From: Escherichia phage PBECO4
Strand: one strand, 5' to 3'
DNA: 64,000 bases
Sequence record: KC295538
In this document: piece after piece, positions 1-64,000 of the stretch
Position numbering within the stretch: position 1 is the first letter of the stretch
How the letters are laid out: every line of letters begins with the position of its first letter
Made by a program: the position numbers and the translations under genes
The notes under the pieces: generated by a model
Databases searched by the model: none
What the model was told of the DNA's origin: nothing
What the model saw: only the letters and a program-made list of their open reading frames with translations

Positions 1-10100: not shown

Positions 10101-10743
10101 GAATATTGTACAAAGTGTATGCAGTTATTTTAGAACTCTTTTTAAATTCATCATAGAGAAAATTCAAAATTCTGGAGCATTCAATATACTTTTCAATATC
10201 TTTATGGATTAATGAGTACTGAAACATTAAATCAGATGATATATTGTAGGTACTACCTTTTAAACTGTTTAAAATATCACAGATTTCAGGGTTTACGGGT
10301 ACTTCGTCAAAATTATCATCTAAAACATTTATTTCAAAATCAAAGCCATCTTTGTTTTTGATTAATTTGATAATAGAATCACCATAAACATTATATTGTT
10401 TTAATGGATTTACTACAATGTTAAAAAGATTGGATGTATTACAATCAATATCCATAAAGTATGTATTATCATTGTACTTAATATTGAAACATCCGTACTC
10501 AATAAAATCACCCGGAGTTATTGATGAGTTTCTTCTCGTTTCAACATAAGAAGCTTTAATGTTGTTTTTATGTAAAAGAGTAATAAATTTCTTAGACTGT
10601 TTAGCACCAGCTAAGTAAGTATTATAACTTGGTCTTTTAAAGATTATAGGACTAGACTTCTCTCCAGAGAAATATTTTTTTATAAATTTACGTTGTTTAA
10701 CAAAATAATTTTTATAAAACAAACCTAATTTTGATTTCATCAT
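10081..10743 (-). CDS. hypothetical protein (220 aa)
   Basis: Track ORF; SD AAGGAG 6 nt upstream of ATG 10743. Confidence 0.7.
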   Translation of the reverse strand: MMKSKLGLFYKNYFVKQRKFIKKYFSGEKSSPIIFKRPSYNTYLAGAKQSKKFITLLHKNNIKASYVETRRNSSITPGDFIEYGCFNIKYNDNTYFMDIDCNTSNLFNIVVNPLKQYNVYGDSIIKLIKNKDGFDFEINVLDDNFDEVPVNPEICDILNSLKGSTYNISSDLMFQYSLIHKDIEKYIECSRILNFLYDEFKKSSKITAYTLYNIPKMVNL

Positions 10744-10757
10744 AACTCCTTATACAT

Positions 10758-10777
10758 CCAGTACTTAATAGTACTGG
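10758..10777. terminator. hairpin CCAGTACTTAATAGTACTGG with T-run on plus side (possible terminator)
   Basis: Perfect 8-bp stem, followed by TTTTTT on plus strand. Confidence 0.5.
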
Positions 10778-10785
10778 ATTTTTTA

Positions 10786-11157
10786 TTATGACATACGCTT
10801 ATTATGAATGGAATTATGAATGGATTTTAAATAATTATATAATTTTATCAATCCACTACCAGTAGCTACAAACAGTAGTGCTGTTGGTATCATACATCCA
10901 AACATGGTTATTAATTCATGTATTTCCATACCATCACTATTTGGTCCCACATCAAATATAACAACCAAAACAACACCTAAAATGCTTAGACAATAATATC
11001 CCATAAAGACCATAAAAGTGATATATCCGGCACTTGATTTAATATTACATAACATATTATACACTGGATTAATACAGAAGAAGTATAATAACCATACCAG
11101 TGTTCCAGTACTGAACATAATAATTGAAATAATGGAAAATATCTCACGGTAACTCAT
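10786..11157 (-). CDS. small integral membrane protein (family M)
   Basis: 123-aa hydrophobic ORF in tandem with similar ORFs. Confidence 0.65.
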   Translation of the reverse strand: MSYREIFSIISIIMFSTGTLVWLLYFFCINPVYNMLCNIKSSAGYITFMVFMGYYCLSILGVVLVVIFDVGPNSDGMEIHELITMFGCMIPTALLFVATGSGLIKLYNYLKSIHNSIHNKRMS

Positions 11158-11158
11158 A

Positions 11159-11521
11159 TTATTTCCTCATACCCAAACGTTGGTGGATTTCAGAGATCTT
11201 TATATACAATAGTACCACAAGGTGCAGTACTAAACAACATATAATTACGGCTAATACCAATGAACATATCATAAGACCAAAGGTTATTGTATTCAAAGAG
11301 GATGTGAACAGTCCAATTATTAATACAATAAAACCAAAATTGAATACTGTACCCAACACAGTATATGCTGGACTATATCTCTTTTGGATTACATCATATA
11401 TATTTGATAATGGTCGCTTATGGAAGTACTTCCCAATGCACACGAATGCATTCAGTGAGAAGATAAATGTATACGCCATTACTAGTAATTGACCAACGAA
11501 AGATAATTCTATCCCGTTCAT
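11159..11521 (-). CDS. small integral membrane protein (family M); start set at ATG 11521 with GAGG upstream
   Basis: Track ORF 11159..11584 overlaps upstream gene; internal ATG at 11521 has an SD. Confidence 0.6.
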   Translation of the reverse strand: MNGIELSFVGQLLVMAYTFIFSLNAFVCIGKYFHKRPLSNIYDVIQKRYSPAYTVLGTVFNFGFIVLIIGLFTSSLNTITFGLMICSLVLAVIICCLVLHLVVLLYIKISEIHQRLGMRK

Positions 11522-11522
11522 A

Positions 11523-11891
11523 CTAACCTCGTTTACGTTTTTTAATTGTACTGTGCATCTTTTCGAAATAGGGAACCAAAACATATTGAACAGTTTGCCA
11601 GATAACCATTAGATTATGCACTGCACCACCAAGGATACCAAACACTAGAACAATAATTGCCATAATAGGATCACCGTCTACCATACCCCATTTAAAGATA
11701 TGTAAAATCCAAGCAATGACTAGACAAAATAAACTAAGCCAATACGTAATGAAAAATCCGGCTTGTAATTCATAATCATCAGCAATTTCATCGTATACCG
11801 TTTCTAAAAATGATACACAAAAGAATTTACCAATTATAACCACAGTACTAATAAACAGCATAGCAGTTAAGATAATAAGAGCAATTTCCAT
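11523..11891 (-). CDS. small integral membrane protein (family M)
   Basis: 122-aa ORF, several hydrophobic segments. Confidence 0.65.
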   Translation of the reverse strand: MEIALIILTAMLFISTVVIIGKFFCVSFLETVYDEIADDYELQAGFFITYWLSLFCLVIAWILHIFKWGMVDGDPIMAIIVLVFGILGGAVHNLMVIWQTVQYVLVPYFEKMHSTIKKRKRG

Positions 11892-12205
11892 TACATCCCT
11901 CGTTTACGCTTTTGATTGCGTCTAAATTCTGTTAGTCTACGGCTAATCGGCGGCATCAGACTACATAAAAAAGTAACAGTTGTTGGTAGTAACATCAAGT
12001 CAATCATTGCAGTGTTATTTGGTGGATCAAACACCAAAAAATACACACAAGAAACACTAATAATGGTTGAACCGATAAAAGGAATACAAAATTCTTTTAT
12101 CTGTTTTTCAACATAATCAAACATCTTGAGTACAAATAAAAATCCAACCCAACACATAATGAAATAGAATGAATACAACGTGTAAATCAATGTTACTATA
12201 TCCAT
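11891..12205 (-). CDS. small integral membrane protein (family M)
   Basis: 104-aa hydrophobic ORF ending in a basic tail. Confidence 0.65.
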   Translation of the reverse strand: MDIVTLIYTLYSFYFIMCWVGFLFVLKMFDYVEKQIKEFCIPFIGSTIISVSCVYFLVFDPPNNTAMIDLMLLPTTVTFLCSLMPPISRRLTEFRRNQKRKRGM

Positions 12206-12543
12206 TAGTACCTCGCATCAGGAACTTTAGCACGTAACTTATGAACGACTGGGAACAACAACAAACTTACATATGCAATAGTTGAACCCCAATAGAATAC
12301 TAATACAATTGGTTCACCATTAGAACGGAAACCTCTACTAATCATTGAGTAGTGAATAATAGGCATAATCATCGCCATACCAAACCATGCGTGTAATTTT
12401 AATTGCAGCATGTTATCAGCGATGAATACTGAAATTGGTCGTTTAAAGAACCACATCAGAAAGTAGAATCCAGCACTAATAATATAGTACATGGTACTAA
12501 CTTTCATATACCACGGCAGTAAATCAATAAAGTACTCCATCAT
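12205..12543 (-). CDS. small integral membrane protein (family M)
   Basis: 112-aa hydrophobic ORF. Confidence 0.65.
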   Translation of the reverse strand: MMEYFIDLLPWYMKVSTMYYIISAGFYFLMWFFKRPISVFIADNMLQLKLHAWFGMAMIMPIIHYSMISRGFRSNGEPIVLVFYWGSTIAYVSLLLFPVVHKLRAKVPDARY

Positions 12544-12887
12544 TCCTCCGGTATCTTGTTTCGAAGTTCAATCATAACACAACATAGTTTAATGAACAAG
12601 TAAAAAACTACACATATCATACCCAATGTACCGTAAACTGCGGAAAATGCGGGTAGTACCTTTCCTGTGAGTGTTGCCACAATACATGCCATCAATGTTG
12701 ATGCAAACATCGATTGATTAATGACAGAATTCATAAAATCTTCACCTTTACGTTTATAGAATTGTCTTTTAAAATACCATCCTAGAAACATAACTACCCA
12801 AAATGTTACATAAGTTGTTAAAATAATCCCTGCAAGTGAATGTGCAACTGGACTACTCCTTAAAAACTCAAGATAAGCTTCAAACAT
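12540..12887 (-). CDS. small integral membrane protein (family M)
   Basis: 115-aa ORF, C-terminal ...ELRNKIPEE tail shared with paralogues. Confidence 0.65.
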   Translation of the reverse strand: MFEAYLEFLRSSPVAHSLAGIILTTYVTFWVVMFLGWYFKRQFYKRKGEDFMNSVINQSMFASTLMACIVATLTGKVLPAFSAVYGTLGMICVVFYLFIKLCCVMIELRNKIPEE

Positions 12888-13225
12888 TAGAAGTCTCCGC
12901 GAATTTTATCTCTACCATGAATAATGAGATGGATTAAGTATACACCTAACCAAATGAACAACCCCAAGAATACAATATATTGTGAGATTGAGTTCAAGTG
13001 AGGATTAGCACAATAAATTAAGTGTGCCATAAGACCAACAATTGCAAACAAACCTTGAACAAGTGTGTAAAGAATTAGTGATGAATTCCTTACTGGATAC
13101 AGTTTAAAAACAATTTTCTTTTTAAAATACCATAGTACTACAACTAGTGCATGATAAAAGAAAAAACCAAAAAGATAAATCAAAGTAATACTAATCATTG
13201 TATCTGATTTAAAAAATTCTAACAT
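12887..13225 (-). CDS. small integral membrane protein (family M)
   Basis: 112-aa hydrophobic ORF. Confidence 0.65.
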   Translation of the reverse strand: MLEFFKSDTMISITLIYLFGFFFYHALVVVLWYFKKKIVFKLYPVRNSSLILYTLVQGLFAIVGLMAHLIYCANPHLNSISQYIVFLGLFIWLGVYLIHLIIHGRDKIRGDF

Positions 13226-13254
13226 TGGAAATCCTCTGATATTAAACTTCTGTT

Positions 13255-13283
13255 ATAGTACTACACGTTGTTAGTACTGTCAA
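13255..13283 (-). promoter_or_regulatory. sigma-70-like promoter (TTGACA-17-TACTAT)
   Basis: Minus-strand TTGACA at 13283-13278, -10-like box at 13260-13255. Confidence 0.45.
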
Positions 13284-13290
13284 TATTGAA

Positions 13291-14061
13291 TTAAATTTTT
13301 TCAAGGAACAAGTTTTCGCACTGTTCTTCCCAATCGTATGGGTTGTTGTTATATACTGCCGAAATCAACAGTGGCATACGCAGTGAAGGTGAACGAAGAG
13401 AATCTTCGTGCTTCAACATCCAGTTCAGAATTGCTTTACTACCATTACGGTTAATACCCTTAGATTCTAAAATGTTAGTCTTATTCATCACGTTCTCAAT
13501 GTGAATCATGATATCGCTTTTGGTCTGAATCTGTAAGTCAACGTATACAGAACGAGACATAAGAGCAGCATAGTGAGCAGACATTTTCGTTTTAGCTTTA
13601 GAATCTAATGCTAAATCTTTGTTAGTAATGAATACAATACGACCGTTGAAATCAAAGCTGTTAGGGATACCGTTGGTGCTCAGGTACTTAGAGCTAGTCA
13701 TATAAGACACGGTACGCTTACCACTATCTAGTACTGCTTTGAGCAGGTTCATACCGTCTTCTGAATCAAAGATGCTGTCCATATCATCCAGTACTAATAC
13801 GTTGGTGCTATGACGATTCTTGTACAGAACTTCGTACAGAGCCAGAGTAGTCATTTTACCACTGATGGTAGCTACGTTCCATTCTGCTGCGTCATGAGCT
13901 TTCTGGAGGCGTTTAGACAGGGTGTAAGTCTTACCAACACCAGGAGCACCACTGACAACCATACTTTTTACAGTACTGCTATCGTCGAGCAAACACTCAA
14001 GAGCAACCATCATGGAGTTGAAGTTTTTCTGAATTTGAATGCTACGTGCTTCTCTGGTCAT
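13291..14061 (-). CDS. P-loop NTPase (Walker A GAPGVGKT, Walker B VLVLDDMD), function unknown
   Basis: Motifs read directly in the 256-aa translation; GAGGA SD upstream. Confidence 0.75.
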   Translation of the reverse strand: MTREARSIQIQKNFNSMMVALECLLDDSSTVKSMVVSGAPGVGKTYTLSKRLQKAHDAAEWNVATISGKMTTLALYEVLYKNRHSTNVLVLDDMDSIFDSEDGMNLLKAVLDSGKRTVSYMTSSKYLSTNGIPNSFDFNGRIVFITNKDLALDSKAKTKMSAHYAALMSRSVYVDLQIQTKSDIMIHIENVMNKTNILESKGINRNGSKAILNWMLKHEDSLRSPSLRMPLLISAVYNNNPYDWEEQCENLFLEKI

Positions 14062-14089
14062 TTCGTTATCCTCATCAGTTGATGAAATA

Positions 14090-14122
14090 ATTATAGCAAA
14101 AAGGGCTGACCGAAGTCAACCC
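14090..14122 (-). promoter_or_regulatory. terminator-promoter cassette: hairpin GGGTTGAC-UUCG-GUCAGCCC embedded in TTGACT-18-TATAAT promoter
   Basis: Hairpin 14103-14122; -35 at 14119-14114; -10 at 14095-14090. Confidence 0.7.
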
Positions 14123-14236
14123 TTTTTATAAACATATTTAATACACACAATTACCCATATCAATATTTTTACCATTATAGGTAATAATATATTTTATCTT
14201 ATTAGGTTTAATAACAAAAACTTTTAATTTTTGTAT

Positions 14237-14464
14237 TCAATTTATCATTTGAAAAATAGTATACGAACCACTTCCATCTTTAAATACTTCTTGACTTTCA
14301 AACATAAACTTCTTTCCATCTATTTTTGCTGTTTGTGTTGTTACATCCAAATACAAATTGTAGATAGTGTCAGTTTTTGTGGATTTACATGTTGTTGATG
14401 CTTCAGTTTTTGCATTCACTGTTGTTGATAAACACATTAACAAAACTAACATTAACTTTTTCAT
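14237..14464 (-). CDS. small secreted protein (N-terminal signal peptide)
   Basis: MKKLMLVLLMCLSTTVNAKTEAS... Confidence 0.65.
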   Translation of the reverse strand: MKKLMLVLLMCLSTTVNAKTEASTTCKSTKTDTIYNLYLDVTTQTAKIDGKKFMFESQEVFKDGSGSYTIFQMIN

Positions 14465-14484
14465 TTTAATTAACCTCTTTTGTT

Positions 14485-15624
14485 TTACAAAATTACTTCA
14501 CCAAAAATACCATTGATATCACGTTCAATGATGTATTCACCTTCATGTTCAGCTAAGAACTTTTTAATGGCTTCGTTAACTTTAGGACGATGAATGTTGT
14601 TGAATGTTTCAGTGCAACCATCTCCCTTTTCATAATAACCTTTATTATATAGTTTACCACATAACGCAATTGTATGTATTATTATTTCCAATTCTCTAGC
14701 AAGTTTCCCACCCACATTCTTATGAAATAAAATGGAAATTTCATTACTCCAAAAATTATCTACTTTATATATTTTTTTATAAGATAAGTTTTGTGGACTT
14801 AATCTTGCTTTAATAGTTTTGTTTGTAATACCAGCTTTATCCGAATTTTTTGCATAATCATTGTGAATATAAAATCTTCCAGGCTTGGAAGTTTTAAATC
14901 CTTTTACTGCACACGTGGGACAACCAGAACCAGACAGATGTGAATTTGGTGTTTGTTGAAATTCACCATGTTCTTTGCATATTATAATAGAGGTTACTTG
15001 GTTGTTAATGTAGTCATATAAAGAATAATCATACTTATTTCCGTGTATAAGATGTGATTTTTTTATAAATTCACCTAAAGTTTGTTTTAAAGTTTGTTTC
15101 GTGCATTCTTGACAACCAATTTTACCAGTAGCTAAGTCAGTAATTGTGGGTTTTTTTATATCACCACAATCATTACATACTACTTCAATTTTAGTTCTAC
15201 TAGGAAGTGTAGAGTTAAACGAAGTTATTCCACTATAAGTAAATTTATCATAACCATATTTTTTGTTGATGACACTAATATGATTAATGGTGTAATATGG
15301 AATATTAATAATATTGTAAAAAATCTTCCCATTAAATCCCTGCCTAATAAAATTCGTGCAGGTGGCTCCAATAACTAACATACCATCGTTATTCACTACA
15401 AGTTTGGTTTTTGATTTAGATATATAATCTTGTGATCTATTGATATAGAATCCAAGAACTCTTGGATCATTTATTTCACCCATAATACTAATAGGATCTT
15501 GAGCAATGTTGGATTTTTTTACAAAATTTATATCTTCGGCTTTCATCCACTCAAAAAGCATTCCATGCTCTTCATAAAAATAAACTTTTTCACCATCTTC
15601 ATTAAAATAGTACTGTTCAAACAT
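14485..15624 (-). CDS. Cys/His-rich protein, possibly a zinc-binding nuclease (379 aa)
   Basis: CNDCG..GCQEC and ICKEHGEF...HLSGSGCPTC clusters; AAAGGAG SD. Confidence 0.5.
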   Translation of the reverse strand: MFEQYYFNEDGEKVYFYEEHGMLFEWMKAEDINFVKKSNIAQDPISIMGEINDPRVLGFYINRSQDYISKSKTKLVVNNDGMLVIGATCTNFIRQGFNGKIFYNIINIPYYTINHISVINKKYGYDKFTYSGITSFNSTLPSRTKIEVVCNDCGDIKKPTITDLATGKIGCQECTKQTLKQTLGEFIKKSHLIHGNKYDYSLYDYINNQVTSIIICKEHGEFQQTPNSHLSGSGCPTCAVKGFKTSKPGRFYIHNDYAKNSDKAGITNKTIKARLSPQNLSYKKIYKVDNFWSNEISILFHKNVGGKLARELEIIIHTIALCGKLYNKGYYEKGDGCTETFNNIHRPKVNEAIKKFLAEHEGEYIIERDINGIFGEVIL

Positions 15625-15853
15625 TACTTAAAACTCCTTTCCAGTACTGAACCCGTCCAGCACCATTAATCTTAGCTTGAATCTTATCTTTTTCGACAAG
15701 ACCTTCTTTGAAATCTATGGACGTATTATCGCACTTAATTACATCTAAGTCAAGTACTTCTTGTGTACTTAATGAAGTATTATCTGCAATTTGTTGTAAA
15801 GTAATTACATCAGTACCGAAGAATTCAGCTAATCGTATAAAAGATAGTTTCAT
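15617..15853 (-). CDS. hypothetical protein (78 aa)
   Basis: Track ORF with AGAGG SD; downstream of cassette promoter. Confidence 0.6.
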   Translation of the reverse strand: MKLSFIRLAEFFGTDVITLQQIADNTSLSTQEVLDLDVIKCDNTSIDFKEGLVEKDKIQAKINGAGRVQYWKGVLSNV

Positions 15854-15879
15854 TTGTTACCTCTTGTGTTGATGAAATA

Positions 15880-15912
15880 ATTATAGCAAAAAGGGCTGAC
15901 CGAAGTCAACCC
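15880..15912 (-). promoter_or_regulatory. terminator-promoter cassette (copy 2)
   Basis: gatgaaataattatagcaaaaagggctgaccgaagtcaaccc; -10 at 15885-15880, -35 at 15909-15904. Confidence 0.7.
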
Positions 15913-15918
15913 TTTATG

Positions 15919-16278
15919 TTATTCTAATTCACTCATAGTACTAATAGTTAATCCCATTTCTTCTGCAATGTTGCATAACAGACCAACTGCATTGCGAAGA
16001 ATATCAGTGTTATCCACCGAGAATGATGAGTTTTCATTTACCGTTGAAGACTCAATGTAGTACTCAAAATAACGAGAAGTTGAACGCACAACTTTAACAC
16101 CTTCATACTTCTGTAGTTCAGAGTTGATACGCTCGATGAGCGAATCTTCCAGTACTCGATAGTCACCATTCATTCCACGTTTCCATCCATCAGCAGGACG
16201 GAAATAAAAAGTTTTTGTACGTTGAATTGTTGAGATTGTTAGTGGGTTGTATTCCGCGATTTCACTTAAAGATGCCAT
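15919..16278 (-). CDS. hypothetical protein (119 aa)
   Basis: Track ORF, SD TGAGGA. Confidence 0.65.
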   Translation of the reverse strand: MASLSEIAEYNPLTISTIQRTKTFYFRPADGWKRGMNGDYRVLEDSLIERINSELQKYEGVKVVRSTSRYFEYYIESSTVNENSSFSVDNTDILRNAVGLLCNIAEEMGLTISTMSELE

Positions 16279-16340
16279 ATTGTATTCCTCATTTTCTTTG
16301 TTACATGATACTGAAAGATAAAACTGGTGTCAATGTTTTT

Positions 16341-16775
16341 TTAGATCATAGAACGATAATACTCAGGTAACTCAACATCAGTAAATTTATACCACTTAGG
16401 CTTCATCTGGAGCTTCTCAATCAAACGCTCACGAGAGGTTTTAATTTCTGATTCAGATGGTACGTAATCATTACAAAACTCAGCAGGGAAGCTGCTAATG
16501 TCGTTTACTTCAGTGTTTTGAATCTTCATACCACGACGCAAACATTCGTTGACAATATCGATATGACGCTTCTGTAAGTACAGCAACTTGTCGTAAAAGA
16601 ATGTCACATGACCTGAACCCAACAGATAAGTACTGTTAATTTTGAAATCACGTACACGCTTACGTGCTTGAACGTGTTTTTGTACAGCACCAAATACACG
16701 TGGGAGTTCACGATATTCAGCCATCAGGTGTTGGTCAGCAAGTTCTTTAACGTGTACTAAGTTAATGCGTGTCAT
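16341..16775 (-). CDS. denV: pyrimidine-dimer DNA glycosylase, T4 endonuclease V homologue
   Basis: [49 protein letters not shown] matches T4 DenV as I recall it, over the full 144 aa. Confidence 0.85.
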
Positions 16776-16803
16776 GTATTCATCCTCTCGTTTCGATGAA
16801 ATG

Positions 16804-16836
16804 ATTATAGCAAAAAGGGCTGACCGAAGTCAACCC
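16804..16836 (-). promoter_or_regulatory. terminator-promoter cassette (copy 3), upstream of denV
   Basis: -10 at 16809-16804, hairpin 16817-16836, -35 at 16833-16828. Confidence 0.7.
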
Positions 16837-16842
16837 TTTTCT

Positions 16843-17130
16843 TTATTCAATGATCCCCAACTTCACAATCTCATACCCGTCCAGATAGCCATATGAACAC
16901 TCAGGAGTTTCATAGGATGAACCATCATGGATACCCTGGCATTGACTTTTAGAATTCTCAAGAAGTCGTTGCAGTACTGATACGTCCTCAAGAACGTAAC
17001 ACAAGGATACATCTGGGTCTTCCACGATACAGTACTCCAACATATCAAACGTATCAATCGAAATTTCAACCTTGGCAAATCGTTTCTTTTCTTTATTATA
17101 CAGTGCGTACATATTAATCTCCATAATCAA
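16843..17130 (-). CDS. hypothetical protein (95 aa)
   Basis: Track ORF. Confidence 0.55.
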   Translation of the reverse strand: MIMEINMYALYNKEKKRFAKVEISIDTFDMLEYCIVEDPDVSLCYVLEDVSVLQRLLENSKSQCQGIHDGSSYETPECSYGYLDGYEIVKLGIIE

Positions 17131-17485
17131 GTTTAACTAACTTACCACCCAGATACCCAAAGTTTTCTGGCTTCACATCTGAATAGAAGAAGTCAGTACT
17201 TAACTCTGAATTTAATGCTAAAGCACACAACTCCACCCAAAATAAACCCCTATGTTGCACTGGCTTACAACGTTTCTGTACTGTTATTAAACCAGTGCAT
17301 GATGACCACAAAGTAGGGCAGATACCACTATCACTACGATTGGAGTACTGCATCCATGAACGTTCATTGAGGTTAGCTATCATTCCAGTTAGGAATAACT
17401 TCCAGCTTTTGAAGGTTGGAATCTTAATAGCGTATTCCCCAATGAGGATAACAGTTCGGGTTGCACCTTTCAAGTCTATGTTCAT
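17114..17485 (-). CDS. small protein with protein-kinase-like motifs (YAIK, DVKPEN, DYG)
   Basis: GEYAIKIP ... SDVKPENFGYLGGKLVKLDYGD has the catalytic-loop-to-DFG spacing. Confidence 0.5.
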   Translation of the reverse strand: MNIDLKGATRTVILIGEYAIKIPTFKSWKLFLTGMIANLNERSWMQYSNRSDSGICPTLWSSCTGLITVQKRCKPVQHRGLFWVELCALALNSELSTDFFYSDVKPENFGYLGGKLVKLDYGD

Positions 17486-17674
17486 ATTAATAAGAATCAG
17501 ATTCCCAGTACTCGATTGCTTCTTTCAGCAATTCTTTAGCACGTTGTTTTGCAATGCGAGCGGGAAACTGATATGTGTACATTAACTGACGCTTCACTTC
17601 ATTCAGTGAAAGCTGTTCATGGTACAGTGCATCCATCAGTCGATTACGAGTACGTAGTTTCATATAAGTTATCC

Positions 17675-18229
17675 TTATTTCAAAGAATCATAGTAAGCAG
17701 TGTCAAAGATTGGAGTCATAATAACATAGTCAATACGGTCAATGTAAGTTGAACTCCACATTTCTGGTTTGTCATATAACTGACGCTCGCGTTCATTCAT
17801 ACGAGTCAGTACTTCTTCCAATTTACTACGTGAATCCATCAATGTATTACTCGAACCATAAGTGAAGTACTCAGTCCAATGATATTCATATTCAGTACTG
17901 ATAGATTGAATAGTACCATCTTTGAAATGAGCTAAGGCATAACCTTTCTCTACAAAGTTATCAGGTGGAAGAACACCATCTGGATTAGTTTTCAATGCTT
18001 GTGCTAACTTTTCTTTAATTTCAGTTAACGTGCATACTGAACGAATGTTCTTCAGGTTTGATACTTGAAAATCACTGTACTTTCCAAAGAAAAATACACG
18101 CCAATCTTTAGGTTCATTATCAGATACGGTAGCATCAGGGTGATGGGCGAGTAAACGAAGAAGGCCAGCTTTGTGACCGTTAATGTAGATTTCATGGATG
18201 TGGTTAGCAGTTTTCTTAAAAGTAATCAT
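17675..18229 (-). CDS. hypothetical protein (184 aa)
   Basis: Track ORF, GAGGA SD. Confidence 0.7.
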   Translation of the reverse strand: MITFKKTANHIHEIYINGHKAGLLRLLAHHPDATVSDNEPKDWRVFFFGKYSDFQVSNLKNIRSVCTLTEIKEKLAQALKTNPDGVLPPDNFVEKGYALAHFKDGTIQSISTEYEYHWTEYFTYGSSNTLMDSRSKLEEVLTRMNERERQLYDKPEMWSSTYIDRIDYVIMTPIFDTAYYDSLK

Positions 18230-18276
18230 GGTAGTTCCTCGATTGTAGGGATGAGAAGTTCATCCCCTTGATAAGC

Positions 18277-18304
18277 ATTATACAGTACTGAATGTGTTTG
18301 TCAA
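18277..18304 (-). promoter_or_regulatory. sigma-70-like promoter TTGACA-16-TATAAT with CAGTACTG abutting -10
   Basis: Minus strand TTGACAaacacattCAGTACTGTATAAT. Confidence 0.65.
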
Positions 18305-18305
18305 C

Positions 18306-18701
18306 TCAAAATAAATTCATTTCATGTGCGTATTGTGGTTCAAGATAAGATAAGTTTTTGAAACTGTCTTTCAATTCTGCATCATCTACGTACACAGTAC
18401 CAGGTACATTCCCCATAGTGAAGCCAACCCAAACAGTCATGTTTCCAGTTCCTAAGCGGGGCATTGATAGCGTCCCGTCAGGTGAAACATCAAACGCTAC
18501 ACTAAAGTCATCCGTTACAACTTCCGAACCATTTTCCAGAATAATACAACCACGTTCTTTAAGCTTCTGAATGTGGATAGCAGCCTCTACAGCACGTTTA
18601 AAGTTATAATAAGACTCTTTATCCTCGAACATTGATTGTTTAACCAGACGCTTGTTTAGCTCGGTTACTTTGTGCATTTGACGCATTACTTCAACTCCCA
18701 C
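18306..18701 (-). CDS. hypothetical protein (131 aa)
   Basis: Track ORF. Confidence 0.65.
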   Translation of the reverse strand: MGVEVMRQMHKVTELNKRLVKQSMFEDKESYYNFKRAVEAAIHIQKLKERGCIILENGSEVVTDDFSVAFDVSPDGTLSMPRLGTGNMTVWVGFTMGNVPGTVYVDDAELKDSFKNLSYLEPQYAHEMNLF

Positions 18702-18940
18702 AGTTGTAGAATTTCATAAGAGCCTGGTGGTGCTGGATTGATAATCTCAGGGTATTCAGTACTGTTAGGATTACCACCAGCATTGAACTCAGCAAGTAAT
18801 AATTCGAGTTCATTCCTATCATGTACAACAAACACGCAATATCCAGTTCCTTCTTCAAGAACTGTAGTTGACCCCGCACAATCCCATACGGTATCAATAC
18901 ATAATAATTCTTTAGTGTTTTTATTACGCAACGCAAACAT
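18686..18940 (-). CDS. hypothetical protein (84 aa)
   Basis: Preferred over overlapping 18691..18993 frame on composition. Confidence 0.5.
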   Translation of the reverse strand: MFALRNKNTKELLCIDTVWDCAGSTTVLEEGTGYCVFVVHDRNELELLLAEFNAGGNPNSTEYPEIINPAPPGSYEILQLWELK

Positions 18941-18949
18941 ATATGTCTC

Positions 18950-19318
18950 CTATCGATTCGGCATATTCTTTCGTAGTCGCAAGAGAAATTCAACCACTGA
19001 CCATGTTGTAATGAAGGCTATATAAGTTGCAAGGAATCCAGTAAGAATAAATGCAACCAGCGTACTACCATTTGGGGAATCAGTTTTAATGCCGATGACA
19101 CCATCGGCTACAGTGAAACATGTAGCCATTAATGTGTAACCTACGTACAACACAAAGAAAAACTCATTCTCCATTGAAGGATAGAAACGGTTAAACACTT
19201 TATAAAATTTAAAGTACAGTAGGATTATACCAACAAAGGCATAGAATGTAAACAGTGTTGTTATAATATATGAGATTAGGTTCAAATTATACATATCAAC
19301 GCTCCGGTAGATTATCAC
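18950..19318 (-). CDS. small integral membrane protein (family M)
   Basis: Hydrophobic 122-aa ORF ending ..RLRKNMPNR. Confidence 0.65.
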   Translation of the reverse strand: MIIYRSVDMYNLNLISYIITTLFTFYAFVGIILLYFKFYKVFNRFYPSMENEFFFVLYVGYTLMATCFTVADGVIGIKTDSPNGSTLVAFILTGFLATYIAFITTWSVVEFLLRLRKNMPNR

Positions 19319-19643
19319 GTAATGTTTTAATTCGATGATACATTTTCATACCAATATTACCAAAGATACCATATCCAAGTACTAAAATGTATGCAATAAG
19401 CATAGTAATAATTACTATAGTGCCAAAACTATAATGTACACTACTGATACCCATTGTAGTTTCAACGATTATTTGAGAAACTGAAAGAATCAAAAGTACA
19501 ACTACAATTGGATGATTTGGGTACATTCGGTTGAACAACGTTTTGTACTTAAAGAAGCACAGTACTCCACCGAATAAGAAGTAAACAATGTAAATGCAAG
19601 CAACAGCATAGGCAAACATGTTAGTGTAATAAATCATTACCAA
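19296..19643 (-). CDS. small integral membrane protein (family M)
   Basis: Hydrophobic 115-aa ORF ending ..LRDNLPER. Confidence 0.65.
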   Translation of the reverse strand: MVMIYYTNMFAYAVACIYIVYFLFGGVLCFFKYKTLFNRMYPNHPIVVVLLILSVSQIIVETTMGISSVHYSFGTIVIITMLIAYILVLGYGIFGNIGMKMYHRIKTLRDNLPER

Positions 19644-19646
19644 TCC

Positions 19647-19985
19647 TTACTTTTCAGGGATATTAGAACGCCATATATCAATGCGATGAACTAGTCCAAA
19701 GAACAACCATACTGGAACGGCAGCTATCATAACAACAAATGAAAACCCAGTCAAGACCGATACCAGATTTAATTCATCAGTACTATACCCACATATCAGT
19801 ACTTCTAATATTCCCCACGTACATGCACAAAACATCAAGAATGAAATTGGGGCATCATAGTAGATACGTTCATATAAAGTAGTGTATCGGAAGAATGCAA
19901 TAATGTAGCAAAACATATAATACACCCAAACCAAAGATACTACATAAAATGATACTTTGTTTATTAATTCAAAATATTGTTCCAT
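19647..19985 (-). CDS. small integral membrane protein (family M)
   Basis: Hydrophobic 112-aa ORF ending ..WRSNIPEK. Confidence 0.65.
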   Translation of the reverse strand: MEQYFELINKVSFYVVSLVWVYYMFCYIIAFFRYTTLYERIYYDAPISFLMFCACTWGILEVLICGYSTDELNLVSVLTGFSFVVMIAAVPVWLFFGLVHRIDIWRSNIPEK

Positions 19986-19987
19986 TT

Positions 19988-20269
19988 TTACCCCAATATA
20001 TATTCAGAGAGTAATGTATTAGCTTCATCTTTGTTCTTAAGGTAATACATGTAATATAGATTCGGTTCACCATCTTTAGCACTCAAATCGAAGTACTTTA
20101 AACTATGTACTTTCATAGTAAAAACAAATAATGACTTAAAACCAATCTCACCGTACTTAATAAACAGTTCATCCAAATGAATGTAACTTTTTGATTTGGA
20201 TAATTCTTTAACGTCTGCATCAATTTCAGATAAAAGATGCTTACCTATTAAGTTTTCAAATGAACGCAT
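19988..20269 (-). CDS. hypothetical protein (93 aa)
   Basis: Track ORF. Confidence 0.6.
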   Translation of the reverse strand: MRSFENLIGKHLLSEIDADVKELSKSKSYIHLDELFIKYGEIGFKSLFVFTMKVHSLKYFDLSAKDGEPNLYYMYYLKNKDEANTLLSEYILG

Positions 20270-20331
20270 GATTTTTATCCTTTACCGCAATTTTTATGGT
20301 TTATTAAGAATACACCAGAATATCAGTTCTG

Positions 20332-20973
20332 TCAATAAAAAACTGGATCTTCTTCAGTAATTGGTATTTCTCTACGTACATCACACGAAAGAGGATCAGT
20401 AATGAATACATTCCCATCTTTATCCATCATCACATTACTTGAATGAATGTCTGGTACAAAACGCCCGTGAAACTCTTTCATGATGTTAGCAGCGACCGTC
20501 GCAATAGCAATCTCTTCAGAATTTCCACGCATATCATTCACTGAAGTAGCGTACTGACCAGCATGTGCATAAGAATATAAATCTCCAATTTTAGTACTAA
20601 CAAAGTCATCATAATTATTTTTTTGTTTAATTATAGGATAGTACTTGTCCATCTCATACCATCCAAAGTTTCCTTGTTCGTTTGCACTGTAGATCACTGG
20701 AAGAAACTTGGTTCCTGCGTTTTCAATGCAGTACTTTGCATAAGCACGAAAACCATCCCAGCGTGAAGTGGTTACTTTAAATGCACGCCCAGGATAGTTT
20801 TTATGTTCAACTACTACAGAGTACATCCCCATTCCAAGCAAAGTAAGTCCAGCAGCTTTAACTTGTGGAAAGATTACGCGTTCAGCATAAGGAATATCAA
20901 ACTCCATCGCACAACGAGTTTTTGATGGACGCAAAATGTCAATTAAAGTTTTGAATATTTCTTGCTTAGTCAT
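20332..20973 (-). CDS. protein-kinase-like fold protein (start moved to ATG 20973 with GAGGA SD)
   Basis: C-terminal DIHSSNVMMDKDGNVFITDP resembles the HxDxxxxN...D catalytic motif of atypical kinases; track start 21006 overlaps the promoter -10. Confidence 0.55.
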   Translation of the reverse strand: MTKQEIFKTLIDILRPSKTRCAMEFDIPYAERVIFPQVKAAGLTLLGMGMYSVVVEHKNYPGRAFKVTTSRWDGFRAYAKYCIENAGTKFLPVIYSANEQGNFGWYEMDKYYPIIKQKNNYDDFVSTKIGDLYSYAHAGQYATSVNDMRGNSEEIAIATVAANIMKEFHGRFVPDIHSSNVMMDKDGNVFITDPLSCDVRREIPITEEDPVFY

Positions 20974-21001
20974 TACTTTATCCTCTGTAGTTAATATCAA
21001 C

Positions 21002-21034
21002 ATCATAACAAAAAAGGCTGACCGAAGTCAACCC
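21002..21034 (-). promoter_or_regulatory. terminator-promoter cassette (copy 4; -10 TATGAT)
   Basis: Hairpin ggctgaccgaagtcaacc 21016-21033; -35 TTGACT inside the stem. Confidence 0.6.
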
Positions 21035-21042
21035 TTTTATTA

Positions 21043-21279
21043 TCATTTACAGTTTTCTATAACTATTGCACGTTTTAGTATTTTACTTTCATAAACATAC
21101 TTAAGATGACCTTCTTCACGAATACGATTGAACACATATCCTAGTTTATCTTTTAGTACTGAAGCGGTATCAATGTCAAGATTAACTTCAACCCCTCCTG
21201 TTAATTTAACTTTATATGTAAAGCTAAAAGCATCACCAGATTCAACCAATGGGACTACTTGTTCATACGTATTCAACAT
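21043..21279 (-). CDS. hypothetical protein; may extend upstream to include a signal peptide
   Basis: In-frame upstream region to 21483 encodes KSIFLSIILVLFSFNVYA but has no ATG. Confidence 0.5.
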   Translation of the reverse strand: MLNTYEQVVPLVESGDAFSFTYKVKLTGGVEVNLDIDTASVLKDKLGYVFNRIREEGHLKYVYESKILKRAIVIENCK

Positions 21280-21580
21280 AACTCGTTCATCATTAACTAA
21301 ATTATATATTACTATATCACAAGTTTTTACCCCAATTTCCTCTAATGTAGGAGCATTATCTACTATAACATCTTTTACTGTATTTGCAACCTGTTTAGCA
21401 TCTGCTGCATATACATTAAAACTAAAAAGTACTAAAATAATACTTAAAAAAATACTTTTTCTATTATATATCCTTATTTTATTTTACATGTCATATCGGG
21501 TTGTGCTGGTTTATTATTTTTAAACGGATTAGGTTTTTTATTCTTTCTTTTTATCTTTTAAAGGTTTTTTGTCTTCTTTT

Positions 21581-21799
21581 TTATTCTTTATCTTTGTCTT
21601 TTTTATTTTTATCAGGTTCAGAGGGAGTATTACATTGTGCTGGGGGTTGATTAGTTGGAGTACAGCTATTGTCTGATGGGAGTATTACTTCTTTACAATT
21701 GTAAAATAGTAAACTTTTATTTGTGGTTAAATTATGAAAACGATAGTTACGTTCATTATTATAATAAATTGTTTTAGTACTTTCAATGTCATTGCACAT
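21581..21799 (-). CDS. hypothetical Cys-containing small protein (72 aa)
   Basis: Track ORF. Confidence 0.5.
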   Translation of the reverse strand: MCNDIESTKTIYYNNERNYRFHNLTTNKSLLFYNCKEVILPSDNSCTPTNQPPAQCNTPSEPDKNKKDKDKE

Positions 21800-21809
21800 T
21801 GCTACTGAA

Positions 21810-22061
21810 TCACCGGAACTCTTTTTCTATTCCCATTACATCAGTCTTACGCTCAGATAGTATACCTGAAGTATATGAATCTTTGTTGTCAAACGCATTA
21901 AATCCAATAGTTCTGTCGGTGTCGTGTATTATTCCTTTTGTGTATGAGGTAGTATAGAACTCCCCATTTCTGAAATCCTGCCTTGCTACTGAGCAATGAT
22001 AATCTGCACCATAAGCAGTACTGGAAAATAATACAATTCCAAATATAATATATTTTTTCAT
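21810..22061 (-). CDS. small secreted protein (signal peptide)
   Basis: MKKYIIFGIVLFSSTAYGADY... Confidence 0.65.
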   Translation of the reverse strand: MKKYIIFGIVLFSSTAYGADYHCSVARQDFRNGEFYTTSYTKGIIHDTDRTIGFNAFDNKDSYTSGILSERKTDVMGIEKEFR

Positions 22062-22090
22062 TGTAATCCCTCTTCTTAATTCCTCTTTTG

Positions 22091-22122
22091 TATTTACAAA
22101 AAAAGGCTGACCGAAGTCAACC
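22091..22122 (-). promoter_or_regulatory. terminator-promoter cassette (copy 5; weak -10)
   Basis: Hairpin 22105-22122 with TTGACT in stem. Confidence 0.5.
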
Positions 22123-22132
22123 TTTTAAATGT

Positions 22133-23644
22133 TTATTTTTTATCCTTTCCAACACCACTGTCGTACTCTTTGAATGAGTTATCAAGTGTAGTTAGTGCAT
22201 ACTCATATGCTTCTGGTGATTCAATGTCAACATCATCTGCACCATTTACTAAATCAGCCCACGCCTTTTGAAGTTTACGAGCATTGTTACCAACATTATC
22301 TTTAATCCAACTAATGTTTTTGTTGATACTTTTACGATCAGCACCTGCTTTTTTGCCAATCTCGGATATCCACATCATTAGCTTTTGAAGTTCATGAATT
22401 GATTTATCGGTCATTTCAAGATGTTCTTCTTCCATACCTTCGGAATCAGATGAACCAACGTCAATTCCATGTTTAGCTAATAGTTTACCAAGTTCAAAGA
22501 ATGCAGCTTCAGCAGGGAAGTCATAACCTTTCTCTTTGTAGTTATTCCATGCACTATCAAACTCGTCAACAAAACGGTTAGCATAATCTGGATTTTTAAC
22601 TAATGCTTTATATACTGCAATTGCATGTTCAAAACCTTCTTTATCTGACCCAAACTCTTCCATCTCAGGACGATGAATGTATCCATCCATATCAACGGTA
22701 TCAGGTAGTTCTTCTTGCTCAGGCTCAACATCTTTCTGTTCAACTGCACCCTCTTCATCTGCACGCTTTAGATAACCATCTGGTGTTACCTTCTCACCAT
22801 GTTCTGCTTCATACTTTTTCATAGTGTTGAATGCAGCATCCATAGCTGTTACGAAGCGACTTTTCTCACCTTGTACATAAGATTTAAGTGCACTGTTAAC
22901 TGCATCTGATACGAGCTTAACCTTATCGTCTTTACCTTCTAAACGGTTTTCAAGTTTAGCCAGTACATTCTTGACTTGCTGGGCATTAGCACGGTCCGCT
23001 TTACCAATATTATCAAAAGTTTTAAGAATACCATCAAGACTTGCTTCACCCTGTTCAGGTTCTTTGGAATCTTCTTTGTGTGTACCTTCAAGTGCACGCA
23101 TGATAGTACTGAATACTTCAGTTGGTTCAGTGCTCTTATTACCTTTCATTACATCAAGTACAGCTTGTGCTTTACCTTTGAGTTCTTCTTTAGGAACTGC
23201 CTGTAGTGCTTTGACAATACCCTGAATCAACTGTGGTTTGTTAGCAAAGATCTTACCTAAGTTATCTGATAACTCTTTAACAGGGTTAGCAGCTTTAGGT
23301 ACTTCTGCTTTTGGTTCTTCTTTAGGAACTGCTTGTTCTTTCTCAGCACGTTCCATATCAGCTAGGCGTTGTTTTTGTGTAGCATTAAGAAGTCCCAATG
23401 AATTAACATAACGTAGCTTTTCTAGCTCAGTCATGTTCTCAGTACTCTTAACTTCACCTGCTTCTGCGTTTGCTTTACCAGCTAGACCAGTTCCTTGGTT
23501 ACGTGACCCACGTGAACCTTGACCTGCTTGATAACTATTTGGACGGCGGTTGCGTTCACTCCATTTATCAGAGTGACCAGCCATGTTACCACCATTTTTA
23601 TCAGTAAAATTACTTGGCATTTGATTTCTCTCCATAGATTTCAT
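22133..23644 (-). CDS. large charged (K/E-rich) protein, 503 aa, unknown function
   Basis: Track ORF; low-complexity charged composition; shares a short motif with neighbouring 127-aa ORF. Confidence 0.7.
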   Translation of the reverse strand: MKSMERNQMPSNFTDKNGGNMAGHSDKWSERNRRPNSYQAGQGSRGSRNQGTGLAGKANAEAGEVKSTENMTELEKLRYVNSLGLLNATQKQRLADMERAEKEQAVPKEEPKAEVPKAANPVKELSDNLGKIFANKPQLIQGIVKALQAVPKEELKGKAQAVLDVMKGNKSTEPTEVFSTIMRALEGTHKEDSKEPEQGEASLDGILKTFDNIGKADRANAQQVKNVLAKLENRLEGKDDKVKLVSDAVNSALKSYVQGEKSRFVTAMDAAFNTMKKYEAEHGEKVTPDGYLKRADEEGAVEQKDVEPEQEELPDTVDMDGYIHRPEMEEFGSDKEGFEHAIAVYKALVKNPDYANRFVDEFDSAWNNYKEKGYDFPAEAAFFELGKLLAKHGIDVGSSDSEGMEEEHLEMTDKSIHELQKLMMWISEIGKKAGADRKSINKNISWIKDNVGNNARKLQKAWADLVNGADDVDIESPEAYEYALTTLDNSFKEYDSGVGKDKK

Positions 23645-23668
23645 TTTTTTCTCTATGTCTATATTTAT

Positions 23669-23699
23669 AGTATAAAGAAAAGGCTGACCGAAGTCAACC
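23669..23699 (-). promoter_or_regulatory. terminator-promoter cassette (copy 6; TTGACT-17-TATACT)
   Basis: Hairpin 23682-23699; -10 at 23674-23669. Confidence 0.65.
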
Positions 23700-23707
23700 T
23701 TATTTTG

Positions 23708-23821
23708 TTACTTAGATTGTTCTTGTGCAGGTGGATTTACTTTTTGATCCACTACATAGAATACACCACCAACCAGTACTGCGGCGATGAGTGCAGCAAC
23801 TACAAATTTTAAACCTTGCAT
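23708..23821 (-). CDS. possible small membrane protein (37 aa)
   Basis: ATG with GAGG SD; MQGLKFVVAALIAAVLVGGVFYVV...; below track size cut-off. Confidence 0.4.
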   Translation of the reverse strand: MQGLKFVVAALIAAVLVGGVFYVVDQKVNPPAQEQSK

Positions 23822-23850
23822 ATATGATACCTCAGTTATATTGAGAAGTT

Positions 23851-23883
23851 ATGATACAACAAAGGGCTGACCTTAGTCAACCC
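23851..23883 (-). promoter_or_regulatory. terminator-promoter cassette (copy 7; variant loop CTTA)
   Basis: gggctgaccttagtcaaccc 23864-23883. Confidence 0.55.
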
Positions 23884-23889
23884 TTTTTA

Positions 23890-24273
23890 TTACTTCTTGA
23901 ACTTATGTTTTTCACTTTCGATTGCATTCACGATTTCATCATGAATTTTACGAAGATTGTGAGTTTTCTTGAGAGAATCATGCAATGCACGGAATGCAGA
24001 GTGTACAGTTGCTTTAAAGTGCTCTTTAGGAGTTACTTTAAGTTTCTCGATAATATCACGTACATAGATTGGGTGATCCTCAAACACACGATTAAGCTCA
24101 TGACCTAGTGATTCTAGGCTAAATGCTTTTTCACGGGATGGACGATCATGTGCAAGACTTTGGTCTGGTTTTAGAAGACCTAGTGAATCTAGATACTTGT
24201 GCTTATGTGCATTGTCTAGACCAGAAATATCAACATCATGTGATGGATCTTTCTTATTCCATTTATCAACCAT
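23890..24273 (-). CDS. hypothetical basic protein (127 aa)
   Basis: Track ORF; contains YLDSLGLLKPDQ. Confidence 0.65.
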   Translation of the reverse strand: MVDKWNKKDPSHDVDISGLDNAHKHKYLDSLGLLKPDQSLAHDRPSREKAFSLESLGHELNRVFEDHPIYVRDIIEKLKVTPKEHFKATVHSAFRALHDSLKKTHNLRKIHDEIVNAIESEKHKFKK

Positions 24274-24388
24274 TTTTATAACTCCTATAAGAGATAAATT
24301 TTACTATAATATTTATAGTTCCGTTGTCATTTATATCGAATGACATAAAACATTATATCATAATAAGAATGGTTGTCCCAAAGTTAAA

Positions 24389-24862
24389 TTAGTACTGACC
24401 AAGTTCAGATGTAAAAATAAATGCATCCATGTCTTCCAACGTAAGTTTTAAGTCTGGTACATACTTAAGAATAACGCACTCTGGCTTCTTAATAGCAGCT
24501 TGATAAGCAGCAATGGCAAGGGATTCCAATTGCTGTGCTGTATAATTTTTACGTTCTGCATTAAAAACTTTGTTTTTGATATCACCACCTGGGAGTTTTT
24601 CAAACTCACGCATAACTGCGGTAAGAACATCGTCAGCAGTGTTACTATATACCCATTGGGGTAATTGCATTACATTATAAATCACACCACTATCATCCAT
24701 CAAAGAGATCCATTTGTACCCATCACTAGCACTGAACAAACGCCCTTTTAGTACTGTGTTATTAGTTAAATTTACAAATGCAAAAATATCTTGTTCGTTA
24801 AGTTCAATACTATTAACATTTACCCAACTCATTACGATTCCCCATTCATAAATCACGAACAA
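24389..24862 (-). CDS. hypothetical protein (157 aa)
   Basis: Track ORF. Confidence 0.65.
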   Translation of the reverse strand: MFVIYEWGIVMSWVNVNSIELNEQDIFAFVNLTNNTVLKGRLFSASDGYKWISLMDDSGVIYNVMQLPQWVYSNTADDVLTAVMREFEKLPGGDIKNKVFNAERKNYTAQQLESLAIAAYQAAIKKPECVILKYVPDLKLTLEDMDAFIFTSELGQY

Positions 24863-25442
24863 TATTCATTAAACACAATTTAGGTTTTATAGCATTCAAC
24901 ACCCATATGCATTCTTTGTAAGTAGCTATTATATCATCTAAATGCTCAGTTACAATGCTTTCTTGAAAATATTCTTCATCATTGAGCTTTGCTAATTTAG
25001 TAACATCACACGTAGGCACTATAGGTCTGGATTGTACACCCATTCCATTATTGATATTAGTGAAATGTACAAAATGGTACTTCACTACACCTTTATCTAG
25101 ATTTATTATACATGACAAATTTTCCAACTCAGTTAGTTTTTTATTACAAGTAACATTAATGAAACCAGCATTATAGGCTCTATAATCATCTACTGATATC
25201 TCAAAATCATTACGTTCAAATATAAGTGAAATGAGTTGGTCCAGTGGTTTGACATTCATATATTTTAATGAATTTACGTATGATACTTCAATCTTAGATG
25301 AAATTATCTTTTTACTAAGTGCAGTTAAATCTTTGTTAGATTTAACTGTTAAAACAATAGGTTTAAACCTAGAACTTTTGTTCTTTTTTGATACTTTAAA
25401 ACGACCTTTACGATTCATAATTTCCTCAATTAATAATTTCAC
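24846..25442 (-). CDS. hypothetical protein (198 aa)
   Basis: Track ORF. Confidence 0.65.
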   Translation of the reverse strand: MKLLIEEIMNRKGRFKVSKKNKSSRFKPIVLTVKSNKDLTALSKKIISSKIEVSYVNSLKYMNVKPLDQLISLIFERNDFEISVDDYRAYNAGFINVTCNKKLTELENLSCIINLDKGVVKYHFVHFTNINNGMGVQSRPIVPTCDVTKLAKLNDEEYFQESIVTEHLDDIIATYKECIWVLNAIKPKLCLMNIVRDL

Positions 25443-25647
25443 ATTTAACGTGTGGTTTATATAGCATAATTAACCCATTTTTAAGTACAATGATTGTTGC
25501 TCTGTTAGTAATCGAAACGTTTTTAATTATACTTTTTTTATATGTTTCAACATATTTCTCTTCATAATTTATACATTTAACATATTCTTTTTGTTTAGCA
25601 CTTACAACAGTACTGAATAATATCAGTACAAGTACTATATATTTCAT
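25426..25647 (-). CDS. small secreted protein (signal peptide)
   Basis: MKYIVLVLILFSTVVSAKQ... Confidence 0.6.
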   Translation of the reverse strand: MKYIVLVLILFSTVVSAKQKEYVKCINYEEKYVETYKKSIIKNVSITNRATIIVLKNGLIMLYKPHVKCEIIN

Positions 25648-25699
25648 TACTATACCTTATAAACAAAAAGGAATTCATTTAAGAATTCCTATTTTACAA

Positions 25700-25993
25700 T
25701 CATTTATCTAACATACCATTGTGCAAACGTTCATATACTTCAGTTCGACGCAAATTAACAATATCTTCTGCGTATTTTAATGTAAATGCCCATGCTTTTG
25801 GATGTACGTTAAGCTTCATACGAATTCGATTTTTCATCAACTCTCCACTTAAACGAATAAATTCGTGTACACCACGACTACCGTATTCAGTAATTAAATC
25901 ATTAATGTACATATCACGAAGAGTTTCATCTGCACATTCTTTAACCATTTCTACGTCAGCGACGATGCTTTCATTAACTGAAGTACTGATCAT
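25700..25993 (-). CDS. hypothetical protein (97 aa)
   Basis: Track ORF. Confidence 0.6.
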   Translation of the reverse strand: MISTSVNESIVADVEMVKECADETLRDMYINDLITEYGSRGVHEFIRLSGELMKNRIRMKLNVHPKAWAFTLKYAEDIVNLRRTEVYERLHNGMLDK

Positions 25994-26005
25994 TTTTAAT
26001 TTACC

Positions 26006-26272
26006 TTATTTAAATTCGACTGTAATTTTATCACCTTCAACTACGAACTTACAGTTGTAGCGACGTGCCATATCCATGTACATATGCTCAGAGTACCAAG
26101 GAACATCAATAATCGGATGCTCTGCATATTGTAAAACTTCACGGTCGCCCACTGTAGTAATGATGAAAGGAATGTTCATCTCTCGTAAAAACAGTTCAGC
26201 ACCAGGAGAACGATTAATAAATTCAGTATCATTACGTAAAGTAAATCCATTATATTGTAATTTAAGCTTCAT
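26006..26272 (-). CDS. hypothetical protein (88 aa)
   Basis: Track ORF. Confidence 0.6.
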   Translation of the reverse strand: MKLKLQYNGFTLRNDTEFINRSPGAELFLREMNIPFIITTVGDREVLQYAEHPIIDVPWYSEHMYMDMARRYNCKFVVEGDKITVEFK

Positions 26273-26286
26273 ATGTTATCCTCTAT

Positions 26287-26631
26287 TCAATACCATTCTT
26301 TAAAACCATTAAGTTCGGCTACGTGAGTGATTATAACACATATAACATTCAGGTCAAGTATAATTTGATCATAATTTAATTTTATACGATCATCATTATA
26401 TGCTCTAAAAACTACATCGTAATCAAAGAAATTTGCGTTTTCATCATTCATTGAAACGATTCGGTATCTACGTCTTCCATCTGTATTGAATATAGTTAAA
26501 CACTGTTGAAACTTTCTCATTAACTGTTTAGATAGGATATTATAATATTCAATATCTTTTTGTGAATTACGTGGGTCATCAGGAAGATAGAATGAAACAA
26601 ATTTCTTTAATTCTATTTGAGTTTTATCCAT
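26287..26631 (-). CDS. hypothetical protein (114 aa)
   Basis: Track ORF. Confidence 0.6.
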   Translation of the reverse strand: MDKTQIELKKFVSFYLPDDPRNSQKDIEYYNILSKQLMRKFQQCLTIFNTDGRRRYRIVSMNDENANFFDYDVVFRAYNDDRIKLNYDQIILDLNVICVIITHVAELNGFKEWY

Positions 26632-27064
26632 ATATTACCTCATTTGTTTCTCTTTTACTTTGTCGGAACTCATCCTTTGCTTCCTTAACTGACATGATAC
26701 GAACTAATTTAGCACTACCGCAATAGTACTGAACCTGATTACGACCAATGTCTACATGGTGGTCTGGAACTTCATATACAGATATAGCAAACCCAGCACG
26801 ATGCAATTTACCTAAGTCCATAGTGAAGAATCTGAACAAATCTTTCAAACTTTGACAGCCAAATACCCATCCACTTTTGATTGAATAAATCCCATCCTCA
26901 GTTGGTTCAGGTTGGAATTGAGAAGGTGTAGTCATGAGCAAACGGTCAAATCCATTTTTAGTACTGTATCTGGTTGAATACCGTGCAAACGGACCTACAG
27001 TTCGTGCAGGATCTAAGTTAGGTTCAATGTAACTAAATTTAAGTTCAAAACGATATACATACAT
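26624..27064 (-). CDS. hypothetical protein (146 aa)
   Basis: Track ORF, AGAGGA SD, downstream of cassette promoter. Confidence 0.65.
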   Translation of the reverse strand: MYVYRFELKFSYIEPNLDPARTVGPFARYSTRYSTKNGFDRLLMTTPSQFQPEPTEDGIYSIKSGWVFGCQSLKDLFRFFTMDLGKLHRAGFAISVYEVPDHHVDIGRNQVQYYCGSAKLVRIMSVKEAKDEFRQSKRETNEVIYG

Positions 27065-27092
27065 AATTAAAATCCTCTAATTTATTAAGAGA

Positions 27093-27124
27093 ATTATAAC
27101 AAAAAAGGCTGACCGAAGTCAACC
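27093..27124 (-). promoter_or_regulatory. terminator-promoter cassette (copy 8; TTGACT-18-TATAAT)
   Basis: Hairpin 27107-27124; -10 at 27098-27093. Confidence 0.7.
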
Positions 27125-27364
27125 TTTGTTTTGAAGTTCTTGAACTAATTGTCGTACTTCGTTAATATTTTTACACTGCTTTACAGTGAAGTAATCATAC
27201 TTACGACCATAGGTTCTTGGGTCATCACCTTCCATATACTGCTGCACATCAAAGATTTGTAAGTAGGGATGCTGCATAACACGAATATTATCACTTTGAT
27301 AAATCAACATAATATCAATCCTTATATTTACACAAGCCACCAAAACTAGTTTCTTTAGCACCAC
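27119..27364 (-). CDS. hypothetical protein (81 aa)
   Basis: Track ORF; stop lies inside cassette hairpin. Confidence 0.55.
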   Translation of the reverse strand: MVLKKLVLVACVNIRIDIMLIYQSDNIRVMQHPYLQIFDVQQYMEGDDPRTYGRKYDYFTVKQCKNINEVRQLVQELQNKG

Positions 27365-27665
27365 GACGCATCATAACTAATTTAGCATATTGTGTGCCAT
27401 TACTATCTTCATATACATCTACTTCAATAAACGCTAAGAAGTTAGGGTCTGTGTCGTTAGAAAACTCAGTGAAGCTAATGTCGCCTACTGTATGCTCTTT
27501 AACAAACGTATATGATTGTCCATCAATATATACAATATCTCGATCGTCACTATCACCTTGATAGATATGTTTAATATTACCATCTGTACAAACTAAACCT
27601 TCCAATGGTTCAGCATATGACAATCCACACATTAACATACATACAAAAAATAAAATAATTTTCAT
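27315..27665 (-). CDS. small secreted protein (signal peptide)
   Basis: MKIILFFVCMLMCGLSYAEP... Confidence 0.6.
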   Translation of the reverse strand: MKIILFFVCMLMCGLSYAEPLEGLVCTDGNIKHIYQGDSDDRDIVYIDGQSYTFVKEHTVGDISFTEFSNDTDPNFLAFIEVDVYEDSNGTQYAKLVMMRRGAKETSFGGLCKYKD

Positions 27666-27667
27666 GA

Positions 27668-28045
27668 TTATTTTCCTCCAACGTTAAGTGATTTCTTGTA
27701 CTGATATTCTTTATAAGTACTATACCATATATCACCAACGTAAATCAAGTACCACGTAGCAGGATAAAGAGCCAATCCAGTACTGATGTATACGAACTTT
27801 TGGTCAAGGACATCAAATACATACAGAAGGAAAGTTACTCCCATAATGCAAGAACAAATTAACCACAAGTTATAAGCAATCGAATCGCAAGCAAAAATAG
27901 AATCAAGCTTAGAAATTAGGACATATTTGTTTGTTAAAATGAAATGAATTACTGCAACTAAACAATATCCTGCCATAAAAATAGAAATTAAAAAAGACAG
28001 AATAATTGGAATATTCAACAACAAAAGTAAAATAGTGTTTACCAT
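27668..28045 (-). CDS. small integral membrane protein
   Basis: 125-aa hydrophobic ORF. Confidence 0.6.
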   Translation of the reverse strand: MVNTILLLLLNIPIILSFLISIFMAGYCLVAVIHFILTNKYVLISKLDSIFACDSIAYNLWLICSCIMGVTFLLYVFDVLDQKFVYISTGLALYPATWYLIYVGDIWYSTYKEYQYKKSLNVGGK

Positions 28046-28055
28046 TTTTTAAGTC

Positions 28056-28415
28056 CTATATTTCACAGTGTAAGTTCAATTTATCTATATCTAGGTCACG
28101 GCGTACCGATGAGTCCAAGTAAATTACTATATAGATATCACCATTACCAGTTCTTGGGTCTACAATTAATATTACGTTTGCTAATGTACCAGAATCATCT
28201 CTATAAGTCGAGATTTTTTTATTACCGATAATACTTTCTACTTTAAAACGATAAATCACACCATCAACAACTATATTTTTACCATTTCTAGGGTCGTTAG
28301 TCAATACATGCCACGTTCCCTTAGTACTACGACAATATGTTTCTGCTGCTGCACCATAACTAAAACATGAAAATAATGCACACACAAGTGCTATTAATTT
28401 TATATAACTCTTCAT
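28056..28415 (-). CDS. small secreted protein (signal peptide)
   Basis: MKSYIKLIALVCALFSCFSYGAAAE... Confidence 0.6.
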   Translation of the reverse strand: MKSYIKLIALVCALFSCFSYGAAAETYCRSTKGTWHVLTNDPRNGKNIVVDGVIYRFKVESIIGNKKISTYRDDSGTLANVILIVDPRTGNGDIYIVIYLDSSVRRDLDIDKLNLHCEI

Positions 28416-28493
28416 AACAAACCTCTAACGAGAAATACTTCTGTACTATATATATGTACAGAAGTATTTAATACTATAGAGATATTTTCACTG

Positions 28494-28820
28494 TTACATC
28501 TTATTCGTGAACTTGAATTTGATAATATCAATCCAAATTTTAACATTTCCTGCAAATAGTGCTTTGATTAGCCACATAATTGCAACAAAGTTCTCAACTA
28601 AATCCAAAGTTTTAACTACTGCACCGAGTGGGAAGATAAAACTCAAAACCCATACAATTACTGAAACCACAACGACTGCATAGAAAATACGCACAATCGG
28701 TGAATCAAGCATAAACAACTCAGAGAACTCTTTTTTATCATTATCATCAGTAATAAAGCATTCGTAAACCAGAAGCCAAATCAGAATTAAAGACGGAATT
28801 GAAATTAGTACTGATAGCAT
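28494..28820 (-). CDS. small integral membrane protein
   Basis: 108-aa hydrophobic ORF. Confidence 0.6.
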   Translation of the reverse strand: MLSVLISIPSLILIWLLVYECFITDDNDKKEFSELFMLDSPIVRIFYAVVVVSVIVWVLSFIFPLGAVVKTLDLVENFVAIMWLIKALFAGNVKIWIDIIKFKFTNKM

Positions 28821-28877
28821 ATTTTTTACCTCAAGTTTAAGTGTTAAGTTTCAGACTACAGGAACCATTATACAGTA

Positions 28878-29120
28878 CTACGAACGTTTGTCAACATTTG
28901 TTTCTTCAATAAGCATAAGATAACTTAACACGAAGAGTAATACCGAAATAATATCAATAACCGTAAAGCTCACGGGAATAATAATAGACACTAGAACGAG
29001 TGCCACGTTTAGCAAGAATACAGTAGTGAGATCTACCATCGTTCGTCTAGTGGCTAATGCCACTAGTGTAGGATAGAACATAAACAATAGTGCAACAACA
29101 AAACTTAGTACTAGATACAT
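28878..29120 (-). CDS. small integral membrane protein
   Basis: 80-aa hydrophobic ORF. Confidence 0.55.
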   Translation of the reverse strand: MYLVLSFVVALLFMFYPTLVALATRRTMVDLTTVFLLNVALVLVSIIIPVSFTVIDIISVLLFVLSYLMLIEETNVDKRS

Positions 29121-29791
29121 TTCTTTTTCACCTTAATAAAATTATAACACAAAACCACATCAACATCTGGCTCATCACACAAGTACTCAAAACGTTCTTT
29201 ACTTCGTTTAGTACCGATATACTCACCATTCTTATGCCAACGCCATCCACCATCCTTTGGTTGTTCAGACTTCAGTACTGGGTGATAGCACAAGACAATT
29301 TCTTCTGGACCTTCAATTAGGTTCTTGTACTTCTTCATAATCTGTTCAAGCGTATCTGCTACACCATAAGATGAATGCATAAGATAAGACTCAGGACGTG
29401 GACGTCCACTTGGTAGAATATCATCAGTACTATTAAAGATAGCACGGAAGTCTTCAGATGTGTATAGACTTCCATCTTCATGGATCATTGGGTATTCATC
29501 CACGACATCGTAATCAGTGAAGTGTTCAATTGCATGTGCAGGTCGATAACCTGCAAGGATACCTGCATGTTTAGTCTGGACAATAGTCATAACAGATGTA
29601 TTGTTGTTTACATTTGGATCATGAATTTCAGCCCAAAACGGATGATTTGGATCAAAAGTTGCATTTACCAATGTACACTCACCAATGTAGTCAAACATAG
29701 TTTCCTTGAAGTTTAAAGAAACTCCACGTAATGCCCAGTCAGGTGAAGTGATGAAATTAAGATTAACTAACATAAGTATCCTCAGATGCAA
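29111..29791 (-). CDS. hypothetical protein (226 aa)
   Basis: Track ORF; no motif recognised. Confidence 0.7.
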   Translation of the reverse strand: MHLRILMLVNLNFITSPDWALRGVSLNFKETMFDYIGECTLVNATFDPNHPFWAEIHDPNVNNNTSVMTIVQTKHAGILAGYRPAHAIEHFTDYDVVDEYPMIHEDGSLYTSEDFRAIFNSTDDILPSGRPRPESYLMHSSYGVADTLEQIMKKYKNLIEGPEEIVLCYHPVLKSEQPKDGGWRWHKNGEYIGTKRSKERFEYLCDEPDVDVVLCYNFIKVKKKCI

Positions 29792-29805
29792 TTTTTTTGA
29801 TGTGG

Positions 29806-30021
29806 TTATTGTATCAAAGATGTATCGATTTGTACAACATTTATTGTAACTATTTCGTACATATAGTCAGGTGCATTGAACTCAGCATACCACTCAATGA
29901 TCTCACAAGCAGCATCAACTTGGTTGTTCGCATTAACACGTCTTGCATAGGTACTAGACATTTTATATCTACCATTTACATACACGTTATATACACCATG
30001 ACACCACCACATCTTAGTCAT
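29806..30021 (-). CDS. hypothetical protein (71 aa)
   Basis: Track ORF. Confidence 0.5.
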   Translation of the reverse strand: MTKMWWCHGVYNVYVNGRYKMSSTYARRVNANNQVDAACEIIEWYAEFNAPDYMYEIVTINVVQIDTSLIQ

Positions 30022-30232
30022 TTATACTAGGCCATACTTTGTATTGTAAGTTCTGGTATTGAAATTTACCAATTTCATTTTTCTTACGGAATGATTCATC
30101 TACTTGAATTTCCGCATCGTACTGACCATCAGCCTGTACAACGTACTTAAATTCTTCTACGTGTGAAAAACGTAGACCTTCACCTTCTGGTTTATAGACT
30201 TGTACTAAACCTTCAACTAGATATAAATTCAT
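30014..30232 (-). CDS. hypothetical protein (72 aa)
   Basis: Track ORF. Confidence 0.55.
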   Translation of the reverse strand: MNLYLVEGLVQVYKPEGEGLRFSHVEEFKYVVQADGQYDAEIQVDESFRKKNEIGKFQYQNLQYKVWPSIND

Positions 30233-30235
30233 TTA

Positions 30236-30457
30236 TCATTCCTCATCACTTTCAGTTAGTATAATGCTATGTACAGTTTCCACATAGCGGTGTGTTTTGG
30301 GTGTGTTATACTTTGTAATTTCATCAAACAATTTAAACAGTGCATCTACTTCACTAAGAGCACGAATGAATACATCCATCTTGGTGACTACTCTGGAAAA
30401 CCCGCGTATGTTATTAAATTCAGAGACGTGTTCATACACAACATAGTATCTATTCAT
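30236..30457 (-). CDS. hypothetical protein (73 aa)
   Basis: Track ORF. Confidence 0.55.
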   Translation of the reverse strand: MNRYYVVYEHVSEFNNIRGFSRVVTKMDVFIRALSEVDALFKLFDEITKYNTPKTHRYVETVHSIILTESDEE

Positions 30458-30972
30458 ATATTAAAAAGTTCCATGAATTCATTGAATAAAGAAGTTCTAA
30501 TGCACATAACAAATTCAAAATCAACATCTATGGTGTCAAGTAGTTTGAACAACTTTGGTACTAATGGATCATTCACCTCAAAGTTATGAATCAAACTTTG
30601 TTGAAACACATTTTCTTCAGTACTATAATCAATAACAAAATATTCAGCAATACCAGGTGGTGTGTAAACATCATATAAAATATGGCGGTGATGATTTGTT
30701 TTAGAACTAGGGGAATATATAAGTTCTATTTCATAAGATTTATCAGCACTGCGTGCGTAACAAACAATATCAGTACTCGTTATTTCTGAACCATCACTTC
30801 TCTCTGAAAAACAAACATCAGCATAGCGTTTTCCAGAGAGATTCAAAAGGTCATGAGTTGTTTTACCATAACAGAAATCAGTTTCAATGCGTATCACATC
30901 TTGATATTCAATTGGTCTTGTATCGCGGCGTTCACGATTAAACACTAATTTCAACAACTCATTAATATCCAT
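30454..30972 (-). CDS. hypothetical protein with EExFQxS motif (family FQ)
   Basis: STEENVFQQSLIHNFEVNDP near C-terminus. Confidence 0.65.
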   Translation of the reverse strand: MDINELLKLVFNRERRDTRPIEYQDVIRIETDFCYGKTTHDLLNLSGKRYADVCFSERSDGSEITSTDIVCYARSADKSYEIELIYSPSSKTNHHRHILYDVYTPPGIAEYFVIDYSTEENVFQQSLIHNFEVNDPLVPKLFKLLDTIDVDFEFVMCIRTSLFNEFMELFNI

Positions 30973-31229
30973 TATTTCGCCTCGATAACCTTAAGGTTAA
31001 CAAAATCACCTTTTACTTTCATGCATTTGAATTCAGTGCGAGTTTCATCCCCACTATCGCGAGGCCAATGAGTGGCAGAGTAGCACTGGTCTGGTGTTTT
31101 ATATACACCTTCACCAATAGTACGAGTGATTTCACCATTGGTGAGAACTACTGCGAGATATAAAGTAAACATGATATTCGCCTTAGAATAATTTATTAAT
31201 AATAATAGCACCCAACGCAAGAACTGCAA
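30972..31229 (-). CDS. hypothetical protein with hydrophobic N-terminus (85 aa)
   Basis: Track ORF. Confidence 0.55.
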   Translation of the reverse strand: MQFLRWVLLLLINYSKANIMFTLYLAVVLTNGEITRTIGEGVYKTPDQCYSATHWPRDSGDETRTEFKCMKVKGDFVNLKVIEAK

Positions 31230-31325
31230 TAATTACAGATACCCACATTACTGCATTCACTGTACCAGTAAGTTCTTTATCAAACTCCCTGCACTTCTTG
31301 CGGTAATCTTCCCACTCTTTGTTAT

Positions 31326-31541
31326 TCACACTGCCACTCCTAATAGGTCGGTAGCTTTCTTGAGTACTACGTCAATGGTTTCCAGTACTGCACCTTTGTG
31401 TTCAATTGATACAATATTATTATAAGTATCAAGGTCCAAGTACTCCATATATTCAGTTTTGAATACACGAACATCAGTACTAGTGATTTTAATATCACAA
31501 CCTTTATCCCAAATAACCTGCATCATTTCATTGGTAGTCAT
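31326..31541 (-). CDS. hypothetical protein (71 aa)
   Basis: Track ORF. Confidence 0.55.
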   Translation of the reverse strand: MTTNEMMQVIWDKGCDIKITSTDVRVFKTEYMEYLDLDTYNNIVSIEHKGAVLETIDVVLKKATDLLGVAV

Positions 31542-31816
31542 TATTCAACCTTATCATAAACAAGTTTGTGTGTGCTTAGTACTTTGTTGTGATGTCCAGG
31601 GCATTCATATACATACAATCGCTCCTGTCGTTTTTCCCAACCACCACAGATACGACCTGATTGTGTACATACCTCATACTCGTTAATAAAAGACTTACCT
31701 GTGAATGTACAATCCTGACGAACTAAGTCTTTTGCACTAAACCTGCCGTCATCATTACATGCTGTAAGAAACATTGTACAGAATACAAAGACAACTGTCA
31801 ATAGTTTTTTAATCAT
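31541..31816 (-). CDS. putative lipoprotein (lipobox LTAC)
   Basis: MIKKLLTVVFVFCTMFLTACNDD. Confidence 0.6.
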   Translation of the reverse strand: MIKKLLTVVFVFCTMFLTACNDDGRFSAKDLVRQDCTFTGKSFINEYEVCTQSGRICGGWEKRQERLYVYECPGHHNKVLSTHKLVYDKVE

Positions 31817-32181
31817 TGAACATCACCCCAACGGAAGCCATTCATATAATTCAAATTCACCTCAACGAGTTCATGTGTTTTTGTACACCAAATTGATAGA
31901 GTTTTTGTAACATCACCAGGTGAACTTTCATACTTCACACAATACCCTTCAATGCGAAGAGTTTTGTTAGTCCAATGTTGCCACTCAATCCAAATTTCAT
32001 TAGGATAATAAACCATATCTTCCTTGAACCTATGGTATTGATCCATCGGTAAGTGACCTTCAACTTCAATTACTTCAGCACTTCGAACAAGTTTGTCAAG
32101 CTTGTACTTTATCTCAGCAAGATATTCTTCATCATTCAGACGAGTTAATAAATCTGCTGCACGTGTTGTATCAAGGCTCAT
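31813..32181 (-). CDS. hypothetical protein (122 aa)
   Basis: Track ORF. Confidence 0.6.
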   Translation of the reverse strand: MSLDTTRAADLLTRLNDEEYLAEIKYKLDKLVRSAEVIEVEGHLPMDQYHRFKEDMVYYPNEIWIEWQHWTNKTLRIEGYCVKYESSPGDVTKTLSIWCTKTHELVEVNLNYMNGFRWGDVQ

Positions 32182-32183
32182 TG

Positions 32184-32429
32184 TTATTCTCCATGAATTA
32201 CGGAAGTGTTGATTCGTGTTTTACCGCTAGTGTATCCAGTACTTGTATTTGCATTAGGACAGTACACAGTGTATAAAGTCGCACCAGCACCATCTTGTTG
32301 CATACGATAAATCTTACACCCTGCTTCTTTTAATTCAGCAGGTAGAACAAAATCACTTGTACGTTCTTTGGTAGAAGCATCACATGCAGTGAGTAGAAAT
32401 GCGACGAGTACTGCTACGATATATTTCAT
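32184..32429 (-). CDS. putative lipoprotein (lipobox LTAC)
   Basis: MKYIVAVLVAFLLTACDAS. Confidence 0.6.
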   Translation of the reverse strand: MKYIVAVLVAFLLTACDASTKERTSDFVLPAELKEAGCKIYRMQQDGAGATLYTVYCPNANTSTGYTSGKTRINTSVIHGE

Positions 32430-32737
32430 TAACGAACCTCCACTTCTTGAGAAAGAGCATGAGTCAGTGCATTTGAATTCGAACTATTCATTTCACGCTG
32501 ACATACAAACATAATGGCATCTTGTACTGAACCTGCGATTTCATACTCACGACCTTCTGGATCAGTTACCAGATGTTCAACGATACAACCACCACGCAGT
32601 ACAGAAGCACCAGTACTTACACTAATTCTGTAACCTAAGAAATCAAACTGCATACATGCGTCAGTAGGTTTCATCCAATAACCGCTGTTTTTATTCAAAT
32701 CGATGATTACAAAACCTTGAGTGTTAGTTTGAAACAT
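32429..32737 (-). CDS. hypothetical protein (102 aa)
   Basis: Track ORF. Confidence 0.6.
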   Translation of the reverse strand: MFQTNTQGFVIIDLNKNSGYWMKPTDACMQFDFLGYRISVSTGASVLRGGCIVEHLVTDPEGREYEIAGSVQDAIMFVCQREMNSSNSNALTHALSQEVEVR

Positions 32738-32831
32738 AGTTAATTCCTCATTTAATTTAAAAGGGCGGGAACGCAGTGACGAGTACGATTATGCTGTCTT
32801 TCCTTTCACTGCATTCCCTTTTATATAAAAC

Positions 32832-32860
32832 ATAATACTGCTATTATTCAGTACTGTCAA
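32832..32860 (-). promoter_or_regulatory. sigma-70-like promoter TTGACA-17-TATTAT
   Basis: Minus strand TTGACAgtactgaataatagcagTATTAT. Confidence 0.6.
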
Positions 32861-33150
32861 TCGATATAAGTACCTTTTTTAACATCACAGACTTCTTCCA
32901 TCCAATGTGGATTTTCGTTTTTATCAGTGAAGATTTGTTCTGCTTCTTCTTTTGTTTCAGCTAGGACAATACGATCCCCTTCATCCAAATCACGGATACG
33001 ATACACTTTCAGTTCTTGTTTCTTCTCAAGAATATTACACAGTTCACGTGCTTTTTCTTCATCGCACTTCCCTTCATTAGCATAAAACCAAATTGCTTTT
33101 TTAATAAGGTCACGTTCTTCTTTAGAAAAAGACATAATATTTCCTATCAT
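32857..33150 (-). CDS. hypothetical protein (97 aa)
   Basis: Track ORF. Confidence 0.6.
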   Translation of the reverse strand: MIGNIMSFSKEERDLIKKAIWFYANEGKCDEEKARELCNILEKKQELKVYRIRDLDEGDRIVLAETKEEAEQIFTDKNENPHWMEEVCDVKKGTYID

Positions 33151-33180
33151 TTGTTAAAGTGGATTTCGTTTGATATAAAC

Positions 33181-33208
33181 ATTATACAGTACTGATATCT
33201 TATGTCAA
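33181..33208 (-). promoter_or_regulatory. sigma-70-like promoter TTGACA-16-TATAAT with CAGTACTG abutting -10
   Basis: Minus strand TTGACAtaagatatCAGTACTGTATAAT. Confidence 0.65.
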
Positions 33209-33304
33209 GTATTAATCACCAAAAATCATCAGATACCCAAACCAACCCACACAGACGACTAAGCTAACAATACCAAAGACAATCTCTAAAGTCATGTTGT
33301 ATCC

Positions 33305-33523
33305 TTAATCAATGATTTTATATTCACGATGACCATAGAATCCAGCCTCAAGGATGCGATTGCCATCAGCATCTTCCAAGTCCCAACCACGGGATGTTTC
33401 GGCAATAATAGTCATGATGTGACCTCTTGGGAAAATCCCACTCAGAGTGGATACATCCTCAAGTAATTGAACTTTCTTTCCAACATTGGAATTCGGTTTA
33501 AACATTTTATGGCCCTTATTCAT
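33305..33523 (-). CDS. hypothetical protein (72 aa)
   Basis: Track ORF. Confidence 0.55.
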   Translation of the reverse strand: MNKGHKMFKPNSNVGKKVQLLEDVSTLSGIFPRGHIMTIIAETSRGWDLEDADGNRILEAGFYGHREYKIID

Positions 33524-33698
33524 TGATCACATCAAGTACTTTATCCAGCTTTTTACCAATGCTTTCCTTTGGTTTCTCACCATTCTGGAATACATCAGAA
33601 CTGCAATACTCAGGACGCGTATTAGGAAACTTCTCGTTCATCCAGGAGTGACCGTAAACACCCAGCATGATGCCAACGATAAGAATGATAATTTGCAT
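33516..33698 (-). CDS. small protein with N-terminal membrane segment (60 aa)
   Basis: MQIIILIVGIMLGVYGHSW... Confidence 0.5.
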   Translation of the reverse strand: MQIIILIVGIMLGVYGHSWMNEKFPNTRPEYCSSDVFQNGEKPKESIGKKLDKVLDVINE

Positions 33699-33713
33699 GA
33701 TAATTTCCTCTGA

Positions 33714-34502
33714 TTAAATGTTAGTAGTATAGTACTTGATTTCGTTTTGAATTGCAAGTTCTATTTGTTTATTGAAAAGAATTCCAAACTCTTTGATTGA
33801 TTCACAATCGAATTCAATAGAAAAAGTATACTCTGGTATACGTACATTGTCAATACCCAAATACTCTTTTATGTAAATTTTAATGAGTTCACATAGTGCA
33901 GTACTAAGACATTGAATTTCAAAATGTTTTGCACCTTTGTCAAAATACTTGAATGCATCAATATCACCTACAATAAAACTATTCTTTAATGTAGTGAATA
34001 GGTTCTCAGGAAACACGGTAATAGGTGACATTGATTTAAGAATGTATGTATCTTTGGCATTCTTAATGTACTCAATGAAGCAGTAGTTAACGTCAGGCTC
34101 GATTGAACGATCCGCGTTATGATACCAGTGTTTAAACTCACTGTATTCAGCAAACTTATGCTGGCGTAATGCGTTACAATCTTCACACAGTGCAGTCATG
34201 TTCTCTTTATCATTACCGCCCTGAAGACAGTCAAGTACATTATGGTCTAACGTCATGCGTACAAGGCGTTTCCCTTTAAGTACATAAGGTCTGAATTTAT
34301 AACGTTCTTTAGTACTGTGCTTATGTAAAGTGAATACCACATTGGATTCACCACAACAATCACATTTAAAGCCATCACGTGACATTACATGAATGAGTTT
34401 TCGAGTATTTGGACCAAACTCTGATTTGGTAATGTTACCTACAATTTCTGATGGTTTGTAGTATTTTGAATTCCGGCGAATCAATTCATCTATAGTGCTC
34501 AT
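33714..34502 (-). CDS. HNH endonuclease (free-standing, homing-endonuclease-like)
   Basis: CDCCGE ... TLDHNVLDCLQGGNDKENMTALCEDCNALRQH. Confidence 0.75.
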   Translation of the reverse strand: MSTIDELIRRNSKYYKPSEIVGNITKSEFGPNTRKLIHVMSRDGFKCDCCGESNVVFTLHKHSTKERYKFRPYVLKGKRLVRMTLDHNVLDCLQGGNDKENMTALCEDCNALRQHKFAEYSEFKHWYHNADRSIEPDVNYCFIEYIKNAKDTYILKSMSPITVFPENLFTTLKNSFIVGDIDAFKYFDKGAKHFEIQCLSTALCELIKIYIKEYLGIDNVRIPEYTFSIEFDCESIKEFGILFNKQIELAIQNEIKYYTTNI

Positions 34503-34503
34503 T

Positions 34504-34734
34504 TTATATTATTCCTTCTTTGTTACAACCTATAATTATTTTTGTAACTTCGATAACTCGTACCAAATGATATCCGTGAAAAAAGTTAAAACCATACATT
34601 TGTGCTAATGCATCGGCTTCAGATTTTGCACGGATACATGATAGATATAATTCTCGTATATCACCATCTAATGATGCTTGTTTCTCGTCATTGATAACAA
34701 TAGCACGAATCTCAAAACGAACACCATAACTCAT
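34504..34734 (-). CDS. hypothetical protein (76 aa)
   Basis: Track ORF. Confidence 0.55.
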   Translation of the reverse strand: MSYGVRFEIRAIVINDEKQASLDGDIRELYLSCIRAKSEADALAQMYGFNFFHGYHLVRVIEVTKIIIGCNKEGII

Positions 34735-34940
34735 TTAGTTTGACCCACAATAAGTTTCTCTTTAGTATTACTATTGTAACACCACATTTGTTCTTTACTA
34801 ACTGTAATCCAAATATCTTTGTTTACTTGTTCGTATGTACTATCACGTAATGCAATGCATTGATTCATGGAATTCATTGGGGTTATTTGTACACCGGAAT
34901 TAACAGAAAAAGCTATTACTAAAAAGATTACTGAATTCAT
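34731..34940 (-). CDS. small secreted protein (signal peptide)
   Basis: MNSVIFLVIAFSVNSGVQ...; first gene after promoter at 35006-35034. Confidence 0.55.
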   Translation of the reverse strand: MNSVIFLVIAFSVNSGVQITPMNSMNQCIALRDSTYEQVNKDIWITVSKEQMWCYNSNTKEKLIVGQTK

Positions 34941-35005
34941 TGGATATTCCTTAATGGTTAATCATCCATCTCTTCGAGATGTCTGTTCGCTTCTAATACT
35001 ACGTA

Positions 35006-35034
35006 TTCTACGCGAATGATTAATAACTGTCAAG
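35006..35034 (-). promoter_or_regulatory. consensus sigma-70 promoter TTGACA-17-TAGAAT
   Basis: Minus strand TTGACAgttattaatcattcgcgTAGAAT. Confidence 0.7.
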
Positions 35035-35560
35035 GACTTTTAATATTGACGGGATTTGAGGAAGGGATTTTTCTTCCCCCCCACAAGGAGGGAAATTTGA
35101 CGCTGATGGTATCAGAGCTATTGCATTGAAGATTACTCATAACGAGTGCGAAAGCGGGTCATCCTGTTTCTCTCTACTTCAGTTTCATATGACGGTCTAC
35201 ACTTTTAAACATAGTGTATCTTCATTAAGTATCTATGCAATCAAATACTTAATGTGAGTACTCAAATTCTGGACGCAACTTTCCTGTACAAAATTTGATA
35301 ACTCTCCCTTAGATAATTCGTAAGGTGTTATCCTTATATGTCTATCAAGGAACCACCAGCTATCCTAACGTGGTTCTTTATACAGCCGCATTGCCGTGAG
35401 GGGTTCAAACTATGCCCACATCTAACGGGTTTCTTTTGCTGTTCGCACTGTCGGACTGCTCAACTGCCCTCTACGTTTTCGAGTGGATCAGGTACATGAA
35501 TATCATGCCAACAGAATTGTACAAGATAATTATATCACAAACTTTTACTTCATCCCATAA

Positions 35561-35590
35561 AAAAAGGTTGGCTTATGCCAACCTTTTTTC
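35561..35590 (-). terminator. intrinsic terminator hairpin (AGGTTGGC-loop-GCCAACCT) with flanking A/T runs
   Basis: aaaaaaggttggcttatgccaacctttttt immediately 3' of the sigma-like gene. Confidence 0.7.
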
Positions 35591-35591
35591 T

Positions 35592-36557
35592 TTAGAAATC
35601 TTCGTATTCGTACCCTTTTGCAAGTACTAGCTTCTTAAGCTTTTGCATAGCTTCACTGTACTTTCGGTGTATTGATGAACGGGATTTAACATATTTTCCA
35701 TTATCATCAACAAAACCATTATCAGCAATCTCACGAAGCGTTTCAGGTTCATATTCACCTAGACCATGAACACGCTGGATAATCTCACGTTCTTTAGTAC
35801 TCAATTCGTTGGTCAGTTCATTGATAGCATAACGCAAAGGTGCACGGATACTATCAACATTGAGGTTAAAATCAGAAGCAGGTGAATGAATAATGTCACC
35901 TAATGTACCATCTGTAACACCGTCTAATGGTGCATCCAGCGAAGTGTATTCGCTTTGAAATAACAAACAATTATTAACATGCTGAATCTCAATCCCAGTA
36001 CCCTCTGAGATTATTTCAGGAGTTGGGCGAACACCATGTTTACGCATATATTCCTGACAGAATCTTTTTACTTTGATCTTATGAACACTCATATAACGTG
36101 GGAAGTGTACCATATAGTTAGCGTCAGAACTTTCGTTATAGACTGTCATGTAAATACTAGAAGAAGCATAGGTAATGAACTTAACATTCTTATTAAGATC
36201 AAAGGTTTTTAGTGCTCTCATGAACCCCTCAACACCATATGAAATCTTATCTTCAAATGGGATATAACAAGTACATTTACTTGCTACATCAATAATCAGT
36301 CCATAATTGTAACGAACTAACAGTTCAGTGTTTTTCTTTACATTGATACCAGCTTGAATATCACGAATTAGATCTTCATTGGAAACATTTGGTGGTCGCT
36401 TAAGTGTAATATTATATTTGAAACTGCTTTGTACTTTACCTTCATTTTCATCTTTATCTTCAACGAAATCTAAGGCTTCTAGTGTGTTGACTTCTTCATT
36501 AGCAAAACATTCATCCAGAACTTCTTCGGCAATTGTATTTAAATCAAGCTTTTTCAC
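35592..36557 (-). CDS. sigma-70-family RNA polymerase sigma factor-like protein (GTG start)
   Basis: C-terminal LSTKEREIIQRVHGLG..EPETLREIADNG..SRSSIHRKYSEAMQKLKK resembles region 4; AGGAG SD 6 nt before GTG. Confidence 0.65.
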   Translation of the reverse strand: MKKLDLNTIAEEVLDECFANEEVNTLEALDFVEDKDENEGKVQSSFKYNITLKRPPNVSNEDLIRDIQAGINVKKNTELLVRYNYGLIIDVASKCTCYIPFEDKISYGVEGFMRALKTFDLNKNVKFITYASSSIYMTVYNESSDANYMVHFPRYMSVHKIKVKRFCQEYMRKHGVRPTPEIISEGTGIEIQHVNNCLLFQSEYTSLDAPLDGVTDGTLGDIIHSPASDFNLNVDSIRAPLRYAINELTNELSTKEREIIQRVHGLGEYEPETLREIADNGFVDDNGKYVKSRSSIHRKYSEAMQKLKKLVLAKGYEYEDF

Positions 36558-36578
36558 TTACATCTCCTAATGACGAAA

Positions 36579-37076
36579 TCAAAATCGATATACATTAATA
36601 TTATCATCTGTGAAGCAATCATGGTTGTGCACATCCATGAAAGTACTAAACACTTTATCATATAAAGTTGTATGTTCTTCATGAATAGCAGCATCTAGCA
36701 TGTATTCTCCACCACTTCCCATAAAGAAAGTGTAGTCTTCATGTAGATATTCAAGTTTTTTAATAAACTTTCCTTTAGTTAAAATCATATGAATAACATA
36801 ATCTTTAGAAAGAAGCACACAATGGCAACTTAACTTTCTGTCAGGTATAACTGGTACTTTATTAATTAACCAATCCAGTACTTTATCAATTTCACTTACT
36901 ACCCCACTAGCACTGAATAAACGGTCATGTACATATAAAGTTTTTTGATTAACAACTCCATATTGATATTTTGGTCTTAGTGGGAAAAAACCAAATAAGT
37001 TTCGTGGTATAGTTGACGTAACTCTAGAATCGGTAATCAATAAATTTAATCGTTTATCAATATAAACAGTTGTCAT
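36579..37076 (-). CDS. hypothetical protein (165 aa)
   Basis: Track ORF. Confidence 0.65.
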   Translation of the reverse strand: MTTVYIDKRLNLLITDSRVTSTIPRNLFGFFPLRPKYQYGVVNQKTLYVHDRLFSASGVVSEIDKVLDWLINKVPVIPDRKLSCHCVLLSKDYVIHMILTKGKFIKKLEYLHEDYTFFMGSGGEYMLDAAIHEEHTTLYDKVFSTFMDVHNHDCFTDDNINVYRF

Positions 37077-37077
37077 A

Positions 37078-37497
37078 TTAAACCTTATCTAAGAATTTAT
37101 CGTATATATAAAATTCTTTATCGGTGAATACATTAATTCTAGTATCGAATCTTTGCATTGTGTTCATATACAATGAACTTTTTAAATAAAAATACAAAGC
37201 AACAAATTCTGATATATGCATATTCTTTTTATTGTTACATAAATTCTTAAGCATTTTGATGCTATCAAATTCTTTTTCATCAAATCTGTATTGGTAAAAA
37301 TTGTATCTATTGGAACGGCACTCATAGATACGAAGTGCCATTATATCAATACATGCTTTAGATTTACAGTACTTATTCAATACGTCATAATCACCCGTAC
37401 ATAATGCTACAAAGATTTTATGTGCGAGTGTAGCTTTGCCTTCAATCGTATAATAGCCAAAAAATTTAATGATTAAGTACTGAATGAATGTAATCAT
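37078..37497 (-). CDS. hypothetical protein (139 aa)
   Basis: Track ORF. Confidence 0.65.
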   Translation of the reverse strand: MITFIQYLIIKFFGYYTIEGKATLAHKIFVALCTGDYDVLNKYCKSKACIDIMALRIYECRSNRYNFYQYRFDEKEFDSIKMLKNLCNNKKNMHISEFVALYFYLKSSLYMNTMQRFDTRINVFTDKEFYIYDKFLDKV

Positions 37498-37502
37498 TTG
37501 AT

Positions 37503-37763
37503 TTAGAATTTCTCCGAAATTACTAGAGTGTCATCATAATCTTCTGCAATATCATGAAGAACTTTTAAGTTACTTTCACCAGAAACGCTTTTTACTTCGT
37601 TCAAAAGATAGTTTAGATCAACTTTAGTTACTTTTTCTGAATCAAACACACAGAAAGTTAATTCAGCGTTTGGACAGATCTTCTTCAGATTATCAGCAAC
37701 AACTTGTTTGAAGTTGAAAGATGGGGAAGCAACCAGGTTAACTGCAACGAGAATAGATTTCAT
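37503..37763 (-). CDS. hypothetical protein (86 aa)
   Basis: Track ORF. Confidence 0.6.
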   Translation of the reverse strand: MKSILVAVNLVASPSFNFKQVVADNLKKICPNAELTFCVFDSEKVTKVDLNYLLNEVKSVSGESNLKVLHDIAEDYDDTLVISEKF

Positions 37764-37837
37764 AATGTTTTCCTTTTTAGCTGATAATTAAATTAGGAGC
37801 ACATTGTACTCCATATTATTTGTTATGTCAAATACTT

Positions 37838-38089
37838 TTAGATACCAAGTGCAGTAGATAACTCTTTACGTTTGTTATATGAATCAGATTCAATCTTACT
37901 TTTCTTGTTGAAAAGGGATTCGATATCCTTATAGATTGCTTCGATAGATTTAGTTACTACCCATTCTGATTCTTGAAGCATACATTGGAGTCGTGTGTAC
38001 TCAACTTTGATAGTACTGCGAAGTTCTTCACAAACTTCTTCATTCTTAATTAGTGCAGCACTAAGTTCTTTGACCTTATCGATGTTCAT
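37838..38089 (-). CDS. hypothetical protein (83 aa)
   Basis: Track ORF. Confidence 0.6.
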   Translation of the reverse strand: MNIDKVKELSAALIKNEEVCEELRSTIKVEYTRLQCMLQESEWVVTKSIEAIYKDIESLFNKKSKIESDSYNKRKELSTALGI

Positions 38090-38148
38090 AAGTTCCTTAC
38101 TCTAATTTGTTTTTAACAAAATAATTATATATAACATACTAAATTATG

Positions 38149-38574
38149 TCAAGTATTTTTAGTACCTTCTTCTGCCATTTTTGTGATATACCAATTAAGT
38201 ACTGATTTGTGTACCATAAAAAATGTGAATGCAAATATAGCAATAGCTGCTGATGTAACACTATTAGATAATGACCCAAGTTGGATGTTAGTACCTAAAA
38301 TAACAATAAATGGATACAACACAATCAATCTACTGTAAGGTTCGTCTCCAGTATCACGGAGAAATCCAAGCCTTTCATGATCAGTATCCATAGTGACAAT
38401 TGGACAGAACATAAGTGCAGACATAAGAGCAATACCAATTTGTGCTACATTGGAAATTGTAAACCACAAAGGATTTAAACCATATGAAATATTATTTTCT
38501 GTACAGTAGTAACCAAACGAATTGAATGCACAAACTAAAAATACAAAAATACAAATCTTATTATAGCCTCTCAT
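38149..38574 (-). CDS. integral membrane protein (141 aa)
   Basis: Multiple hydrophobic segments. Confidence 0.65.
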   Translation of the reverse strand: MRGYNKICIFVFLVCAFNSFGYYCTENNISYGLNPLWFTISNVAQIGIALMSALMFCPIVTMDTDHERLGFLRDTGDEPYSRLIVLYPFIVILGTNIQLGSLSNSVTSAAIAIFAFTFFMVHKSVLNWYITKMAEEGTKNT

Positions 38575-38993
38575 TTGTTTAGCTCCGTTAATTTTCGTTT
38601 AACTTCTAGATCATGAAACTCATCGGCATATGAGTTTTGAACAGTTCTGATGTATTCCAACATAACAAACATAGTTCCACATACCCATAGATATGTATAG
38701 TAATCAAATACAAATGCATATAACATACACGGTACTAAAATGAAAGTGTAAACAAAACTATATCGTGTAGTTCCAAATACTTTCAGATATAACAAACGTC
38801 GATAATCACGGGCAAATGTATTGATGCACACTGAAAATGTAATTAATGTATACCATGAAATACCCTGAATTAAACCTGAAACATTTAAAAGTTTATGTTC
38901 ATCGGAAAACCCCAGTGCATTTAGCACTGGAGCCATAACCCAACCAATAATACTAATAAGAAAAAGATATTTTGCATTACTTAGTGTGAACAT
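38571..38993 (-). CDS. integral membrane protein (140 aa)
   Basis: Multiple hydrophobic segments. Confidence 0.65.
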   Translation of the reverse strand: MFTLSNAKYLFLISIIGWVMAPVLNALGFSDEHKLLNVSGLIQGISWYTLITFSVCINTFARDYRRLLYLKVFGTTRYSFVYTFILVPCMLYAFVFDYYTYLWVCGTMFVMLEYIRTVQNSYADEFHDLEVKRKLTELNK

Positions 38994-38994
38994 A

Positions 38995-39453
38995 TTACTT
39001 TAGTCCCCATGCTTTTTTGATTGCATCAACAGAGTTTTGGTCCACTACTTCCTTTTTTTCTGATGTAGTTTGAAGTTTATTAATTACATATTCCTTTGCA
39101 TCTTTTTCTATCATAAATTTACCATCAACCAACACACCAAAAACTTTAGAATTTCGGGCTGGATATGGATTAATTTCATCAAGAGTACGGACTTTCTTAT
39201 CAACTATAATGGCTTTGATGTAACCAGTTTCAAGTACTGTTGTAATCACAGTCATTTCAATTGCAACTGGTGAATCTTCCCAATACGCAATCCATTTAGT
39301 AAAGCTACGATCAGGTGAATCTTTTGTGCATTTTAATTTAATTGCACTATTAAAAATGTATTGTTTAAAATTGTCATCGACAACTTCACTAATACTAAAA
39401 TAACCTTCACGCTCTTCAACATTACGTTTGAAATTTGTAGCTAATACATCCAT
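38995..39453 (-). CDS. hypothetical protein (152 aa)
   Basis: Track ORF. Confidence 0.65.
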   Translation of the reverse strand: MDVLATNFKRNVEEREGYFSISEVVDDNFKQYIFNSAIKLKCTKDSPDRSFTKWIAYWEDSPVAIEMTVITTVLETGYIKAIIVDKKVRTLDEINPYPARNSKVFGVLVDGKFMIEKDAKEYVINKLQTTSEKKEVVDQNSVDAIKKAWGLK

Positions 39454-39494
39454 TTTCCATCCCCCTTGGGTTACTTGGTGTGTTAATTATAATA

Positions 39495-39971
39495 CTAAGA
39501 ATCTTTGTTGTCAAACTTTTCCCTCAAATATTTTTCTATTAATCTAATTTGTGTTGGTGGTAAGATAAAGTAATCGTACATAGATTTACTACCATGTATC
39601 GAACAACCTACACTAATACTATAATCATATGGATATAAGTATATTGGATCTTGTATATCAGGTATGAAAACTATTCTTGATATATTACCATTTCCTATTC
39701 TTACTTGGACGTTATCATTATTATTAAGATAATTTCTTATACAGTACTCAATTATACCATTTACTTTAGAATCATAACCATAATTTTTATATTCAGGAAA
39801 AATGAAATAGCGTTCATGGTATAGATATGAGCATAGTAATGCTGGGAAAAAATTCCAAAAACCTTCATGCTTTGCAATTGTTTGTGCATATTTAAAATGA
39901 TTAGCATTACTAAAAATATTATACAGCACAAAATACACAAATGGACTTACCAATAACACTATTGTTAACAT
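39495..39971 (-). CDS. membrane-anchored protein (158 aa)
   Basis: Hydrophobic N-terminus MLTIVLLVSPFVYFVLYNIF. Confidence 0.6.
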   Translation of the reverse strand: MLTIVLLVSPFVYFVLYNIFSNANHFKYAQTIAKHEGFWNFFPALLCSYLYHERYFIFPEYKNYGYDSKVNGIIEYCIRNYLNNNDNVQVRIGNGNISRIVFIPDIQDPIYLYPYDYSISVGCSIHGSKSMYDYFILPPTQIRLIEKYLREKFDNKDS

Positions 39972-40432
39972 CAGAAGCCTCTGTATTTTTCATACACTTC
40001 AACGCATTCCATGATTTTGTCATCGTCCATCATATCATAGCCTTGTAGAAATTCTTCTTTATCAACCTTCCCTGCCATCATATCTGTGTCAGAAATTCTG
40101 GAGTCATAGAAGAAATACATATCTTTATAGTACTGGTTTTTGTGCTGCTCAATCTTTACTTTAGCATATCCAGCACAAAATGAAGGAGATTTAACAACTT
40201 CCCATTTATGCTTCTTGATGGGTTTATCATTAGCATGTTTTTCCCTGTATGTCTGACGATAACGTTCACGCATTTCAGGCATGTATTCTTCAGCAGTACG
40301 TTTAGGGGGAGTTTTACCAGTCCCAATAGTTTTAATAGTTTGACGTTGTTCTTCTGCGTGTACTGGGGAAATAAAACATGATGTACCAAACAGTACTGCT
40401 ACGATAACCATAAAATTCTTAAACATAATCAA
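39971..40432 (-). CDS. secreted protein (signal peptide, 153 aa)
   Basis: MIMFKNFMVIVAVLFGTSCFISPVHAEEQ. Confidence 0.6.
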   Translation of the reverse strand: MIMFKNFMVIVAVLFGTSCFISPVHAEEQRQTIKTIGTGKTPPKRTAEEYMPEMRERYRQTYREKHANDKPIKKHKWEVVKSPSFCAGYAKVKIEQHKNQYYKDMYFFYDSRISDTDMMAGKVDKEEFLQGYDMMDDDKIMECVEVYEKYRGF

Positions 40433-40656
40433 ACCTCTTTTACAATAATATCGATTGATACTGGAATTGCAATTTCACTATTACATGAATATACATCAGC
40501 ACAGTACTCAATATCTAGAACTTTATAATATTTCTCAAACCCACAAATGGTAAGATTCAACGTTGACCCAACTACTGGGAGTACAGGAAATGATAAGAAC
40601 GCAATTTTAGAATGAAATTCTTCATTGATATCTTGATATAGAGTTGCAGTAATCAC
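40429..40656 (-). CDS. hypothetical protein (75 aa)
   Basis: Track ORF. Confidence 0.55.
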   Translation of the reverse strand: MITATLYQDINEEFHSKIAFLSFPVLPVVGSTLNLTICGFEKYYKVLDIEYCADVYSCNSEIAIPVSIDIIVKEV

Positions 40657-41237
40657 AATGGTAACTCCTGTAGTGGTTTCATAATACCGAGTACTGGGTG
40701 ATTTTCAATCATTGGTCGCCCTGGTACACCAGTGAGGATAACTGGGATAGAACTAATATCTTTTACATAGTTGAATCCCTCAAACGTGAACTCTTGTTTT
40801 TTCTCATTATACAATACCCATAGTATTACGTCAGCTTTTTTCTGGATATTTTTTAACTGTCGAGTACTAACACATGGTCCAAAGTCAGTCCATGATTTAT
40901 ACTTGATACCTTTTACTTCAATACGAAGGTTGTTTACCTTAATATCACATTCACCGTCACGTGCTTCATTTTGGAATGCTGGATCGATATTAAGTTTAAT
41001 ACCAGTATTGTTTTCAATTTCATTAAAAAGTACTAAAGATGCGTGCTCACACACCATACCAACAAAATGACTATGTGCATGATTAAAACCATATGGCGAT
41101 TTACTTGCTGGAGCCAAAAGTTTATATCGTTCTGATTTTTCAATCGCTTTTGCCATAAAAGAATCAGCTTCATCTTTATATAACTTAACAGTCATTTTTC
41201 CATTTTTCAGTACTAATCTATTATCAATAACATTCAT
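40653..41237 (-). CDS. hypothetical protein (194 aa), possible nuclease-like D...E.K motif
   Basis: GECDIKVNNLRIEVKG segment; otherwise no recognised motif. Confidence 0.6.
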   Translation of the reverse strand: MNVIDNRLVLKNGKMTVKLYKDEADSFMAKAIEKSERYKLLAPASKSPYGFNHAHSHFVGMVCEHASLVLFNEIENNTGIKLNIDPAFQNEARDGECDIKVNNLRIEVKGIKYKSWTDFGPCVSTRQLKNIQKKADVILWVLYNEKKQEFTFEGFNYVKDISSIPVILTGVPGRPMIENHPVLGIMKPLQELPL

Positions 41238-41302
41238 AAAAACACCTCATTATTCATTCACTACATGATAACACCAAATCATACACCAGTCAAGCTCATT
41301 TT

Positions 41303-41331
41303 TTGGATATGCATAATAAATACGTTATAAT
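41303..41331 (+). promoter_or_regulatory. sigma-70-like promoter TTGGAT-17-TATAAT for the plus-strand gene
   Basis: ttggatatgcataataaatacgttataat upstream of ATG 41354. Confidence 0.5.
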
Positions 41332-41353
41332 AATTATACCAATGGAGGGATAA

Positions 41354-42508
41354 ATGTCAAGGTCAATTGCTGCGGCTGGACGCTATAAGTTTGGTGAATG
41401 TGGTTATGTTGTTGATGGTGCAATCCTCAATGATGGAACTAGACTAAAAAATATTAGAATCTATCGCCAAAGAAGCCATAGATTATATGATTTAGTTGAT
41501 CCAAGAACTAATATAATATATCGTAAAGTACAAATAACAACTAAAGATAATAAAGGTTATCTATTAAATTACAATAAAACTAATGACCAACTATTAAGTG
41601 AAATTAATAAAAATTGTTTCTTTGTTCGTGGATATTCTGAAGAGCCACAAGAAACTGATACTGGATTTGTATATAAATTCATGCTACATAAAACAATTTT
41701 AGGTAGTTCACAAACCTTGTATCATATGTATACACCTGAATGTGGTATTATAGATCGTGATATAGATAATATTCTCATTTCACCAGTATTTGTTGGTAAT
41801 GACTCAATTAGTGGTAAATTATTCAATACTGGTTCAGAAATTGATACTAACGGTATGGTAATAACAATCGTATTACCAGACGGAACAGAATACTTTACTA
41901 CCCAATTTGTTAATGATGCATTTACAATTCCAGTTGATGTTATCACACAATCAGGAAAAGGTACTGCTACACTCACTTCTCCATATTATAACACTAAAGT
42001 GGTGGAATTTGATGTTCTTGAAAGTGGTGAGGATATTGATTTTGTTACATCAGTTCTTCTATCCCAATTTGAACCTGTTTCGGAAGGTGTATTTTCTGCG
42101 GTTGTTCCATTTGATGTTCATGATCGTGGACAGTACTTAGCACTTCAAGCATACAGTGGTGACTTATATCAAGTTGGTGTAGATCTTTCTGTAGACGCAG
42201 AAGGTAATATTACTGTGTATCAAACTGATAATTTACCTGTTTCTTTGAGTATAATCGGAAAAACACTGCATACTACTCCTTTCCATAAAGAATATACTTT
42301 AAGTGAGTGGGTTCTCGGTGAAGACTCTATGTACTCTATCTCGGTTCCAGTAACTGAACATGGTAAAGCACTACCACAAGTTCAATTATATTCTTCAGAC
42401 AATCATGTAGTTCATAGTGAAATACAAGTGGATGAAGATGATAATGTAATTCTTAAAGTAGTAGAACCGCTTGACTGCTCAGTCGTAATAGTTGGTTACA
42501 ACGCATAA
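41354..42508 (+). CDS. hypothetical protein (384 aa), beta-rich, possibly structural
   Basis: Only plus-strand gene in this region; GGAGGG SD; bidirectional terminator downstream. Confidence 0.7.
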   Translation: MSRSIAAAGRYKFGECGYVVDGAILNDGTRLKNIRIYRQRSHRLYDLVDPRTNIIYRKVQITTKDNKGYLLNYNKTNDQLLSEINKNCFFVRGYSEEPQETDTGFVYKFMLHKTILGSSQTLYHMYTPECGIIDRDIDNILISPVFVGNDSISGKLFNTGSEIDTNGMVITIVLPDGTEYFTTQFVNDAFTIPVDVITQSGKGTATLTSPYYNTKVVEFDVLESGEDIDFVTSVLLSQFEPVSEGVFSAVVPFDVHDRGQYLALQAYSGDLYQVGVDLSVDAEGNITVYQTDNLPVSLSIIGKTLHTTPFHKEYTLSEWVLGEDSMYSISVPVTEHGKALPQVQLYSSDNHVVHSEIQVDEDDNVILKVVEPLDCSVVIVGYNA

Positions 42509-42515
42509 TAAAAAA

Positions 42516-42540
42516 GCCACTACATTGTAGTGGCTTTAAT
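42516..42540. terminator. bidirectional intrinsic terminator hairpin GCCACTACA-T-TGTAGTGGC
   Basis: Between convergent genes, flanked by A-run and T-run. Confidence 0.7.
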
Positions 42541-42549
42541 TTTATCTAA

Positions 42550-43362
42550 TTATTTGAAATTGTCACGTAGAACTTCTTCAAGTGTTTTATCTGGATTGCT
42601 AATGGCTACATTATAAATCAATTCTTTAAATGCAGTTAGTGCCTGTTCAGTTGCTTCTGGACCAAAGTTCTCACTAATGCTTTTAAACATACTTTGTGCA
42701 CGTTCTGATTTGATACAACTAGTTACAAACTTGTCAATTTCATTACGAAGCTGCTTAGTTGTCATGTCACCAATGAGCATCTCACTAATTTCTTTTGGTT
42801 CATCTGCACTTGTTCGGACATTCGTAAAACCAAACACATCATCACCTGAGCCAAAGCTACGTTTTTCTTTTTTAGTTTCTTTTACTGGTTCTTCTTCAAC
42901 TTCTTGTTCGTATTCTTTAGTAAAGAGATGAGATAGTACATCATCAAGATTTTTAACCATACCGTCAATACGAGATTCAGCATTCTTGGATACATGTTTG
43001 AATGCTTGCTCTAGTGCTTTTTCTTGAATCTGGTCACGAACATTATTAACTACATTACGAAGTTTTTCATTACAGTTGTCTAAAATTTCTAATACTTCAC
43101 CAGTTTTGATTTTTTCCAAAAGTACATCTAAATCAGATTTTACATGTTGTTTTTGACTTACTTCACCATTAAGAATTGAATTCAATTCTTTAGCACCTTC
43201 AACTGCTTCTTCATGTGTTTTAAATTCAACTGGTACGTCAACACCATCCAGTACAATATTAAGCACTTTACCATCAACGTAGGCGTAGGAGTAAGATGCT
43301 TTTTTGAAAGAAATAGTTTTGAAGAAAATGTTGCTCATATTGATATACTCCTTAATGCCCAC
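42550..43362 (-). CDS. hypothetical protein (270 aa)
   Basis: Track ORF. Confidence 0.7.
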   Translation of the reverse strand: MGIKEYINMSNIFFKTISFKKASYSYAYVDGKVLNIVLDGVDVPVEFKTHEEAVEGAKELNSILNGEVSQKQHVKSDLDVLLEKIKTGEVLEILDNCNEKLRNVVNNVRDQIQEKALEQAFKHVSKNAESRIDGMVKNLDDVLSHLFTKEYEQEVEEEPVKETKKEKRSFGSGDDVFGFTNVRTSADEPKEISEMLIGDMTTKQLRNEIDKFVTSCIKSERAQSMFKSISENFGPEATEQALTAFKELIYNVAISNPDKTLEEVLRDNFK

Positions 43363-43693
43363 TAGCTGGGAAGGTTTTAAACATATAGTGACATTGTACT
43401 AAATCATCGAACTTCAAGCCGAAGTCTTTAGTACCCATCAGTGTGTGGTAAAAATAATGCGAAATTGTATTAGTTTCAGCGTCTTTAATATAGATACCAA
43501 ATTCGGTACAGCAAAACTGGACAACTTCATTATAACTTTCTAACTTGGAAATTACAAGTACTTGATCATAAGAATTTTTATCAAATCCAATGATGTACAT
43601 TTCCTCTGTTTCTGGGTGTACAATCATCCCACCGCGAGAAATAATTTTCTCGAAGTTACTGCTCAAGTACTGAATTGTTGAACTTAAGTTCAT
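43352..43693 (-). CDS. hypothetical protein (113 aa)
   Basis: Track ORF. Confidence 0.6.
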   Translation of the reverse strand: MNLSSTIQYLSSNFEKIISRGGMIVHPETEEMYIIGFDKNSYDQVLVISKLESYNEVVQFCCTEFGIYIKDAETNTISHYFYHTLMGTKDFGLKFDDLVQCHYMFKTFPASGH

Positions 43694-43897
43694 TTACAAC
43701 TCCTTACGTATTACTCGTCCGGTAAGATGTTCATCTGTACAGAACTTCATTATAAATGCTTTTAGATGGAAGTCTTCTAAAATTCTATATGCTTGCTTTT
43801 TCATAACGACTTCCTTCTTCTCCACATCAACAATTATATCATGTTTCTCGTGAAGTTCCTGGATCATTTGATATGAATTCAAACTTAGTACGCTCAT
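43694..43897 (-). CDS. hypothetical small protein (start uncertain; track start 43906 is TTG)
   Basis: First ATG at 43897; overlaps upstream ORF. Confidence 0.4.
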   Translation of the reverse strand: MSVLSLNSYQMIQELHEKHDIIVDVEKKEVVMKKQAYRILEDFHLKAFIMKFCTDEHLTGRVIRKEL

Positions 43898-44213
43898 AAC
43901 CACCAATGTCCTCCATCTCCCACAAAATTTGAACTGCCACTTCTAATTCGTGGTGAATTTGAAAATAACCATTACTTGCAGTATAGATGTAGCCATTTTT
44001 AGTAATTGCATAACCCCACTTTTTACTTTGAGAATGCATCTCACGTTTCAACCCATAAGGTGATGGTGGCTTCTTGACTGGTTCTGGTTCTCGGTTTTCG
44101 TTGTAAATCTCTTGTTCGATTCGCAACGCTTTATGATATGAGTATACATGAATCAGGCGACAAAGTACAATAGTAATGCAACAAATAATTGTAAATGTTA
44201 TCAAGCTCATCAA
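43839..44213 (-). CDS. hypothetical protein with N-terminal membrane anchor (124 aa)
   Basis: MMSLITFTIICCITIVLC... Confidence 0.6.
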   Translation of the reverse strand: MMSLITFTIICCITIVLCRLIHVYSYHKALRIEQEIYNENREPEPVKKPPSPYGLKREMHSQSKKWGYAITKNGYIYTASNGYFQIHHELEVAVQILWEMEDIGGYERTKFEFISNDPGTSRET

Positions 44214-44629
44214 TTTGCCCTCTGCCTAGATACATATTCATTAATTGCATCTTCCAAATCATACCCTGACATTTTTACATTATCAATTGAAACATGATAT
44301 TTTTTCAGCACTTTTTGTCCAGCAGTGTTCTCCCATATAGACCCATCAGGCTCAATATGAACTTTATGGTTCAGGATGAAATCGAACATTTCTTCTTTTG
44401 ATAAGTTTGCTTTACGGGTTTCAATGTGATTGGTATTAAGTAATTCACGAGTATGTTTAATGCCATATTCAGTGTGCACACCAACACTACGATGCAAAAC
44501 TTTTAACTGCTCGGAAGCAGTCTCTTCATCATAAACATGAATAGTTTCAGTACTATATAAAATATCCTGAATATTACCAGTACTTACTTCTGTCCAAGTG
44601 TCTTTGAAATGAATTTTGATTGTTTTCAT
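44210..44629 (-). CDS. hypothetical protein (139 aa)
   Basis: Track ORF. Confidence 0.65.
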   Translation of the reverse strand: MKTIKIHFKDTWTEVSTGNIQDILYSTETIHVYDEETASEQLKVLHRSVGVHTEYGIKHTRELLNTNHIETRKANLSKEEMFDFILNHKVHIEPDGSIWENTAGQKVLKKYHVSIDNVKMSGYDLEDAINEYVSRQRAN

Positions 44630-44640
44630 GGAAGCTCGTA

Positions 44641-45087
44641 TTAGTTATATGCTGTGAATAGGTCAATGTTTTTATCATCTACACTGATTAATTTACCAGT
44701 TGAACTAACAAACACAATATTACCACCAGGGGTGATTTGAACACGCTGGTTTACTGAATATTGATCACTAAGGTTATAATTAGCCCATTCAACTACATAA
44801 CGCTGTTCAACACCGTTAGTATCATATAGATAAACGTGTGTAACGTCACGCATTTTTAAACGGTCTAACAGTGTAGAGTTGTCCATGAAATCCGATGGTG
44901 TATTGCTGCGTAATGCAATACCGAACTCACCGATAACAGTACTAATTGTCAGTCCGTTTGAAAAACGGCTACAAAGAGTTTTCTCATCAGCAATATGCAT
45001 CCATAAAACATTCTTTACATCAATATCAACAAATTCACAGTTTTCAAAAACTAAACCTACTTTGGAAACTTTACCATTAAATTGCAT
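44641..45087 (-). CDS. hypothetical protein (148 aa)
   Basis: Track ORF. Confidence 0.65.
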   Translation of the reverse strand: MQFNGKVSKVGLVFENCEFVDIDVKNVLWMHIADEKTLCSRFSNGLTISTVIGEFGIALRSNTPSDFMDNSTLLDRLKMRDVTHVYLYDTNGVEQRYVVEWANYNLSDQYSVNQRVQITPGGNIVFVSSTGKLISVDDKNIDLFTAYN

Positions 45088-45487
45088 TAGTAACTCCTAT
45101 TTTTTTATATTTTAAAATTAAATCACTCACGGCTTTCATTAGCTTATATGGAATAGCTAACTCTTGAACAGTACTTTCCATAAAATGTTCTTCTTCTGTA
45201 TCATAAAATGTTGAACTATAGTGTTCACAATCATCTATACTATCATAAAAAGAAGACGTAAGTTTATCAACAATGACAGTGATTTGTTTGTCAGTTTTGG
45301 CACATCCTACCTGAACGGTTAATCCAATATCATCAGCCTCTACACGAATTATAAACGAATTATTAGTATAGTTCAGCCAACAATCTTCACCAAAGTATAC
45401 AACACTGTGTTTCTTCTGAAATGAAGTTGCGGTGTTAAGAACACCAATAACAACATCAACTGTTTTTTCATTTAAAATATTAGACAT
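45077..45487 (-). CDS. hypothetical protein, family FQ (start set at ATG 45487 with AGGA SD)
   Basis: C-terminal EEEHFMESTVQEL motif. Confidence 0.6.
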   Translation of the reverse strand: MSNILNEKTVDVVIGVLNTATSFQKKHSVVYFGEDCWLNYTNNSFIIRVEADDIGLTVQVGCAKTDKQITVIVDKLTSSFYDSIDDCEHYSSTFYDTEEEHFMESTVQELAIPYKLMKAVSDLILKYKKIGVTNAI

Positions 45488-45908
45488 TTTTATTCCTGCT
45501 TCGTATGTTTCGTGAAATCTCAAATATTCCATTCAACTGCTCAACAGTTAAACCCTGTAAATCGTAAACTGTTGATAGTTGAAAGAACATCTCTGAATCT
45601 ATAGTATCATGTTCAATTGGAAGACTCAAGAGGTCTTTATTAATAAAATAATCATATGTTCGAATTGTCAAAGAATCACCAAAGATATCAATGTAAAATT
45701 TCGGAACATTATGTAACGAAACATCTATTAATATGTTTTCAGCATATCTACACGAAATTTTAGAATTATTTTTATAAGATTGGTATGAAAAATTATAAGG
45801 TTCATCGACCAATGTGTATGATGAGGTATCACCTTCGGAAAATATTACACCACATTCAATAAGATGTGTTAACGACTTAGGTGGAATTTTTAACATTTCA
45901 CTTCCCAT
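45480..45908 (-). CDS. hypothetical protein, family FQ
   Basis: SEMFFQLSTVYDLQGLTVEQL. Confidence 0.65.
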   Translation of the reverse strand: MGSEMLKIPPKSLTHLIECGVIFSEGDTSSYTLVDEPYNFSYQSYKNNSKISCRYAENILIDVSLHNVPKFYIDIFGDSLTIRTYDYFINKDLLSLPIEHDTIDSEMFFQLSTVYDLQGLTVEQLNGIFEISRNIRSRNKNV

Positions 45909-46326
45909 CCTTACTCATATTACTACGGATCACCCCACTAAGAAAACATATTTTCCTTAATGTATCATAACTGATATTTGTAAGATCATGTACAAAATTC
46001 AACTGCAAGTACATTTCTTCAGTTAATTGATTAAATGTATCATCAACATGAATGTTAGTATGTTCCGTTATATCTATTTCTATATTATTTTCCCAAATAT
46101 CAATGCTAACAGCATAGTCTGATGTATGTCTGGATTGAACTGAAATAAAAATATTATTACTGTTGTATAATGTCTCTGTGTATCCATTCAAAAATGATCC
46201 AACGACAACATCAAAAATGCCATCTCTAATTGGGTTTTTTGTTTCAAACGTATCACTACAAACTTGACGGTATACAATGTCAACATACTTATCAATTAAA
46301 GTAAACAAATAACTCATTGCATTCAC
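45898..46326 (-). CDS. hypothetical protein, family FQ
   Basis: TEEMYLQLNFVHDL. Confidence 0.6.
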   Translation of the reverse strand: MNAMSYLFTLIDKYVDIVYRQVCSDTFETKNPIRDGIFDVVVGSFLNGYTETLYNSNNIFISVQSRHTSDYAVSIDIWENNIEIDITEHTNIHVDDTFNQLTEEMYLQLNFVHDLTNISYDTLRKICFLSGVIRSNMSKDGK

Positions 46327-46551
46327 CTATATAAGAAAAAAGGCCGATTCATCGAATCAGCCTTAAGTATAACACAGTAGAAGTTAAAAAGTCAACTTCT
46401 AAATTACAGCATCCAAGAGGAATAAAAAGATACTGTTAGAGGGTAACGAATATAATGAATTTGAGGGTAATATCATTATACGTAAAAAAGTGATAGCTTC
46501 TATACATAAGGAGGAATCAGTACTGACTAGAAGCTATCGGGTTAAACGATT

Positions 46552-46836
46552 TCAGTACTGAGTGTTTAGTTTAGGATGAGTATTTCCATCTTCGATTTGT
46601 TTTATAATCGAGTCACGAATTTCTACTGCCCCTTGATAACTATATTTATCTTTTGGGAACACCCATGTATATTCGCCATCAGTGGTTTTAAAATCAATAC
46701 ATGGATTATCCCTGTATTCAGATGCAATGATTGCAATAACATGTAATGAATTCAATGAATGATTTGTATAAGGATAATTATTATTATCTCTGAACGTGAA
46801 TGTTTTAAGTTCATCAGGTGCAACAATGAATTCCAT
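46552..46836 (-). CDS. hypothetical protein (94 aa)
   Basis: Track ORF. Confidence 0.6.
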   Translation of the reverse strand: MEFIVAPDELKTFTFRDNNNYPYTNHSLNSLHVIAIIASEYRDNPCIDFKTTDGEYTWVFPKDKYSYQGAVEIRDSIIKQIEDGNTHPKLNTQY

Positions 46837-47027
46837 TATTCATCCTCGTACTTCTTGAATGGTGGAACATCTACCTTGAAGTCTTTGCACATCTTAGTTG
46901 TACGAACTTCAGTATTGTTGTGATAATTTTTCTTAAATTCATAAGAAACATAATTACGAATACCAGGTGTATGAATAATAGCAAGAACCAATGTACGACC
47001 AAACAAGCATAATAAATTCCAGAACAT
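46836..47027 (-). CDS. small protein with hydrophobic N-terminus (63 aa)
   Basis: Track ORF. Confidence 0.5.
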   Translation of the reverse strand: MFWNLLCLFGRTLVLAIIHTPGIRNYVSYEFKKNYHNNTEVRTTKMCKDFKVDVPPFKKYEDE

Positions 47028-47036
47028 ATGAATCTC

Positions 47037-47402
47037 CTAATTGTGGGTTTTAACCAAACGTGAGACAGCTAGTATAGCATTAACCTCATCCAATGTCAAC
47101 CCACCAATGTCATTAATCATTGAGTACTGAAATAGTGATTCTTCAGTGTAATGGTAATCATGAGAAGCAATAAAGATTGCTGGTTTAGAGGCATCCAAAA
47201 TTATCTTTGTCATTGTACTATATATATCAAATTGATATAATAGATTTTCACCTGTATATGCTACGTAGATATTATTTGAATAGGCTGGATGTACCATTGT
47301 AAAACCATCATAACATAATATTTTTATGTTCGGATCGTCAAAATTGCCTGTATAAAGGTTATTACAAACATCTTGCATTATACGTACTATTAGACTAGTC
47401 AT
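47037..47402 (-). CDS. hypothetical protein, family FQ
   Basis: TEESLFQYSMINDIGGLTLDEV. Confidence 0.65.
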   Translation of the reverse strand: MTSLIVRIMQDVCNNLYTGNFDDPNIKILCYDGFTMVHPAYSNNIYVAYTGENLLYQFDIYSTMTKIILDASKPAIFIASHDYHYTEESLFQYSMINDIGGLTLDEVNAILAVSRLVKTHN

Positions 47403-47820
47403 TTAATGGATTTAGTACCTCTTCTGGAATCAACTTTTGAACTTTAAGTATAGCTTTAATGTCCTCAAATGTTAATCCTAATGTGTCGTTAAGGAGGCAG
47501 TACTGGAAGAATTTTTCTTCAGTATCAATATCGTTAACATTCAATTCAATTGATTCATCATCATAATCATAATCTTCATTATCACATTCATAACTTCTGA
47601 ATATAACTTTTTCAAAATACACATCAAATGAATAAAAATGATTATTGAATTCATAACCAAGAAAAATATTAAAACATTTACTCAAATCTGTGGTTTGATT
47701 CAAATCTGGATCATAGCAAAATACTCTAACTTCACCAATATCTTCTAATTGTACATCATGCAGTGACCATGCGTTGTTTTTTAATACATAGTTCACCATT
47801 TTAACAATGTTGTATGTCAT
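47395..47820 (-). CDS. hypothetical protein, family FQ
   Basis: TEEKFFQYCLLNDTLGLTFEDI. Confidence 0.65.
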   Translation of the reverse strand: MTYNIVKMVNYVLKNNAWSLHDVQLEDIGEVRVFCYDPDLNQTTDLSKCFNIFLGYEFNNHFYSFDVYFEKVIFRSYECDNEDYDYDDESIELNVNDIDTEEKFFQYCLLNDTLGLTFEDIKAILKVQKLIPEEVLNPLND

Positions 47821-47826
47821 AGTGTA

Positions 47827-47916
<90 letters not shown>

Positions 47917-47928
47917 AGAAGTAAGATA

Positions 47929-48101
<173 letters not shown>

Positions 48102-48144
48102 ATTGACCTCGTTAGATTAAAACCCCCAGTTTTCTTCTTGAACC

Positions 48145-48204
<60 letters not shown>

Positions 48205-48261
48205 GTATTCTACAGCGACCATTTTAGCTAAAGGTGAACTGAGCATACTCGAAGTACCTCT

Positions 48262-48929
<668 letters not shown>

Positions 48930-48944
48930 TTATACCTCGCATTG

Positions 48945-49104
<160 letters not shown>

Positions 49105-49107
49105 GTA

Positions 49108-49207
<100 letters not shown>

Positions 49208-49242
49208 ATATCAGTACTGAAAACTATTGTCCAGTAGTATTT

Positions 49243-49602
49243 TCAGAAAAAAACCTTATTCAACACTTTAATTATCACAGAATTTAATTCATGTGGGAAC
49301 ACATTTTCATATACTGTGCGTTTCTGAAATTCATCTTCTTCATCAGCACTTAGCTGGAAGGTAATGTATTGAGCATTTATACTATTTATTATATCACGTA
49401 AAGTGTTATTTGTCCTTTTTATTTCTTCAAATGATTCAAAAACAATTACATCGTCATTTATAATAAATGATTCACCATATTCATTGAAAATGCGAATTCC
49501 AGGATTATCTTTACACCAGTTATTGGTATGGTCTGTTGTTAATTTTGAATTCAAAAATGATTTAAGAAACTCTTCATACTTTGAAATGTCTTTAACACTC
49601 AT
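49243..49602 (-). CDS. hypothetical protein with EDEFQKRT motif (family FQ-like)
   Basis: Track ORF. Confidence 0.6.
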   Translation of the reverse strand: MSVKDISKYEEFLKSFLNSKLTTDHTNNWCKDNPGIRIFNEYGESFIINDDVIVFESFEEIKRTNNTLRDIINSINAQYITFQLSADEEDEFQKRTVYENVFPHELNSVIIKVLNKVFF

Positions 49603-49679
49603 ATCACCAACTTTAATTAAAAAAATGGATGGTGACGCTTTTAAACGCCGCTGTTAATTCAGCTTTATAACCACCCGTT

Positions 49680-49889
49680 TTAACTTACCTTTCGGCTACC
49701 TTGACGTGGGGCGTACAGGCTACTAAAAGCAACTTCTGTAAACATATTTCCACGCCTTACCCTTTTAAATAAAAGTCCATCCGGTTTTCCAGTTTGGTGA
49801 AGGACTTTCACCTCTAGTTTCAACCTGCTAGTCAAGTAATAATTGCCTATCGTCCAATTATCAAACCCGTCTAGGTTAACATTCACCAC
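49680..49889 (-). CDS. questionable 69-aa ORF inside GC-richer structured region (alternatively part of an ncRNA)
   Basis: AGGAAG SD-like upstream, but codon usage atypical for this genome. Confidence 0.3.
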   Translation of the reverse strand: MVNVNLDGFDNWTIGNYYLTSRLKLEVKVLHQTGKPDGLLFKRVRRGNMFTEVAFSSLYAPRQGSRKVS

Positions 49890-49964
49890 TTCCTAGAGTA
49901 CCAGAGATCTTGTTCTGGTTAGCATCGACGTAACTTACACCATATACGTCTGATTGTGGAATTC

Positions 49965-50002
<38 letters not shown>

Positions 50003-50059
50003 ACAAATCTGGACGTTCATCTTTAAACATATTAATATCCTCAGTACTGAATTATTTAG

Positions 50060-50473
<414 letters not shown>

Positions 50474-50483
50474 CTTTTTTTTT

Positions 50484-50645
<162 letters not shown>

Positions 50646-50649
<4 letters not shown>

Positions 50650-50810
50650 GTTCGTACCATTATTTCAATAAAGAACCACGGATACGCTTCATGGTTTATA
50701 AGTTTATCGTATTCTGCTGGGTCTGACATGATTTCCCAATGATACTTTCTCCAGTTACCGAAACCTGCATATCTAAAATTAATGTCATTCATCCATTCTT
50801 CATGCGTCAT
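50646..50810 (-). CDS. small protein, MTHEEW family (54 aa)
   Basis: MTHEEWMNDINFRYAGFGNW... Confidence 0.55.
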
Positions 50811-50814
50811 GGTT

Positions 50815-50916
<102 letters not shown>

Positions 50917-50920
50917 ATTT

Positions 50921-51036
<116 letters not shown>

Positions 51037-51053
51037 ATGTGATGTCCCATTAT

Positions 51054-51326
51054 TTATGATTCAGTTTGAGGATTAAATTTGATAAATTCATCTTTATGTT
51101 CATCTTCAAACGCAATATCTTCTACGTATTCAGGCCAAATCGTAGTGTCTCCTTGATAAAAGCGATAATTATCAAATACTGCACTACGCGTTCTTCCCTG
51201 TTCCCAGCCAATCGTACAGTCATGATATACATCCCCACTACTTGTACGAATACTAATGGTGTCTTGAGTTTCATAAAGAACTTCAATGCGTGTGTTACGA
51301 TTTACGTTGAATTTTTCAAAATGCAT
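51054..51326 (-). CDS. hypothetical protein (90 aa)
   Basis: Track ORF. Confidence 0.6.
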   Translation of the reverse strand: MHFEKFNVNRNTRIEVLYETQDTISIRTSSGDVYHDCTIGWEQGRTRSAVFDNYRFYQGDTTIWPEYVEDIAFEDEHKDEFIKFNPQTES

Positions 51327-51379
51327 AATATTATCCTCATCTAGAACCAGTGATAATCATTATATAATGAATTAATGAT

Positions 51380-51706
51380 TTATGCAAGTGTTTTAGATAC
51401 ACCGACACCAATAATTCCAGTGATATCGATATGGATATTGGCAAGTTGATTACTATCATATGGGTTTGTTTCTGTAATAACCAATGTTGTATCATTGACT
51501 AAAACCACAGTACCTTTTACACGATAACCATGTAGTAGTACTTGAACCTCATCTTCAGGTTTTAATGATTGAATAACTTCAAATAAAGTTGTTTCCATTT
51601 TTTGTATTCCTTGTTTAGTTTTGATTATTTGACTTTCTAAATGCCAGTTCGCATATAAACCAGGGTTTTCTGGTATCCAAAACATATGACCTGAAAAGAT
51701 TTTCAT
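51380..51706 (-). CDS. hypothetical protein (start uncertain, possibly internal ATG ~51598)
   Basis: Track ORF overlaps next gene by 92 nt. Confidence 0.5.
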   Translation of the reverse strand: MKIFSGHMFWIPENPGLYANWHLESQIIKTKQGIQKMETTLFEVIQSLKPEDEVQVLLHGYRVKGTVVLVNDTTLVITETNPYDSNQLANIHIDITGIIGVGVSKTLA

Positions 51707-51815
51707 CTCTTAATATATCATAATGTACCTGACGAATGCCATTCCCAAAGCAGTCATGTTCTTTATGCTGTTTGGACATCCATTCTTCGTGTGTCATTTT
51801 ATGTATCCAGTACAA
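51615..51815 (-). CDS. small protein, MTHEEW family
   Basis: MYWIHKMTHEEWMSKQ...FGNGIRQVHYDILRD. Confidence 0.6.
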   Translation of the reverse strand: MYWIHKMTHEEWMSKQHKEHDCFGNGIRQVHYDILRDENLFRSYVLDTRKPWFICELAFRKSNNQN

Positions 51816-52014
51816 TTAAGTGCTGCATCTCTTCTTTTGTAAAGAAAGCACTGTCATGAACAATAGAACCAGTCTTATCAACTACATAGTACAGGTTTCC
51901 ATATTGTTGAACATCAATTCCGTCAATTTCAATTCGTGGAAAATTTTGGACAATACAGTCTGCACCGAAAACCTCACCAAAAAAGTTTCCTGCTGGATTG
52001 ATAATGACTTTCAT
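51799..52014 (-). CDS. hypothetical protein (71 aa)
   Basis: Track ORF. Confidence 0.55.
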   Translation of the reverse strand: MKVIINPAGNFFGEVFGADCIVQNFPRIEIDGIDVQQYGNLYYVVDKTGSIVHDSAFFTKEEMQHLIVLDT

Positions 52015-52032
52015 ATTAAATCACCTTTATTG

Positions 52033-52114
<82 letters not shown>

Positions 52115-52138
52115 GTAATAACTATTATATTTATCTTA

Positions 52139-52333
52139 CTATTTTTTGTCTCTAATAGCAAGCTCGTAGATGAACCAGTGGTTGGAATCTTCGTCCAAAA
52201 CCAATGATTCGAACGTTTTTTTATCGTTCAAAACATCATAATGGCCTTGGCGTATACCAAATCCAAAATGATCATGTTTATATTTTAGTGACTCTATCCA
52301 TTCTTCATGTGTCATTTTATGTATCCAGTTCAA
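52139..52333 (-). CDS. small protein, MTHEEW family
   Basis: MNWIHKMTHEEWIESLKYKHDHFGFGIRQGHYDVLND. Confidence 0.6.
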   Translation of the reverse strand: MNWIHKMTHEEWIESLKYKHDHFGFGIRQGHYDVLNDKKTFESLVLDEDSNHWFIYELAIRDKK

Positions 52334-52394
52334 TTAAGTGTTTCATTTATTCTTCTGTAAAGAAAGCATTGCAATGGACAATGGAAAAGGTTAT

Positions 52395-52574
52395 TATATT
52401 TTTTTGTCTCTAACCGCAAGCTCATAGATGAACCAACGATTTCCATTCTCATCTAGTACATATGATTCGAACTTATATTTGTCTCGTAAAATATCGAAAT
52501 GACCATCAATAAATCCATTTCCAAACTGGTCATAACGTTTTTTCATCATTGCCATCCATTCTTCATGTGTCATC
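52395..52574 (-). CDS. small protein, MTHEEW family (59 aa)
   Basis: MTHEEWMAMMKKRYDQFGNGFIDGHFDILRD; below track size cut-off. Confidence 0.55.
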
Positions 52575-52755
52575 TCTTAATATCCATAACGGCTATACTA
52601 AAATATGTACCAAAATCATCACAATTGATAATGTTGTTATAGTACTCAATTGGGTTACGCAATGATATATACAATTCAAGCTTAAAATAGTATATATCTG
52701 CTGCATTTATATTATAGTGTAGATTAAACCACTCATCAAATGTCTTAGGCTGCAT
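52570..52755 (-). CDS. hypothetical protein (61 aa)
   Basis: Track ORF. Confidence 0.5.
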   Translation of the reverse strand: MQPKTFDEWFNLHYNINAADIYYFKLELYISLRNPIEYYNNIINCDDFGTYFSIAVMDIKR

Positions 52756-53149
52756 TATATTTATCTTTATAAAAATCCATGATTTTAGTCAACAGTACTG
52801 CAATCGTATAATCTAAATCAGGATAAAGTAAATTGTACTGAAATTCTTCCTCAACACTATAGTTAGTGGTACAGTACTGGTAATCTTTATAACCTATTGA
52901 AAAATAATTCGGATACAATGTACAACGGAAGCGATAAGCTTCATCTGTCATATAATCATTGTATTCAACACAGAAGTATAGTGATTTTGAATTTAATTCG
53001 ATAAGCTCCACGAAACCATCTGGTAATGAATGGTTATAAATTACTGAATCTTCATTAAACCATTCATAGTATTTTTCCAAAAAATCACTAATGGATACAT
53101 CCAGACTTTGTATAGGTGGAGTTATGATAATTTGAACTTCTTTATTCAT
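52745..53149 (-). CDS. hypothetical protein, family FQ
   Basis: VEEEFQYNLLYPDLDYTIAVLL. Confidence 0.6.
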   Translation of the reverse strand: MNKEVQIIITPPIQSLDVSISDFLEKYYEWFNEDSVIYNHSLPDGFVELIELNSKSLYFCVEYNDYMTDEAYRFRCTLYPNYFSIGYKDYQYCTTNYSVEEEFQYNLLYPDLDYTIAVLLTKIMDFYKDKYNAA

Positions 53150-53649
53150 TTCGACCCCTTACTATATTTCACGTATGGGCTATCATACAGATCATAACTT
53201 TTTTGTGCACGTTCTTTTCGGCGTTCATACATGATTCTATCATACTCTTTAGCTTTCTGATTTGCTTCATTATACAATTTTAAAATTAGCAAAAATGCAT
53301 CAAGATCGGGATAGTTTGCTGGATTGATAGTACTCAGCATAAATCGTTCTTCTTCAGTTCTAGCTAAGTCAAATTCATACTTAATAGTTTTATACCCACT
53401 CCATTTATATATATGCGTTACTTTATTAGTAAGTACATTATATTCAACGAAGTCAGTACTACCATCAAGTACACGAGTAATCTTAATAGATGTACCAATG
53501 ACAATCTGCACAGAACTCATTTCTGAAGTTTTAAAGTAATAAATGTTATTACGGCGAAGATTAACTTCTCGATCTCCAATGCGAACATGCTTAATAACTT
53601 CCATTAATGGTTCTGGGACACCACGAATCGGCATGTTAGTATTCCTCAA
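53146..53649 (-). CDS. hypothetical protein, family FQ-like
   Basis: TEEERFMLSTINPANYPDLDAF. Confidence 0.6.
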   Translation of the reverse strand: MRNTNMPIRGVPEPLMEVIKHVRIGDREVNLRRNNIYYFKTSEMSSVQIVIGTSIKITRVLDGSTDFVEYNVLTNKVTHIYKWSGYKTIKYEFDLARTEEERFMLSTINPANYPDLDAFLLILKLYNEANQKAKEYDRIMYERRKERAQKSYDLYDSPYVKYSKGSK

Positions 53650-54205
53650 TAACGGTTAGGAATCTATCCCAACCAGTATAAGTGAAATGATCAAAGTATT
53701 GTTTTTCGCCACCTACCATATATACTTCAATTAAACCGTGGTCGAAATAATTTTTTGGTTTTTTAACTTCAGTTACGATTGCTTTATGTCTGAAACCATT
53801 ATAATCAGTATATGTTACAATATCGTGAATTTTGATATTATCAGGTGTATAAGTGTTGGCGTTATTATTGAGAACATGAAGATGATGGTCTACGATTTCT
53901 TTACTGGAAATTACTCCAAATATGTTACCAGAAAATACTTTATTACCATTACAGGTCAATGCCCAGCCATCACCAACTTCAATAGATTCAAATACATAAT
54001 GTGTGCAAATTTTAGATACATCTGACGTATCCCAGTAATCACCATCAAGATTGGTGAATTTATAAACAGTTTTGAGTTTTTCGCCATCAAATGAAAGCAA
54101 TGATACTCCGATAACAACCGTTCCGTCTTTAAGAATAATATTAAATTTATTATTTGTATTAAAGTATGCTTCTGACTCATATGTGTTGAATTTAATAAAG
54201 TTCAT
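53636..54205 (-). CDS. hypothetical protein (189 aa)
   Basis: Track ORF. Confidence 0.65.
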   Translation of the reverse strand: MNFIKFNTYESEAYFNTNNKFNIILKDGTVVIGVSLLSFDGEKLKTVYKFTNLDGDYWDTSDVSKICTHYVFESIEVGDGWALTCNGNKVFSGNIFGVISSKEIVDHHLHVLNNNANTYTPDNIKIHDIVTYTDYNGFRHKAIVTEVKKPKNYFDHGLIEVYMVGGEKQYFDHFTYTGWDRFLTVIEEY

Positions 54206-54252
54206 ATGTTCTCCTTAGTAAGTCATAGTATTATATCAGAGTTTCATTGCAC

Positions 54253-54645
54253 TTACCAGCATGTTTTCATAACTTCTGTGATGTAAATCATTTTATCTTT
54301 TAGTGTGTAAGGGATGCAAATTTCACCTGGGCTTAACGTTGTGTTCTTTTGAAACTCATCTTCTTCGGAATCAGCCAGGTAAAATGGGTGTGTCACAAAG
54401 GTATCATCAACTGGACGATTATGTGGTTTCATTAATGCATCATGATTGACAAAATAATAAGCATCAATATCAGGACGGAAATACAAACAATCAACCTTAA
54501 TGCACGGGTGTAACCATAAGGACAAAGAATATGTTATTTGGTTACCAATTTGTCTTGGGCCTGATGCAATTGTATTGATGTTATTTTTATCTTGTACCAT
54601 TTCATAAATGAAATCTATCATTTCGTGTAGTTCTGATTCAGTCAT
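54253..54645 (-). CDS. hypothetical protein, family FQ-like
   Basis: SEEDEFQKNTTLSPGE. Confidence 0.6.
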   Translation of the reverse strand: MTESELHEMIDFIYEMVQDKNNINTIASGPRQIGNQITYSLSLWLHPCIKVDCLYFRPDIDAYYFVNHDALMKPHNRPVDDTFVTHPFYLADSEEDEFQKNTTLSPGEICIPYTLKDKMIYITEVMKTCW

Positions 54646-54664
54646 TTTATTTCCTTAAAAAAAT

Positions 54665-54685
54665 ACCCAGTACTTGACTGGGTAT
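54665..54685 (-). terminator. hairpin ACCCAGT-ACTTG-ACTGGGT (probable terminator)
   Basis: Perfect 7-bp stem flanked by A/T runs. Confidence 0.5.
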
Positions 54686-54699
54686 TTACAAAGTAACGT

Positions 54700-54849
54700 T
54701 TAATCAGATTTCTTTTCGTAATCTGTAAAAACTGTCAGGATTGTTGCACATAGTGAATCAACTACTGATGCACGTGTGTTATCAAGGTCTTTAGCTAGTG
54801 CTTGAATCTCTTGAAGTTTTACTACTAAGTCGATTTTTTGATTACTCAT
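54700..54849 (-). CDS. possible small protein (49 aa)
   Basis: ATG with GGAGAAG SD; MSNQKIDLVVKLQEIQALAKDL...; followed by hairpin. Confidence 0.45.
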   Translation of the reverse strand: MSNQKIDLVVKLQEIQALAKDLDNTRASVVDSLCATILTVFTDYEKKSD

Positions 54850-54871
54850 TACTTCTCCTATTGGATGTTTT

Positions 54872-55162
54872 TTAGATATTAATTTTTATACCACTAAGGT
54901 CTAGAACTTTTTTATTAGATACTGTTTCTGATTCTAATTTAGTTTCTTTTACCTCAGTGTTAATATTTACGTCATCTTTGAGAATATCAGGGATAATACC
55001 ATGTTGAATATCATCGTACATAGAAACAACGGTTTCGGCACAAGATAACATTTCACGAACTTTGTACTGATAACCCTGTGGTAACTCATTGATGATTTCC
55101 ATAATATCTAGTAATTTAGTTTGGACATCAATAAGAATTTTTCTTGATTTTTCTGGTTCCAT
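54872..55162 (-). CDS. hypothetical protein (96 aa)
   Basis: Track ORF. Confidence 0.6.
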   Translation of the reverse strand: MEPEKSRKILIDVQTKLLDIMEIINELPQGYQYKVREMLSCAETVVSMYDDIQHGIIPDILKDDVNINTEVKETKLESETVSNKKVLDLSGIKINI

Positions 55163-55668
55163 TACTCCAACTCCACAACATTACTTTTTTTGGATTTAAT
55201 CACTGATGGTGGCTCATTAACGCTTGTTTGACCACGAAGTGATTTTTCCAACGCAATGATGCGTTTTAAAGTTTTTATTGATGGTCGCTTCTTCGTCAAC
55301 TCAGCTTTTGCTTCTGAATAATATTTTCTTACATATCCATAGGCATAATATTTTGAACCAATGAAAATTTCAGCAACTACTGGATTTGAGTATTGTGTAT
55401 CAATTCCATCTAGATCCGTGTCTACCGAGTAGAATGAAATATTTGTATCACATGCTGAAATTTTAGCCACCAAAAGATTTGCATCGAACTTATCTAAAAT
55501 TAGAGAAATTGTTTTTTCGGCATCAGCACTATATGGCATAGCAGACATTAAAAGTTGGAATGTCTTAAAGTACTTACTTCCACTAATCATGGTATTGAAA
55601 ATCAATCCAATGGTGATTAATGCAAGTGTACCAATACACACAAACAAAAACCAATATTCAACACTCAT
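55162..55668 (-). CDS. membrane-anchored protein (168 aa)
   Basis: N-terminal hydrophobic segment WFLFVCIGTLALITIGLIF. Confidence 0.65.
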   Translation of the reverse strand: MSVEYWFLFVCIGTLALITIGLIFNTMISGSKYFKTFQLLMSAMPYSADAEKTISLILDKFDANLLVAKISACDTNISFYSVDTDLDGIDTQYSNPVVAEIFIGSKYYAYGYVRKYYSEAKAELTKKRPSIKTLKRIIALEKSLRGQTSVNEPPSVIKSKKSNVVELE

Positions 55669-55733
55669 TTATAAATCCTCTTACTTTATATGATTAAAAT
55701 GCCCCATCAAAAATGATGAGGCGGTAAGATAAA

Positions 55734-55943
55734 TTACTTACGATTTGCTTTACGCAGTTCAGATAGTTCTTCTTGAAGACTTTTCTTCCATGCAATCAAG
55801 TGAGCAAAACGGATTGGCCTTGCACCAGTACCGTGGAATACTGCTAGAGCTTCTTCTGCTTGATGAATCTGGAATTGAATGTAGTTCACAGTGCGGTCGA
55901 AGTCGGTGATATCTAGTACTTGTGCGTTAGTTTCTTTAGCCAT
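55734..55943 (-). CDS. hypothetical protein (69 aa)
   Basis: Track ORF. Confidence 0.55.
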   Translation of the reverse strand: MAKETNAQVLDITDFDRTVNYIQFQIHQAEEALAVFHGTGARPIRFAHLIAWKKSLQEELSELRKANRK

Positions 55944-56058
55944 TTTAATACCCTTTTATTTCTTTTTTATGAAAAACCCTCATCATTGAGGAATGGTTTG
56001 CATTTTAATATCTGCCGATAACAAACATTATATCACAATATCTGTTCTTGTCCAATTT

Positions 56059-56355
56059 TTAATTATTAGAAAGAACAATTTTTGAAACTGGTAAATCTGT
56101 ATCATTTACACGTTGTTCATTATATCCATTCTGTACAAGAATGTCAATAACTTTAGACTTATCAATTGTAAATGATTCTAACATATCATATCGGTAATAA
56201 CCAATAGTCTGACTGAACTCATATTTTCCTGGCTGTTGACGACAACACGTATTTGTTTCAGCCATAATCTTATTGATTAGGTAATATGTTTCAGTACTAT
56301 CAATATTTGGAATATAGATCTTATCATCAAAATGAATTACTTCATGTTTATTCAT
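56059..56355 (-). CDS. hypothetical protein (start set at ATG 56355; track start 56418 overlaps upstream gene)
   Basis: MNKHEVIHFDDKIYIP... Confidence 0.5.
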   Translation of the reverse strand: MNKHEVIHFDDKIYIPNIDSTETYYLINKIMAETNTCCRQQPGKYEFSQTIGYYRYDMLESFTIDKSKVIDILVQNGYNEQRVNDTDLPVSKIVLSNN

Positions 56356-56617
56356 AGAGTGATTCAATCTCCGCTTTAAGAATGGAAATGATCTCTTTCT
56401 GAAGGCCAGTAATTTCACTGTTCAAAGATGATAGTCGCTTCGATAATGCCATGAATTGCTTTGCATCTTCTTTAGAACGGTCATTTCGTACTTTATCAGA
56501 ACTCCAGTTAGCATATGATTGCTCATCTTTCCTGTTAAGGATATCCCAGTCTAAACGTACTAGTTTACGTTCTTTCTTCAGTTCGCTTAAGCGAGATTTC
56601 ATTTCGTCTTTAGTCAT
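56348..56617 (-). CDS. hypothetical coiled-coil-like protein (89 aa)
   Basis: Track ORF. Confidence 0.6.
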   Translation of the reverse strand: MTKDEMKSRLSELKKERKLVRLDWDILNRKDEQSYANWSSDKVRNDRSKEDAKQFMALSKRLSSLNSEITGLQKEIISILKAEIESLYE

Positions 56618-56907
56618 TAGATTGTTCCTTTCATGAAGTCTGGAATAACGATTACGATAGGAGGATTATACTCTACATAACCATTTTTTGTCAATAGACT
56701 TTTAATATCTGAAATCACATTATCATGCTGTTCAATATCTTTATCACAAAAGATTTCTAATTCTTTCTGAAACGGTTTTTTAACCGAGATGTTTTGAGTC
56801 AGTGTTTGGATTCTCTGTAACATATCAATTGGATCTGGACTGAACTCATTACCAACATAAAGAGTACCAGATGCATCTTTTTCTAGCAAGACTTCTAAAA
56901 TTTTCAT
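56617..56907 (-). CDS. hypothetical protein (96 aa)
   Basis: Track ORF. Confidence 0.6.
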   Translation of the reverse strand: MKILEVLLEKDASGTLYVGNEFSPDPIDMLQRIQTLTQNISVKKPFQKELEIFCDKDIEQHDNVISDIKSLLTKNGYVEYNPPIVIVIPDFMKGTI

Positions 56908-57740
56908 TTCGTATCCTTCAATTTACTAAAGTTTTCTCGTGTAAATCCAGGAACTGGAAAATATACATCACAGTCAACATCAGGATTCATAATTACCATG
57001 TCATTACATATTATATCACGAATTTTACTGCCGTCCACGATTTTTTGCATTAAATCATTCCATTTTTTACGAGAAATAACGAATGTACTAATTATACATA
57101 AATCATGTCCACGTTTTGAAATATATCCTAGTACTTCATTATCGTAAACAACACGTATGGTAACTTTTCCAATTGTAACCCCTCTTACTGGATTAATACT
57201 AGTATCTTCAAAAATTAATTCTAATTTAAGTTTACCATTCGAAATAAGTGATGAAGTATATTTAGAAACCATTTTATCAATTTCTTGAGTCAAATCATCT
57301 CTACCTAGATATTCAAATACAGAATAAGTTAATTCGTCTGCACCTAGCTGTTGGATAGTTGGAAGCTGTGCAACCATATCTAAAGATACAGGTTCGATAT
57401 ATATTCTTTCAATATCAGAAGATTGTACAAATAGACAACCATCAGGTGTCGTATCTCTAACAATTTCGGCATAATATGTATAAAGATAAAAAACATTAGA
57501 CTCGGATGAGTCAGTTTCTACCCAAATCTCAGATTGTTTCATTTCATCTTTATGAAGAATTCGTTGAGTAAATCCTATGTAAAAACCAAGATATAAATCA
57601 TCATCAGTTTCAAACGGATTAAACATCAAATACGGATATTTGTCAAGGTACTCATTGAACTTACGCTGTACATCTCTATCACAATCCATGATATACTTTC
57701 GGAATTCAGAAATGATTATTTTTTCTAATGACATAATCAA
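56904..57740 (-). CDS. hypothetical protein (278 aa)
   Basis: Track ORF. Confidence 0.7.
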   Translation of the reverse strand: MIMSLEKIIISEFRKYIMDCDRDVQRKFNEYLDKYPYLMFNPFETDDDLYLGFYIGFTQRILHKDEMKQSEIWVETDSSESNVFYLYTYYAEIVRDTTPDGCLFVQSSDIERIYIEPVSLDMVAQLPTIQQLGADELTYSVFEYLGRDDLTQEIDKMVSKYTSSLISNGKLKLELIFEDTSINPVRGVTIGKVTIRVVYDNEVLGYISKRGHDLCIISTFVISRKKWNDLMQKIVDGSKIRDIICNDMVIMNPDVDCDVYFPVPGFTRENFSKLKDTK

Positions 57741-57934
57741 TCCTCAAGATGCATGTAGTACATAAACATCGCCAACCATATAAAAAACCCGAAACAACGA
57801 AGTAAAATATCAATTGTTGGATCTGTCCCACCATTAACTTGGTAAACGATTACTGGGATTGAAGAAATAGCAATAGACACTGTACATAAGATGAATGCAA
57901 CAAACACCTCAAACATAAACTTAATCGTTTCCAT
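57737..57934 (-). CDS. small integral membrane protein (65 aa)
   Basis: Two hydrophobic segments. Confidence 0.55.
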   Translation of the reverse strand: METIKFMFEVFVAFILCTVSIAISSIPVIVYQVNGGTDPTIDILLRCFGFFIWLAMFMYYMHLED

Positions 57935-58493
57935 TATTATCCTTCAATGTGTAGTGTAGTACATCTAAAAAGTTATACATTGATTCATTACGCACAACCT
58001 TGATTGTTAAATTACGACAACCCAACATACGTTTGAGGCGACGCTTCACCGCAGTTAAATCATGTGTACTATTCGTATACAGACCATTAACCTGACCTGG
58101 AACAGTTGGCACATGAAGAATGTAATCATAATTCATTAGTAAGCGTTGATTATATTTCTTTAATGCTTGCTTGTATTCTGAAATATTTTCAAAGAATGTA
58201 CAATAACGGTCGTAACGATTCATTTTATTCAAAATTGAAATACGAAAAGCGTTACCACTATTCCAATCATCTTCAGTTGGGTTTGGGTTGATATGTGCCA
58301 TGTTAGCTGTACTGTACCCACCACTTGTGAAAACTTCAGAATATCCATTCTCAAAAACATACAATGTTGCTTTGTGGCCTCTGAATTTTTTACGGTACTT
58401 TGACAGTACTTGAATGTGATTACGCTTGGACTTGTACATCTCGTAACCTTCATAATCTGAACTGAATTCACAAATTTTATCAACACCAGCCAT
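57921..58493 (-). CDS. hypothetical protein (190 aa)
   Basis: Track ORF. Confidence 0.65.
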   Translation of the reverse strand: MAGVDKICEFSSDYEGYEMYKSKRNHIQVLSKYRKKFRGHKATLYVFENGYSEVFTSGGYSTANMAHINPNPTEDDWNSGNAFRISILNKMNRYDRYCTFFENISEYKQALKKYNQRLLMNYDYILHVPTVPGQVNGLYTNSTHDLTAVKRRLKRMLGCRNLTIKVVRNESMYNFLDVLHYTLKDNNGND

Positions 58494-58693
58494 TTCGTAT
58501 ATCCTCGTTTAATTAATATAGGAGTATTATACATACTCCATTTTCATGTGTCAAGCTTTATAATACGGAAGACTTTTTACTAAAGATTCAGACGTATTAT
58601 TTTTTACCCATGTACTACCGTTGTCATTAGATACGTATCCAGTACCATTAATAAATTTACGCATAATACCAGTAAAAATATTAGTATACACCA

Positions 58694-58891
58694 TTACTCA
58701 GTATCCTTTGGTTTAGAATGTAAACCATACTTTTCATCATAACGATCATAGGTAGTACCATTAGTACTAGCTTTGATGCTTTCAGTACGATTGATTGGTT
58801 CAATCTTAACACCACGATAACCAATCTCTTCTTTAAATTGTTCCCATGATTCACGTAGACTCATTTTAGCCCCTTTTGTTATTTCATACAC
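58694..58891 (-). CDS. hypothetical protein (65 aa)
   Basis: Track ORF. Confidence 0.55.
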   Translation of the reverse strand: MYEITKGAKMSLRESWEQFKEEIGYRGVKIEPINRTESIKASTNGTTYDRYDEKYGLHSKPKDTE

Positions 58892-59022
58892 TCACGTAGG
58901 TCAATCTTTTCTACTGACCCACCGAGCACTAGATAGTGAAAATTAGAATCTTTGTTTGCCATATTCAAAAGATCTGCTTTCTGTTGAAGCGTAAAGCGTG
59001 AAGTACTGTTACGTACTGGCAT
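58879..59022 (-). CDS. possible small protein (47 aa)
   Basis: ATG with GGAG SD; MPVRNSTSRFTLQQKADLLNMANK... Confidence 0.4.
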   Translation of the reverse strand: MPVRNSTSRFTLQQKADLLNMANKDSNFHYLVLGGSVEKIDLRECMK

Positions 59023-59024
59023 AG

Positions 59025-59468
59025 TTACTCCTTAAAGTAGATATCACGAATTTGTTTAATCATCTCTAACTCTTGAAGTCCTATCATACCAAAGTCTTCT
59101 TGTATTGTCAACTGCTGAAAGTACATTTCTTCTAAATTATTGTACGGAATCTCAACAAGATTCAAAGGCTCACTTTCCACACGATAAATTGTATCTTGTA
59201 CATCATGTTTTTCGATATGAATACTAAATGTATCTTTTTGAATTCTAAATTTATAAAATGTTTGATTTGTTGTAAACAAACCAACTTTAGGATGGAATCC
59301 CATTTGAATACACAAACAATCTTCATCCTTATATTTCAAGTATATAGCTTTTGACGTTGCTAGTACTTTAGATTTTGGGAAATAAAAATCACCCATCAGC
59401 TTCTGACGTTTCCAGTCCTCATATACAACTGGATGCTTAACCTTCTTCAATTGGTGCAGTACTGTCAT
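59025..59468 (-). CDS. hypothetical protein, family FQ
   Basis: NLEEMYFQQLTIQEDFGMIGLQEL. Confidence 0.65.
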   Translation of the reverse strand: MTVLHQLKKVKHPVVYEDWKRQKLMGDFYFPKSKVLATSKAIYLKYKDEDCLCIQMGFHPKVGLFTTNQTFYKFRIQKDTFSIHIEKHDVQDTIYRVESEPLNLVEIPYNNLEEMYFQQLTIQEDFGMIGLQELEMIKQIRDIYFKE

Positions 59469-59848
59469 AGTTTTTTCCAGTCCAATGAATCGAAATCGAT
59501 TTGTTCAGGATTATCAACAGCGACAACTCGTGCATTATGAAGAGTTTCAAAGTAGCCGTTCCACGGTGTACGTACTGGAATTTTTTCATCTCCAATTTTT
59601 ACAAAGAAAGAGAATTCACATGACATTGGATCAAACCATTCTTTATGTTTGGCTTCATCGATTATTGTCGCACGTTCGTTACTATATGCATCATCGAGTT
59701 TCTTAAAGAATACCCAATGCTCTTTCAAAGACTGTAATGCTACAACTGCCTCATCCTTTGATTCCCATTGAACATCCAATGTATTGGTAACTGAATCTTC
59801 AGTTTCAGTGTCCCCTGTAGTGTAATGTACTTCAATGCTGTATTTCAT
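59465..59848 (-). CDS. hypothetical protein (127 aa)
   Basis: Track ORF. Confidence 0.65.
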   Translation of the reverse strand: MKYSIEVHYTTGDTETEDSVTNTLDVQWESKDEAVVALQSLKEHWVFFKKLDDAYSNERATIIDEAKHKEWFDPMSCEFSFFVKIGDEKIPVRTPWNGYFETLHNARVVAVDNPEQIDFDSLDWKKL

Positions 59849-60303
59849 TAATCATCGCCTTTTAGTAATTTACAAATTTCAATCATATGATAATAACATG
59901 TATTCCAAAATTGTCCATTAGTACTTCCAACATCATGCACAGTACTTTGTTGGAAAACATATTCATCGTTGAACATCATTTTAATATCATCAATGTAAAA
60001 TTCTGGTTTTGAATCATTATTGTATTCAATACTCGTTTCACCATCTGGATCAAGTGAAATTGATGATATGTCGTGAATTCCTCTCGGATTTGTTGGATAA
60101 ATTCTCAACGTAAGAGGATAGAAGTCTGGATCGGTTTCATAAGTATATTCGATTATGTAATAACCATCACCAGTAATTGATTGATATTTAAATGTAGTTT
60201 CAATTGAATTTGAGATGTTAAATCCCAGTTTCTTTATCTCATCTACATGAGATAATATTTTATGTAAAGTTCCTAAAACATGAATCAAATTATCAATTTT
60301 CAT
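59848..60303 (-). CDS. hypothetical protein, family FQ
   Basis: NDEYVFQQSTVHDVG. Confidence 0.65.
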   Translation of the reverse strand: MKIDNLIHVLGTLHKILSHVDEIKKLGFNISNSIETTFKYQSITGDGYYIIEYTYETDPDFYPLTLRIYPTNPRGIHDISSISLDPDGETSIEYNNDSKPEFYIDDIKMMFNDEYVFQQSTVHDVGSTNGQFWNTCYYHMIEICKLLKGDD

Positions 60304-60842
60304 TTACGAACCTTTGAAAAGTTTAGTTTAAAAGATTTACCAAATTCCATTGTAGCTTTACCCAGATTGTTAATATTTTCCTTTAACATTTCTTGCATCT
60401 TATTCATACTTTCAATCCAAGCTTCTTCTTCGATACGAAGAATTGGTCGCAATCGTTCCTGAATATCGATAAAACGTGTATTGAGTTCTACTAATGATTC
60501 ATATGTGAAATCTTTCATGTCGATAATAGTACTTCGTTGAAAGAATTCTTCTTCGGATAAATTACTTAAAATGATTTTATCACGACCAATAGATAATGTC
60601 AATTCATCATCTTTATTTTTTTTAATTACAATACTAACAGGTGTTTTTAATGTAATGCAAATATCATGATTATTAAATGTTTCAGTTTGGTTTGACATTC
60701 TGAATTGAAGTTTCCCAGATAAAGCATGTACTGGTGATGGTTTCTTTTTACCAGTAATAACATCTTCCCATGAATCGAGAATATTATTAATAATTTTAAC
60801 ATAAGGAATTGGCATATATGCACCTATGAAAAATCCACGCAA
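60300..60842 (-). CDS. hypothetical protein, family FQ
   Basis: SEEEFFQRSTIIDMKDFTYESL. Confidence 0.65.
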   Translation of the reverse strand: MRGFFIGAYMPIPYVKIINNILDSWEDVITGKKKPSPVHALSGKLQFRMSNQTETFNNHDICITLKTPVSIVIKKNKDDELTLSIGRDKIILSNLSEEEFFQRSTIIDMKDFTYESLVELNTRFIDIQERLRPILRIEEEAWIESMNKMQEMLKENINNLGKATMEFGKSFKLNFSKVRK

Positions 60843-60857
60843 TGCGTGGATTTGTAA

Positions 60858-64000: not shown

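Follow-up and report, generated by a model that had tools for sequence, protein, structure and literature searches.

Two neighbouring genes of a jumbo phage encode charged proteins that have a short internal motif, Y(V/L)(N/D)SLGLL, in common, and the question is what the resemblance means. The original prediction regarded the two proteins as otherwise unrelated and suggested that the motif may be a common processing, targeting or binding site. The stretch of DNA analysed here (64 kb, hereafter the window) belongs to an Asteriusvirus (RaK2/121Q-type) jumbo coliphage and shows 98.7% identity to 121Q.

The gene pair and its common motif

The large gene (positions 22133 to 23644, minus strand) corresponds to 121Q gp201 and phAPEC6 gp035c, has PHROG matches and encodes 503 amino acids from its first ATG. 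Its real start is most likely Met9 (ATG at 23620), because this codon is preceded at a distance of 9 nt by a GGAGAG Shine-Dalgarno sequence, every homologue starts with MP(S/G)xF and the 121Q annotation of gp201 gives 495 aa. From Met9, the protein has 495 aa, a mass of 54.9 kDa and a pI of 5.1. The small gene (23890 to 24273, minus strand; 121Q gp199, phAPEC6 gp037c) encodes 127 aa (14.8 kDa, pI 9.05). A hydrophobic 37-aa ORF lying between them (23708 to 23821, minus strand; 121Q gp200, phAPEC6 gp036c) is outside the family, and a profile scan of it gave no credible family match. Both motif-bearing genes lie outside the structural-gene block, with small non-structural ORFs as neighbours and the tail and fibre block far off.

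The motif reads KLRYVNSLGLL in the large protein (23387 to 23419, minus strand), where it comprises the end of a short helix and an L-G-L-L cap, and KHKYLDSLGLL in the homologous stretch of the small protein according to the alignments (24172 to 24204, minus strand). The core sequences YVNSLGLL (23387 to 23410) and YLDSLGLL (24172 to 24195) were confirmed in the ORFs to which they had been assigned, within the stretches LRYVNSLGLLNATQ of the 503-aa ORF and KYLDSLGLLKPDQ of the 127-aa ORF. The charged sequence noted behind each motif is also present, as a Pro/Glu/Lys-rich stretch that follows it in both proteins.

The view that the neighbours are otherwise unrelated did not survive profile comparison. 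PHROG 16530 (168 positions) matched residues 9-188 of the large protein (E = 5e-38) and residues 6-124 of the small protein (E = 6e-56), and PHROG 20398 matched the large protein with an E-value of 2e-250. BLASTP aligned the two proteins across about 110 residues downstream of the motif (E = 5e-8). When the motif was left out and only the bundles were compared by hhalign, the first bundle of the large protein and the small-protein family were still matched with 94.2% probability (E = 1.2e-7). A 171-aa protein, P0013, bridges the pair with 43% identity to residues 9-186 of the large protein and 54% identity to the small one. At least 12 columns are invariant across both paralogues in alignments A2 and A3, and K68, Y71, L75, G76, L121, F125, P129, I135, L139 and P143 are invariant in both paralogues as well as in CBB, BF and RaK2. 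Both proteins show the same signature, namely the motif, then a linker, then a helical bundle with F...P.....I...L...P. Judged by sequence comparison, the two neighbouring genes are tandem paralogues, and the 127-aa protein is homologous over its entire length to the N-terminal ~180 residues of the large protein. Therefore, the motif is common to both by descent. In this respect the result is largely ordinary: two duplicates lying side by side have preserved the part of their common domain that is under the strongest constraint.

When the window was scanned in all six frames, Y[VLIM][NDE]SLG occurred only in these two ORFs. Genome-wide scans were performed on OR844650.1, which is 99.7% identical and of which 349,999 bp were covered, the last 1,993 bp being left out. 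The strict pattern had three matches in this genome against 0.075 expected from shuffles; the third, at the C-terminus of a Dam-like methyltransferase ORF, is probably a chance match. The family form of the motif, K-x-K/R-Y-Phi-x-x-L-G-L-Phi, was found among the credible ORFs of OR844650.1 only in the two paralogues. Likewise, a six-frame scan of the ~350-kb genome with our own family HMM retrieved the large protein (E = 2e-67) and the small protein (E = 9e-40), followed by a next best hit at E = 0.12, and uncovered no third carrier of the motif-bearing domain. The original prediction had named restriction of the motif to these two proteins by chance, together with a lack of cleavage or co-localisation, as the outcome that would count against it. 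The restriction holds among credible ORFs, but chance does not explain it, given homology over at least 110 residues and the shuffle expectation of 0.075 for a pattern seen three times. Apart from the shortness of the motif nothing speaks for a fortuitous resemblance, the probability of which is negligible.

Layout and distribution of the family

Both proteins consist of an N-terminal tail, a short helix ending in the motif, a charged Pro/Glu/Lys-rich linker and a four-helix bundle. The tail of the large protein is rich in Gly, Ser, Arg and Asn (aa 1-58 from Met9; 23447 to 23620, minus strand), is predicted to be disordered (AlphaFold2 pLDDT <50) and contains the conserved elements GHSDKW and SRNQGTG (alignments A2, A3 and A4), while the small protein is devoid of most of it. 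In the AlphaFold2 models, the motif helix spans residues 21-30 in the small protein and 65-74 in the large protein; a loop directly follows, and the confidence at the motif is 54-62 and 74-79, respectively. The first bundle of the large protein (D1, aa 113-177; 23090 to 23284, minus strand) is predicted to contain helices at 113-124, 129-140, 144-160 and 166-177. Its homologue in the small protein is the bundle at aa 44-126 (23896 to 24144, minus strand; pLDDT about 80-90), with predicted helices at 44-63, 68-79, 83-103 and 107-126. The C-terminal extension of the large protein (22148 to 23038, minus strand) contributes a further three predicted helical bundles (aa 195-274, 327-383 and 405-491) joined by disordered acidic linkers, so that the whole protein is predicted as beads-on-a-string of helical bundles. 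Among these four bundles, the best internal repeat (D2 against D4) reached a probability of 39%, which is not significant. The number of bundle modules differs between closely related phages: phAPEC6 has 52 nt in place of positions 22417-22726 of the window, while the surrounding DNA is ~95% identical.

A search with the family profile, which has 525 positions and, by including C-terminal columns, is wider than the N-terminal module, picked out 34 representatives from 1.84 billion proteins. No other 11-residue window of this family is as conserved as the motif (mean top-residue fraction 0.81). The tblastn search retrieved 68 phage records, all from RaK2-like jumbo phages, to which the family is confined in the sequences searched. 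The members of PHROG 16530/20398, annotated as 'virion structural protein', have the same layout and are direct homologues (HMM E-values of 1e-38 to 1e-250); they include CBB_38, GAP32_032, RaK2 ORF275, Serratia phage BF gp027, 121Q gp199/gp201 and phAPEC6 gp035c/gp037c. CBB, BF and GAP32 carry the module as a stand-alone protein of ~155-172 aa, and the members P0098 to P0101 have the N-terminal tail and the motif region without a bundle.

The published accounts examined describe no function, virion location or motif for this PHROG 16530/20398 family. Pfam and NCBIfam scans of both proteins gave no hit above threshold, the matches to Inhibitor_I34, Tau95, UPF0236 and sulfite reductase being noise. 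A PDB sequence search with the family profile gave nothing below E = 0.18 and no homologue in solved phage structures. Using Foldseek, the model of the small protein matched nothing in the PDB below E = 1.8, the hits being generic bundles (the DAXX DHB and PABC/MLLE domains), and the model of the large protein retrieved only family members from BFVD. The label 'chromosome segregation protein / SMC' given in phAPEC6 has no profile support and was regarded as a spurious charged-helix match. The cryo-EM paper on phiKp24 names no inner body, internal protein or family homologue, and a literature search for a high-resolution Asteriusvirus structure found none.

Late promoters, virion presence and fate of the motif

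An exact T4-type late-promoter box, TATAAATA, lies 36 nt upstream of the ATG of the small gene (24310 to 24317, minus strand), and another lies 41 nt upstream of the Met9 ATG of the large gene (23662 to 23669, minus strand). The window contains only three copies of this sequence against 13.6 expected, and two of the three are those just upstream of the paralogue genes. The third (63548, plus strand) was rejected as a promoter; it lies within a minus-strand ORF in antisense orientation, with no gene behind it. Genome-wide, 12 of the 14 sites have an ORF of at least 40 aa within 70 nt downstream, and the genes behind them include those for the gp23 capsid protein (Pfam E = 1e-89), a scaffold-like 371-aa ORF, a lysozyme and a T4-type baseplate protein. 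According to the CBB paper, this clade has a late motif of the sequence ATAAATA as well as a sigma factor resembling gp55. Both paralogue genes are thus predicted from their promoters to be expressed late. The CBB and BF orthologues are preceded by a perfect sigma70-type promoter, TTGACA-N18-TATAAT, in place of TATAAATA, suggesting that the timing of the orthologues may differ. Terminator-like hairpins border both genes. GGTTGACTAAGGTCAGCC, followed by a T-run, is located after the small gene (23865 to 23882, minus strand) and has a -35-like TTGACT hexamer in its stem, and GGTTGACTTCGGTCAGCC occurs twice, immediately upstream of the late promoter of the large gene (23682 to 23699, minus strand) and directly after its stop codon (22105 to 22122, minus strand).

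Virion proteomics had been proposed as a check of whether both proteins are packaged. According to phAPEC6, JP4 and the 121Q annotation, both are, as judged from the published proteomes of orthologues in relatives of the present isolate. In phAPEC6 virions, mass spectrometry detected gp035c with 8 peptides and gp037c with 5 peptides (48.0% coverage); a back-calculation from the latter values allowed 1,967 peptide-set solutions. The JP4 virion LC-MS/MS list, whose supplement contains protein-level data only, includes JP4_541 and JP4_543, and both proteins are annotated as virion structural proteins in 121Q. In CBB virions, CBB_38 was detected with 9 peptides (56.6% coverage), and DataSheet5 of the CBB paper flags GAP32_032 and RaK2 ORF275 in what we read as MS-detection columns. 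A signature and a domain layout are now defined for this clade-specific virion family, which has proteomic support in at least five phages, 121Q being represented by annotation only.

If the motif were a common processing site, cleavage by a prohead protease would be expected at or near it. T4-type proteases cut after Glu in L/I-x-E, and the motif is devoid of Glu, which a T4 gp21-type prohead protease would be expected to require at P1. A gp21-like protease does exist in the clade, where processing shortens the capsid protein from 42 to 37 kDa, which lends the idea some initial appeal; however, the capsid protein of this phage carries L-T-E↓S at residue 43, which fits this shift. More directly, the raw peptide data of CBB virions contain a fully tryptic peptide, SLGLMPGAEPTPEPEVQPEPKPER (SLGLM...PER), that runs from inside the motif through the entire linker, and a peptide from just upstream of the motif, LNTMPSQGVDTSK, was found in the same gel slices. 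This evidence concerns the CBB orthologue, a distant relative with ~38% identity. Since the CBB virion protein retains the motif in its mature form, the peptides indicate that the motif is not a cleavage site in CBB virions, which rules it out as a maturation site in that phage, and the suggestion of a common processing site is contradicted as far as the CBB data reach. In the CBB virion data, the first 49 residues of CBB_38 are not covered by any peptide; therefore, N-terminal trimming upstream of the motif may occur. The same gap could be cited for cleavage at the motif, but we consider such cleavage highly improbable. In 121Q-type virions, KLRYVNSLGLLNATQK and YLDSLGLLKPDQSLAHDRPSR are the stretches whose peptide coverage bears on retention of the motif.

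Possible roles of the motif

We favour, with a probability of roughly 0.55, an explanation in which the motif helix docks the module to a head-assembly partner and both proteins are internal head components. The helix would serve as a docking element that fixes the module to its partner during head assembly. This partner may be the core or scaffold of the prohead, the gp23-type shell on its inner side, or adjacent bundle copies. The module itself would then act in packaging or anchoring. Because both proteins are packaged and the motif is the conservation peak of the family, a binding or docking role specific to the family is plausible. Several features are consistent with a location inside the head: the genes have their own late promoters although they are not part of the structural-gene block, the proteins combine a high charge and an all-helical fold with disordered tails, and the number of modules varies inside DNA that is ~95% identical. 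In addition, 121Q and phAPEC6 have an inner body of 91 x 18 nm visible by bubblegram imaging. On this reading, we put both proteins forward as candidates for inner-body components or other internal head proteins in 121Q-type phages. Against the docking proposal, the AlphaFold2 confidence at the motif is limited in both proteins, the helix may do no more than pack against its own bundle, and the sigma70-type promoter of the CBB and BF orthologues points to a possibly different timing. A bolder version, which we hold only tentatively and regard as rather doubtful, is that the N-terminal tail, the KYxxLGLL helix and the bundle form a portable head-packaging module of RaK2-like phages whose carriers build the inner body. 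The motif helix would then attach to the core of the prohead, or to the gp23-type shell from within, in the manner of a T4 capsid targeting sequence (CTS) or an encapsulin cargo peptide, while being internal and not removed.

The possibility that the helix packs on its own bundle deserves weight as an explanation in itself, and we consider it possible though on balance unlikely. The motif would be an intramolecular fold element, a helix C-cap kept for folding or stability, as would suit a short amphipathic helix with a Gly cap and, in most members, an S/T-P-E-E N-cap, which AlphaFold2 places right before a loop and which occurs only inside the family. The variable Pro-rich linker of 10-40 residues that parts the motif from the bundle is, however, predicted to be disordered, P0098 to P0101 keep the tail and motif region without any bundle, and the motif of the small protein is modelled with low confidence. 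Alternatively, the proteins may be external or tail-associated, as a capsid decoration, an anchor of hair-like fibres or a tail accessory, with the motif as the attachment site. Mass spectrometry shows virion association only, and phAPEC6, 121Q and CBB carry unusual fibres without assigned proteins, both of which would suit an external location. Nevertheless, RaK2 and GAP32, for which whiskers are not reported, have members of the family as well, no known fibre or decoration fold resembles short helical bundles joined by disordered charged linkers, and the genes are far from the tail and fibre gene block; while these points are not decisive, we regard an external location as an unlikely one. 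A targeting role had also been suggested, and in its general form the motif would be a tag on many unrelated packaged proteins, like the T4 CTS. Both carriers are indeed packaged and predicted to be late-expressed, but the motif is internal rather than N-terminal, the domain and the family pattern recur in no third credible ORF of the 350-kb genome (next best E = 0.12), and the extra match in the Dam-like methyltransferase ORF is probably due to chance. The idea of a general tag is not supported by these scans, and we give it very little credence.

The T4 internal proteins IPI, IPII, IPIII and Alt offer a parallel to the preferred docking explanation; they too are packaged and charged, and their late-promoter genes are located outside the main head-gene block. 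They have a common N-terminal element followed by variable downstream sequence, as do the paralogues here. The T4 CTS consists of ~10 residues at the extreme N-terminus, is common to non-homologous proteins and is removed by gp21 after Glu. By contrast, the conserved element here is internal (at residue ~27 or ~70), lies within a homologous module 120-180 residues long, stays in the CBB protein after maturation and is absent from other proteins of the genome. Of the T4-type features, the late promoter is found here, and an extreme N-terminal tag and removal after Glu are not, the latter as judged from the CBB peptides and the Glu-free motif. If the module suffices for packaging, it may allow foreign proteins to be loaded into jumbo-phage heads, as has been done with the T4 CTS. 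Encapsulin cargo-loading peptides are short Gly/Leu-containing anchors, usually C-terminal, that bind the inside of an HK97-fold shell. The analogy lies in a short hydrophobic Gly-containing peptide, a flexible linker to the cargo and an HK97-fold shell; the encapsulin peptides differ in their usual C-terminal position and their consensus, and capsid binding by the present motif is putative.

Jumbo phages with an inner body and scattered virion-protein paralogues are also known from the inner-body and ejection families of phiKZ, 201phi2-1 and SPN3US. Neither sequence nor fold searches (Pfam, NCBIfam, PDB and BFVD) detected homology to these families, and the phAPEC6 paper reported no phiKZ inner-body homologues. 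The inner-body proteins of phiKZ are cleaved at S/A/G-x-E, whereas no cleavage was seen in the present family. In a further difference from the phiKZ type, the capsid and protease of the present phage are T4-type.

Tandem paralogues of a clade-restricted virion protein family

The large gene at 22133-23644 (-) and the small gene at 23890-24273 (-) are tandem paralogues. Over 21500-25000, identity reached 99.7% with Escherichia phage ECO103 4-12-1 and 98.7% with phage 121Q, an Asteriusvirus (RaK2-like jumbo myovirus, ~350 kb) in which the two ORFs correspond to gp201 and gp199, respectively, both annotated as "virion structural protein". Both ORFs and both motif strings, YVNSLGLL (23387-23410, -) and YLDSLGLL (24172-24195, -), were found where the original prediction had placed them. 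The proteins had been regarded as otherwise unrelated; instead, their homology extends well beyond the motif. PHROG 16530 matched residues 9-188 of the large protein (E = 5e-38) and 6-124 of the small one (E = 6e-56), BLASTP aligned the two over ~110 residues downstream of the motif (E = 5e-8), and a profile-profile comparison of the helical bundle only, with the motif left out, gave a probability of 94%. Residues W20, K68, Y71, L75, G76, L121, F125, P129, I135, L139, P143 and A176 were invariant in a multiple alignment of both subfamilies. These comparisons, together with long forms of the small subfamily (P0013, 171 aa; P0085, 169 aa) that keep a Gly/Ser/Arg/Asn-rich N-tail lost from the 127-aa small paralogue, define a common layout: the N-tail (GHSDKW...SRNQGTG...), then D-T-S-K-M-x-P-E-E-K-L-K-Y-F-x-S-L-G-L-L, a Pro/Glu/Lys linker and a four-helix bundle. 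The third ATG (Met9, 23620) is the probable start of the large gene, giving 495 aa, because a GGAGAG Shine-Dalgarno sequence lies 9 nt upstream, every homologue begins with MP(S/G)xF and the 121Q protein is annotated with 495 aa.

The small protein was predicted to be disordered at residues 1-16, followed by a helix (21-30) ending in the motif, a loop and a four-helix bundle (44-126, pLDDT 80-90). In the large protein, a disordered region (1-58) and the motif helix (65-74, pLDDT 74-79) were predicted to precede four small helical bundles with disordered acidic linkers between them; the pTM of this model was 0.29, which indicates that its domains would have no fixed arrangement. Searches of PDB and BFVD returned no structural or sequence neighbours beyond the family's own members. 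Inside the large gene, the 310 nt at 22417-22726 are replaced by 52 nt in phAPEC6-type compared with 121Q-type genomes, with flanks ~95% identical, and one predicted bundle is consequently gone in phAPEC6. Other variants range from 413 to 606 aa, and overlapping BLAST matches in one of them (P0020) are consistent with a duplicated bundle. The variant lengths and the bundle removal in phAPEC6 show that modules are gained and lost as the C-terminal half evolves.

Among 1.84 billion representative proteins, searched exhaustively with the family profile, 34 members were found, and tblastn against 50,697 phage records gave 68 matches, every one a RaK2-like jumbo phage (Asterius-, Alcyoneus-, Mimas- and Eneladusvirus, Xanthomonas phage XbC2, and Salmonella phages Munch and 7t3). 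The family is thus restricted to one clade. The module stands alone in CBB gp038 (172 aa), BF gp027 (155 aa) and GAP32, and is fused to helical C-terminal extensions in RaK2 ORF275 (565 aa), K64-1 and the Asteriusviruses. Among the loci examined, two adjacent copies occurred only in Asteriusviruses (this window, 121Q and phAPEC6).

Late-promoter cassettes at both paralogues

The sequence TATAAATA, the T4 late-promoter consensus, occurred three times in the window, fewer than the 13.6 expected. Two of these sites, both on the coding strand, lie at 24310-24317 (-), 36 nt upstream of the small gene's start codon, and at 23662-23669 (-), 41 nt upstream of that of the large gene. In the near-identical complete genome OR844650.1, only 14 sites were found in 350 kb, 12 of them with an ORF of 40 aa or more within 70 nt downstream (L006-L012). 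The genes behind them include a gp23-type major capsid protein (Pfam E = 1e-89), a lysozyme, a T4-type baseplate protein, two ORFs of 800-900 aa and a 371-aa charged coiled protein that we take to be the scaffold. Since the sequence is strongly depleted and nearly all copies stand shortly upstream of late genes, an exact match can serve in this phage to mark strong late promoters. Independently, the CBB paper describes for this clade both a late motif, ATAAATA, and a sigma factor resembling gp55. The clade does not share one mode of regulation: instead of a late promoter, a perfect sigma70 promoter, TTGACA-N18-TATAAT, overlapping an inverted repeat CCCCTAA...TTAGGGG, stands before both CBB gp038, which lies within the terminal repeat, and BF gp027 (L003:2880-3000 and L005:2880-3000).

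A hairpin, GGTTGACTnnGGTCAGCC, directly follows the small gene, the large gene and a 37-aa ORF between them. Its general form, GGTTGACT(TC/AA)GGTCAGCC, was found eight times in the window against zero expected, always on the coding strand (14104, 15894, 16818, 21016, 22105, 23682, 23865 and 27107, all -), and the copies checked stood directly behind stop codons. The stem contains a -35-like TTGACT, followed 17-18 nt later by a -10-like hexamer in the copies at 23682 and 23865. The hairpins have the appearance of cassettes that join a terminator to a promoter and bracket single genes. They resemble the "promoter-early stem-loop" (PeSL) elements of T4.

Virion packaging and role of the motif

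Virion proteomics, proposed earlier as a check, detected orthologues of both paralogues in the virions of phAPEC6 and JP4. ESI-MS/MS of phAPEC6 identified gp035c (46.4 kDa, 8 peptides, 28.8%) and gp037c (14.8 kDa, 5 peptides, 48%), whose orthology to the pair was confirmed by coordinates, and the JP4 LC-MS/MS list includes JP4_541 (127 aa, 4 peptides) and JP4_543 (417 aa). For CBB_38, nine peptides with 56.6% coverage were reported in the CBB paper; GAP32_032 and RaK2 ORF275 are flagged in its comparison table, in columns that appear to denote MS detection. Eight of the nine CBB_38 peptides were identified directly in the raw peptide table (PMC5259590 DataSheet6), and with AVFAAYR added as the presumed ninth they cover 107 of 189 residues, the published 56.6%.

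The peptide data contradict the suggestion that the motif is a processing site. In CBB, SLGLMPGAEPTPEPEVQPEPKPER reaches from the motif's second half across the entire linker, and LNTMPSQGVDTSK, from just upstream of the motif, was present in the same gel slices; therefore, the motif is retained in the mature protein and is not a cleavage site there. The first 49 residues of CBB_38 gave no peptide in any gel slice (PMC5259590 DataSheet6), with zero occurrences of NSATLAGHSDK, SASSHDAGQGSR, NQGTGIQGK, WSNSNR and PGTFR in the table. This N-tail would yield three tryptic peptides of a suitable size, and the first peptide after it was detected 12 times. The missing peptides may reflect trimming, modification or just poor detection of very hydrophilic peptides.

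Across all reading frames of the window, Y[VL][ND]SLGLL was confined to the pair. A relaxed strict pattern gave three matches in the 349,999 bp of OR844650.1 against 0.075 expected from residue shuffles, which, with the homology beyond the motif, contradicts a chance resemblance of the pair. The sole match besides the pair, itself probably due to chance, is the C-terminus (...INYLKSLGLVMKNL) of an ORF beyond the window (OR844650.1 260324-260875, -) that encodes a Dam-like DNA methyltransferase containing an NPPY motif. Among credible ORFs, the wider family pattern matched the two paralogues only, one extra match being a spurious 31-aa ORF. A general targeting tag is likewise contradicted, because a whole-genome HMM scan recovered the pair (E = 2e-67 and 9e-40) and no third domain copy (next best E = 0.12).

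The motif is the most conserved 11-residue window of the 30-sequence family alignment. It would form a short amphipathic helix with an L-G-L-L cap, tethered through the flexible linker, and may dock with an assembly partner, since it is conserved even in members without the bundle (P0098 to P0101). The main rival, in which the helix does no more than pack against its own bundle, seems possible to us, if rather unlikely. Both proteins might be internal head components. This role has circumstantial backing: each gene stands apart from the structural block yet has a late promoter of its own, both products combine charge, a modular helical build and disordered tails, no solved phage structure contains a member of the family, and 121Q and phAPEC6 possess an inner body that such proteins could be part of. 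We consider a tail, fibre or surface location unlikely. The explanation as a whole, including paralogy, clade restriction, late promoters and motif retention, is given a probability of about 0.55, against roughly one chance in three for the docking and head-internal mechanism, because the descriptive core is solid.

Catalogues already list the PHROG 16530/20398 family under virion structural proteins. By analogy, it may work most like T4 internal proteins or the phiKZ inner-body paralogue families. However, it falls outside both, because its motif is not an N-terminal tag common to unrelated cargo as in T4, the motif stays in the mature CBB protein and homology to either system is absent. We therefore class the family as packaged, late-expressed, paralogous phage virion proteins.

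Surroundings of the gene pair

The neighbours of the pair, all on the same strand, are small hypothetical ORFs, a T7 gp0.7-like kinase and denV. The hydrophobic 37-aa ORF between the paralogues (MQGLKFVVAALIAAVLVGGVFYVVDQKVNPPAQEQSK; 23708-23821, -) has its own flanking hairpins and counterparts in 121Q gp200 and phAPEC6 gp036c, and probably encodes a small membrane peptide. The small ORFs adjoining the pair at 21810-22061 (-) and 25426-25647 (-) have signal-peptide-like starts (MKKYIIFGIVLFSSTAYG... and MKYIVLVLILFSTVVSA..., respectively) and may encode secreted proteins or lipoproteins. At ~10 kb of the window, GC skew changes sign and the coding strand switches, with the ORFs of 1-10000 on the plus strand. 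The plus-strand ORFs of 300-400 aa upstream of this point (e.g. around 3653, 8310 and 9849) probably correspond to the RCC1-like "DNA condensation" virion proteins listed as phAPEC6 gp003-gp010.

Follow-up and report, generated by a model that had tools for sequence, protein, structure and literature searches.

The minus strand of Escherichia phage PBECO4 (sequence record KC295538) between approximately positions 35522 and 35042 is very probably an independently transcribed gene for a structured non-coding RNA of ~480 nt, a conclusion that was reached without transcript data and with RNA ends that are predicted. All positions refer to the window, i.e., the whole analyzed stretch of 64,000 nucleotides. 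The best explanation of the observations, and in our judgment a likely one, is an independently transcribed large non-coding RNA gene with a complex fold whose product acts in trans, with target and chemistry unknown. A structured RNA had been one of the candidates of the preliminary description of this region, and it is borne out by covariation among 50 homologues, a promoter in 49 of them and a conservation far above that of the neighboring protein. This class of large structured RNA appears not to have been described before, and its organization in several paralogues is unusual.

Genomic Context and Predicted Transcription of the RNA Gene

Blastn comparison of the RNA region revealed 100% identity to Salmonella phage SD-2_S15 and 99% identity to E. 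coli phage 121Q (NC_025447, positions 90174-90923, opposite orientation), and the window genome is that of an Asteriusvirus-type jumbo phage. Nearly all genes of this stretch are located on the minus strand, including the two ORFs (34731..34940 and the sigma-factor ORF 35592..36557) that border the non-coding gap. This gap had been described from its sequence as a GC-richer, non-coding island of ~520 bp (35035-35560) without a credible ORF, which was confirmed: GC content amounts to 39.9% over these positions and 41.4% over 35042-35522 (98.7th percentile among equal-sized windows), compared with 33.7% for the whole window, and the gap contains only ORFs of 36-72 aa, none of them conserved. The reported C-runs and stem-forming segments are also present, as a C-run/G-run hairpin and several stems can be read directly in the sequence. 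Compared with dinucleotide-shuffled sequences, the two strands are both better folded (z = -4.3 and -3.3).

The flanking elements were found as claimed, i.e., a terminator-like hairpin that ends the sigma-factor gene on one side and a sigma-70-type promoter for the downstream genes on the other (Table 1). The hairpin is symmetric, flanked by an A-run and, on the opposite side, a T-run, and it was absent from the output of the pattern scan, probably because these A/T runs lengthen its stem. The functional unit had to be corrected to the minus strand, from the promoter at ~35557 to 35042. With a terminator upstream and a separate promoter downstream, the RNA of the window forms an independent unit. 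A -35-like TTGAAC or TTAAAC motif is located 3' of the RNA in most other copies of the alignment.

A promoter of its own precedes the RNA gene. In the minus-strand sense of the window, a -10 box (TATAAT in 43 and TATACT in six cases) lies 5' of 49 of the 50 aligned homologues, 46 of these 49 carry the extended -10 TG, and in 44 a TGRRAC-type hexamer is situated 16-18 nt further upstream; TGRRAC is the family consensus of the hexamer that reads TGGGAT in the window. The 5' end of the RNA was predicted from the -10 box, the 3' end from the limit of family conservation. No intrinsic terminator was evident between the RNA of the window copy and the next promoter. As this copy lacks a terminator of its own, the RNA may be processed from a longer precursor, or its transcription may continue into the downstream genes.

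The sense of the RNA is supported by its base pairs. Consensus helices are 93.5% paired with 8.2% G-U pairs on the sense strand, vs. 87.7% and 2.5% on the antisense strand. All 50 copies share one invariant G-U pair, and several alternations between C-G and U-G are tolerated in the minus-strand sense only. Substitutions across the homologues show no 3-nt periodicity (3208/3030/3019), and only a minority of the indels have a length divisible by three (170 vs. 854 and 271), with most indels measuring 1 or 2 nt.

Current annotation at the RNA loci in GenBank consists of nothing, of small ORFs or, in one case, of a "repeat_region." Small annotated ORFs overlap the RNA gene in RaK2 (ORF245, L202:10267-10473) and 121Q (gp516, 247799-247954), and "hypothetical protein" calls lie under the RNA match in SD-2_S15, JP4, WPEC3, and others; these ORFs are probably spurious. 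Elsewhere in the window, a 262-aa ORF (33714-34502, minus strand) that lies ~0.5 kb downstream of the RNA is the counterpart of 121Q gp170, an annotated HNH endonuclease, and may be a homing element. A tRNA cluster is located at 47837-52112 (minus strand), in which ARAGORN identified six tRNAs (Thr, Asn, Met, Ser, Ser, and Gly). Rfam also yields six tRNAs, but a different set that adds a borderline match at 50838-50916 (29.3 bits), where 121Q carries an annotated tRNA-Leu, and misses tRNA-Gly at 52040-52112.

Table 1. Elements of the RNA gene and its flanks in the window.
Feature	Position	Strand	Description
Terminator-like hairpin ending the sigma-factor gene	35560..35589	-	GGUUGGC-AUAA-GCCAACC plus U-run, read from the sequence
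RNA-gene promoter	35529..35557	-	TGGGAT 35557-35552, 17-nt spacer, TG 35537-35536, TATAAT 35534-35529
Structured RNA body (~480 nt)	35042..35522	-	5'-core covariance model match 35301-35464 (161 bits); alignments; covariation
P1	35448..35514	-	CUGUUGG 35514-35508 with CCGACAG 35454-35448; encloses P2 and P3
P2 hairpin	35507-35495	-	Inside P1
P3	35492-35464	-	Conserved loop GAAAAnGUA; inside P1
P4 (ACAGC/GCUGU) and P5 (CCGU/ACGG)	35382..35442	-	Helices 4-5, 100% and 99.5% paired
P7 hairpin (GAACCAC/GUGGUUC) and P8 hairpin (UAAGG/CCUUA)	35302..35376	-	Helices 6-7; 6/6 and 2/4 pairs covary
Movable module	35263..35297	-	9-bp stem CAAAUUUUG/CAGAAUUUG, 17-nt loop UACAGGAAAGUUGCGUC; family loop consensus UACAAUAUAGAUCCGUC
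3' domain (P9, P10, P12, P13, P14, two pseudoknots)	35120..35254	-	Helices 8-14
P9 long hairpin	35254-35223	-	Loop 35241-35236 forms pseudoknot 1
Pseudoknot 1	35241-35236 with 35125-35120	-	6/6 pairs covary, 99.7% paired
P10	35217-35199	-	3' domain helix
Pseudoknot 2	35193-35189 with 35162-35158	-	GUCAU with AUGAC; 3/5 pairs covary, 100% paired
P12	35181-35177/35131-35127	-	3' domain helix
P13	35174-35170/35154-35150	-	3' domain helix
P14 hairpin	35148-35134	-	3' domain helix
Box 1	35097..35107	-	AUCAGCGUCAA; family A-Y-C-A-N-CGUCAR; varies in concert with box 2
P15 C-run/G-run hairpin	35074..35094	-	UUCCCUCC-UUGU-GGGGGGGAA; helix 15
Box 2	35046..35055	-	AUCCCGUCAA; family A-Y-C-N-CGUCAR; last conserved block of the RNA
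Sigma-70-type promoter for downstream genes	35005..35033	-	TTGACA-17-TAGAAT, separate; pattern scan, 11/12 matches

Secondary Structure, Pseudoknots, and Conserved Boxes

The structure was derived from an alignment (A3) of 50 full-length copies of less than 94% identity, written in RNA sense. RNAalifold predicted 66 pairs from 21 copies, 35 of which showed compensatory changes, and 96 pairs from the 50-copy alignment, of which 93.5% were paired vs. 34-47% when the 3' partners were slid. An independent scan for covarying stacks in the same alignment detected two pseudoknots, one between the P9 hairpin loop and the strand after P12 and one between GUUGC after P10 and GCAAC in the P13 loop. Both are essentially 100% paired, and nine of their 11 pairs covary. 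The curated model consists of the RNAalifold structure minus five helices that never covary, plus the two pseudoknots; the helices GAUAG/CUAUC, CG/CG, and GUU/AAC were dropped as they showed no covariation.

This model comprises 93 pairs in 15 helices, including the two pseudoknots, and 94.2% of its cells are paired compared with 35.5-43.6% in the slid controls. Changes on both sides occur in 67 of the 93 pairs and in 816 cells (with 90-143 such cells in the slid controls), the covariation score amounts to 0.497 (0.065-0.109 in slid controls), and none of 500 shuffles reached the model in any measure of pairing or covariation. The structure was derived from the same related sequences that score it, and the controls favor it somewhat, but not on this scale. 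Among the individual helices, P1-P3 show compensatory changes in 19 of 21 pairs and three pairs of P4 covary, while the variation of P15 consists mostly of changes from C-G to U-G, so that pairing survives on the minus strand only.

Complete conservation across the 50 copies is seen at ~95 positions and conservation of at least 90% at a further ~70, many of them in joining strands and loops. The region of P4 and P5 contains the invariant joining strands AAAAGAAA and CAAUGCG in addition to a variable insertion hairpin, and in the region of P7 and P8 (35302..35376) P7 is followed by the invariant GAUAGACAUAUAAGG and P8 by the invariant CUAAGGGAG. Further conserved blocks include UAUAAAG, UAAGGGAG, AGAAAC, and ACCCGCUU. 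The family can be defined by a 5' core of GAUGAG..CAGCAAAAGAAACCCG..CACGGCAAUGCGGC..UAUAAAG..GAUAGACAUAUAAGG..UAAGGGAG and a 3' core of GACCGU..AGAAAC..ACCCGCUU with the two pseudoknots and the twin CGUCAR boxes. The window copy meets this definition, with 161 bits on the 5'-core model (R1) and every helix and box present. The block UAAGGGAG was considered as a Shine-Dalgarno-like site and rejected, as no start codon follows it, and CsrA-type GGA motifs were discarded since the GGA sites are not conserved among the copies.

One hairpin of the RNA is a movable module. It is located between the two domains in most copies, including that of the window. Nine of the 50 aligned sequences carry it on P14 of the 3' domain instead, and four copies (L131, L138, L139, and L140) have it at both positions. 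In large ribozymes and ribonucleoprotein particles, it is typical for peripheral elements to reach one and the same place from different helices.

Near the 3' end of the RNA, two boxes in direct repeat flank P15. Within each molecule they agree at the Y position in 50 of 50 and at the R position in 48 of 50 copies, and all four Y/R combinations occur. One Serratia copy exhibits CGACAA and the RaK2 copy CUUCAAG in both boxes, and genomes with different box variants keep the match within each copy. No complementary partner for the twin boxes was found. The 5' UGAC of P1/P2 was considered as an internal guide, as it is complementary to GUCA, but it does not covary with the boxes. It is identity between the boxes rather than complementarity that is maintained, which suggests twin sites for one reaction or for one docking partner.

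Additional hairpins were identified in many copies. A hairpin with U6 directly follows the predicted start in ~40% of the aligned copies and a strong hairpin with a U-run is located between box 1 and P15 in about half of them, while the window copy carries neither. Examples are found in the copies L051, L019, L099, and L058 (A3 columns ~63-105), at L104:27060-27095 and at L137:6950-6975. These hairpins could be attenuators or terminators that set paralogue-specific forms of the RNA. How they are to be reconciled with a simple RNA gene remains unclear.

Distribution and Paralogues in Jumbo Phages

The core of the element (~35040-35495) was found by blastn in 60 of 50,697 phage records, all of them jumbo phages of ~310-386 kb that infect Escherichia, Salmonella, Erwinia, Yersinia, Serratia, Pectobacterium, Cronobacter, Klebsiella, or Xanthomonas. 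Most records exhibit 3-5 separate matching places and one Xanthomonas phage exhibits two; each jumbo phage of the 121Q, GAP32, CBB, or BF type has 3-5 anciently diverged copies. The element is kept across at least seven phage genera, and the expectation that would have refuted the preliminary reading, namely a region variable or absent in relatives, was clearly not met. Copies of the GAP32, CBB, and BF type share ~70% nucleotide identity with the window copy, while the adjacent sigma protein of these phages shows only ~35% amino-acid identity. Non-coding DNA that persists longer than the proteins encoded beside it must be functional.

In 121Q, four copies in one orientation are located at 90.3-90.8, 192.8-193.3, 247.5-248.0, and 326.6-327.2 kb. 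All of them are intergenic, in gaps of ~0.4-0.8 kb between annotated CDSs, though one overlaps the dubious 51-aa gene gp516 and another lies antisense to the surrounding genes. They are 64-74% identical among themselves and have different neighbors at each locus. The window contains no second copy detectable by blastn, nhmmer, or the covariance model. With the 5'-core covariance model, exactly one match was obtained in the window, four were obtained in 121Q, and one each in an E. coli island and RaK2. 121Q also has a region of nearly 2 kb (135194-137161, not part of the window) without an annotated gene, in which neither nhmmer nor the covariance model identified a copy of the RNA.

Scans of public collections were limited to exact patterns derived from invariant blocks. 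In IMG/VR, a 15-mer returned 96 stretches, but only ~25 of the loci taken contained a copy according to nhmmer and the rest appear to be chance matches. A pattern of 19 fixed bases identified 45 IMG/VR stretches (on contigs of 9.8-378 kb), 60 metagenome loci, and four bacterial genomes. IMG/VR contigs of 350-380 kb carry several copies each, and the shorter contigs probably represent pieces of such genomes. The 50 full-length copies of the alignment were derived from these collections.

Clustering of the copies of BF, CBB, GAP32, Yen9-04, and metagenomic genomes resulted in four groups with one member per genome each, with the exception of CBB, which has two copies in one group and is missing from two others. 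As these groups recur across genera, the duplications predate the genera and every paralogue has been kept. The retention of all paralogues argues for more than simple dosage and points to an individual role for each of them or to a joint function as a set. The positions of the paralogues also appear to be kept across genera.

The Klebsiella RaK2 group encodes a sigma homologue of 44% identity and gave no blastn match to the RNA. A divergent copy was nevertheless identified by the 5'-core model R1 (50 bits, E = 2e-11) directly downstream of the sigma gene of RaK2; it exhibits the promoter, both domains, and the G-run hairpin, and it overlaps ORF245. The position after the sigma gene is consequently common to RaK2 and the window copy. 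The RNA directly follows the sigma-70-like gene in 121Q-type phages and RaK2 and is located ~4-5 kb downstream of it in GAP32, CBB, and BF. The association of the sigma gene with one paralogue is a loose synteny.

Copies in Bacterial Chromosomal Islands

The four bacterial matches are located in a Serratia fonticola chromosome, Serratia sp. 2723, Silvania hatchlandensis, and a metagenome-assembled genome of the Enterobacteriaceae. Neighboring genes in these islands code for large serine recombinases, CI/LexA-type repressors, and RepB/ParB-type proteins, beside ordinary host genes, and the RNA is the only thing that the bacterial islands share with 121Q. A unit of ~960 bp is common to two Serratia strains, in different contexts. 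In E. coli, two of 5,426 complete genomes carry a copy. That of strain LR-29-1 is unannotated and lies in an island of ~10.7 kb between ffs and ybaA (L201:10848-21646), which also contains IS3, integrase remnants, a small recombinase, DuOB, DUF488, and DUF4326; the latter three are candidate defense genes (candidate system PDC-M45).

Chromosomal copies are single in each island. Neither the four 121Q loci nor the five chromosomal loci revealed a conserved protein neighbor, and since no protein is common to all contexts, the RNA and its promoter behave like a self-contained unit. The islands and prophage-like elements that carry it may be satellites of jumbo phages or defenses against them.

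Proposed Function and Alternative Explanations

In the proposed mechanism, the RNA would be transcribed by the host sigma-70 RNA polymerase immediately after infection and, as inferred, constitutively in the islands. Once folded, it would act in trans on a component of the host or the phage, either by itself, as an oligomer, or together with a protein, and the neighboring genes would not be its target. Early transcription and action in trans are proposed because the neighbors show no relationship from one locus to the next, a separate promoter serves the downstream genes, some of the copies are opposed by converging genes, and the RNA moves alone between mobile elements. The action in trans is an inference that we favor only by some degree, as neither a partner nor a target has been identified. 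A more far-reaching reading, offered tentatively and with considerable doubt, would join these observations into a new ornate RNA class that is needed as a set of at least four paralogues, possibly as subunits of a hetero-oligomer or as ribozymes. The twin boxes might then be two substrates or docking sites of one reaction (processing, ligation, or switching), and the island copies hijacked parts or decoys against jumbo phages.

The strongest competing explanation is a structured pre-primer or R-loop RNA, with each copy marking one of several replication origins, which we consider unlikely. Such an RNA would fold like ColE1 RNA II, its 3' part would stay on the template, and processing by RNase H would allow it to prime a T4-like replisome, by analogy with oriF and oriG of T4. 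The four 121Q copies are dispersed (90, 193, 248, and 327 kb) in one orientation and paralogue positions appear conserved, the phage encodes a T4-type replisome, RNase H, and UvsW, a G-run lies beside a C-run near the RNA 3' end, and size and promoter-driven structure resemble those of ColE1 RNA II; the island copies would, speculatively, be satellites borrowing the origin of their helper. However, two pseudoknots and ~95 invariant plus ~70 near-invariant positions over the whole length, many of which lie outside the scored helices, indicate a compact fold, which would disfavor a persistent RNA-DNA hybrid. The RNA is followed by the promoter and not by an iteron array or a distinctive AT-rich unwinding element, and copies also reside in small chromosomal islands without replication genes. 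The cumulative GC skew of 121Q only tracks gene orientation and is uninformative on origins. An origin, which the preliminary description had also considered, would be possible only as a structured primer RNA and in this form is not excluded.

The missing terminator of the window copy, the terminator-like hairpins inside or just before many copies and a GC hairpin flanked by conserved boxes, loosely resembling a nut site, would agree with a cis-acting leader or with an anti-termination or processing element for the genes downstream of each copy. Yet each locus has different downstream genes, which are served by a promoter of their own, one 121Q copy and the island copies L137 and L138 face converging genes, and 480 nt with pseudoknots are far beyond known leaders of such type, which renders this explanation very improbable. 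Slightly less credit still is given to a selfish repeat without use to the phage, such as an ORF-less, intron-like ribozyme or MITE-like DNA. Its multiple copies in unrelated mobile elements, the shared ~960-bp Serratia unit in different contexts, and the direct-repeat boxes around a hairpin would agree with such an origin, but the paralogues are ancient and apparently at conserved positions across genera, rather than recently spread. There are also no flanking exons, terminal inverted repeats, or Rfam matches to group I or II introns (E up to 10), and a promoter is present on each copy (49 of 50 aligned). Finally, a small protein-coding gene or a packaging (pac) site has next to no probability. 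Plus-strand ORFs of 53 and 72 aa exist and hypothetical proteins are annotated in some GenBank records, but codon periodicity is absent, indels shift the frame, and conservation tracks base pairing. Nothing supports the packaging-related site suggested earlier: four dispersed copies do not fit a pac site, and T4-like headful packaging needs none.

Significance and Comparison With Known RNAs

To our knowledge, bacterial or phage RNAs of more than 400 nt with a conserved tertiary fold are very rare. They include rRNA, RNase P, tmRNA, group I and II introns, OLE, GOLLD, ROOL, HEARO, and raiA, and each of those known to us proved to be a ribozyme, the core of a ribonucleoprotein or, recently, a self-assembling cage. 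The RNA described here is present in cultivable E. coli phages (121Q, phAPEC6, and PBECO4-like phages) and in islands of E. coli and Serratia. Genetics, RNA-seq, and cryo-EM are therefore directly feasible, which has so far been hard for ROOL and GOLLD, and handles on the mechanism are provided by the several distinct paralogues kept in each genome, by the loop module that changes position, and by the twin boxes that vary in concert. The annotation of many GenBank records, which place hypothetical proteins on the RNA (e.g., RaK2 ORF245 and 121Q gp516), is corrected as well.

The Rfam/Infernal search that had been proposed as a check assigned the RNA of the window to no family. Rfam 15 (4227 models) at gathering thresholds returned only tRNAs over the whole window, the search at E<=10 over 34800-35700 gave only weak, sub-threshold matches that all lie on the sigma terminator hairpin, and the search of five diverse copies at E<=1 found nothing on the RNA. 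A tRNA or tmRNA was ruled out, as ARAGORN identified the six tRNAs at 47.8-52.1 kb and nothing at 35.0-35.6 kb. The RNA is not described in the genome papers of UE-S1, CBB, and Sharanji or in a 2026 review of jumbo-phage biology, and searches by topic, phage name, and exact sequence string retrieved no description from the openly searchable literature, which excludes subscription-only sources.

ColE1 RNA II is a promoter-driven, structured RNA of roughly 500 nt, and oriF and oriG of T4 are examples of several dispersed, promoter-dependent R-loop origins in a T4-type replication system. In contrast to these RNAs, there is no evidence of a hybrid, no antisense regulator, and no homology for the jumbo-phage RNA, whose fold is far more elaborate, and T4 origins share no conserved RNA structure, unlike the jumbo-phage copies. 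Group I introns of T4-like phages are similar in that they, too, are structured RNAs (250-500 nt) present in multiple copies and equipped with pseudoknots and peripheral modules. A group I intron was rejected, however, as exons are missing and the copies are intergenic, that of the window being situated with its own promoter between the sigma terminator and the next promoter; the helix topology also differs from the P3-P7 pseudoknot scheme and no match to Rfam Intron_gpI was obtained.

The jumbo phage PA5oct, which is distantly related to the Rak2 group, encodes four intergenic, ORF-free lncRNAs of 236-619 nt (ncRNA001-004), two of which are very abundant in RNA-seq (PMC7318152). They were rejected as members of the family, as nhmmer gave no match and the 5'-core model with filters off reached 8.4 bits at best.

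ROOL is a phage and prophage RNA of ~500-600 nt with many covarying helices, pseudoknots, and no known protein partner or function, GOLLD is an ornate phage and prophage RNA of unknown function that is expressed during lysis, and both assemble into RNA-only cages (PMC12286853). The jumbo-phage RNA resembles ROOL as a large phage-encoded RNA with many covarying helices and pseudoknots, but cmscan gave no match to ROOL at E-values up to 10. ROOL is found mostly in Firmicutes and in rumen phages, near tRNA islands, whereas the present RNA occurs in jumbo phages of Enterobacterales and Xanthomonas and is separated from the tRNA cluster by ~12 kb. Its retention as several diverged paralogues in one genome also distinguishes it from ROOL. 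GOLLD exceeds 800 nt, is usually located beside tRNAs, and is single-copy, and the jumbo-phage RNA has no GOLLD match in Rfam. Without detectable homology, ROOL and GOLLD are the closest analogues in kind, and our best guess is a trans-acting RNA or ribonucleoprotein, produced early by the host RNA polymerase, of a new class comparable in kind to them.

Follow-up and report, generated by a model that had tools for sequence, protein, structure and literature searches.

A sigma-70-family sigma factor of Escherichia phage PBECO4 and a candidate class of middle promoters

The window analysed here, a stretch of 64,000 nucleotides from Escherichia phage PBECO4 (KC295538), encodes on its minus strand a sigma-70-family sigma factor (35592..36557, 321 aa) with sigma2, sigma3, and sigma4 domains. 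We propose, with a probability of roughly 0.55, that this protein forms the middle step of a cascade running from host sigma-70, through the phage sigma acting at a separate promoter class (the M class), to a gp55-like late sigma, the temporal classes being assigned from gene function and position.

In this cascade, a host-sigma-70 promoter would supply the sigma early in infection; docked onto host core RNA polymerase by its conserved region 2.2 and the surfaces of sigma4, it would redirect the polymerase to phage-specific "middle" promoters. Its altered region 4.2 would read a non-host -35 hexamer, and its -10 pocket residues (the equivalents of F419, F427, T429, and Y430) would handle a TATAAT-like -10. 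Under M-class control would come genes for replication and nucleotide metabolism, tRNAs, a structured RNA present in several copies, and the gp55-like late sigma, and this late sigma would then read T4-like ATAAATA late promoters. That the M class is read by the window sigma and not by some other factor, and that this sigma binds the host core, is what we infer from the sequence comparisons that follow.

The sigma factor and its family

The CDS runs from a GTG (36557..36555) to a TAA (35594..35592), and the GTG initiation with a strong Shine–Dalgarno sequence described in the first-pass annotation is borne out, with AGGAG (36564..36568, minus strand) 6 nt 5' of the start codon. We regard this start as correct because the sole upstream ATG runs straight into a TAA and every homologue begins with an MKKLDLN-like N-terminus. 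Of the orthologues checked in enterobacterial phages, the five other than that of RaK2 retain a non-ATG start codon (GTG or TTG); the sigma genes of RaK2 and XaC1 start with ATG.

The first-pass annotation had assigned the final ~60 residues to sigma region 4, with a region-2-like segment ahead of them, and had suggested a search with the corresponding Pfam models, naming the absence of significant matches as refuting. Both were matched, Sigma70_r2 at the borderline (7.1e-5, 23.0 bits against a GA of 24.0) and Sigma70_r4 likewise (3.1e-5, 23.8 against 24.1 bits), and Sigma70_r3 is present as well, with the strongest of the three matches (E = 2e-9, 37.8 bits against a cutoff of 25.3). The r4 alignment spans only profile columns 4-28 of 50, a partial match that arises because the recognition helix of region 4.2 is altered and ~10 residues are inserted in this region. 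Among the NCBIfam models, TIGR02937, which describes the sigma-70 superfamily, gives a score of 44.7, exceeding its cutoff of 42.9, and RpoD_Cterm matches at 6e-25; PHROG 351, "RNA polymerase sigma factor," matches at 2.6e-60. In a PDB sequence search the top matches were RpoD, SigB, and SigA chains (5e-17 to 1e-13, query residues ~74-283), and the best Foldseek matches of the AlphaFold model to the PDB were all sigma-S, sigma-A, and sigma-70 chains (E about 3e-10 over ~260 columns).

The protein comprises sigma2 (residues ~60-147), sigma3 (~154-199), the region 3.2 linker (~200-238), and sigma4 (~239-313), the last with a beta-hairpin insertion at ~282-290. Sigma2, with its core-binding helix and -10 pocket residues, is recognized by TIGR02937, the alignment with RpoD, and the fold; sigma3 by Pfam; and sigma4 by a region 4.2 helix-turn-helix (HTH), both helices of which appear in the alignment and the AF2 model. 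Full-length similarity and early-block position place the protein in the PHROG 351 orthogroup. Conservation extends to the residues for core binding and the -10 pocket: the equivalents of D403, G408, G411, A415, F419, F427, T429, Y430, A431, and P453 (RpoD numbering) are kept across 14 phage homologues.

Bacterial group 1/2 sigmas (RpoD, RpoS, and SigA) have in common with the phage protein the sigma2-sigma3-sigma4 architecture, the region 2.2 core-binding and -10 pocket residues, the 3.2 linker, and regions 4.1/4.2. Unlike them, the phage sigma is without region 1.1, the first half of region 1.2, and the non-conserved region, and has instead an acidic, low-confidence N-terminus (residues 1-58); Pfam r1_1 and r1_2 gave no match. 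It also falls far under every RpoD/RpoS equivalog cutoff (88 bits against 354 for RpoD_Cterm, 64 against 555 for PRK05658). Although some records label it as such, it is therefore not a primary (group 1) RpoD orthologue, given these scores, the missing regions 1.1/1.2, and the replaced promoter-reading residues described below.

Nor is it a member of the T4 gp55 family. The profile matches shown are all of sigma-70 type, with gp55-type families absent among them, and the gp55 homologue is a separate gene, gp591 in phage 121Q. The gp591 product (279 aa) is encoded beside SbcCD homologues, its kinship being based on tblastn matches to cyanophage gp55 (roughly 1e-8 to 1e-5), and T4-like ATAAATA motifs are present at late genes. 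T4 gp55 resembles the window sigma in being a phage-encoded specificity factor for host RNA polymerase, but it is small and sigma2-only-like, and the two are unrelated. Because the same phages also encode the gp55-like late sigma, the window sigma is an additional sigma and no gp55 replacement.

The genome is that of an Asteriusvirus of the 121Q/PBECO4 type, one of the RaK2-like jumbo phages, with a size of ~350 kb; it had at first been called T4-like, which holds only in the sense of distant kinship with T4. The sigma protein is 99-100% identical to the annotated "RNA polymerase sigma factor" of Asteriusvirus (121Q gp167, Sharanji gp182), has orthologues in RaK2, GAP32, CBB, Munch, and XaC1 (31-44% identity to those of RaK2, CBB, Munch, and XaC1), and gives full-length tblastn matches in 71 phage records. 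The group 2/RaK2-like jumbo-phage sigmas (121Q gp167, Sharanji gp182 "RpoD," phAPEC6, RaK2 ORF244, GAP32, and CBB_513) form the same orthologous family, with an early-block position common to all and no difference for the protein itself. A sigma of 321 aa beside T4's gp55 had seemed notable; it is indeed an extra sigma, but it is an already known, annotated hallmark of RaK2-like jumbo phages and ordinary for the group. Genome papers describe it (PMC5259590, PMC7824862, PMC11895373), and the literature found goes no further than annotating it and remarking that it "likely" acts together with the host's RNA polymerase. We found no experimental study of the protein, and no study assigning promoters to either sigma-like factor of these phages.

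Early context of the sigma gene

The sigma gene appears to be the last of a four-gene operon (37763 to 35592, minus strand) driven from the nearest upstream promoter, the early-type TTGACA-N17-TACAAT at 37803..37831 (minus). The first two genes encode proteins of 86 aa (37503..37763, PHROG 26969) and 139 aa (37078..37497, PHROG 37211), and the third (36579..37076, 165 aa) a protein with an HslV-like Ntn-hydrolase fold, a kinship based on PHROG and the predicted fold. The HslV-like protein has an invariant M-T-T N-terminus and GSG, and in RaK2 and Munch, too, its gene directly precedes that of the sigma. Pfam gave no match for these three genes, nor for the gp55-like protein. The end of the operon is marked by an intrinsic-terminator-like hairpin directly past the sigma stop codon (AAAAAGGTTGGC-ATAA-GCCAACC followed by a T-run; 35558..35589, minus), which has weak, terminator-like Rfam matches only; a terminator is annotated at the corresponding place in UE-S1.

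The sigma gene belongs to a long block in which small genes all share one strand, and the equivalent block was assigned to early genes in the CBB paper. Near-consensus TTGAC(A)-N16-18-TATAAT sites are concentrated there (55 of 61 in the window, nine of them perfect). A simple promoter scanner found 44 sites in the window against 48.5 in shuffles, that is, no excess, and the informative subset is therefore the near-perfect, strand-biased sites only. In RaK2, CBB, Munch, and fEgEco12, all of which have hosts in the Enterobacterales, the sigma gene is likewise preceded by near-consensus sigma-70 promoters, and the early promoters near the gene remain TTGACA in all four. Promoter context and position thus point to early expression from a host-sigma-70 promoter.

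A second promoter class and the factor that reads it

The first-pass annotation had also suggested promoter motif discovery upstream of likely middle or late genes. In 121Q, beside TTGAC[AT]-type promoters (57 sites against 4.5 expected), there is a second class, G[GA]GACA-N13-14-TGNTANAAT, with 16 strict sites against 0 expected, all of them on the gene strand. The layout of this M class in Asteriusvirus is G(G/A)GACA, a 16-17 bp spacer, and TATAAT, usually with TGn just before the -10; the TG extension accompanies GG or GA at -35/-34 in 16 of 21 sites and TT in 13 of 57 (Fisher p = 3e-5). M-class sites in 121Q precede ssb, primase, exonuclease, topoisomerase II, and the DNA polymerase region, as well as the gp55-like late sigma gene, tRNAs, and the structured-RNA paralogues.

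Sites of this kind also lie in the window, on the minus strand. GGGACA-N13-TGATATAAT occurs at 24352..24379, before virion-protein genes (24273..23890 and 23644..22133), and at 51021..51048, directly before tRNA-Ser (51010..50921). An M-class-like GGGATG-N13-TGATATAAT (35529..35556), just past the sigma terminator and pointing into the structured RNA, is a candidate target of the sigma. A weaker site, GGAAGA-N13-TGCTATAAT (62238..62265), stands before ORF 62200..61340, which corresponds by position to 121Q gp91, annotated as a DNA cytosine methyltransferase. The published CBB/GAP32 motif TGAAACG was rejected as an Asteriusvirus -35 element, its eight hits in the window being scattered, mostly intra-ORF, and without a -10 partner; GGGACA or GAGACA stands in its place.

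While TTGACA persists in those early promoters that were checked, the -35 hexamer of the second class varies by clade in step with the sigma recognition helix, a comparison of three helix types in related phages and hence of few, phylogenetically non-independent observations. Asteriusvirus and Munch have the helix SR(S/T)S(I/L)HR and the hexamer GGGACA. BF, GAP32, Yen9-04, and uncultured relatives have TG(A/G)AAC(G/A/C); the sigma aligned for this group was that of CBB, with the helix SKATLSRR and a published -35 consensus of TGAAACG. RaK2 and K64-1 combine VRGTLHYK with TGAACA(AAAA) at 11 sites. For XaC1, whose helix is SKPTLSRR, a CBB-like -35 was predicted beforehand, and three TGAAACG sites and one TGAAACA site were then found.

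The region of the sigma that would make this contact has been rebuilt. A clade-wide insertion of ~10 residues accompanies the altered recognition helix in the region 4.2 HTH, and the alignment and AF2 model place it as a hairpin between the two HTH helices. RpoD reads the -35 element with E585, R588, and Q589; all three equivalents are replaced in the phage sigma. The R584 equivalent is retained as R or K in the homologues, which fits the invariant A-C at -32/-31 of M-class-type -35 elements. Elsewhere in the RpoD alignment, the W433/W434 dyad has become SS, the equivalents of Q437 and T440 are replaced, and H455 and E458, the residues with which RpoD reads the TG, have become Y and V.

This last change bears on the most serious alternative, which we nonetheless consider unlikely: that host sigma-70 reads the M class through its extended -10 and partial -35, alone or with a MotA/AsiA-style phage activator, and that the phage sigma has its targets elsewhere. 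With a consensus -10, its TG extension, and agreement with TTGACA at 4/6 positions, the M class could plausibly be used by host sigma-70 unaided, and it carries TGn-TATAAT while the phage sigma is without RpoD's TG readers. These phages are, moreover, distant relatives of T4, whose middle class runs by sigma appropriation, and CBB has further HTH genes close to that of its sigma, one of them adjoining it; the -35 element could be read by a different DNA-binding protein of the phage that co-evolves with it. Against this stands the clade-specific hexamer, since four of the five phage groups compared infect Enterobacterales, in which host sigma-70 region 4.2 is assumed to be essentially alike. 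The M-class element also lies at -35 with sigma-70-like spacing of 16-17 bp, whereas the MotA box lies at -30. The 121Q annotation lists neither MotA nor AsiA, and a tblastn search of 121Q with an approximate T4 AsiA sequence, a weak test, gave an unconvincing best E of 0.055.

The sigma might instead be a general stand-in that keeps the TTGACA/TATAAT early promoters running after inactivation of host sigma-70, a role that its best profile matches, to RpoD/RpoS-type sigmas, would suit, as would the protein kinase, GNAT, Sir2, and macro domain proteins annotated in 121Q, which are candidate host-transcription modifiers. We think this improbable because three of the four RpoD -35-reading residues considered (E585, R588, and Q589) are replaced and a hairpin interrupts the HTH, changes hard to reconcile with reading TTGACA. 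It is very improbable that the protein mainly sequesters host core RNA polymerase for host shut-off, without promoter-specific initiation: region 2.2 is kept and the melting residues W433/W434 are missing, but the dyad is also missing in many group 3 sigmas, and the -10 pocket, sigma3, 3.2 finger, and sigma4 HTH are all conserved across clades down to 31% identity.

Known cascades, wider meaning, and the structured RNA

The proposed cascade resembles that of Bacillus phage SPO1, in which an early-encoded sigma (the middle sigma gp28) brings the host core to middle promoters, with late genes falling to a further sigma of the phage (PMC13401047). It differs in its late step, which here would fall to a T4 gp55-like protein; the function is read from sequence and implies no orthology. 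T4 MotA/AsiA occupies the same regulatory slot, in that its promoters, too, serve replication genes and combine an ordinary -10 with an upstream element foreign to the host. T4 remodels region 4 of host sigma-70 and adds MotA at the -30 box; in the jumbo phage, by contrast, the upstream element lies at -35 and the candidate reader is an alternative sigma that is complete in itself, region 4 included.

RaK2-like jumbo phages have no RNA polymerase of their own and two sigma-like factors, and the pairing of a sequence-defined promoter class and clade-specific -35 hexamers with a variable recognition helix offers a testable assignment. If true, it would represent an evolutionary alternative to MotA/AsiA for middle transcription, and the helix/hexamer pairing would yield orthogonal sigma/promoter pairs for E. 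coli core polymerase. More tentatively, and at somewhat less than even odds, the retooled region 4.2, with its hairpin and changed helix, would have co-evolved with the clade hexamers, making the sigma the master switch of a middle regulon (replication genes, the gp55-like sigma, tRNAs, and previously undescribed multi-copy structured RNAs) into whose promoter code chromosomal elements, possibly satellites, may plug. The last part is suggested because RNA copies in Serratia adjoin recombinase genes, one with a promoter of this type.

The structured non-coding RNA element begins just downstream of the sigma gene (35037..35528, minus) and probably belongs to the M-class regulon. Rfam searches of this non-coding stretch at the gathering threshold, E<=1, and E<=10 returned terminator-like or chance matches only and lent no support to an apparent resemblance to RNase P RNA and group I intron core motifs, and nhmmer gave no match to the RNA-seq-defined ncRNA001 and ncRNA002 of PA5oct. 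An apparent copy in a Bryobacteraceae MAG was likewise discarded as a chance match to a 24-nt pattern, since nhmmer finds nothing there. The family measures roughly 450-570 nt, with four paralogues per Asteriusvirus genome, and many copies contain an internal hairpin/T-run. In one Serratia genome, a full-length copy with the same kind of promoter adjoins a large serine recombinase; in a second, the RNA copy and the recombinase gene that it abuts are both truncated.

A divergent sigma-70-family gene

The ORF at 35592..36557 (minus strand) encodes a 321-aa protein that the first-pass annotation took for a sigma-70-family sigma factor with a region 4 preceded by a region-2-like segment, and that interpretation is essentially right. 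In Pfam, Sigma70_r3 is over threshold (E=2e-9), with Sigma70_r2 scoring 23.0 bits against a cutoff of 24.0 and Sigma70_r4 23.8 against 24.1, each slightly short; in NCBIfam, RpoD_Cterm matches at 6e-25 and the sigma-70 superfamily model exceeds its cutoff. PHROG 351 (RNA polymerase sigma factor) matches at 2.6e-60, and a PDB sequence search aligns residues ~74-283 with RpoD, SigA, SigB, and RpoS chains. In the AlphaFold model (pLDDT 72; domain cores 80-90), a flexible 3.2 linker joins sigma2 and sigma3 to sigma4, and every one of the model's top Foldseek matches in the PDB is a sigma factor within a holoenzyme.

The GTG start (36555-36557) and strong Shine–Dalgarno sequence that were also proposed hold up, with AGGAG lying 6 nt upstream. 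The GTG call is right because the sole nearby upstream ATG runs straight into a TAA and because all homologues share an MKKLDLN-like N-terminal peptide. Of eight phages checked, six begin the gene with a weak codon (GTG in the window, 121Q, fEgEco12, CBB, and Munch; TTG in UE-S1) and RaK2 and XaC1 alone use ATG, which hints at deliberately limited translation. The TAA stop is followed by a terminator consisting of a strong hairpin and T-run (35589-35558, minus strand).

The region is 100% identical in Salmonella phage SD-2_S15 and 98.6-99.8% identical in 17 further coliphage and Salmonella phage records among the matches listed, including 121Q, phAPEC6, Sharanji, and vB_Eco_slurp01. The matching records are ~310-375 kb, and both Sharanji and 121Q are classified in the genus Asteriusvirus. 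Full-length orthologues (31-44% identity) occur in RaK2/K64-1, Munch/SE_PL, GAP32/CBB/BF/fHe-Yen9-04, and Xanthomonas phage XaC1. Most of the close records already carry the annotation "RNA polymerase sigma factor" (121Q gp167; Sharanji gp182, "rpoD"), and Iyer et al. (PMC7824862) define "group 2" jumbo phages in part by their phage-encoded sigmas, of a minimal and an RpoD-like kind. The gene is thus an annotated hallmark of the RaK2-like phages and is not new. That it likely acts with host RNA polymerase is stated both in the Sharanji paper and in a review from 2026. A literature search for experiments on this sigma found none; mentions are at the level of annotation, so the gene is known and its function presumed. 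To this we add a promoter assignment that is specific and testable, along with an adjoining RNA family.

Fourteen phage homologues were aligned with E. coli RpoD, anchored on residues 373-578 from the PDB alignment. The core-binding helix of region 2.2 is conserved (at the equivalents of D403, G408, G411, A415, and F419), as are the -10 pocket residues F427, T429, Y430, and A431, P453, the 3.2 finger segment, and region 4.1. In contrast, W433/W434 are replaced by SS (W is absent there clade-wide), other residues stand in for the region 2.4 readers Q437/T440, and the extended -10 readers differ (H455 to Y, E458 to V). The region 4.2 recognition helix reads SRSSIHRKY rather than TRERIRQIE, retaining the R584 equivalent but replacing E585, R588, and Q589. 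An insertion of ~10 residues (GFVDDNGKYVKS), modeled by AlphaFold as a beta-hairpin, separates the two HTH helices of region 4.2 clade-wide. RpoD region 1.1 and the first half of region 1.2 are missing; the N-terminus is instead acidic (14 D/E vs. 7 K/R in residues 1-58), of low model confidence, and includes a conserved helix, EVLDECF. The protein falls far below every RpoD/RpoS equivalog cutoff, and the "RpoD" label of some records is therefore a misnomer. Judged by its sequence, it is a divergent member of the sigma-70 family.

Early context and a separate late sigma

Beyond ~10.1 kb in the window, nearly all genes are small and on the minus strand, and 55 of the 61 near-consensus TTGACA-N16-18-TATAAT sites (9 of them perfect) share that strand. 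The nearest such site upstream of the sigma gene, TTGACA-N17-TACAAT at 37831 (minus strand), is separated from it by three small genes. Host-type near-consensus promoters also precede the gene in RaK2, CBB, Munch, and fEgEco12; none turned up at the XaC1 sigma locus. The CBB paper places its sigma (CBB_513) among presumed early genes (PMC5259590). We infer that the gene is probably expressed early by the host sigma-70 holoenzyme.

Directly upstream lies a 165-aa HslV-like gene (36579..37076, minus strand), hypothetical in most records, with an Ntn-hydrolase fold, an invariant M-T-T N-terminus, and a GSG motif (G120-S121-G122). Its AF2 model (pLDDT 87) has HslV (E=7.5e-6) and 20S proteasome subunits as top Foldseek matches, with a fold resembling those of HslV and proteasome beta subunits. 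RaK2 and Munch keep the gene beside their sigma, at 46% and 29% identity, respectively.

A cassette, AAAGGGTTGACTTCGGTCAGCCCTTTTTGCTATAAT, is repeated on the minus strand at 14119, 15909, 16833, 21031, 23697, 23880, and 27122; its terminator-like hairpin takes in the -35 hexamer (TTGACT) of the promoter that follows, which makes the signals for termination and re-initiation overlap. The palindrome AGTACT is over-represented ~2.5-fold genome-wide (903 vs. 351 +/- 21 expected in 121Q; 176 vs. 66 in the window), and CAGTACTG occurs 194 times vs. 24 expected, while CCATGG and CAGCTG are absent (~42 and ~51 expected, respectively). The AGTACT-type repeat is spread through coding sequence and also forms the spacer before the -10 in an early-promoter subclass.

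The first-pass annotation had noted this sigma in an otherwise T4-like genome, T4 itself using the small divergent sigma gp55. The protein is no substitute for gp55, since the complete Asteriusvirus genome 121Q also encodes gp591 (279 aa), annotated as "sigma factor for late transcription." This gene adjoins the SbcCD (gp46/47-like) genes and has counterparts in all RaK2-like phages; its tblastn matches to cyanophage gp55 have E-values of roughly 1e-8 to 1e-5. T4-like (T)ATAAATA motifs lie at late structural genes of 121Q and XaC1. Given both the gp55-like gene and these motifs, the sigma-70-family protein is an additional factor.

M-class promoters and their candidate reader

A promoter motif check near replication and late genes, as suggested in the first-pass annotation, recovered the ATAAATA late motif and a separate G(G/A)GACA class, here called M, of candidate "middle" promoters. 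Upstream regions of 121Q replication genes carry G(G/A)GACA(AA)-N13-14-TGnTATAAT and not TTGACA. Strict sites (G[GA]GACA-N13-14-TGNTANAAT) number 16 in 121Q, all on the coding strand, where a second-order Markov model predicts 0. They lie 5' of ssb, primase, exonuclease, topoisomerase II, the DNA-polymerase region, the gp55-like late sigma, and three large non-coding elements. TTGAC[AT]-N16-18-TANAAT sites number 57 (55 coding-strand) vs. 4.5 +/- 2.2 expected and cluster at 50-150 kb, the small-gene block. At xxGAC[AT]-N16-18-TANAAT sites the TG extension is present in 16/21 with GG/GA vs. 13/57 with TT (Fisher p=3e-5).

M-type sites in the window lie at 35529-35556 (minus strand), directly after the sigma terminator; at 24379 (minus strand), ahead of virion-protein genes (22133-24273); at 51048 and 49233, with tRNA-Ser genes directly behind; at 56054; and at 62265, upstream of an ORF matching an annotated cytosine methyltransferase. 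Virion structural genes sit inside the early small-gene block, those on the minus strand (22133-24273) behind an M-class promoter and a plus-strand gene (41354-42508) with an ATAAATA late-type motif upstream. By ARAGORN, the tRNA cluster (47837-52112, minus strand) comprises Thr, Asn, Met, Ser x2, and Gly. A further, borderline tRNA hit at 50838-50916 (29.3 bits) comes from Rfam but not from ARAGORN; beside the equivalent tRNA-Ser(tga), 121Q and Sharanji annotate a tRNA whose identity is given as Leu(taa) or Arg(tct).

When sites are anchored on TATAAT with a 16-nt spacer, the M-class -35 hexamer varies by clade. It is GGGACA or GAGACA in Asteriusvirus, the fEgEco12 clade, and Munch (helix SR(S/T)S(I/L)HR in 121Q and Munch); (T)G(A/G)AAC(G/A/C) at 14/14 RNA-linked sites in BF, CBB, GAP32, fHe-Yen9-04, and uncultured relatives (helix SKATLSRR, aligned for CBB alone); and TGAACA(AAAA) in K64-1/RaK2, at 11 sites in 100 kb plus one 3' of the RaK2 sigma gene (helix VRGTLHYK). 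As the XaC1 helix, SKPTLSRR, is of the CBB type, a CBB-type -35 was predicted before searching; the search then found three TGAAACG and one TGAAACA, upstream of the gp55-like gene, two other genes, and an RNA copy. The A-C at -32/-31 is invariant across clades, as is R/K at the R584 position. Early promoters by the sigma gene stay TTGACA in 4/4 enterobacterial phages checked. The CBB/GAP32 authors described an equivalent motif, TGAAACG...TATA, upstream of DNA-synthesis genes, linked to no factor in the passages retrieved (PMC5259590).

We favor, at a probability of roughly 0.55, a cascade running from host sigma-70 through the phage sigma, as reader of the M class, to the gp55-like sigma. Host sigma-70 would transcribe the early block, sigma gene included; the phage sigma would bring host core to M-class promoters, which would drive the replication genes, tRNAs, structured RNAs, and gp55-like gene; and the gp55-like sigma would read the ATAAATA late promoters, combining SPO1-like logic with a T4-like late system. 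That the -35 tracks phage clade and not host points to a phage-encoded reader, and the sigma is the only region-4-containing protein identified. The helix/-35 co-variation is correlative, based on three helix types in related genomes, and does not account for the reading of TG without E458/H455. The main rival, reading of the M class by host sigma-70 with or without a separate activator, is possible though clearly less probable. General replacement of sigma-70 at TTGACA promoters is improbable. A competitor sequestering core is very improbable for a protein that keeps -10 pocket residues besides the core-binding helix.

A structured RNA family next to the sigma gene

Behind the M-type site that follows the sigma terminator lies a structured non-coding RNA of ~490 nt (35528..35037, minus strand), one of four paralogues in 121Q (69-85% identity; family ~450-570 nt). 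Further copies occur in CBB (3), GAP32 (2), fHe-Yen9-04, XaC1, RaK2, and uncultured phage contigs of ~350-370 kb; a clade-type M promoter precedes every full copy, and the order sigma gene, M promoter, RNA is common to Asteriusvirus and RaK2. When 23 distinct copies are aligned, 15 helices totaling 74 base pairs are supported, with 97.3% of cells paired (82.5% in shuffles, 35-46% in slid controls), 236 cells with compensatory double changes vs. 71 expected, and 38 pairs with compensatory changes vs. 8-14 in slid controls. Many copies have an internal hairpin and T-run ahead of a conserved 3' module. An Rfam search matched no family, and a literature search for a description of the family found no paper.

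Two copies come from Serratia. In Serratia sp. 2723 (L047:5290-5900) a full-length copy with the promoter TGAAACG-N13-TGCTATACT directly adjoins a large serine recombinase of 568 aa, and AT-rich non-coding DNA comes next. In the Serratia sp. L9 chromosome (L046:3513-3872), both the copy and the recombinase gene that it abuts are truncated. These may represent an integrated element or satellite using the jumbo-phage promoter code.

The early block also contains HNH-type homing-endonuclease genes, at 33714-34502 and 14485-15624 (minus strand), one of them ~0.5 kb 3' of the structured RNA. Near the start of the window (88-10100, plus strand), paralogous genes of ~300-430 aa of the RCC1-like type ("regulator of chromosome condensation") form an array. 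Among the 71-75-nt spacers examined, four (5' of starts 1461, 2681, 6420, and 7671) are near-identical, each made up of a hairpin, GCCAGTACACTGTACTGGC, and a T-run, then TATTAAATATAGTATAATG and AGGAGG.

Follow-up and report, generated by a model that had tools for sequence, protein, structure and literature searches.

Covariation evidence for two independent structured RNAs in the tRNA cluster of a jumbo coliphage

Introduction

The small stable RNAs of the tRNA cluster of phage T4 have been unexplained for about fifty years. An unexplained structured RNA in a phage tRNA cluster is an already known kind, represented by rnaC and rnaD of T4 and, more loosely, by GOLLD and ROOL, and other unexplained ornate RNAs adjoin phage tRNAs (PMC12286853). 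Phage tRNA loci have also been described as a means of counter-defence against tRNA-cleaving immunity (PMC13096335).

In the present study, we analyzed a segment of the tRNA cluster in the window, which is the whole stretch of 64,000 nucleotides from Escherichia phage PBECO4 (sequence record KC295538). A first-pass annotation had placed at 49640-49960 one candidate structured non-coding RNA and had likened it to the stable RNAs of T4. The region proved to be real, but its true extent is 49627-49962 and it holds two elements rather than one. The comparison with related phages indicates that the segment consists of two independent non-coding RNAs, RNA A and RNA B, which are encoded on the minus strand downstream of the promoter at 49965-49993. 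What is new is the RNA A family, which is unrelated to T4 rnaC and rnaD, GOLLD, and ROOL and spans several phage families. The features of the segment and its surroundings are as follows.

49965..49993, minus strand: sigma-70-type promoter, TTGACT, 17 nt, and TG-TAAAAT (10/12 match, extended -10)
49775..49962, minus strand: RNA A, a predicted 188-nt multi-pseudoknot RNA (model R1, alignment A3, covariation)
49762..49774, minus strand: A-B linker, AU-rich, UUUUAUUUAAAAG (sequence and relatives compared)
49627-49761, minus strand: RNA B, predicted hairpin domain, three-way junction, and U-run (covariation in eight sequences)
49680..49889, minus strand: 69-aa ORF with GTG start, a spurious frame that runs from the 3' half of A into the 5' half of B
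49243..49602, minus strand: 119-aa gene, a neighbour of the RNAs and not part of them (ORF list)

Results

The window region is 97-99% identical to Escherichia and Salmonella jumbo phages of the 121Q group (Asteriusvirus), and the source of the window is, judged from sequence, a 121Q-like jumbo coliphage of this genus. The segment had been described as GC-richer and as containing several perfect hairpins, and both descriptions hold. The G+C content is 0.42 in RNA A and 0.45 in RNA B, compared with 0.28 and 0.30 in the flanking ORFs and 0.337 in the window, and four examples of perfect hairpins were located (GACGUA/UACGUC, CCAGA/UCUGG, CUAGG/CCUAG, and AUAAUUG/CAAUUAU). The folding energy was, on the other hand, only mildly beyond that of shuffled sequence, with z values of -1.6 for the whole segment, -2.2 for RNA A, and -1.8 for RNA B, so that the hairpins by themselves prove nothing. 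What argues for structure beyond chance is covariation together with cross-family conservation, not folding energy.

A BLAST search of the segment against 50,697 phage records gave differing phage distributions for its first ~190 nt and its last ~135 nt, and near-identical Asteriusvirus genomes could be read as natural dissections. In phAPEC6, the promoter and 43 nt of A run straight into the downstream gene, leaving neither module complete; in JNE01, the promoter is followed by B, with no A; and in EJP2, the promoter and A are followed 21 nt on by tRNA-Ser, with no B adjoining A. The metagenome contig L014 carries A on its own, flanked by two promoters, and has B at another site with a separate promoter; in Klebsiella phages K64-1 and RaK2, an inserted promoter separates A from B. 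The position of the linker is occupied by a promoter in K64-1, L015, and L014 and by a tRNA in EJP2. Owing to these differing distributions and dissections, A and B were treated separately, and the comparisons indicate that they are gained and lost independently among near-identical phages. The presence of two independently mobile RNA modules had been overlooked in the first-pass annotation.

For RNA A, a covariance model (R1) was built from 11 alignable sequences with a nested structure derived by hand. It matched exactly once per phage locus, with divergent copies scoring 75-91 bits. The elements of the predicted structure are listed from the 5' end, with PKc preceding the hairpin that it encloses.

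49956..49959, minus strand: PKa 5' strand, CCAC, which pairs with GUGG (49886-49889) in the H3 loop and ties the 5' end
49924..49954, minus strand: H1, 9 bp with a bulged A, compensatory changes in 7/9 pairs
49901..49918, minus strand: H2, 5-bp hairpin, compensatory changes in 3/5 pairs
49871..49896, minus strand: H3, 5-6 bp, CUAGG/CCUAG, compensatory changes in 4/5 pairs, 100% paired
49863..49870, minus strand: conserved single-stranded joiner ACGGGUUU, its CGG invariant in the alignments
49838..49862, minus strand: H4, 8 bp with the conserved loop GGACGAUAGG, compensatory changes in 7/8 pairs
49814..49837, minus strand: PKb, compact H-type pseudoknot, S1 ACUUG/CAGGU with two compensatory pairs
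49775..49812, minus strand: PKc, 3'-end H-type pseudoknot, S1 GGUGA/UCACC
49781-49792, minus strand: H7, hairpin CUGG/CCGG in the connecting loop of PKc

RNA A thus comprises ten helices, seven of them nested (H1, H2, H3, H4, PKb-S1, PKc-S1, and H7) and three formed by pseudoknot pairing (PKa, PKb-S2, and PKc-S2). In an alignment of 17 sequences, 97.7% of the pair cells form standard pairs, and compensatory changes, in which both sides are changed, were found in 31 of the 53 pairs. None of 500 shuffles reached any of these measures, and the pairing was 20-39% when the 3' partners were shifted by 1-3 columns. When any three consecutive covarying pairs were sought without bias, the same helices and essentially nothing more were returned. 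These counts are to be read with the nested helices evaluated on the model-fitted alignment, which leans towards the structure, and with a small effective number of independent lineages, about 6-7; the pseudoknot strands, which are absent from the model, were 94-100% paired. The many G-U pairs on the tRNA-sense strand, which would be A-C mismatches on the opposite strand, indicate that the selected structure is that of RNA on the tRNA-sense strand. The compensatory base changes on this strand support the initial proposal of a structured non-coding RNA, and RNA A is, on this comparative evidence, almost certainly a real structured non-coding RNA family.

The individual elements differ in how they vary. 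PKa has the equivalents CCAC/GUGG, CCUCA/UGAGG (KP13-16), GCAC/GUGC (Aeromonas), and CUACA/UGUAG (L009), and its support is moderate, considering these four differing complementary pairs and yet a per-sequence test of the complementarity that was, on its own, not significant. The H1 loop, UAUGGUGUAAGU, carries the conserved motif GGYG. H2 varies in sequence and length among phages, SdyM006 and Proteus phage 1 having CCG...CGG in its place, and H3, which holds the 3' strand of PKa in its loop, was one pair longer by the unbiased helix scan. The GACGAUA of the H4 loop is nearly invariant. In PKb, S2 is formed by the loop CUAG and the CUAG at 49814-49817 and is 100% paired; G-C replaces A-U in KP13-16 and L019, RaK2 has G-U, and the third loop is A-rich (UGAAA). 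In PKc, S2 is formed by the loop GUCC and the terminal GGAC at 49775-49778; this pairing, also outside the model, is 100% paired, taking the forms of GUCC/GGAC, AUCC/GGAU, ACCC/GGGU, GCCC/GGGC, and UCCC/GGGA in different phages. Both termini are hence held in pseudoknots, and the best-conserved nucleotides are unpaired, being the GGYG of the H1 loop, the CGG joiner, the GACGAUA loop, the AAA of the pseudoknot loop, and AGAGGU. A stem closing the 5' and 3' ends (UCCA/UGGA), suggested by the minimum-energy fold, was rejected, finding no support in KP13-16, Aeromonas, and L009. Long-range CGG/CCG pairing and a UAG/CUG alternative, both from RNAalifold, were likewise dismissed as they have no compensatory support and compete with covarying helices.

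RNA A was found with an identity of 79-93% in phages that otherwise have no nucleotide similarity to the query, belonging to Alcyoneusvirus (K64-1 and RaK2), Bragavirus of Straboviridae (Proteus PM2 and Pm5461, Morganella Mm5, and Shigella vB_SdyM_006), and Novosibvirus of Demerecviridae (Proteus phages 1 and 2). More divergent copies are present in Klebsiella phage KP13-16 (Stephanstirmvirinae), Aeromonas phages 65 and avDM6 (Ishigurovirus), and an uncultivated 120-kb virus, and at least six unrelated lytic phage groups share RNA A. Its carriers are lytic phages of Enterobacterales and, with greater divergence, of Aeromonas. Recent transfer could account for the high cross-family identity just as well as strong constraint. 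The first-pass annotation had also overlooked that the larger module represents a cross-family phage RNA class.

RNA A is, in all cases, located within a tRNA array and encoded on the same strand as the tRNAs, and two tRNAs often adjoin it closely on either side. It starts 1 nt past the CCA of tRNA-Gly in PM2, where its last paired base is 9 nt before tRNA-Asp, and fills the gap between tRNA-Leu and tRNA-Ser in Proteus phage 1. Its end is 6 nt before tRNA-Glu in Mm5, and it begins 3-5 nt past the CCA of a tRNA in KP13-16 and avDM6. It has its own promoter in the window, L013, L014, and EJP2.

To define the distribution more widely, a 19-base signature pattern of RNA A was used, with one genome per bacterial or archaeal species. 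There was no copy of the signature in 185,579 bacterial and archaeal species genomes; among metagenome contigs, five genuine phage-like ones carried it, as did four contigs of IMG/VR. BLAST found no RNA A in 5,426 complete E. coli genomes and none in 72,556 plasmids, and an origin in host mimicry or a prophage was accordingly rejected. No additional copies were found in the window or in the non-coding region of Kuravirus phages. Across the pattern scans of IMG/VR, metagenomes, and species genomes, genuine matches were seen in close relatives only, and L017, L018, L028-L039, and L041-L043, which had been considered for wider membership, were discarded as chance or coding matches. RNA A therefore appears, so far, to be confined to lytic phages. 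In none of the loci was a partner protein or a consistently co-occurring gene identified.

RNA B is composed of two predicted domains followed by a U-run.

49703..49761, minus strand: domain B1, P1 GGCGUGG/CCACGUC around stacked P2 and P3
49627..49702, minus strand: domain B2, a GAAA-capped hairpin and then a three-way junction with two short hairpins
49615..49626, minus strand: U-run AUUUUUUUAAUU immediately 3' of the closing stem of B2, a putative terminator-like or 3'-end-forming signal

In B1, P2 is UACAG/CUGUA and P3 is GUUGC/GUAGC, and compensatory changes occur in P1 (L014 and KP13-7) and P3 (L014). The closing stem of B2 has 7 bp (GGGUGGU/ACCAUCC, 49670-49676/49627-49633), and its short hairpins a and b show one compensatory pair each. 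Across the eight sequences, 98.9% of the cells of RNA B are paired and five pairs have compensatory changes, compared with 28-48% pairing and zero compensatory changes in the slid controls. Because the sequence diversity is limited, the structural support is weaker than that for RNA A. RNA B is restricted to Asteriusvirus and Alcyoneusvirus, and B1 alone, with an 83% match and a covarying P1, lies within a ~790-nt CDS-free region of Kuravirus phages.

Paralogous B2-like junctions with covarying closing stems (GGAUAGU/ACUAUCC and GGAUGAU/AUUAUCC) stand after tRNAs or upstream of A in EJP2, K64-1, and L015, and the junction loops are invariant (UAUAAAKCUGAAUURACAG). The B2 closing stem is followed by A plus U7, and a U-rich tract is present behind all B2 copies except one. 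B2 thus shares with intrinsic terminators a stable stem with an immediate U-tract. It is missed by a simple terminator scan because its stem encloses a junction instead of a hairpin. We read B2 as a terminator-like or 3'-end-forming module. The termination would be incomplete, since genes and RNA A are located downstream of some copies without a new promoter; in K64-1, one copy is directly upstream of RNA A with no promoter between.

The promoter assigned to 49965-49993 by the first-pass annotation was verified as TTGACT-17-TAAAAT with a TG extension. The claim that the segment has its own promoter inside the tRNA cluster also gained support, in that 49993-49965(-) is a perfect copy, with 0 mismatches, of a phage-specific 29-nt motif, TTGAC-N9-CAGTACTG-N-TA-N-AAT, which is present in 6 copies in the window against 0.15 expected. 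One of these copies, at 49233-49205, is ahead of the tRNA-Ser/Met/Asn operon, and the same motif is found 5' of RNA A or B in L013, L014, L015, JNE01, EJP2, and phAPEC6. The promoter drives RNA A and RNA B and probably also the downstream gene, so that the 119-aa gene is probably served by it through read-through. In phAPEC6, where a deletion took most of A and all of B, the homologue of this gene is directly after the promoter.

With respect to known families, a covariance-model scan had been proposed as a check by the first-pass annotation. That with Rfam 15 (4227 models) at the gathering threshold detected only tRNAs in the window and nine related loci. At E<=10 on 49400-50200, Rfam gave nothing on RNA A or B and two noise matches elsewhere, and ARAGORN and the Rfam tRNA and tmRNA models made no call at 49627-49962. 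Model R1 gave no match with default filters in T4 69000-74000, the region of rnaC and rnaD, and with filters off its best match in T4 was one of 10 bits in a coding region away from rnaC and rnaD. The analogy to the T4 stable RNAs therefore holds for position and probable maturation and fails for homology. RNase P RNA was also considered, as prompted by GGUGAAAGUCC and ACAGAA-like strings in RNA A, and was ruled out: GAAAGUCC is not conserved, being GACAACCC in PM2, and covaries with the 3' end as a pseudoknot, and no RNase P model matched. A full-text search found no published description of RNA A, which could be one of the 10,006 candidate viral RNAs that PMC10690425 leaves unnamed, and RNA A is, on the basis of this search, a previously undescribed RNA family.

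Discussion

Based on these results, we propose that RNA A would be released as a stable RNA by the ordinary enzymes of tRNA maturation. RNase P would cut at the 5' end of the tRNA downstream of RNA A, and RNase E would cut the conserved AAUU spacer (CCA-A|AUU) behind the CCA of the preceding tRNA, a site which fits the RN|WUU preference of RNase E. Exonucleases would then trim RNA A back to its terminal pseudoknots and be stopped there, so that RNA A would accumulate. In the window, transcription would simply start at its 5' end. The release as a discrete stable RNA is, as predicted from sequence and context, likely. RNA A might then act in trans through its unpaired GGYG loop, CGG joiner, GACGAUA loop, and A-rich pseudoknot loops, with a host or phage protein as the most likely binding partner. 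Its context has a known role as an accessory island that keeps translation and tRNA supply going under host attack. Because RNA A is dispensable, mobile, and located in counter-defence loci, a protein-binding accessory role, in phage-host conflict or in translation takeover, is favoured, although it is less likely than not. The proposal that RNA A is a trans-acting protein binder or decoy in phage-host conflict is equally tentative. As a whole, and weighed against the rivals below, this explanation has a probability of roughly 0.6 in our estimation.

The conservation might instead reflect coding constraint on the 69-aa ORF as a real small protein gene. The ORF does exist, being the sole ORF of >=30 aa on its strand as annotated (49680..49889), and several GenBank records annotate a hypothetical protein over the RNA A/B region. 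The doubt raised about it at first sight was nevertheless well founded, as its frame has in-frame stops in the homologues K64-1 (two), RaK2, and metagenome contig L014. In PM2, Proteus phage 1, and Mm5 (Bragavirus and Novosibvirus), in which A is followed by a tRNA, the frame runs out at the boundary of A, and it bridges two modules that occur apart in relatives. Its GTG start has no conserved start site, and the substitutions are compensatory in helices, not codon-periodic. The ORF is not a gene, and the chance that it encodes a protein is negligible. It is very improbable, too, that the conserved sequence represents a DNA-level element for recombination or homing, replication, or packaging, or debris of a tRNA or intron. 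The tRNA regions of T-even phages are indeed hot spots of homing endonucleases and recombination (PMC13096335), a segD-like endonuclease gene is near A in vB_SdyM_006, and the high cross-family identity points to horizontal exchange. The compensatory changes, however, maintain pairing of the RNA type, frequently as G-U, and do so on the tRNA-sense strand alone, and the orientation to tRNAs is invariant, with boundaries at tRNA ends or at the transcription start. No tRNA, tmRNA, or intron signal was detected, and debris would not retain 10 helices over 70-90% sequence divergence.

Another explanation, which bears mainly on RNA B, is that the segment is a cis-acting 5' leader of the 119-aa gene, in which B1, perhaps with A, would be an aptamer governing B2 as an attenuator or riboswitch. 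B is always between the promoter (or A) and a protein gene, with its junction and U-run just 5' of the ribosome-binding site, and both A and B lie between promoter and protein gene in the window. The 5' strand of B1 P1 can, moreover, pair with two alternative 3' segments, both covarying in L014 and Kuravirus, in a switch-like manner, although KP13-7 retains the distal P1 pairing only. Against this, the genes downstream of B differ among phages, and B2-like junctions also occur after tRNAs without any B1. A itself should not be a leader, because it is followed by a tRNA or promoter, not by a gene, in Bragavirus, Novosibvirus, KP13-16, Ishigurovirus, EJP2, and L014. We consider this explanation rather unlikely. 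Similarly unlikely, if slightly more so, is that RNA A is a self-cleaving or catalytic RNA that cuts tRNA precursors at its own 5' edge and frees the 3' end of the upstream tRNA. That RNA A begins 1-5 nt past a tRNA CCA in four lineages would be in accordance with such a function, as would the placement of its 5'-terminal nucleotides in a pseudoknot, seen in ribozymes with cleavage at the 5' edge. Its length of ~190 nt, its several pseudoknots, and its invariant unpaired nucleotides are also typical features of ribozymes, and HDV-like ribozymes beside phage tRNAs provide a precedent (PMC10879173). RNA A, however, matched no Rfam ribozyme family even at E<=10, and its PKa/H3 strand order is without the P3 and P4 hairpins of the HDV fold. 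It is also intact where there is no upstream tRNA (the window, L013, L014, and EJP2), so that cleavage at the 5' edge would be pointless there, and the host already matures the 3' ends of tRNAs with encoded CCA.

The function of RNA A should be directly testable by comparison and engineering, since variants with A only, B only, and neither exist among near-identical coliphages. The carriers of RNA A include culturable phages of E. coli, Klebsiella, Proteus, and Aeromonas, and RNA A is, given its size and its density of pseudoknots, well suited to ribozyme assays and to structure determination. It is also of practical relevance that many GenBank records carry a false hypothetical protein over RNA A and that Rfam is without a model for it. 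As a more speculative and, at present, doubtful idea, RNA A might be the first of a new functional class, carried as mobile cargo of tRNA islands and passed between lytic phages of Enterobacterales and Aeromonas that are unrelated to each other, either a large ribozyme or an RNA-only counter-defence factor that would serve as decoy or sponge against a tRNA-directed nuclease of the host or some other protein of immunity or translation.

In comparison with known systems, the B2 module resembles intrinsic terminators and the 3' ends of sRNAs in having a G+C-containing 7-bp stem and then a U-run, which end a short non-coding unit with its own promoter or follow a tRNA, but it differs in that the stem closes a conserved three-way junction with invariant loops, not a simple hairpin. 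RNA A is similar to PK2-PK4 of tmRNA and to the dicistrovirus IGR IRES in having consecutive H-type pseudoknots with A-rich third loops, and the triple-pseudoknot IGR IRES is, at ~190 nt, near its size. Unlike these RNAs, it has no tRNA-like domain, tag reading frame, or sequence relationship, and the likeness is architectural only. GOLLD and ROOL, roughly 580-800 nt in length, are 3-4 times larger than the 188-nt RNA A, which is short of the >500-nt length criterion, and are found mainly in Firmicutes and in rumen and lake metagenomes; their Rfam models do not match RNA A. Like RNA A, GOLLD and ROOL, which have been studied by cryo-EM (PMC12286853), are elaborately folded and rich in pseudoknots, and they are often located beside tRNA genes of phages or prophages, without an associated protein gene.

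With the HDV-like theta ribozymes (PMC10879173), RNA A shares a location directly downstream of a phage tRNA and a 5' end in a pseudoknot. This location applies to PM2, vB_SdyM_006, Proteus phage 1, KP13-16, and avDM6 and not to the window, where the promoter precedes. The theta ribozymes are, however, minimal HDV folds of well under 100 nt, compared with 188 nt and another helix order in RNA A, and the P1-P2-P3-P1.1-P4 fold is lacking, there being no equivalents of P3 and P4 between the PKa and H3 strands.

The T4 RNAs rnaC and rnaD are the closest in setting. Like them, RNA A is inside a phage tRNA cluster, on the tRNA strand and adjoining tRNA genes, and is presumably matured together with the tRNAs. 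It differs in that rnaC and rnaD are shorter (139 and 119 nt) and that rnaC ends in a tRNA-like T-arm and acceptor, which RNA A does not have. RNA A has no detectable homology to either, is more intricately folded, and crosses Straboviridae, Demerecviridae, and the jumbo Asteriusvirus and Alcyoneusvirus groups. RNA A would therefore represent a second, unrelated, and far more elaborately folded RNA in the niche of the T4 RNAs, present in at least six phage lineages.

Alternative pairing in RNA B

The 5' hairpin domain B1 of RNA B, the second RNA module in the tRNA array, was found to offer its 5' strand GGCGUGG two possible partners, a proximal ACGCC or a distal CCACGUC (window 49703-49756 (-)). 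The complementarity required for both the proximal and the distal pairing is kept in the B1 homologues of the metagenome contig L014 and of Kuravirus, whereas that of KP13-7 retains it for the distal pairing only. The two-way pairing may represent a conformational switch, or it may be a coincidence of near-repeats.

Additional candidate RNAs and tRNA-like sequences

Additional features of the window
47911-48447 (-): CDS-poor, G+C-richer stretch flanked by ORF 48448..48663 and tRNA-Thr
48173-48145: strong sigma-70-like promoter inside that stretch
48416-48427 and 48295-48306: two copies of the palindrome TTCAGTACTGAA inside that stretch
50838-50916 (-): tRNA-like sequence (Rfam tRNA, 29.3 bits, just at threshold)
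50485-52573 (-): set of five small paralogous ORFs, each 54-66 aa long, with the common motif MTHEEWM...FG.G...H.D.L.D

The CDS-poor stretch, the conservation of which is limited to Asteriusvirus, may harbor additional non-coding RNAs. The tRNA-like sequence, for which no tRNA was called by ARAGORN, has a normal T arm, an encoded CCA and an acceptor stem, together with an odd central part, and relatives carry at its position a standard tRNA-Arg(tct) of different sequence. The five paralogous small ORFs are scattered among the tRNA genes.

Features in other phages and contigs
L014 610-770 (-): candidate RNA of ~160 nt between two promoters
L023 (Escherichia phage vB-EcoP-XT18, Kuravirus) 1514-2302: G+C-rich stretch of ~790 nt without annotated CDS
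L006 (Klebsiella phage KP13-16) 2616-2680: tRNA-like remnant directly after the pseudoknotted RNA A

The candidate RNA of L014 is closed by a long-range stem of ~20 bp (AUCAACGGUGAGUAACAUUG ... CAAUGUUACUCACCAUUGAU). The Kuravirus stretch, in which Rfam gave no match, includes a B1-like domain at 2001-2054, and the Klebsiella phage remnant ends in ...ACCA and contains GAGUUCGAAUCUC, which resembles a T arm, with no call of a full cloverleaf.

Annotation of GenBank records

Hypothetical-protein CDSs are placed over RNA A and/or RNA B in the records of 121Q, SD-1_S14, JP4 and WPEC3, among others, and these are probably false gene calls. Furthermore, the tRNA strand given in GenBank for Morganella phage vB_Mm5 (L020; PP397179.1) is opposite to that determined by ARAGORN, which is probably an annotation error.

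A shared promoter motif

Phage-specific promoter architecture in the window
49205-49233, 49965-49993, 50035-50063, 50444-50472 and others (-): promoters whose -35 and -10 elements flank the palindromic CAGTACTG

The motif was matched 6 times against 0.15 expected. A regulator of phage or host origin might use the motif with its palindrome as an operator. In the contigs resembling Klebsiella phage K64-1 and in L014, RNAs and tRNAs are preceded by the same promoter motif with CAGTACTG.
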